This document shows, one piece after another, positions 1 through 14,799 of a stretch of 14,799 nt of DNA (its first letter is position 1; each line of letters begins with the position of its first letter). Below the pieces are notes generated by a model. That model worked only from the letters and a program-made list of their open reading frames with translations. It had not been told where the DNA came from and did no database searches. The DNA lies in the NCBI GenBank assembly GCA_002341165.1, contig DDNL01000009.1:4370-19168 (forward strand), read 5' to 3'. The position numbers were made by a program, and so were the translations under genes. Origin of the DNA: Shewanellaceae bacterium UBA2521 (GTDB taxonomy: Bacteria; Pseudomonadota; Gammaproteobacteria; Enterobacterales; Shewanellaceae).

Positions 1-485
1 ATACCAGCCAGTAGCATCATACTCACAGACACCTGACCATCCACTTTACCCATGTTGTAAATAAGAAGTGTAATAAGCCAGCTCCCCATGAATGCTGAAA
101 TGGGTATAAGCAGTGTACGGACTTCAATAGGCAAACTAGACAAAAAAGTGCTAAAGAACATAATAGCTAGTGCTGCACCTAAACTTGCACCAGCAGAAAC
201 ACCCATAAGACCAGGATCTGCAAGTGGGTTTTTGAACAAGCATTGCATAATAGCACCGCATAAGGCGAGAAGGGCGCCCATACATAAGCATAAAAGTGTT
301 CTTGGCAAACGAATTTCATGTATGATCAAAGCTGTTGTAGACTGTGAATCAGGCTGAATTATGGATTGGAAAAAATCTTGCCAGTCAATTGCAAATGCAC
401 CTGTCCTGATGGATAGACAAGAACATATCAAGATACTCACACACAAACACAACTGTAATAATTTTTGATGAGCTGAACTAAGCAT
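1..485 (-). CDS. hmuU: FecCD-family ABC transporter permease, probable haem/iron (HmuU-like), truncated by window edge
   Basis: Reverse-strand translation from ATG at 485: MLSSAHQKLLQLCLC...IRLPRTLLCLCMGALLALCGAIMQCLFKNPLADPGLMGVSAGASLGAALA, the classic FecCD signature. Adjacent to the binding-protein gene at 486. Not in the ORF track because it runs off the window. Confidence 0.9.
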   Translation of the reverse strand, partial: MLSSAHQKLLQLCLCVSILICSCLSIRTGAFAIDWQDFFQSIIQPDSQSTTALIIHEIRLPRTLLCLCMGALLALCGAIMQCLFKNPLADPGLMGVSAGASLGAALAIMFFSTFLSSLPIEVRTLLIPISAFMGSWLITLLIYNMGKVDGQVSVSMMLLAG

Positions 486-1343
486 TTAACCCTCTTTTTT
501 GGTCAATAAAAATGTATAAAAGCGTTGTGCTTCATTTAAACTCGCGATGCCAAAACCACCGAGGAGTGCATGCGAATCGATCACAAAAATCTTTTTCTGC
601 TTGCCTGCAGGCGTTGCTTTAAGTGTTGGAATTTTATGAAAAATAGATTGAGCTTCTTGTTTGGTTTTATAAGATCTATTCGTCACAACGATCACATTGG
701 GTTGCATATTCAAGATCGCTTCATGCGATATCGGCTTATATTCGTTTAAGTGTGCAGCTACATTTATGCCACCAGCCAGCTCTATGATGCGATGCATGGA
801 CGTGTTCTTACCTGCAGCTCTCAGTTTTCCTTGACTATGTTTGAGTAAAAATAACACCTTTAATTTTTTATTTTGGTGCATCTGCTGTTGCAAAAGTCGG
901 TGTTCTTGTGCTCTGACTTTCTGAATTAAAATCCCTGCTTCTTTTGGCTTGCGAGCAATTTTTGCAATAGCTTCAATGCGGTGAATCAGCTGATCGATTG
1001 AATTCCCCGAAGGATACTGCACAACATGAACTCCTACTTTTTTTAATTGTCGTAGTGTATCTTCATTACCCATAGCGCTAGAGCCTAGAAGGTGGGTTGG
1101 TCTAAGTGACAATACACCTTCAGTGGATAACATCCTATGGTATCCAACATCAGGTAGCGGATTTTTTGGCTGCTGACTTGTCGTATCTACACCTACAAGA
1201 GTACTTTTGGCATCTAATGCATAAAGAATGTCTGTGATTGCAGATCCTGCACTCACTATCCGTACATTAGCGTTCGTTTGTGTAGCTCCATCATGACTAT
1301 ATGCAATCATGAGTCCCCAGAATAAAAAAATAAAATGTTTCAT
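486..1343 (-). CDS. hmuT: Periplasmic haem/iron-binding protein of ABC transporter (HmuT-like, PF01497-type)
   Basis: 285 aa with signal peptide; NVRIVSAGSAITDILYALDAKSTLVGVDTTSQQP..., LRPTHLLGS, LNMQPNVIVVTNRSY. Directly upstream of the FecCD permease. Confidence 0.88.
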   Translation of the reverse strand: MKHFIFLFWGLMIAYSHDGATQTNANVRIVSAGSAITDILYALDAKSTLVGVDTTSQQPKNPLPDVGYHRMLSTEGVLSLRPTHLLGSSAMGNEDTLRQLKKVGVHVVQYPSGNSIDQLIHRIEAIAKIARKPKEAGILIQKVRAQEHRLLQQQMHQNKKLKVLFLLKHSQGKLRAAGKNTSMHRIIELAGGINVAAHLNEYKPISHEAILNMQPNVIVVTNRSYKTKQEAQSIFHKIPTLKATPAGKQKKIFVIDSHALLGGFGIASLNEAQRFYTFLLTKKEG

Positions 1344-1477
1344 AATGCTCTCGAATCCTCCAAAAAAAGTTAATTTTGTGTTTTTTTCTTTGATTATGCT
1401 TTCAGTTTTTTTTAATTAGGTTTAATTTTTTTTAATAAAAAGTTTCAATAAAATAAATATTGAGCTTTAAATGGAAA

Positions 1478-1492
1478 TGATAACAATTATCA
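1478..1492. promoter_or_regulatory. Predicted Fur box
   Basis: TGATAACAATTATCA matches the 7-1-7 Fur consensus TGATAATNATTATCA at 13 of 14 defined positions. It lies between the divergent hmuT and hutZ/hugZ-like genes. Confidence 0.7.
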
Positions 1493-1574
1493 CTTGTGTC
1501 ATCAAATTTATTTCTCTAGTATAAAAATAGTATTAGTTGGTCACTATTTTTTTCAAAAAGAGTTTATATTTATT

Positions 1575-2087
1575 ATGAATATTCATGTAAGAAAAAAGTT
1601 AATGGATGAAATACATGACTTTAGCCAAGAACAGCAAACTTTAATGCTATCTACGGTTGATAAATTAAAGCATCCTCACATGAGTTATGCGTCTTTTGTT
1701 TCTCACAAAGATTGCTTTTATGTGCTTATTTCTACTCAAGCAAAACATACTATTAATTTATTAGATAACCCAAAAGCTGCCGTCATGTTAATTCAAGACG
1801 AAGTCTTTTCTAAACAAATATTTGCGCGTAAAAGAGTCACTTTCAATATCGATTCAAGAGTTATTCAGAGAGATACAAAGGAGTGGCATAAATATCTATA
1901 TCTCATGGAAAATAAGTTTGGAAATATAATTCGGCAACTTTCTAATTTAGCGGATTTTCTACTTTTTGAATTAAAAACTGATCAAGGAAGATATGTAAAA
2001 GGTTTTGGTAAAGCTTATAACATAAGTCATGACCCAAATGCTCAGTTTGAGCATGTAAATCGTGGTCACCAACCCATAAATAAATAA
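1575..2087 (+). CDS. hugZ: HutZ/HugZ-like haem utilisation protein (pyridoxamine 5'-phosphate oxidase-like fold)
   Basis: ATG at 1575 (MNIHVRKKLMDEIHDF...); split-barrel features and C-terminal QGRYVKGFGKAYNI. Located between haem transport genes. The track's upstream TTG start (1494) overlaps the region just after the Fur box and is less likely. Confidence 0.78.
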   Translation: MNIHVRKKLMDEIHDFSQEQQTLMLSTVDKLKHPHMSYASFVSHKDCFYVLISTQAKHTINLLDNPKAAVMLIQDEVFSKQIFARKRVTFNIDSRVIQRDTKEWHKYLYLMENKFGNIIRQLSNLADFLLFELKTDQGRYVKGFGKAYNISHDPNAQFEHVNRGHQPINK

Positions 2088-2148
2088 AGGATTCTTTTTA
2101 ATATAAATAGTCTTTGTTACTTATACTCCATTTTTGAGATTAATTTTT

Positions 2149-4440
2149 ATGATGTTTAAAAAAAATAACCTTGCAATCCTAGTAGGATTTACTTTTTGTA
2201 CACCAAAGCTCTTTGCTCAGGAAGTTCAGCAGTTAGATACTGCCCATATTCAAGCTGAACATGTTGAAGAAGAGGATGTTATTGCGCCTCAAAGCCTTGT
2301 GACATCGGACGCTATTGATCGTGATTTGATACAAGATAGTGTAGATCTCTTTAAACATGATTCTGGTGTTATCATTACAGAAGGATCACGAGGTGGTATT
2401 GCCTCTATTCAAGTTCGTGGTCTTGGTCAGGATCGAGTGAAGGTCATTATGGATGGACAGTCACAATCAACTTTTACTGTGAAGGGTGGTTCTGTCCCTT
2501 ATATTGATTCAAGTATGCAGCTTTCTGATCCTGAATTTATTAAACAAGCTAAAGCCATCAAGGGTGCGCAGTCGAGTCGTTATGGTTCTGGAGCTATGGC
2601 CGGTGTTGTTAAAATTGATACCAAAGATCCCGAAGACTTAACGAAAGGTAAACCTTTCGGTGGATACCTTAAATCTGGCTATCGATCCAAAGATGCATCC
2701 TTTAAGCAAACACTAGGGTTGGCGACAGAACATGAATCTTTTAGAAGTTTATTGATGCTATCTTATTTACAAGGTGAAGAATTACAGCGTTCAAGTGATT
2801 TCATCTATCAATCAAATGATACAAAGTATTTAGAAAAAAAGAACCTAAATATCCTAGCTAAAATGGCTTACCGTCTAAATGATAGCCATGATCTTAAAAC
2901 CTATTATCTTTCATCACATGGTGATAATGAATCTGACTTAATCCACACAACGAAAAAAGACTACCATTCTGACGACCAAAACAGAAGATACCAGATAGGT
3001 TTAAGTCACGATTGGAATCAAGACTTAACGGTGGCAGACCATATCAAAACACAAGTGACATGGTCAGAGAAAAAGAATCAACAAAAGACAAGCTGGCTTG
3101 AACTTGGATCTCAAGCTCAAGCTCAATCTCCACATGGGCATGTTCATGGGCATGGTGCAGGTGATCATGCACATGGTACAGCCGGTCATGCACATGGGCA
3201 TGTTCATGCACATGGTACAGGCGATCATGCACATGGTACAGCCGGTCATGCACATGGTGCAGGTGGTCATGCACATGGTGCGAATCAAGCAAAAACAGAT
3301 GTAAAAGATAAGTCTAAGCTTAAGGATTATCGCTATAAATCAACCCACCTTTCTATAAAAATCGATGCGGACAAGAAGAACGACGTTTTTGATACGCATT
3401 ATGGTGTAAGTTTTGATACCATCAAGAATGCGAATGATAATACCGAGTATACGACTGTTGACGGCAAAAGGTCTCAAAGGAATATTTTTTATACACCAGA
3501 AGTTAGCACAAACCTTTATGCGGGATACGTTTCAACGGATATTAAATTGTTCGAAGAACAGCTTATCGTGAAGCCATCGATAAGGTATGACTATGTTGGT
3601 ATCAAGCCCCAGAGAGCATCTTTATCAGCAGCAATCAACAAGAAAACGCCTGATTATACATTTTCGCATGTGAGTAAAGGGCTGGCTTTAGAGTGGTTGC
3701 CGACACAACAACACAAGCTTGTTTTATCTGTCAAGGAAGGTTTTAGAACTCCATCTTATCACGATTTATTTTTCCAATGGGAAAACCCGGCATATCAATA
3801 TGCAGTGGTACCTAGTGCTGATTTAAAAGAAGAGACCGCGATCAATTACGGTATAGATTATACCTATAACTCTTTGCAGTCTCGCACGTCGTTAAGGTTA
3901 TTCTACAGTGATTACGATGATTTTATTGATACAAATTCAACAAAAGAAGATGGTATATCTATACAACGTAATACCAATATTGCTAAAGCAACCATTAAAG
4001 GTATTGAGTTTTCTCATGTTGTTTATTGGCAAAGTGACTTAGCTACAGCAGAAGGATTTTCAACAGGTTTCTCTGCTCAATACTACAAAGGTAAAGATCA
4101 GCACGGAAATCGTCTCAGCAGCGTTTCGCCTTGGTCAATGAATTTAAATCTGAGCTATGATGGCGTAGGCAAGATGTGGGGTACAGGCCTTAAAACAACT
4201 TATACAGCGAAGTCAAGCAGTGTTAGTAAGAATAGCATTGAGATTCCAAGCGTAAAGATGATGGACTTTACCCTTTATTATAAGCCTATCGAGCGCATAA
4301 AATTGACGGCTGGAGTCTTCAATATTTTAGATCAAGAGGTTTACAAATGGACAGAAGTCAAAGATGCAAGTAAGCCTTTGACAGATAGAATGAAGCAAGC
4401 AGGGCGTAACTACGGTCTTTCTATTGCTTACCAATTTTAA
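2149..4440 (+). CDS. TonB-dependent outer-membrane receptor (haem/hemoprotein or ZnuD-like zinc/haem type) with His-rich insert
   Basis: Plug domain SIQVRGLGQDRVKVIMDGQSQS...IKGAQSSRYGSGAMAGVVKIDTKDP; barrel motif FRTPSYHDLFFQWENP; C-terminal ...YGLSIAYQF ending in aromatic F. Start could be 2149 or 2152. Confidence 0.9.
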   Translation: MMFKKNNLAILVGFTFCTPKLFAQEVQQLDTAHIQAEHVEEEDVIAPQSLVTSDAIDRDLIQDSVDLFKHDSGVIITEGSRGGIASIQVRGLGQDRVKVIMDGQSQSTFTVKGGSVPYIDSSMQLSDPEFIKQAKAIKGAQSSRYGSGAMAGVVKIDTKDPEDLTKGKPFGGYLKSGYRSKDASFKQTLGLATEHESFRSLLMLSYLQGEELQRSSDFIYQSNDTKYLEKKNLNILAKMAYRLNDSHDLKTYYLSSHGDNESDLIHTTKKDYHSDDQNRRYQIGLSHDWNQDLTVADHIKTQVTWSEKKNQQKTSWLELGSQAQAQSPHGHVHGHGAGDHAHGTAGHAHGHVHAHGTGDHAHGTAGHAHGAGGHAHGANQAKTDVKDKSKLKDYRYKSTHLSIKIDADKKNDVFDTHYGVSFDTIKNANDNTEYTTVDGKRSQRNIFYTPEVSTNLYAGYVSTDIKLFEEQLIVKPSIRYDYVGIKPQRASLSAAINKKTPDYTFSHVSKGLALEWLPTQQHKLVLSVKEGFRTPSYHDLFFQWENPAYQYAVVPSADLKEETAINYGIDYTYNSLQSRTSLRLFYSDYDDFIDTNSTKEDGISIQRNTNIAKATIKGIEFSHVVYWQSDLATAEGFSTGFSAQYYKGKDQHGNRLSSVSPWSMNLNLSYDGVGKMWGTGLKTTYTAKSSSVSKNSIEIPSVKMMDFTLYYKPIERIKLTAGVFNILDQEVYKWTEVKDASKPLTDRMKQAGRNYGLSIAYQF
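3131..3285 (+). repeat. In-frame tandem repeat encoding a His/Gly-rich loop
   Basis: 60-bp unit 3131-3190 repeated at 3191-3250 with 4 mismatches, plus shorter related units to ~3285. Encodes HGHVHGHGAGDHAHGTAGHAHGHVHAHGTGDHAHGTAGHAHGAGGHAHG. Confidence 0.9.
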
Positions 4441-4513
4441 ATCAAATTGTTTTGTAAATTGATACCTGATTTTTGTGATATAAATCTTAAACATCATTTA
4501 CGAGCAAGACGCT

Positions 4514-4551
4514 AAAAAATAGCGAAGGTCAGGTTACCTTCGCTATTTTTT
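4514..4551 (+). terminator. Rho-independent terminator after the TonB receptor
   Basis: AAAAAATAGCGAAGGT-CAGGTT-ACCTTCGCTATTTTTT followed by TT. Confidence 0.9.
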
Positions 4552-4965
4552 TTGTGCTACACCTATGATGATAGGTGCTGCTTTATTGACTTAATCGTTG
4601 CATATCTAAAAAATGTTGTACGATAATGCACTAAAATTTATATGATAAAAGTAAGCGGTATGCATAATATTTCTTCAACCAATTTATTTCGTATTATTAA
4701 TAAAGCACCTAATAAAGAGATACCCAACTAACATCACTCTATTTAAGTTCATTCAACGAAACCTTTTGACTAAATCATTAAATGGATATCTTTGGAGAAA
4801 ATACAAGACATCCATAGAGTTTAGTTACACCCCAAAAATATATATTTTTTGTTTTTTTTGTTTTTATTTTGTTTTGTTTTTGTTTTTTTATTTTTTTATG
4901 TTAAGTTAAATGCGCCATCAAAATATGGTTAAAAATAAATTTAAAAAAATAAAGAGGATGTTAAA

Positions 4966-5133
4966 ATGAAAGTCATTCAAAAAGAAAATTTATCTCAAGT
5001 TTCCGGTGGTTTTTTAGAGACTCTATTTGTCTCAACTTTTATTGCTACTGTCGTCAATATGATTACAGAAGATGAACCATCTGTAATTGTCGCTTATGAT
5101 AGCAGCAAAGAAGGTTGGATTAATAATAGATAG
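4966..5133 (+). CDS. Small double-glycine-leader peptide precursor (bacteriocin/microcin-like or signalling peptide)
   Basis: Direct translation: MKVIQKENLSQVSGGFLETLFVSTFIATVVNMITEDEPSVIVAYDSSKEGWINNR* (55 aa). Strong RBS-like AAAGAGG at 4951-4957. Leader matches the LS.VSGG double-glycine consensus. Absent from the ORF track. Confidence 0.75.
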   Translation: MKVIQKENLSQVSGGFLETLFVSTFIATVVNMITEDEPSVIVAYDSSKEGWINNR

Positions 5134-5301
5134 TAAATCATTTACATACAATAAAACCAAGACATCCATCTAAAAAAATCGATCTAAGTTTGACGTATTT
5201 TATGTAAAAACTTATTGAATTAATCATTTAATGGGTGTCTTTGGTTTATTACTTTGATGATAATGATTACATTATTTTATGACCTGTGCATGCTATATAA
5301 A

Positions 5302-5330
5302 AACTGAAGCTTGTTAAACAAGCTTCAGTT
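5302..5330 (-). terminator. Hairpin, likely terminator reading on the minus strand
   Basis: AACTGAAGCTTG-TTAAA-CAAGCTTCAGTT; on the reverse strand the stem is followed by a short T-run (CAGTTTTTATATA). Confidence 0.5.
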
Positions 5331-5365
5331 ATATCGACGTATCAATAAAAATCATAAAAAAGGTG

Positions 5366-6333
5366 TTATGCTCTGTTCAGCCAGATAGTTTTGAAACGCT
5401 TTTGCTAAATATTGAGCACCTTGGTCGCTATGAAACAGCAAAGGCTCCGTCGGCTTACGCAGGTTGATGGCCATTCTTAAAGCTTCGAGCACCAAGTTGG
5501 TGTTTTGGGTAGATTAAATACGCCAGCCAATGACTCGGCGAGAATGCAAATCCGTCACCACCGCCAAATAGCACCAACCTTCTGCGGTTCGCAAGTAAGT
5601 GACATCGCCAGCCCAAGCTTGATTGACAGACTCAGGGTTAAAGCGTTGATTCAACTCTTTTTGAGCTTCTGTTTTGGGTTTAATGAGCGATAAGGGCTTT
5701 TTCGGCGCTGTTTGACCACCAAACCCAGCTTGTTCATGAGACTTCTGGTCTTATAACGGCCAATTTTAAAGCCCTCACGGCGCAAATGCTGCATCATTTG
5801 CCTTGAGCCTAAGCTTTGACGGCTGGCTTTAAAAAGCGCCTTACAACGCGATTCCAGTACTTTTTGGGCAACATAAGGCTGCGATTCTGGCTTCTTGAAC
5901 CAATCGTAAAAGGCGCTGCGACTTACTTTCAAGACCTGACACATCAGCAAAACCGGGTAAACCGCCTGATAAGTCTCAATGAAGCGGTACTTTACTTCAT
6001 TTCTTTGGCAAAAAATGCGCTGGCTTTTTTTAAGATTTCATGCTCTTGCTGCAAACGCTTATTTTCACGGCGTAAGCGCATTAATTCAGCGCGTTCTTCG
6101 GGTCTTAAAGCTCCTTCAGCCTGGTTTTTCTCGTACTTGACCTTCCAATTAGAAAGGATTTTTGCGGTCACGCCCACAGTTTCAGAAGCCTCTTTTAGGC
6201 TATAATTATGCTCTAAAACCAGTCTGACTGCTTTGTCTTTAAATTCCTGAGTATAGGTCCTATATTTGCGTTTTTCTGTCATGATCACCTCGGATTGAGT
6301 GTTTATTGTCCACCATTTAAATGTCCGGTTCAA
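5366..6333 (-). pseudogene. Decayed IS3-family transposase (orfA largely intact, orfB frameshifted and 3'-truncated)
   Basis: OrfA 5992-6300 (MTEKRKYRTYTQEFKDKAVRLVLEHNYSLKEASETVGV...RLRRENKRLQQEHEILKKASAFF). OrfB pieces in different frames: VSRSAFYDWFKKPES..., [54 protein letters not shown], and LVLEALRMAINLRKPTEPLLFHSDQGAQYLAKAFQNYLAEQSITP, then homology ends. Confidence 0.88.
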
Positions 6334-6435
6334 TTAGACCATAATAGTCTTATATTTGCGTTTTTCTGTCATGATTACCTCGGGTTGAGTTTTTATTATC
6401 CACTATTTAAATGTCCGGTTCAATTAGACCATAAT
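6261..6435. repeat. 90-bp-period tandem duplication of the IS3-like right end
   Basis: tatatttgcgtttttctgtcatgatcacctcggattgag...ccatttaaatgtccggttcaattagaccataata at 6261-6345 repeats at 6351-6435 with 5 mismatches. Confidence 0.9.
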
Positions 6436-6444
6436 ATAGCCCAA

Positions 6445-6474
6445 AAACCTGTAAATACCCTTATTTACAGGTTT
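6445..6474. repeat. Perfect 13-bp inverted repeat (hairpin)
   Basis: AAACCTGTAAATA-CCCT-TATTTACAGGTTT. Confidence 0.85.
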
Positions 6475-6587
6475 AGTAAGATATTGTGTGATGTAAATCG
6501 AGGATTAGTTATTATTATATGACTTATAGATACACTTAACATAAAATACCGCTTAAGTTGTTGTTTTTAAACGAAAAAGAGGTCGTT

Positions 6588-7682
6588 ATGGTGAGTTTTC
6601 TCCGTATTTATAGTGTTTTGGGATTAATGGTAGTAACTTCGGTATTTGCTGAAACTAAAGAGCAGCAAACGAAGCGAACTCTATTACCTATGCACCAATA
6701 TTTATCTCAAGATGAATTATGGTTATCAGCTAAAGATGACATGCATGATAATGATATTAAAACCGTTGCAGTTTATTTCAATGGGCGCACTACACAGGAT
6801 GTCACTCAAGGTCAAGTTGATACGTTTCAATATGCCATTGAAAATAAAATCCAAAATACGGGTTTTACTGTTCGAACATGTATTGAATGTACCAAACAAC
6901 GCGTCCATTTAAGTAAGAAAAAAATAAAATACAAAACCGGTATAGAAAACAACCAAGAACTGCGTTCTTTAGGTAAAAATATTAACGTCGATGCTTTTTT
7001 AGTCTGGCGTTTATCTAAAAACTTCGATGGCTATGATTTAAATATGAAGATTATTAATGCACACACAAATAAGGTTGTGTGGATTCGTAGTTTTCAAGCA
7101 GATACAGCAGCTAAAGAAATCAAAGAGATTAAATATCCTTCACAATGGGGAGTTGCTATTGGTCACTTAGGTTTAAAAGGTGAAGCAAATATTCCTTTCA
7201 ATCCAAATATTGATGGTAGTGGTCAGTGGAAAGATCGTTTTAGCACGGTTCGCGATATCAGTATTCGTTACTACACGCGTCACAAGCCAGGTGAAAATCT
7301 TCATTACGCTATTATCGGTAACTTTTTTATGAGCGTTCCAGAAGCAGACCAAACTGCTAAGGACTTGAAAGGTCTGGGCAAAGCTGACTTTTCTGTACAA
7401 GGCGTTGGTCTTGAAGGACGTGTTTTATACAACTTTTCTCAGGACACTTTTCTAAATCCAAGTGCCTATGTTGGTGTTGGTATTTCCAGTGTAAATGAAA
7501 GACAAAAAATAAGTGCACGAACAGGGTTTGAATTTGCCTTCATGGAAAATGCGTTTGTTGATGTTGGCCTCATTTATATTGACCCTGTTGAGTACGAGTT
7601 CAAAGAGAACAATTGGTCGCAAGATAAAGCAAAATTTGCTGACTCAATCGGTACAGATTTTACCATTGGTATAAGGTTTTAA
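6588..7682 (+). CDS. Putative outer-membrane protein: signal peptide, CsgG/FlgO-like N-terminal domain, C-terminal beta-barrel-like region
   Basis: MVSFLRIYSVLGLMVVTSVFAE signal; KTVAVYFNGR...LGKNINVDAFLVWRLSKNFDGYDLNMKIINAHTNKVVWIRSF resembles FlgO/CsgG-type domains; C-terminal alternating strands NPSAYVGVGISSVNERQKISARTGFEF...FTIGIRF ending in F. Confidence 0.6.
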   Translation: MVSFLRIYSVLGLMVVTSVFAETKEQQTKRTLLPMHQYLSQDELWLSAKDDMHDNDIKTVAVYFNGRTTQDVTQGQVDTFQYAIENKIQNTGFTVRTCIECTKQRVHLSKKKIKYKTGIENNQELRSLGKNINVDAFLVWRLSKNFDGYDLNMKIINAHTNKVVWIRSFQADTAAKEIKEIKYPSQWGVAIGHLGLKGEANIPFNPNIDGSGQWKDRFSTVRDISIRYYTRHKPGENLHYAIIGNFFMSVPEADQTAKDLKGLGKADFSVQGVGLEGRVLYNFSQDTFLNPSAYVGVGISSVNERQKISARTGFEFAFMENAFVDVGLIYIDPVEYEFKENNWSQDKAKFADSIGTDFTIGIRF

Positions 7683-7689
7683 GGTGAAG

Positions 7690-8193
7690 ATGATGAAATT
7701 AAACACACTTTTAATTATGACGATGGTCGCTTTAACCGCTACAGCGGCGTCGGCTGAAGAAGCGAGTTCAACGTCTGAAAAACAGCAGAAAAAATCAAAG
7801 ATGATGAATGTGAATGTGAAAGGTCAAGGCAACATGTATAACTCGGATGTTGATTTTGATTTAAACGATCCAAACGTCATCGTTACGATTGAAACAGATG
7901 AAACAGATGAAACAGAAGACAGTATGTTCGATGAGAAAAAAGCGAATAAATTGCATAGTAAAGCTCAAAAGTTAGCGCGAACGGGTCGTTACCAAGAAGC
8001 CTTAACTTTGCTTAAAGAAGCTGAGACTTTAACAGAAAACCCAGCAAAAATTTTATCGTTGCAAGGGAGCGCTCTATACAAATTAAATCGAATTGATAGT
8101 GCGAAAGATGCGTGGAATGAATCACTACGACACGACTCAAAACAGCCTGAAATTAAACGGATGTTGTCTTGGTTAGAGAAGGAGAAGTCATAA
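7690..8193 (+). CDS. Exported TPR-containing small protein
   Basis: Signal peptide MMKLNTLLIMTMVALTATAASAEE; C-terminal TPR-like KLHSKAQKLARTGRYQEALTLLKEAETLTENPAKILSLQGSALYKLNRIDSAKDAWNESLRHD. 7 nt after the previous gene. Confidence 0.65.
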   Translation: MMKLNTLLIMTMVALTATAASAEEASSTSEKQQKKSKMMNVNVKGQGNMYNSDVDFDLNDPNVIVTIETDETDETEDSMFDEKKANKLHSKAQKLARTGRYQEALTLLKEAETLTENPAKILSLQGSALYKLNRIDSAKDAWNESLRHDSKQPEIKRMLSWLEKEKS

Positions 8194-9842
8194 TGAGACA
8201 GGTTAAACATATAATTTTATGGGTATTGCTCGTATCTTGTAGCGCTATGGCACAAGACAATACATCGTTAAAACTAAAACAAATGTCGTTTTCGGCAGAG
8301 CTAGAAAGTCGTTTAAACAGCGATGTTGAGCGAGTTATTGGAACCAATAAGCACATTTTATCGGTGCGCTCTGAATTTGTTTATGATGCAAAAACTGCAT
8401 CAAACAAGACTGATTCGATCGATATGGATATATCGGATGCACCTGATTTACCTGGATTATCGGGTATGCCGGCTATCGATGAGCCGAAACCAGCTAAAAA
8501 AGCAGTAAAAGAGCCAATGATTCGTTCGTTTAATACGAAATTAATTTTGGACCAGAGTGTGACCGCTGAACAAGAACAGTTATTACGTGGTTTGTTACTT
8601 CAGAAATTAGAGTACGACCCTATGCGTGGTGACCAATTTAGCATAACGCGTGCAGAACTTGATACAGCATCAGCTGTTGATGAGATTCAATCCTTATGGG
8701 ATGAGTACTGGCCTTTAATAGCTGCCTTAGCTGCTTTATTACTATTGTTACTTATTTGGTTCATCGTACGTCGTTCATCGAAAAAGAAAGATGCTGATGT
8801 TGCACCGGTAACATTAGATAAACCAACTTCGCCAGAAGCATTGCTTGATATGAAAAAAGGTGAGTTAAAAGCGATTCGTGAAAAGCTGGTTAAACAAAGC
8901 TTAAGTGAGCCTGAAAAAACAAAAGAAGTGATGAGCAGCTTGAGTTTAAATGAGCAGAACTTGCCTATGTTGTCGTCAACATACCAAGAGCTTGGACGTG
9001 CTTTATTTACATCGATGTATCCAACTTTGGTACCCAATATTCCAAGTTATTTGAAGTATTTAGAAGAAAATCCAACAGATTACGATGGTTTAGTACGTCA
9101 CTTAACCGATTTAAATCATTTGCTTTCAGATGCGCAATCATCGGATCAATTTGAAAATAAAGTGAAGCCTTTTGGATTCTTAGAGCGCATGACGGATAAT
9201 CAAATCCGTTGGGTACTCGATGACGAATCAGATCGTGTGAAAGCGGTTGTATTATGTCAGTTAAGCACAGACAAAGCGTCTAAATTGCTAACAACTTTTA
9301 ATGCCCAGACGCAAACACAATTAGCCATTGAGATTGCTCAGTTTAAATCGATGCCGATGACAACCTTTAATGAAGTTGCTGCATCATTAGCTGTAAAAGC
9401 ACGTTCAGTGCCAGATTTTAATACGATTGCTGTTGATGGCACACAATTACTTATTAAGATGTTAGATAGTATGAATTTATCGCAAGCAGAAGCTTTGGTT
9501 TCTCAGTTGAAATCGAGCTCGCCAGATATCTATCTAGATCTTCGACAAGTGTATTACATGTTTGAAGACATCTTGAGAACACCTGCGAATGTATTGAGCA
9601 ATCACTTACGTACGATGGAACCAAAAACGTTAGCCTTAGCCCTTTCAGAATTTACGGAAGAGCAAGTGGGTAAAGTATTATCGTCATTCCCTGAGCGTTT
9701 TGTTGCGATGTTGAAGCAAGAAATTCAGCAAGTAACGGATTTAGATAAAGGCAATGTTGAATCTGCTAAGCAGCAAGTCACCTTAGTTATACGTGAAGCG
9801 TTGAAAAACAAGCAGTTCAGTATGAATGATTTAGAGGTGTAA
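8193..9842 (+). CDS. Membrane-anchored FliF-FliG-like fusion protein (putative non-flagellar rotor)
   Basis: Start ATG overlaps the previous stop (TAATG). Signal/TM N-term; FliF-like periplasmic segment FSAELESRLNSDVERVIGTNKHILSVRSEFVYD...FNTKLILDQSVTAEQEQLLRGLLLQKLEYDPMRGDQFSITRAEL; TM YWPLIAALAALLLLLLIWFIVRR; FliG-like C-term VDGTQLLIKMLDSMNLSQAEALVSQLKSSSPDIYLDLRQVYYMFEDILRTPANVLSNHLRTMEPKTLALALSEF...SFPERFVAMLKQEI...NVESAKQQVTLVIREAL. Confidence 0.8.
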   Translation: MRQVKHIILWVLLVSCSAMAQDNTSLKLKQMSFSAELESRLNSDVERVIGTNKHILSVRSEFVYDAKTASNKTDSIDMDISDAPDLPGLSGMPAIDEPKPAKKAVKEPMIRSFNTKLILDQSVTAEQEQLLRGLLLQKLEYDPMRGDQFSITRAELDTASAVDEIQSLWDEYWPLIAALAALLLLLLIWFIVRRSSKKKDADVAPVTLDKPTSPEALLDMKKGELKAIREKLVKQSLSEPEKTKEVMSSLSLNEQNLPMLSSTYQELGRALFTSMYPTLVPNIPSYLKYLEENPTDYDGLVRHLTDLNHLLSDAQSSDQFENKVKPFGFLERMTDNQIRWVLDDESDRVKAVVLCQLSTDKASKLLTTFNAQTQTQLAIEIAQFKSMPMTTFNEVAASLAVKARSVPDFNTIAVDGTQLLIKMLDSMNLSQAEALVSQLKSSSPDIYLDLRQVYYMFEDILRTPANVLSNHLRTMEPKTLALALSEFTEEQVGKVLSSFPERFVAMLKQEIQQVTDLDKGNVESAKQQVTLVIREALKNKQFSMNDLEV

Positions 9843-9844
9843 GC

Positions 9845-10627
9845 ATGATCTCCTTTAGTAACATATTTGGATTCTTATTAGCGATTGGACTCATATGTGG
9901 TTCAATCATGATGTCGACAGACAACTATTTGTTGTTTGTCAGCATCTCAAGTTTGATTATCGTTGTGGGTGGCTCTTTTGCAGCTTCTCTGGTTGGTTAC
10001 TCATTTCCGTTGGTATTCAGCGCCTTAAAAGGTATTTTACAAAACCTTATGATTGAAGATAACGACATGAAAACCAAGCACATGTCAATTCGACGTATGA
10101 CCGAGTGGAACAACACGTTTCATTCAGGCGGTATCACTGAGTTAGAAAACTCATTAACAGAAAAAGAAAAGAAAGATTCTTTTATCAAGCTAGGTATCGA
10201 TTTAATCGGTACAGGCTACAAAGGTGAAGAGTTACAAGCACTATTGGAAGAAAGCAATGAAAGCCAATCCATGCAAGACATGCGTCATGCTGAAGTGTTA
10301 AATACTTTAGCTAACTTCGCACCGGGTTTTGGTATGGTTGGTACGTTAATCGGTTTAATCGTGATGCTAGATAATTTAAGTGGCGATATGGCGGTACTAG
10401 GAAAAGGCTTAGCGGTTGCTCTTCTTACAACCTTTTACGGTGTTATTTCAGCGCAATTATTTTTTAAACCAGCTTCTATGCGTGTACAACGTCGTGTTGA
10501 GATGGAAGCACATCGTCGAGAAATGCAAATCAGAGCTTTTATGATGATGACGACTAAACGTCCTTCTCTTCACGTTCAAGATCATATGAATGGTTATTTA
10601 CCCTTTAATAAGCGCTTGGAAGATTAA
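9845..10627 (+). CDS. MotA/PomA-like stator (proton channel) protein
   Basis: 260 aa; SSLIIVVGGSFAASLVGYSF, SFIKLGIDLIGTGYKGEELQALLEE, NTLANFAPGFGMVGTLIGLIVMLDNL...LGKGLAVALLTTFYGVISAQLFFKPA. Confidence 0.9.
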   Translation: MISFSNIFGFLLAIGLICGSIMMSTDNYLLFVSISSLIIVVGGSFAASLVGYSFPLVFSALKGILQNLMIEDNDMKTKHMSIRRMTEWNNTFHSGGITELENSLTEKEKKDSFIKLGIDLIGTGYKGEELQALLEESNESQSMQDMRHAEVLNTLANFAPGFGMVGTLIGLIVMLDNLSGDMAVLGKGLAVALLTTFYGVISAQLFFKPASMRVQRRVEMEAHRREMQIRAFMMMTTKRPSLHVQDHMNGYLPFNKRLED

Positions 10628-10629
10628 TC

Positions 10630-11274
10630 ATGGCTAAGAGCAGAAAGAAAGTTGCACTAGAAGAGAGTAATAGTTGGTTACTGACGTACAGTGATGTTGT
10701 CACTTTATTGGTCGCTTTCTTTGTACTTTTAATTGCAACGTCTCAAGTAGATGAAGGTAAGTTGGAAGATGTTAAGCAAGGGTTATCAATAGTGTCGGAT
10801 TCAGAATCACAAACACCGATGCAAGATTTAAGTGAGCAAGTAGAAACGATCATTAAAGAGCAAGAGTTAGCATCAATTAAAGTTAAAAAAGTCATTGATG
10901 GTATCAAAATCGAACTTGATAGTGAAAACTTGTATGAATCTGGATCAGCATCTTTAAAGCCCGAAGGAAAAAAGATTCTCGTTGAGTTTACCAAGGCTAT
11001 TAATAGTGTTGATTTGGATCATCGTAACATTGTGATTGAAGGTCACAGTGACGATGTGCCAATCCGTAACGCTGAATTTCATAACAACTGGGAATTATCC
11101 TCAGCTCGCGCTATTGAAGTGACGTTACATCTTATTGACTTAGGTGTTGACAAATCTAAGCTACGAGCAGTTTCTTATGCTGATTCTCAGCCTAGAGCAA
11201 ATAAGGAATTACCAATCGCGGAGCAGAGACAACAAAATCGACGCGTTGTTATTTACATAAAACGAGCGATATAA
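10630..11274 (+). CDS. MotB/PomB-like stator protein with OmpA-like peptidoglycan-binding domain
   Basis: SNSWLLTYSDVVTLLVAFFVLLIATS (TM with conserved Asp) and OmpA/MotB core IVIEGHSDDVPIRNAEFHNNWELSSARAIEVTLHLIDLGVDKSKLRAVSYADSQP...RQQNRRVVIYI. Confidence 0.92.
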   Translation: MAKSRKKVALEESNSWLLTYSDVVTLLVAFFVLLIATSQVDEGKLEDVKQGLSIVSDSESQTPMQDLSEQVETIIKEQELASIKVKKVIDGIKIELDSENLYESGSASLKPEGKKILVEFTKAINSVDLDHRNIVIEGHSDDVPIRNAEFHNNWELSSARAIEVTLHLIDLGVDKSKLRAVSYADSQPRANKELPIAEQRQQNRRVVIYIKRAI

Positions 11275-11298
11275 ATTAGCGGTTTTTGATATCCAACA

Positions 11299-11322
11299 GT
11301 ACGAAAACATTCGTTTTCGTAC
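11299..11322. terminator. Perfect hairpin downstream of the mot-like operon, possible weak terminator
   Basis: GTACGAAAAC-ATTC-GTTTTCGTAC, 24 nt after the motB-like stop; no clear T-tract. Confidence 0.45.
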
Positions 11323-11363
11323 ATTCTCTGTCAATACGTACACCTTTTTAGTACCAGTAAAAC

Positions 11364-11716
11364 GGCTCCGTTGCAAAAATTTACTTCGTTTTGCTTAAAT
11401 CATTGCCATCTTTACTAAAAAGAGAATTGCCTTTCTATGAGACGCACTTCTCCTAAGATGCCTTGATTTCGAAGCCATACATTCATCTGTTTCTTTCGAA
11501 ACATTCGCATCACTTCAAATCCTTTTAAGGTTGCAAAGGCTGTCTTCATGGATTGAAAACCTCGGGTAGGCTTAATCATTCTCTTTAGCTTACCATGATC
11601 CGACTCAATCCTATTATTCAAATATTTGACGTGCCTGTGCTGAATGATTTGACGACAGACCCCCTCTTTTTTAGAGCTGATAGAGCAGGTGCATAAGCTC
11701 GATCTTTATCGGATTC
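11364..11716 (-). pseudogene. IS6-family transposase remnant with one terminal inverted repeat
   Basis: End sequence GGCTCCGTTGCAAAAAT at 11364 resembles IS6/IS26-type termini. Minus strand encodes SDKDRAYAPALSALKKRG (one frame), then after a frameshift near 11665 VCRQIIQHRHVKYLNNRIESDHGKLKRMIKPTRGFQSMKTAFATLKGFEVMRMFRKKQ. N-terminal half missing. Confidence 0.88.
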
Positions 11717-11875
11717 AAAACGCGGATTTAATCGCTTAGCTTGGTAGATAGAAGGGTGTGCATCAATAATACCTTGAGCAATCTCTTTCACTTTAAAGGG
11801 TTGATAGGGATGTTGCTTTAAAATTTGGAAAATTTGATCGGTTTGACTTAACTTTGACATATCAAGCTTATGCAT
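11717..11875 (-). pseudogene. N-terminal fragment of a gene with a winged-helix/HARE-HTH-like domain, disrupted by the IS6 remnant
   Basis: MHKLDMSKLSQTDQIFQILKQHPYQPFKVKEIAQGIIDAHPSIYQAKRLNPRF then switches to transposase sequence. Confidence 0.45.
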
Positions 11876-12001
11876 CAAAATGAAAAGGCTTCTGATTATA
11901 CAACTGATATAAATAAGAAAAAAGTCACACCTTAAATTTGATAGATATTTTCAAATAGTTGCCGATATAGCTTTCATGCTATCCAAGAATAAAATTTTTT
12001 T

Positions 12002-14365
12002 ATGTTAAATACTAAGAATTATATATATTTTATTTTTCTTTTTATATTAGGCTGTGCAGACAGTTCTGAATTTAATATTATTGAAGAAATGCAAGGACAA
12101 CCTGCTCAAGGAGGACAACCTGATCAAGGAGGACAACCTGATCAAGGAGGACAACCTGACCAAGGTGGACAACCTGATCAAGGAGGACAACCTGACCAAG
12201 GTGGACAACCTGACCAAGGAGGACAACCTGACCAAGGAGGACAACCTGACCAAGGAGGACAACCTGACCAAGGAGGGCAACCTGACCAAGGAGGGCAACC
12301 TGACCAAGGAGGGCAACCTGACCAAGGAGGAAGCAACTCGAACCCTCAAAAATTTATTTTTTTCAACCAAAACAATCTTGAAAGTGATACCACAGGAGCT
12401 TTAAGTGGTACCGTGCACTTTGCTCAAAGCACAATCATGCCATCTAAAAATAAAATAAAAGATGATATCCAACCGCACCTTGTTTCTCAGCGTAAAGCTT
12501 TAGTTCTATTTAAGTCTCCAGATTTAGCAGAAGATAAAAACTTAAAAATGAGTATCTATGATAAAAATAATACACTTATTTATCAAAGTAATATGAACCA
12601 TCCCTCGAAATTACCTGCTATTGAGGGGGAATCTATAGAACCTATTTCTTTCAAAAATTTTGAACCTAATCAAACTCTAAATCTCAATACTCAAGCCCAA
12701 TTAAATGATCTTAAAGAAGATCTTTCGGGACAAAGATTAAGCTATTTCTTTAATACATTTGACTTTATTCATGTTCAAACCCAAGATGGAATACATATCG
12801 ATGACTTTCATCTACCTCTTCTCGCTAAAGGTTCTGAAAAGCATATACGTTTTTCATCTAGAGCTGGCTATGATTCAACCATTTACTTTTCAGGCTTAAA
12901 AAGATCCCTTAAAACGAATTTTGTCTTCGATTTTAAGTTCCAGAATCAAACTTGGTACATGAAAAGTCATATGAATCGTATAAAATACGGTTATTTTTGG
13001 AGTGCCCCCTTACCTAAGCAACATGTAAAACCTGGTATAAGTATTCGATTTACGCAAAATGGAGAAAATGGTCTGCTCAGTGCTCATGACATCAAAGTAG
13101 GTCCTGAAATCGAGTTACTTTTACACACCATTGACTTAGGGTTTCTGACTCCTTATCGAGATGAGTTTGACTTTCAAAAAAAAGATAAAAATCATATTGA
13201 GTATTATCAAACTATTCCCATAACAAAACTCATTGTGTCACGATATGAACCTCAACACTTTAAGACTGTAGGCTTACCCGATGGAACAGTCTACAACAGT
13301 AAAAGTGCAACCGACGGCGGTGTCTATACAGGTGATATGCGAAAAATTGGAAAAATTCTTATATCACATGGTATTAATTTAGCTAATTATGGTCTGACTT
13401 CATCTCATCCAACGAGTGAAAGTCCGCACAAATATATGGCTAATCAGATTACAATTCATAACTCTCAAGGTATCTATACAGATAAAGACTCAAAAGCATC
13501 AAAAAAAGTGATTCATGGCTTATCTGGAGGCAATGGTATGCTTACCTTGTCCGATTCTGAAGGTAATGAATTCAGTCATGAAATGGGGCATGCACTAAGT
13601 TTAGGACATTACCCAGGTGGCTTTGAAAGAAGTGTGCATCGCCCAGCACATATGATCAACTCAACTTGGGGGTGGGATAGTGTTCGTAATGAATTTACAC
13701 CTAATTTCGAGCATTATCCTACGAATAAACCTACCAAATATGATGGAGGCGCGAAAGATAAAGATAAAGGGAAGACTGTACAGCCTTTTCATGGACATAG
13801 TTTTGGCAAAGACTCTATGGGAGATGGAAGTCCACTCTATTCGAATCATTACACTTTATTTACTCCCTATACCATGAATAAAATGCAAAAATTTTTGGAG
13901 CGAACACCTCGCTTTGATAAGAATTCATCCACGGGCTTTTCTGTATGGGATGCTAATAAACAGGAATATAGAGAGGCTGCTAATAACGTATCTTCTTCAC
14001 GTAGAAAAGACTTCGGTGTACCTGTAGTCACTTTAGTGGGATATTATGATCCAACTAATACCATTAAATCCTTTGCCTATCCTGCTTTATACGGTAGCTA
14101 TGGTCATACTTATTATAGCTTCCCTAAATGGTTCAATAGCAAATGTCAGCTCACCGTCAAAAACGCTCGTAGAAAAAAAGTAACATTCTTCTTAAATGAC
14201 CGTGTCATTTTAAGAAAAAATATGAATAAATATCATGTCAATATTGCGCAATCATTTAAACCTACGAGTTACGATATAAAATGTCATGGTAAATTTGTTT
14301 TGCCTTCGTTTGCTATTAAACCTAAGAAATTTAATTTAAAAACCCATATTGTAGAAAGCCCTTAA
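12002..14365 (+). CDS. StcE/TagA-like zinc metalloprotease (peptidase M66 type), predicted lipoprotein
   Basis: Lipobox-like FILGC at residues 14-18. HExxHxxGxxH zinc motif in GNEFSHEMGHALSLGHYPGGFERSVHRPAHMINSTWGWDSVRNEFTPNF, closely resembling the StcE active-site segment. Confidence 0.88.
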   Translation: MLNTKNYIYFIFLFILGCADSSEFNIIEEMQGQPAQGGQPDQGGQPDQGGQPDQGGQPDQGGQPDQGGQPDQGGQPDQGGQPDQGGQPDQGGQPDQGGQPDQGGQPDQGGSNSNPQKFIFFNQNNLESDTTGALSGTVHFAQSTIMPSKNKIKDDIQPHLVSQRKALVLFKSPDLAEDKNLKMSIYDKNNTLIYQSNMNHPSKLPAIEGESIEPISFKNFEPNQTLNLNTQAQLNDLKEDLSGQRLSYFFNTFDFIHVQTQDGIHIDDFHLPLLAKGSEKHIRFSSRAGYDSTIYFSGLKRSLKTNFVFDFKFQNQTWYMKSHMNRIKYGYFWSAPLPKQHVKPGISIRFTQNGENGLLSAHDIKVGPEIELLLHTIDLGFLTPYRDEFDFQKKDKNHIEYYQTIPITKLIVSRYEPQHFKTVGLPDGTVYNSKSATDGGVYTGDMRKIGKILISHGINLANYGLTSSHPTSESPHKYMANQITIHNSQGIYTDKDSKASKKVIHGLSGGNGMLTLSDSEGNEFSHEMGHALSLGHYPGGFERSVHRPAHMINSTWGWDSVRNEFTPNFEHYPTNKPTKYDGGAKDKDKGKTVQPFHGHSFGKDSMGDGSPLYSNHYTLFTPYTMNKMQKFLERTPRFDKNSSTGFSVWDANKQEYREAANNVSSSRRKDFGVPVVTLVGYYDPTNTIKSFAYPALYGSYGHTYYSFPKWFNSKCQLTVKNARRKKVTFFLNDRVILRKNMNKYHVNIAQSFKPTSYDIKCHGKFVLPSFAIKPKKFNLKTHIVESP
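12110..12325 (+). repeat. Twelve tandem 18-bp repeats encoding (GGQPDQ)12
   Basis: GGAGGACAACCTGAYCAA-type units counted directly; in frame with the metalloprotease. Confidence 0.95.
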
Positions 14366-14385
14366 CCTTTGTTTTTATATCTGTT

Positions 14386-14490
14386 CTAAATAGGTTTTGC
14401 ATGGCGCATAAAAACTGTTTTGCCTGCACCGCGAACGCCCGAGATAAAAATTGTTTCATGCAAAAAAACAAAAGGAAAAAAACAAGACAT
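14386..14490 (-). pseudogene. Short remnant carrying an ATPase Walker A motif
   Basis: Minus-strand 34-aa ORF MSCFFPFVFLHETIFISGVRGAGKTVFMRHAKPI*; GVRGAGKT is a P-loop (GxxGxGKT) preceded by a hydrophobic strand. Nothing else of an ATPase remains. Confidence 0.4.
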
Positions 14491-14689
14491 CCACCTCAGT
14501 GAAATTGATTTAGGTTTGAGCCGTGGAACCTTTTCATTAGGATATTAGGTGGGTATACATGTGTATCTAAAATTAATGTAAAATAAAATATTAATAATCT
14601 TTAAAATATATTTTTTTATATTTTTTTTATATTTTTTTTATATATTTGTTTGAATCTAAAATATAAAAAATTAAAAAAAGAATATAATA

Positions 14690-14799
14690 ATGATAAAAAA
14701 ACAAAGTTAGGTTTGATGATTGGCGCTTTATTTTGTTCAAGTTTAACTTATGCTCAAGCAGAGCATAAAGCACCAAAGTTATCTGATGTGCTTGAATCT
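14690..14799 (+). CDS. Start of an exported protein, truncated by window edge
   Basis: MIKKTKLGLMIGALFCSSLTYAQAEHKAPKLSDVLES..., a clear Sec signal peptide; open to window end. Confidence 0.6.

Follow-up and report, generated by a model that had tools for sequence, protein, structure and literature searches.

A conserved five-gene operon joining a FliF/FliG fusion to its own MotAB-type stator: a candidate envelope-spanning rotary machine

The window analysed here is a stretch of 14,799 nucleotides from a Shewanellaceae contig, and its + strand carries five co-directional open reading frames, g1 to g5, within positions 6588-11274. Intergenic spacing in the block is 7, -1, 2 and 2 nt, the 1-nt overlap of g2 and g3 reads TAATG, and a Shine-Dalgarno-like motif is found at each junction; the spacings are as given by the initial annotation, which had proposed a co-directional five-gene operon. 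A weak sigma-70-like promoter 5′ of g1 (6519..6547, + strand; 9/12 consensus matches) is a candidate only, because such sites in the region are as numerous as expected from shuffled sequence. A terminator scan detected no + strand terminator-like site within the g1-g5 block, and a perfect 10-bp hairpin just 3′ of the g5 stop (11299..11322, + strand) probably marks the transcript end, intrinsic termination there being uncertain because a T-run is absent after the hairpin. This copy of the module is flanked by IS remnants and adjoins toxin genes. The earlier claim that no other flagellar genes are visible agrees with our reading, since none was found in the window or in the 5 kb that follow it on the source contig, nor in the 20 kb that was read of this 121.6-kb contig. 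Near the block there is no export gate, ATPase, rod, hook, filament, P/L rings or FliM/FliN, and neither fliM nor fliN lies near g3 in the window and the adjoining 5 kb.

The product of g3 (8193..9842, + strand), of 549 aa, is identified by Pfam, profile and Foldseek comparisons as a FliF(RBM3-TM2-C-tail)::FliG fusion and is the presumed rotor subunit. It is ordered as signal peptide, RBM3/collar, FliF TM2, FliF C-tail, FliG N remnant, FliG_M and FliG_C. The FliG part is matched in Pfam (FliG_M, E 1e-16; FliG_C, E 5e-18), with 61 bits for PF14841 (cut-off 25) and 66 bits for PF01706 (cut-off 23.3), and against FliG in the PDB the single sequence gives 1e-14, the family profile 1e-50. The same profile aligns with PDB entries of Salmonella FliF (residues 224-558, E 1.2e-14) and Vibrio FliF (E 6.5e-12), and the family aligns with E. 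coli FliF 225-550 (E 2.6e-16), local alignment to FliG being obtained as well. Foldseek returned FliG at 7e-10 and the FliF RBM3/S-ring at about 1e-3 with a probability of 1.0, and in PDB sequence comparison the family profile matches best (E 3e-54) to 8z4d, the solved Vibrio FliFG fusion ring. At the level of sequence and modelled fold, g3 is a genuine natural FliF/FliG fusion, and profile, local alignment and Foldseek all uphold what the initial annotation had claimed for it. The fusion is collinear and keeps the natural FliF-tail/FliG_N junction within one chain. FliG proper is soluble and about 330 aa long, whereas g3 is membrane-anchored with a periplasmic domain; g3 falls below the TIGR00207 full-length FliG equivalog (74 bits vs a cut-off of 226.7). 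Clustering at 50% identity leaves over 100 clusters that share its rotor architecture.

The RBM3-like alpha-beta-beta-alpha-beta domain (g3 residues 24-153; 8262..8651, + strand) was recognised from the AlphaFold model and from motifs, the predicted elements being H25-49, E54-64, E108-119, H125-138 and E148-153 at a pLDDT of about 80. A disordered insert (65-107) bears a near-invariant LPGLSG motif, and an RGD motif closes the domain; LPG is kept in 83-85 of the 87 family sequences and the R, G and D in 74-84 of them, and these motifs align with 'vPGAL' and 'kRGDSLnVvnsPF' of FliF. A single TM helix equivalent to FliF TM2 (residues 172-196; 8706..8780, + strand) is predicted by hydrophobicity scan, AlphaFold and alignment, with the AlphaFold helix extending over 164-196. 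TM1, RBM1 and RBM2 are lacking in g3: nothing in it aligns with FliF before residue about 225, the FliF-homologous part is preceded only by a signal peptide some 20 residues long, and Pfam YscJ_FliF gives no match. FliG_M and FliG_C (residues 336-539; 9198..9809, + strand; Pfam and alignment to T. maritima FliG) include the torque helix with R502 and E510. The former (E. coli R281) is R/K in 78/87 family sequences and the latter (E. coli D289) is E/D in 43/87, with an acidic residue at 509/510; equivalents of FliG K264 and R297 are not retained. The EHPQR FliM-binding motif reads E345-S-D-R in the g3 of the window, and its Glu alone is conserved across the family (77/87).

A natural fusion of truncated FliF and a FliG domain has been described in Chlamydiaceae, which are non-flagellated (Bergeron 2016, PMC4768692). 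The chlamydial protein, of about 330 aa, has two TMs, an RBM2-like region and FliG_M only, RBM3 being absent (PMC4768692), whereas the g3 family has RBM3, TM2, the C-tail and the N-remnant, M and C parts of FliG. Moreover, the chlamydial fusion is not encoded with MotAB, while the g3 family is encoded beside its own stator. Artificial FliF-FliG fusions assemble rings and rotate, according to work cited in PMC4768692. The engineered Salmonella and Vibrio fusions (PDB 8z4d/8z4g) have the covalent FliF-to-FliG topology of g3, yet they contain full-length FliF inside a complete flagellum.

The stator is encoded by the last two genes. The g4 product (9845..10627, + strand; 260 aa) is a MotA/PomA-type A subunit with the four-TM MotA_ExbB fold (MotA_ExbB 7e-24; PF01618, 84 bits) that aligns over 230 residues to its nearest solved relatives, C. 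sporogenes MotA (3e-28) and PomA (1e-23). The position of PomA E96 (E. coli E98) is Glu in 45/49 family members and Glu101 in the window, and that of PomA R88 (E. coli R90) is Arg in 44/49 and His93 in the window. The g5 product (10630..11274, + strand; 214 aa) is a MotB/PomB-type B subunit with a plug (MotB_plug 1e-14, 54 bits), a channel Asp22 and an OmpA-like peptidoglycan-binding domain (OmpA 1e-16, 61 bits), and it matches PDB MotB at 3e-26. An ion-driven MotA/MotB stator had been claimed from the start, and the claim holds: the TM3/TM4 prolines P160 and P209 of g4 are invariant (49/49), as are D22, N153-W-E-L-S, R160 and R204-R205 of g5 (44/44), and the MotB plug is kept as well. Both proteins are nearest to the flagellar PomA/MotP/MotD families and score below the equivalog cut-offs (g4: PRK09109 at best, 122 vs 237 bits, and PomA, 120 vs 341; g5: MotD, 149 vs 283). 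Judged from these sequences, g4/g5 is an intact flagellar-type MotAB stator. In the g3 and g4 families the charges on both sides of the two primary rotor-stator pairs tend to be kept. The likeness to the flagellar motor core lies in the correspondence of g3 with FliF about 225-550 plus FliG and of g4/g5 with a stator that has plug, channel Asp and OmpA-like anchor. In contrast to that core, FliF and FliG are here one polypeptide, whose signal peptide looks cleavable.

MotAB-like motors also occur in Zorya-type anti-phage systems, where the motor would report envelope perturbation to effectors. The location of the window copy between IS remnants and beside toxin genes could be read that way, and ZorB models do match g5 (E 5e-21); however, these matches represent generic MotB homology, ZorA reaches 13.9 bits over 83 residues only and g4 has no long ZorA tail, and in the main metagenomic clade the module occupies a fixed housekeeping neighbourhood. 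No ZorC/D or other PADLOC defence model matched g1-g3, and we regard a defence system as very improbable. Membership of the Tol-Pal/Ton families was tried and rejected (tolQ 16 bits, cut-off 221; exbB 19.6, cut-off 206; ExbD 13.6), the TolQ, ExbB and ZorA models all being far under threshold for this stator. Tol-Pal, Ton, GldLM/PorLM, AglRQS and Zorya resemble the module in having an inner-membrane ion-driven motor of the MotA/ExbB family, a dedicated partner and outer-membrane components, but the stator of the module is flagellar (plug plus OmpA) and its partner is a presumed FliG ring.

The two upstream genes encode the likely outer partners. The g1 product ('X'; 6588..7682, + strand; 364 aa) starts with a signal peptide, followed by a periplasmic domain resembling FlgO/FlgT_M/LpoB, in which C98, E100 and C101 form a CxEC motif, and by a probable barrel, as suggested by below-threshold matches and a C-terminal Phe. 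No Pfam or NCBIfam family exceeds its threshold in g1, FlgO giving 14.2 bits vs a gathering threshold of 22.6. Sub-threshold matches in 35 family members were to FlgO (23), FlgT_M (12), LpoB (9) and CsgG (4), with weak outer-membrane protein matches to OMP_b-brl (1) and HP_OMP (1); the best FlgO E value among these homologues, 7e-4, is likewise sub-threshold. The protein of the window ends in ...DFTIGIRF, and the family has a conserved C-terminal ...YDLTLGxRF with the terminal Phe in 34/40 homologues. Its C-terminal part is probably an outer-membrane beta-barrel, which had to be deduced from sequence alone because the AlphaFold model failed (pLDDT 29, unusable). The g2 product (7690..8193, + strand; 167 aa) is a small exported TPR protein (TPR_2, E 2e-8) in which an acidic variable linker of ETD repeats precedes two C-terminal TPR repeats; a signal peptide is seen in the family alignment, and several members outside Vibrionaceae have a lipobox-like Cys just before the mature region. 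Thus the gene-by-gene anatomy of the initial annotation was correct, with TPR_2, FliG_M/FliG_C, MotA_ExbB and MotB_plug/OmpA recovered and the g1 barrel predicted. Among the proteins of the Vibrio H/T rings (FlgO-FlgP-FlgT, MotX-MotY), FlgO and FlgT_M are repeatedly matched by the g1 N-domain, weakly and below threshold; unlike them, g1 has its own predicted barrel, and FlgP, MotY and FlgT are not present. As with PflA/PflB, MotK and MotC, the TPR protein g2 is small, exported and encoded beside a MotB-type protein, yet in the PDB only generic TPR proteins matched it. Contacts of TPR proteins with MotB have been described (PMC13023049).

These partners bring in the possibility of a Tol-Pal/Ton-like envelope energiser lacking a freely spinning rotor, where the 5:2 motor acts on g3 to pass force or a conformational signal to the X-TPR pair, for outer-membrane or peptidoglycan homeostasis. 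A comparison with the composition of Tol-Pal finds similar parts, namely a 5:2 motor, an inner-membrane transducer, an OmpA-like peptidoglycan binder, an outer-membrane protein with an LpoB/CsgG/FlgO-type alpha/beta periplasmic domain and a small periplasmic TPR protein resembling CpoB, and genes for surface or secreted cargo are not conserved near the module. Nonetheless, the stator, which has a plug and a cytoplasmic domain that generates torque, is of flagellar and not TolQ/ExbB type; its partner FliG has the conserved torque helix in the cytoplasm, whereas a Tol/Ton transducer meets the motor inside the membrane; and RBM3 domains are ring-builders. No TolA/TonB-like gene was found within the five-gene block. 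Such an energiser is in our opinion unlikely.

Of 35 distinct related loci with enough flanking DNA, 33 have all five families side by side on the same strand, an arrangement far beyond chance. The loci include chromosome II of Aliivibrio fischeri and metagenome contigs of Pseudomonadales type, and one contig with the module bears the type IX secretion gene PorZ. Lineages of the module share only 17-30% identity, g1 being homologous throughout all of them, and gene order is permuted between lineages as three blocks, [X-TPR], [FG] and [MotA-MotB], with g2 adjoining X in every observed order that has X. The five-gene block has been conserved as a unit over deep divergence, occurring well beyond the source strain as had been asked of it, and selection on the module is clear. 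In the neighbourhoods of the related loci there is no conserved sixth gene and no conserved adhesin, channel or secreted substrate adjoining the module. In some lineages the fusion and TPR genes have no MotAB beside them (L007/L008, L076), or X is missing (L078).

The only named hosts are flagellated Vibrionaceae, which raises the question of whether the module could be a set of spare flagellar parts. Pseudomonas has MotCD as an alternative stator, and Shewanella and Aeromonas have dual stators; here alternative stators, a FliG-like accessory and a scaffold would plug into the host motor in particular circumstances, for example at high load, on surfaces or with different ions. The flagellar affinities of g4/g5 and the weak similarity of the g1 N-domain to FlgO and FlgT of the Vibrio H-ring are consistent with this, and in A. 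fischeri, where motA2/motB2 (VF_A0186/VF_A0187) have the three further module genes upstream, g3 there being VF_A0185, both genes and fliA are lowered together in one biofilm transcriptome. On the other hand, motA2/motB2 mutants have wild-type motility in soft agar, the genes being dispensable for swimming, and they are not activated by FlrA. The operon also encodes its own membrane-anchored rotor protein, which is a poor fit for an existing MS/C-ring because RBM1/2 and EHPQR, except for the Glu, are absent; and the five genes stay together in very distant lineages, in whose flanks of about 7-10 kb no flagellar gene was seen. We consider spare parts distinctly unlikely. The initial annotation had named as its main objection that the genome might encode a full flagellum and these genes be merely displaced paralogues. 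The first part stands for A. fischeri, which has a full flagellum elsewhere in its genome besides the operon; the second does not, because its motA2/motB2 mutants swim normally, FlrA does not activate these genes, the rotor is reduced as above and the operon has its own outer-membrane and TPR partners.

The recurrence of the block in distant bacteria without neighbouring flagellar genes makes it look like a stand-alone motor. We slightly favour (a probability of roughly 0.55) the reading that the operon encodes a self-contained rotor-stator machine derived from the flagellar motor core, its non-swimming work on the envelope being a guess. This reading starts from domain homologies, conserved catalytic and interface residues and gene co-occurrence, from which we infer ring formation, rotation, the contacts of g1 and g2 and the cellular output. 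The g3 subunits would probably form a membrane ring with a periplasmic RBM3/collar, one TM and cytoplasmic FliG, in effect a stripped MS-ring with FliG covalently attached, lacking the RBM1/2 that would make room for an export gate and retaining no more than the Glu of the FliM-docking motif. Units of g4/g5 of MotA5B2 type, held to peptidoglycan by the OmpA-like domain of g5, would pass ions through the Asp22 channel and push the FliG torque helix, turning the ring one way. The g2 and g1 proteins may form the periplasmic and outer-membrane part of the machine, either as a static scaffold that places the stators, as do the H/T-ring proteins of Vibrio and the TPR proteins PflB, MotK and MotC, or as the part to which the motion is passed on. 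The output may be mechanical work on the envelope rather than swimming. More tentatively, and at somewhat less than even odds, the module may represent a hitherto unrecognised, widely distributed envelope-spanning rotary nanomachine in which MotAB spins a FliF-RBM3/FliG ring coupled by the TPR protein to the outer-membrane protein, for tasks other than swimming, among them envelope mechanics, surface movement or remodelling of the outer membrane. It is worth noticing that His93 of the window MotA at the interface Arg site and the loss of the K264/R297 equivalents count against a machine, as do lineages in which the fusion and TPR genes have no adjacent MotAB, or in which X is missing.

Regulatory genes near the module suggest one further reading. 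In Aliivibrio and L018 the module is immediately preceded by OmpR-type two-component genes, and in V. penaeicida and V. nigripulchritudo there are response-regulator-like ORFs upstream of it; together with the conserved MotB plug, these genes would suit a regulated ion-flux or sensing device without mechanical output, whose g3 ring docks and un-plugs MotAB. Yet the largely conserved torque-helix and MotA charges and the conserved peptidoglycan anchor are what torque generation needs, and this device leaves dedicated outer-membrane and TPR proteins without a role. We hold it to be highly unlikely.

The searchable literature yielded no description of the five-gene module, in keeping with the initial annotation, which had called it undescribed. 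To our knowledge, all well-studied FliG rings belong to flagella, and the non-flagellar 5:2 motors that we know of (Tol, Ton, Gld/Por, Agl, Zorya) all use a partner other than FliG. The module combines a flagellar-type stator and a minimal FliF/FliG rotor with nothing else flagellar. If the machine is real, it would put rotary torque to a new use in bacteria and offer a natural minimal system for studying rotor-stator coupling without a switch or export apparatus. It would also bear on the old question of the usefulness of a partial flagellar motor, being a living 'part-flagellum' independent of type III secretion and filament. A. fischeri, where the published phenotype is that of swimming, is a genetic model open to immediate testing of the module.

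The genes g1 to g5 form a unit. In the window they are five plus-strand ORFs at 6588–11274, and their order and junctions are correctly described in the initial annotation: an outer-membrane component (g1, or X), a TPR protein (g2), a FliF/FliG fusion (g3, or FG), MotA (g4) and MotB (g5). The g1–g2 junction reads TAA-N7-ATG, g2–g3 overlap by 1 nt in TAATG, and g3–g4 and g4–g5 are joined as TAA-GC-ATG and TAA-TC-ATG, with a purine-rich ribosome-binding motif at each of the four. A scan of the block found no terminator-like sites on its plus strand, and a perfect 10-bp hairpin lies 3′ of the last gene at 11299–11322. The window makes up the first 14.8 kb of a 121.6-kb metagenome contig from Tara Oceans (ERZ976263 k127_1120744), and JGI, NCBI and Logan assemblies contain this DNA too. 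Its G+C content is about 30–42%, and Rfam and tRNA scans over its whole length gave no matches.

The block recurs beyond the source strain. Using local HMMs, all five genes were found on one strand at 33 of 35 distinct loci, counting those with at least 2.6 kb of upstream and 2 kb of downstream sequence. At E<1e-30, an exhaustive g3 profile search of 1.84 billion representatives gave 116 clusters, and by far the most of these are 550–780 aa long, carry a signal peptide and have a TM helix 160–340 residues in; canonical FliG (about 330 aa) ranks only lower in the list. A metagenome scan with a narrower alignment as query added 53 loci. Close homologues of g3 were detected in Aliivibrio fischeri, A. 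finisterrensis, A. logei, Vibrio penaeicida, V. nigripulchritudo, V. agarivorans and Vibrio sp. SCSIO 43136. The genome-collection scan, for which back-translated patterns specific to this close clade were used, had a reach of Vibrionaceae only, and a third homologue search with the 87-sequence profile returned the same Vibrionaceae proteins again and nothing further. Named sources also include a Saccharospirillaceae/Pseudomonadales MAG, a Pseudomonadota MAG and a Bdellovibrionota MAG. Moreover, one locus, L021, lies beside a gene that passes the equivalog model for PorZ, of the type IX secretion system (352 bits against a cut-off of 260), and so belongs in a Bacteroidota-related group. No match was obtained by tblastn against plasmids.

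On chromosome II of A. fischeri the five genes follow the order of the window, with identities of 35, 35, 49, 61 and 58% for g1 to g5. The same five families were recovered every time among distant members (17–30% identity). The order X-TPR-FG-MotA-MotB is kept in Pseudomonadales-type contigs (L016–L019), while FG-X-TPR-MotA-MotB occurs in L020 and L021, X-TPR-MotA-MotB-FG in L077 and MotA-MotB-X-TPR-FG in L071; these permutations shift three blocks, namely [X-TPR], [FG] and [MotA-MotB]. Variants were encountered as well: L007 and L008 carry FG, a long TPR protein and X without MotAB, in L076 TPR-FG precedes genes for a 212-aa protein and a TPR protein of 945 aa, and L078 (4603–12262) has TPR-FG-MotA-MotB without X, directly followed by a Bat-like MoxR-DUF58-DUF4381-VWA cluster. 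No sixth gene is conserved across clades, and conservation of the flanks is synteny inside one clade.

The central component is g3, a protein of 549 aa in which FliG_M and FliG_C score far over the Pfam threshold (residues 336–539). Its N-terminal half has a signal peptide ending AMA/Q, about 150 periplasmic residues and a single TM helix at 172–196. In an AlphaFold model built from 11 homologues (mean pLDDT 66, about 80 in key elements), the periplasmic part adopts the alpha-beta-beta-alpha-beta fold of a ring-building motif, broken by a disordered insert at 65–107. Foldseek against the PDB retrieved FliG (E 7e-10) and, for the N-terminal part, many FliF RBM3/S-ring chains (E about 1e-3, probability 1.0) with a weaker match to SpoIIIAG. 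The family profile of 87 members, run against PDB sequences, matched FliG (E 1e-50), Salmonella FliF residues 224–558 (E 1.2e-14), Vibrio FliF residues 254–579 (E 6.5e-12) and FliG_N (E 3e-4), its best match being an engineered Vibrio FliF–FliG fusion (8z4d). When the same profile was aligned to E. coli FliF and FliG from MG1655, the family proved collinear with FliF and then FliG: its near-invariant LPGLP lines up with the FliF collar motif vPGAL and its aRGDkl..F with kRGDSLnVvnsPF, after which come TM2, the FliF C-terminal FliG-binding tail, a weak match to FliG 5–64 and finally FliG 110–325. Profile, collinear alignment and Foldseek thus agree in bearing out the FliF/FliG fusion that had been called from the sequence. 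On these alignments g3 is FliF from RBM3 to its C-terminus, joined head-to-tail to FliG, with the signal peptide standing in place of TM1, RBM1 and RBM2. Such a fusion would be a simple event, since in flagellar operons (MG1655) fliF lies next to fliG and overlaps it.

The FliG part of the family retains the MFxF hinge (F457 in 76/87) and G416, has Arg or Lys at the torque-helix position R502 in 78 of 87 members (R281 in E. coli) and keeps an acidic residue at 509/510 (D288/D289), while Glu alone is left of the FliM-binding EHPQR motif. Among natural proteins the FliF–FliG fusion of Chlamydiaceae comes closest, keeping an RBM2-like region and FliG_M only (Bergeron 2016, PMC4768692) and differing in having neither RBM3 nor a stator; engineered full-length FliF–FliG fusions, for their part, work inside flagella. 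Full-text searches, with a coverage that leaves out most subscription journals, found no description of the five-gene module.

The stator genes likewise proved to be the MotA and MotB named in the initial annotation, and both are of the flagellar type. Over about 230 residues g4 aligns with Clostridium sporogenes MotA (E 3e-28) and PomA (E 1e-23), and g5 carries the MotB plug, the channel Asp and an OmpA-like domain. D22 of MotB and the peptidoglycan-binding residues are invariant in 44 module homologues, as are both MotA prolines (equivalents of E. coli P173 and P222) in 49, and the FliG-facing residues of MotA are retained as Arg in 44/49 and Glu in 45/49. In the window, His93 of g4 (10121–10123) replaces this rotor-facing Arg (equivalent to PomA R88), which could mean that the interface is tuned, weakened or pH-sensitive in this lineage. 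Beside this conservation, the view of the module as a device for ion flux or sensing appears improbable. It is also doubtful that the module is a Tol-Pal-like force transducer; the TolQ and ExbB models give scores close to zero. Named flagellar stators have equivalog cut-offs in NCBIfam that neither stator protein reaches. A Zorya-like defence role seems very improbable, as the similarity to MotB shown by PADLOC is only generic. Both the Tol/Exb and the Zorya readings were rejected on membership tests. A 2025 survey of MotAB relatives treated stators bearing plug and OmpA domain as a flagellar clade (PMC12505986), yet the module stator has both and sits in a non-flagellar operon.

Could the module then be an accessory set for an ordinary flagellum? 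A full flagellum is indeed encoded in A. fischeri, which is the first half of what the initial annotation would have counted as a refutation; the second half, that the genes are merely displaced paralogues, is argued against by our data, and the displaced-paralogue reading was rejected on membership tests. In fact, the stator genes of the A. fischeri module have been published as motA2/motB2 (VF_A0186/VF_A0187). Disruption of either gene by insertion leaves soft-agar motility normal, motA1B1 (PomAB) is essential, and FlrA, the master regulator of the flagellum, does not activate motA2B2 (Brennan et al. 2013, PMC3948606); the FliF/FliG-like gene beside motA2B2 is not discussed in that study. 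An accessory flagellar role is therefore unlikely, and in our reading the module is probably a rotor–stator core of flagellar origin that has been put to another use, with no flagellum attached to it.

Of the two outer partners, g2 matches its earlier assignment as a periplasmic TPR protein: it is small and exported, and besides an acidic linker of variable sequence it carries two TPR repeats at the C-terminus. A profile search of the PDB gave generic TPR proteins only, with no specific link to MotX, and several relatives outside Vibrionaceae have a lipobox-like Cys shortly upstream of the mature region. A perfect 9-nt x3 tandem repeat (TGAAACAGA) at 7890–7916 encodes the ETDETDETE acidic stretch of the linker and is likely a site of length variation. 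For g1, no Pfam or NCBIfam family passed threshold and PDB profile searches gave nothing significant. Its homologues have a signal peptide followed by an alpha/beta N-domain with a near-invariant CxEC (C98-I-E-C101 in the window, 6879–6890; C98, E100 and C101 nearly invariant across the family), which may serve the periplasmic domain as a disulfide or as a metal site. When 35 members were scanned singly, the N-domain gave consistent, though sub-threshold, matches to FlgO (23), FlgT_M (12), LpoB (9) and CsgG (4), and OMP_b-brl and HP_OMP gave one each for the family. The C-terminal half ends ...YDLTLGxRF, with Phe as last residue in 34/40; this ending is the usual outer-membrane beta-barrel signature, hence the barrel proposed in the initial annotation is retained as a prediction from sequence, the AlphaFold model (pLDDT 29, from three near-identical sequences) being unusable.

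The anatomical interpretation is supported and extends to a widespread five-gene family. The mechanical one is plausible from homology, conservation of catalytic and interface residues and gene linkage, and we put the probability of an autonomous rotating rotor–stator machine at roughly 0.55. In such a machine, the RBM3 domain would bring g3 together into a ring, as in FliF, with FliG_C displayed on the cytoplasmic face, and peptidoglycan-anchored MotA5B2 units would drive this ring by ion flow. The rotor would not switch direction, as FliM and FliN are absent, and lacking RBM1/2 the ring would house no export gate. Perhaps g1 and g2 form a static outer-membrane/periplasmic stator scaffold, similar to the Vibrio H/T rings and the TPR proteins PflB, MotK and MotC; alternatively, they may be the load.

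The surroundings of the module differ between organisms. An OmpR-type response regulator and sensor kinase lie directly upstream in the same orientation in A. fischeri (L005, 4120–6179) and in a Saccharospirillaceae-type contig (L018, 4901–6863), and V. penaeicida and V. nigripulchritudo have ORFs resembling these two ahead of the module (L012, 3887–5110; L014, 3190–4413); these are candidate regulators. In the window their place is occupied by an IS remnant at 5360–6440, a minus-strand element of the IS3 family that has become degenerate. It has an HTH_Tnp_1 ORF at 5992–6288, and rve fragments were called in the twin contig L002. The end of this element, including the orfA start, is duplicated in tandem (90 nt x2, 93% identical, 6257–6436), and past it lies a perfect inverted repeat, CCTGTAAATA-ccc-TTATTTACAGG, at about 6449–6472. 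Just downstream of the operon are two small overlapping minus-strand ORFs (11415–11878), one weakly matching the end of an IS240/IS6-type DDE transposase. IS remnants on both sides hint at horizontal acquisition of the module in this organism.

Further upstream, a 55-aa ORF (4966–5133, with the 4843–4902 region) begins MKVIQKENLSQVSGG/F... and looks like a bacteriocin or microcin-like double-glycine leader peptide; it has no Pfam match and is immediately preceded by an unusual T-rich tract built of (T4-8 G) units. Downstream, 12002–14365 encodes a StcE/TagA-like M66 metalloprotease (Peptidase_M66 5e-53, TagA, StcE beta-sandwich). Its N-terminal signal contains a Cys and resembles that of a lipoprotein, and the protein has 13 QPDQGG repeats in tandem (18 nt x13.2, 12094–12331). 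Next to it, in L001 (14650–19842), come an S41 peptidase and, at >3900 aa, a MARTX-like toxin (RtxA, Peptidase_C80); the three together suggest a host-associated lifestyle. At 486–4440 lies a haem/iron uptake cluster of a periplasmic binding protein, a HugZ-like PNPOx protein and a TonB-dependent receptor, one loop of which is a His-rich repeat, HGHxHGxG..., encoded by 21/60-nt tandem repeats at 3131–3281.

Follow-up and report, generated by a model that had tools for sequence, protein, structure and literature searches.

The window analysed here is a stretch of 14,799 nucleotides of the Shewanellaceae bacterium UBA2521 (GCA_002341165.1 DDNL01000009.1:4370-19168). Between positions 6588 and 11274 it carries five genes in one orientation, the junctions between them being gaps of 7 nt or less or overlaps. 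In order, these genes specify a FlgO-like protein (X), a periplasmic TPR protein, a fusion of FliF- and FliG-type domains, and stator subunits resembling MotA and MotB (Table 1). The operon is likely to end at a terminator-like hairpin, recognised from the sequence 25 nt after the motB stop codon. The flanks of the window contain haem uptake genes, insertion-sequence (IS) remnants and proteases, with IS remnants directly upstream of the operon. The window is without fliE, fliH, fliI, fliM, fliN, flh genes and flg axial genes. An initial annotation of this DNA had placed the fusion outside a flagellar context; this holds as far as the export and axial flagellar genes of the window are concerned, but with a FlgO-like gene at the head of the operon, flagellar relatives are not wholly lacking from the context.

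Table 1. Genes, domains and motifs of the operon, with positions counted from the first nucleotide of the window
Feature	Position	Strand	Basis or remark
Gene 1 (X), 364 aa from ATG 6588 (ribosome-binding site AAGAGG)	6588-7682	+	FlgO-like
CxEC motif of gene X, aa 98-101	6879-6890	+	Alignment
Gene 2, periplasmic TPR protein, 167 aa	7690-8193	+	Pfam TPR_2 (2e-8) and other TPR families
Gene 3, FliF(RBM3)-TM-FliG fusion	8193-9842	+	549 aa
Signal-peptide-like N-terminus of fusion, aa 1-20, cleavage motif AMA-QD	8193-8252	+	Sequence pattern
FliF-RBM3-like periplasmic domain	8280-8651	+	AlphaFold2 structure and pLDDT, Foldseek, profiles, motifs
RBM3a, aa 30-63, helix plus strand	within 8280-8651	+	AlphaFold2 secondary structure
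Disordered insert, aa 64-108	within 8280-8651	+	AlphaFold2 pLDDT
Family-specific LPGL(S/P)G motif, aa 86-91	8448-8465	+	Inside insert; motif conservation
RBM3b, aa 109-153, strand-helix-strand	within 8280-8651	+	AlphaFold2 secondary structure
FliF-type RGD motif, aa 145-147	8625-8633	+	Inside RBM3b
TM helix, aa 174-192, then cytoplasmic basic cluster RRSSKKK, aa 193-199	8712-8789	+	Sequence
Cytoplasmic helical region in FliG_N position, aa 214-325	8832-9167	+	Foldseek alignment span
FliG middle domain, aa 336-407	9198-9413	+	Pfam, E-value 1.2e-16
FliG C-terminal torque domain, aa 438-539	9504-9809	+	Pfam, E-value 4.8e-18
Gene 4, flagellar-type MotA/PomA-like stator A subunit, 260 aa	9845-10627	+	Pfam MotA_ExbB, 7e-24
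Gene 5, MotB-like stator B subunit, 214 aa	10630-11274	+	Pfam MotB_plug 1e-14, OmpA 1e-16
Terminator-like hairpin, 10-bp stem	11299-11322	+	Consensus scan only; T-tail weak

The product of gene X begins with a signal peptide and continues with a periplasmic FlgO-like domain; the last residues of its C-terminal part are TIGIRF. The ORF list starts this frame at TTG 6558. In the alignment of the X family, Cys98 and Cys101 are nearly invariant and the terminal residue is aromatic. The Pfam FlgO model is matched by 13 of 21 family members, the best at 1e-5 and the window protein at 0.04, all below the Pfam cut-off; a single member matches OMP_b-brl. On these sequence features X is predicted to be an outer-membrane beta-barrel. 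A search of PDB sequences with the X profile revealed no relatives, and in Vibrionaceae and Sericytochromatia, as well as in metagenome loci, homologues of X are neighbours of the fusion gene. Gene 2 codes for a protein with a signal peptide (ending TAASA, with EE following the cleavage site) and an acidic low-complexity stretch which precedes the TPR repeats. It is homologous to the TPR gene of a cyanobacterial-type locus (L007; E-value=4e-12), and almost all related loci contain a TPR gene. Its matches in the PDB are generic TPR structures only, the best being Hop TPR1, and no specific similarity to MotX, PflB or MotC was found.

The initial annotation had described the ORF at 8193-9842 as a FliF-FliG-like fusion, and the coordinates, the FliG Pfam domains and the homology to FliF RBM3 were all confirmed. 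The ATG start codon overlaps the TAA stop codon of gene 2 by one base, and the product consists of a signal peptide, a periplasmic FliF RBM3-like domain, one TM helix, a putative FliG N-like domain and the FliG M and C domains. At the N-terminus, which reads MRQVKHIILWVLLVSCSAMA followed by QD, there is an n/h/AxA pattern common to the Vibrio relatives; on this pattern the segment agrees with the export signal claimed earlier and resembles a cleavable signal peptide rather than TM1 of FliF. The AlphaFold2 model contains a helix (aa 161-196) which spans the TM segment. As judged from these signals the fusion protein is exported N-terminus first, with the one TM helix as its anchor. By the positive-inside rule the FliG part lies in the cytoplasm, and the next two genes specify MotA and MotB with the FliG-contacting residues conserved, which agrees with the proposed location of FliG beneath the membrane and beside MotAB.

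The relationship of the periplasmic domain to FliF was not evident from direct scans: the window protein gave no match to PF01514 or PF08345 at E<=1 in Pfam, and an NCBIfam scan for FliF was empty at the same threshold. FliF homology emerged only through family profiles and structure. Searched against 1.84 billion proteins, the family profile of aa 1-325 matched bona fide FliF at E-values of 1e-12 to 1e-17, and the non-fusion matches of this N-terminal profile contained PF08345 in 14 out of 14 scanned. PF08345 was also matched directly by 14 of 50 family members (best E-value=7e-8), with P0055 above the cut-off. The modelled domain has the alpha-beta-(insert)-beta-alpha-beta topology of an RBM. 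When the isolated domain was compared with the PDB using Foldseek, the top 17 structures were all FliF RBM3/S-ring (E-value ~1e-4; TM 0.45-0.52), and a search of PDB sequences with the domain profile returned FliF as the only matches (best E-value=0.0046; RGD motif included). True FliF has the RGD and lacks LPGLP. The motifs which had first drawn attention to the protein (ELESRLNSDVERVIG, DPMRGDQFSI, MFED and LALAL) are all present, the first two in the conserved RBM3a and RBM3b elements. The periplasmic domain is homologous to the C-terminal periplasmic region of FliF (PF08345, RBM3) at the level of profile and fold.

The periplasmic part, at about 150 aa, holds a single RBM, RBM1 and RBM2 being missing. 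The beta-collar insertion is likewise absent; the insert of the window protein is 45 aa long, proline-rich and predicted to be disordered (pLDDT <50), and its sole conserved element is the LPGLP motif. In FliF and SpoIIIAG the RBM3 ring is stabilised by a beta insertion. As the corresponding insertion is short here and predicted to be disordered, the closure of a ring cannot be taken for granted.

The C-terminal ~335 aa are FliG, the M and C domains by Pfam and a putative N-like domain by fold. FliG_M (PF14841) scored 61 bits (cut-off 25) and FliG_C (PF01706) 65.8 bits (cut-off 23.3), both significant as had been anticipated, and each model is matched by all 50 of the 50 family members. Comparison of the fusion with solved FliG structures using phmmer gave E-values down to 5e-15. 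The AlphaFold2 model was aligned by Foldseek over 316-324 columns of full-length FliG, with a match of the FliG_C fold to 1qc7 and 8ucs_H at an rmsd of 1.5-1.8 A; the model was matched to the FliF MS-ring as well, and it has a FliF RBM3 fold on one side of the TM helix and a FliG fold on the other, as the annotation implied. For the N-like region, the best PDB match of a profile of aa 198-335 was to residues 5-62 of Salmonella FliG, which is not significant (E-value=0.26), and the Pfam FliG_N match in the window protein falls on its M domain; in the relative P0049 FliG_N is matched at 3.5e-8 in the position equivalent to aa 214-325. The NCBIfam FliG equivalog TIGR00207 gave 74 bits, below its cut-off of 226.7.

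The FliM-binding EHPQR motif is not conserved. In the alignment the window protein has E-S-D-R where Thermotoga maritima FliG has E-H-P-Q, and of this motif the family conserves E345 only. Because the motif is not kept, the fusion is to be regarded as a rotor protein and not as a "switch" protein. The suggestion that an MS-ring anchor and the rotor/switch protein have been merged into one polypeptide stands with the qualifications that of FliF only RBM3 is present, RBM1/2 and the beta-collar being absent, and that the FliG part is that of a rotor protein and not of a switch protein.

A rival reading is that MotAB pushes single or loosely clustered fusion proteins laterally or cyclically, in the manner of a rack-and-pinion or a Ton/Tol-like transducer, and so moves or pulls the TPR and outer-membrane partners with no closed rotating ring. 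The short, disordered insert at the ring-stabilising beta-collar site and the lack of a FliM/FliN scaffold for a large FliG ring are in keeping with this, and ExbBD, TolQR, AglRQS and GldLM are precedents in that they drive non-ring partners (PMC12505986). The structures which resemble the periplasmic domain, however, are all ring-forming RBMs, with FliF RBM3 rings the best, and conservation within the domain falls on its RBM3 elements and on the RGD motif of FliF type. We consider the arrangement with no closed ring unlikely.

Gene 4 contains a MotA_ExbB (PF01618) domain. Its best PDB matches are MotA (8ucs; 3e-28) and PomA (1e-23); the NCBIfam PomA, MotP and MotA models were matched at 1e-35 to 1e-20, all under their equivalog cut-offs, and those of ExbB/TolQ at 1e-3. 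The product of gene 5 has its plug at aa 11-53 and its channel aspartate at D22, and aa 102-200 form an OmpA-type peptidoglycan-binding domain; it matches MotB in the PDB at 3e-26, and its best NCBIfam model is MotD (2e-43, below cut-off). For both subunits, all NCBIfam equivalog models of named flagellar stators were below their cut-offs.

The residues by which stator and rotor would meet were compared across the family. In MotA, H93 occupies the position of E. coli R90 and PomA R88, which is arginine in 18 of 24 family members, and E101 that of E98/E96, which is glutamate in 24 of 24; the channel residue D22 of MotB is invariant (21/21). The FliG_C hinge of the fusion reads YYMFED (aa 454-459). 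Alignment of the torque helix to 1lkv equates R502 with E. coli R281 and Q509/E510 with D288/D289. Lysine or arginine is found at position 502 in 33 of 35 family members, and an acidic residue at 509 in 21 and at 510 in 24 of the 35; the equivalents of E. coli FliG K264 and R297 are not kept. The torque-generating MotA-FliG electrostatic pairs are thus retained on both partners across the family, and the window deviates at one charge pair, with His at the R90 position of MotA and Gln at the D288 position of FliG. In two related loci, L036 and L039, the FliG acidic pair is lost and the adjacent motAB genes are also absent.

This weakened pair (MotA H93 and FliG Q509) would suit a non-motor regulator or sensor, in which a membrane-anchored FliG gates the ion flow of MotAB or signals the state of the envelope with no mechanical output, as would the lack, among the operon's genes, of any recognisable output element such as a rod, a filament or an adhesin. 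Such a role is in our estimation quite improbable, because the torque interface, MotB plug, channel Asp and peptidoglycan anchor found family-wide make up the full apparatus of force generation, and the constant exported TPR and outer-membrane-type partners suggest a structure that spans the envelope.

Related loci were gathered with a 20-sequence alignment. The order X-TPR-fusion-MotA-MotB recurs in Aliivibrio, Vibrio penaeicida, V. nigripulchritudo, Sericytochromatia and about 20 metagenome loci, in the last of which the fusion is only 23-36% identical to the window protein; the search for homologues with conserved synteny that the initial annotation had proposed thus came out in its favour. 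A word-indexed homologue search with the fusion found 21 Vibrio-type and 12 Sericytochromatia-type relatives only, and a further search, in which a profile of 50 sequences was used, yielded no more than the Vibrio set already known. The fusion architecture is present in 99 of the best 150 cluster representatives at 50% identity, and among GTDB genomes there is no copy above 51% identity to that of the window. Within the DNA covered, motAB is absent from six Sericytochromatia-type loci (L016-L021) in addition to L036 and L039, and a Sel1-repeat protein occurs in one related locus, L039.

Among Aliivibrio species dN/dS is 0.02-0.16 for all five genes, all of which are under purifying selection. 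The IS remnants directly upstream of the operon and its patchy distribution among Vibrio species might be taken to indicate the decaying remnant of a second flagellar system with no present function. The dN/dS values speak against decay, as do the intact reading frames, a gene order that is the same across phyla and some 100 divergent clusters with the same architecture. This reading is extremely unlikely and was rejected on dN/dS and synteny.

A Zorya anti-phage system was also considered and rejected. ZorA gave 13.9 bits only and there are no ZorC or ZorD genes; the ZorB matches reflect the common MotB family, and the other three proteins have no PADLOC match.

The operon corresponds by gene order to VF_A0183-0187 of V. 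fischeri ES114, of which papers name VF_A0186/0187 only. These two genes are on chromosome II, the same as locus L015, and for VF_A0183-0185 nothing was found in the openly searchable literature. Mutants of V. fischeri in motA2 or motB2 swim normally in soft agar, and motA2B2 are not activated by FlrA and lie outside its regulon (PMC3948606). In one V. fischeri biofilm model motA2B2 decrease together with fliA and cheV2, so that some link to a motility regulon is possible.

This joint decrease could point to a flagellar accessory, that is to alternative rotor and stator subunits which in some conditions become part of the canonical basal body or are assembled next to it; all recognisable parts do belong to flagellar families, and the hosts among the Vibrionaceae have flagella. 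Against it stand the normal motility of the mutants and the position of the genes outside the FlrA regulon. The fusion, moreover, is without RBM1/2, beta-collar and FliM-binding motif, all of which are needed to fit the MS/C-ring, and the five-gene unit is found without flagellar neighbours in very distant lineages. An accessory role appears distinctly unlikely.

Compared with flagellar FliF, FliG and MotAB/PomAB, the operon shares the RBM3 fold with its RGD, the TM helix, the FliG M and C domains with a putative N-like domain, and the torque-helix charges, and its stator is of the flagellar type, with R90/E98-type residues, MotB plug, channel Asp and OmpA domain. It differs from that rotor core in that the FliF and FliG parts form one polypeptide, a signal peptide replacing TM1 of FliF, in having no RBM1, RBM2, beta-collar or EHPQR, in the absence from its neighbourhood of genes for FliM/N, the export gate, rod, hook and filament, and in that the stator of the V. 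fischeri operon is dispensable for swimming.

The fusion of the Chlamydiaceae (Bergeron 2016, PeerJ, PMC4768692) is also natural and likewise has a shortened FliF-like periplasmic part, a TM helix and a cytoplasmic FliG-like domain in organisms with no flagellum. From its published description it is a protein of ~330 aa with an RBM2-like and one further RBM, no SpoIIIAG-like RBM3 and the M-like region of FliG only; it has a link to the injectisome and lacks a MotAB (PMC4768692). The present protein is set apart from that description by having RBM3 only, a putative FliG N-like domain beside M and C domains, the torque domain included, and an operon with MotAB, TPR and FlgO-like genes. Engineered FliF-FliG fusions in Salmonella and Vibrio alginolyticus still assemble the MS-ring/S-ring (e.g. 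PMC10941966, PMC11481574), and 8z4d, the FliFG S-ring of Vibrio, ranks with the best structures matched by the fold of the periplasmic domain; in those fusions, made in the laboratory, full-length FliF and full-length FliG work inside a complete flagellum, whereas this one is natural, trimmed and outside one. No description of the fusion family was found in the openly searchable literature. With the chlamydial fusion (PMC4768692) and V. fischeri motA2B2 (PMC3948606) both published, the initial annotation's impression of an undescribed family is valid only for this family and operon, within the searchable literature.

The operon can also be set beside the non-flagellar machines ExbBD-TonB, TolQR-TolA, AglRQS-Glt, GldLM and ZorAB, which have in common with it an ion-driven motor of the 5:2 type and envelope partners and, probably, the energising of the outer envelope. 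None of these is known to use a FliG/FliF-type partner, and by score the MotA of the operon is of the flagellar type (PomA/MotA 1e-35 versus ExbB/TolQ 1e-3). In having an exported protein of FlgO type together with a TPR protein beside a MotB-type stator, the operon recalls the periplasmic scaffolds of Vibrio and Campylobacter motors, namely the FlgO/FlgP/FlgT H-ring and the TPR or Sel1 proteins MotX, PflA/B and MotC/MotK; stator-holding TPR proteins are a recurring theme. The likeness is limited in that the FlgO similarity of X is weak and X appears to have an extra, barrel-like C-terminal half.

Taken as a whole, nucleotides 6588-11274 rather probably specify a self-contained rotor-stator machine that is derived from the flagellar motor, has no filament and acts on the envelope. 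Ring formation, rotation and output are what we infer of its working. In this machine the RBM3 domains would oligomerise in the inner membrane to a ring like the MS-ring, which in the flagellum has about 33-34 subunits, and MotB would tether stators of the MotA5B2 type to the peptidoglycan. Ion flow via D22 of MotB would turn MotA against the torque helix of FliG_C and so drive the ring or its subunits, and the work could be relayed outward through the periplasmic part of the fusion. One conceivable route is the LPGLP peptide of the flexible insert, which may be bound by the TPR protein; alternatively, the latter might serve as a stator scaffold. The final target would be the FlgO-like outer-membrane protein, and in place of swimming the output would consist of mechanical work done on the cell surface or the envelope. 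The more specific proposition of an autonomous ion-driven rotary motor without filament, in which a ring of the fusion is turned by its own MotAB in company with a TPR adaptor and a FlgO-like barrel, is one that we hold tentatively, as plausible though somewhat short of probable.

To our knowledge, the flagellum is the only setting in which FliG and the MS-ring protein have so far been known to work. Chlamydia retains an unexplained FliF-FliG remnant. If the autonomous motor is real, no other machine outside the flagellum would have been seen before to employ the flagellar rotor itself, and the envelope machines powered by MotAB would gain a further class. The family is widespread, with some 100 divergent clusters from Vibrionaceae to Sericytochromatia. 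It could be either a pared-down descendant of the flagellar motor or a surviving relative of the rotor-stator core from before that core was united with type III export. A conserved operon consisting of a trimmed FliF-FliG rotor and a dedicated stator implies that the torque core can exist as a separate module, and two matters become testable, namely the minimal set of parts sufficient for MotAB-driven rotation and the place of the rotor-stator pair relative to the export apparatus in flagellar evolution. V. fischeri ES114 is genetically tractable, mutants in motA2 and motB2 exist, and the strain has a natural host in which a phenotype could be sought. The operon might also bring to light a new means by which ion-motive energy reaches the outer membrane.

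The ORF that the initial annotation had read as a natural FliF–FliG fusion is real, and is the third of five closely spaced genes on one strand, its start codon overlapping by one base the stop codon of the gene upstream. The N-terminus of the product, MRQVKHIILWVLLVSCSAMA followed by QD, looks like a Sec signal peptide, in agreement with the export signal noted there. A hydrophobic helix (aa 174–192) is followed by RRSSKKK, which would make the C-terminal two thirds cytoplasmic, with the FliG side beneath the membrane as had been proposed; this predicted topology is that expected under the positive-inside rule. The FliG middle and C-domain architecture was recovered by Pfam as FliG_M (aa 336–407; E-value=1.2e-16) and FliG_C (aa 438–539; E-value=4.8e-18). 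An AlphaFold2 model (22 relatives as input, mean pLDDT 77.7) is helical throughout from aa 214 to the C-terminus, and Foldseek aligned the full-length FliG proteins of Aquifex and Salmonella to it over 316–324 columns, so that the segment between the transmembrane helix and FliG_M would stand in place of FliG_N. The best PDB match of this segment was a weak one to FliG residues 5–62 (E-value=0.26), and in one relative Pfam places a significant FliG_N match at the corresponding position. By sequence the assignment to the N-domain is weak. The operon proteins reach none of the curated equivalog cut-offs for FliG, FliF, MotA and MotB.

The resemblance to FliF held in part. Pfam gave no FliF match in the window protein, and RBM1, RBM2 and the beta-collar of FliF are absent from it, but its periplasmic domain is FliF RBM3 (PF08345) by four independent tests: profile, Pfam matches of relatives, fold and PDB sequences. 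A profile of aa 1–325, built from nine family members and run against 1.84 billion representatives, found about 100 matches with the same fusion architecture and also many proteins of ~515 aa, aligned at residues ~235–500 (E-value=1e-12 to 1e-17); all four of the latter that were scanned are true FliF (PF01514 and PF08345). PF08345 was also present in ten shorter, non-fusion matches, the same FliF region was matched when the profile covered just the periplasmic part, and 14 of 50 family members matched PF08345 directly in Pfam (best 7e-8). The modelled topology, helix-strand-(insert)-strand-helix-strand, is that of the ring-building motif of FliF RBM3, with its insertion between strands 1 and 2. 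When the isolated domain was used in a fold search, the best 17 PDB matches were all FliF RBM3/S-ring, that of Vibrio included (E-value about 1e-4, TM 0.45–0.52), PrgK and SpoIIIAG ranking far lower. The PDB sequences matched by the periplasmic-domain profile were those of FliF only (best E-value=0.0046); RBM3a and RBM3b were aligned, together with an RGD motif that FliF and the domain share. The folds on the two sides of the membrane are those of FliF RBM3 and FliG rather than unrelated ones. The insert comprises 45 residues, is predicted to be disordered and is conserved solely in an LPGLP-type motif, which true FliF lacks. The RBM3 domains would form a ring. Since the ring-stabilising beta insertion is missing from the fusion, a non-ring element driven by MotAB, in a rack-and-pinion or Ton-like arrangement, is a plausible alternative.

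Features of the window and of the operon
Feature	Position	Strand	Remarks
Peripla_BP_2 protein	486–1343	−	
PNPOx-like protein	1602–2087		
TonB-dependent receptor	2134–4440		
His/Gly-rich repeat of receptor	3131–3281		tandem repeats of 21 and 60 nt
Transposase-fragment ORF	5992–6288	−	HTH_Tnp_1
Tandem repeat	6257–6436		90-nt unit, two copies, 93% identity
X	6588–7682	+	operon gene 1
TPR protein	7690–8193	+	operon gene 2
Fusion	8193–9842	+	operon gene 3; ATG at 8193; 549 aa
MotA	9845–10627	+	operon gene 4
MotB	10630–11274	+	operon gene 5
Hairpin	11299–11322		3' of MotB
Two small overlapping ORFs	11415–11878	−	54–86 aa
M66 metalloprotease	12002–14365		StcE/TagA-like
Repeat of M66 metalloprotease	12094–12331		18-nt unit, 13 tandem copies, coding (QPDQGG)n

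The stator envisaged beside the fusion is specified by the next two genes. MotA scores 1e-35 to 1e-20 against the flagellar PomA/MotP/MotA models and about 1e-3 against ExbB/TolQ, and its nearest solved structures are PomA and flagellar MotA (8ucs), the latter being the stator bound to FliG. MotB possesses a plug, a channel aspartate, D22, which is invariant (21/21), and an OmpA-type domain. PADLOC excluded a Zorya system. X carries an N-terminal signal peptide and a nearly invariant CxEC motif, and 13 of the 21 members of its family match Pfam FlgO (best 1e-5); its C-terminal half ends in an aromatic residue, which is typical of outer-membrane barrels, and X is a putative protein of this kind. 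Apart from its export, the TPR protein is generic.

The rotor–stator interface was compared by aligning the fusion to T. maritima FliG and MotA to PomA, with the E. coli residues MotA R90/E98 and FliG R281 and D288/D289 as reference. The equivalent of FliG R281 is position 502 (R in the window; K/R in 33/35 of the family), and those of D288/D289 are positions 509/510 (Q and E; mostly acidic in the family). MotA E98 corresponds to E101 (E in 24/24) and R90 to position 93 (H in the window; R in 18/24). Judged from these alignments, the force-generating residues are conserved across the family, and with the whole apparatus retained a role of the operon as a pure regulator is hard to reconcile. 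The acidic pair is lost from the fusions of L036 and L039, two related loci in which motAB was not found within the sequence examined, and that of L039 has also lost the basic residue of the FliG torque helix. The EHPQR motif for FliM binding is not conserved, which fits the absence of fliM/fliN; of the rotor/switch role first proposed, the rotor thus stands (FliG_M, FliG_C) and the switch does not.

The operon is flanked by unrelated genes. Upstream lie haem-uptake genes and insertion-sequence remnants, and downstream an M66 protease followed, on the longer contig L001, by an S41 peptidase and a MARTX toxin (>3900 aa, RtxA/Peptidase_C80), surroundings which resemble a virulence- or colonisation-type neighbourhood. 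The M66 protein has a lipoprotein-like N-terminus. The two small ORFs preceding it have no Pfam match and are conserved only in identical sister contigs. The 90-nt repeats immediately upstream of the operon adjoin a transposase fragment, with more rve/HTH_21 fragments alongside in the sister contig L002; they look like insertion-sequence remnants, and the operon may lie within a mobile or recently rearranged region. The haem-uptake-like cluster comprises the Peripla_BP_2 protein, the PNPOx-like protein and the TonB-dependent receptor, and the last contains an internal His/Gly-rich repeat (HGHVHGHGAGDHAHGTAGHAHG...) which may form a loop that binds metal or haem.

A Tara Oceans marine metagenome contig of 121 kb matches the window. 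The closer relatives (37–51% identity) come from Aliivibrio fischeri, A. finisterrensis, A. logei, Vibrio penaeicida, V. nigripulchritudo and some additional vibrios, the more distant ones (about 25–28%) from Sericytochromatia/Tanganyikabacteria and one cyanobacterial MAG. Of the 150 best cluster representatives (50% identity level) in an exhaustive search, 99 show the fusion architecture (429–777 aa). Loci from both genomes and metagenomes, 44 in all, bore out the synteny anticipated for homologues: given a contig of sufficient length, the same partners adjoin the fusion gene, mostly arranged as X–TPR–fusion–MotA–MotB, the exceptions being L036, L039, six Sericytochromatia-type loci with fusion–TPR–X only, and L040, a cyanobacterial-type locus with two motAB pairs. 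All five genes are under purifying selection (dN/dS 0.02–0.16, three Aliivibrio species compared); these data, with the synteny, exclude a relic.

The stator genes of L040 (11509–14553) are consecutive after fusion–TPR–X, in the order MotA-MotB-MotB-MotA, one pair being nearer the Vibrio type and the other nearer that of Sericytochromatia, and the locus may specify a two-stator machine. In L039 (2053–7827) a 430-aa weak paralogue precedes a 789-aa fusion, which is followed by a 498-aa protein with Sel1 repeats, the repeat family of Vibrio MotX. The Sericytochromatia-type operons L005 (12023–14794 and 16944–18480), L019 and L020 specify far longer TPR proteins (480–923 aa) and two additional paralogues of about 250 aa, without Pfam matches, downstream of X (of MotA in L005); both may be lineage-specific machine parts. 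P0108, a 498-aa protein from the representative search, has a LysM peptidoglycan-binding domain N-terminal to its RBM3-like domain and FliG_M, and a rotor-type protein tied in this way would be difficult to square with free rotation.

Peptidoglycan-anchored MotAB would drive the FliG domains of the proposed ring, whose movement would reach X, in the outer membrane, by way of the periplasmic region and the TPR protein. The LPGLP motif is conserved within a disordered loop and is encoded next to the TPR gene, which suggests that the peptide may contact the TPR protein. Alternatively, the TPR protein might keep the stators in place, the role of MotX, PflA/B or MotC/MotK in flagellar motors. The output in V. 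fischeri is not swimming: mutants of motA2 and motB2 (VF_A0186/0187), orthologous to the window pair, show normal motility in soft agar, and FlrA does not activate the two genes (PMC3948606). They decrease together with fliA in one V. fischeri biofilm model. These genetics, the docking features missing from the fusion and the autonomous synteny make it unlikely that the operon is an accessory of a normal flagellum.

A natural FliF–FliG fusion of about 330 aa has been reported from the Chlamydiaceae; in contrast to the present one it contains an RBM2-like domain and one further RBM, only an M-like region of FliG, and no MotAB (PMC4768692). Engineered fusions of the two full-length proteins assemble rings. 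Other MotAB-family motors drive non-flagellar systems, but none is known to do so via FliG/FliF. The present protein would act most like the flagellar rotor–stator core. No description of the family, the operon or VF_A0183-0185 was found in the literature outside subscription-only papers. With the qualifications made here, the initial observation is confirmed and its interpretation supported: the operon would comprise a pared-down flagellar rotor, together with a dedicated stator and partners in the envelope, and is devoid of export apparatus, axial structure or switch. Such a rotor module is not one that the field would expect, its conservation extends across phyla, and V. fischeri allows it to be tested directly.
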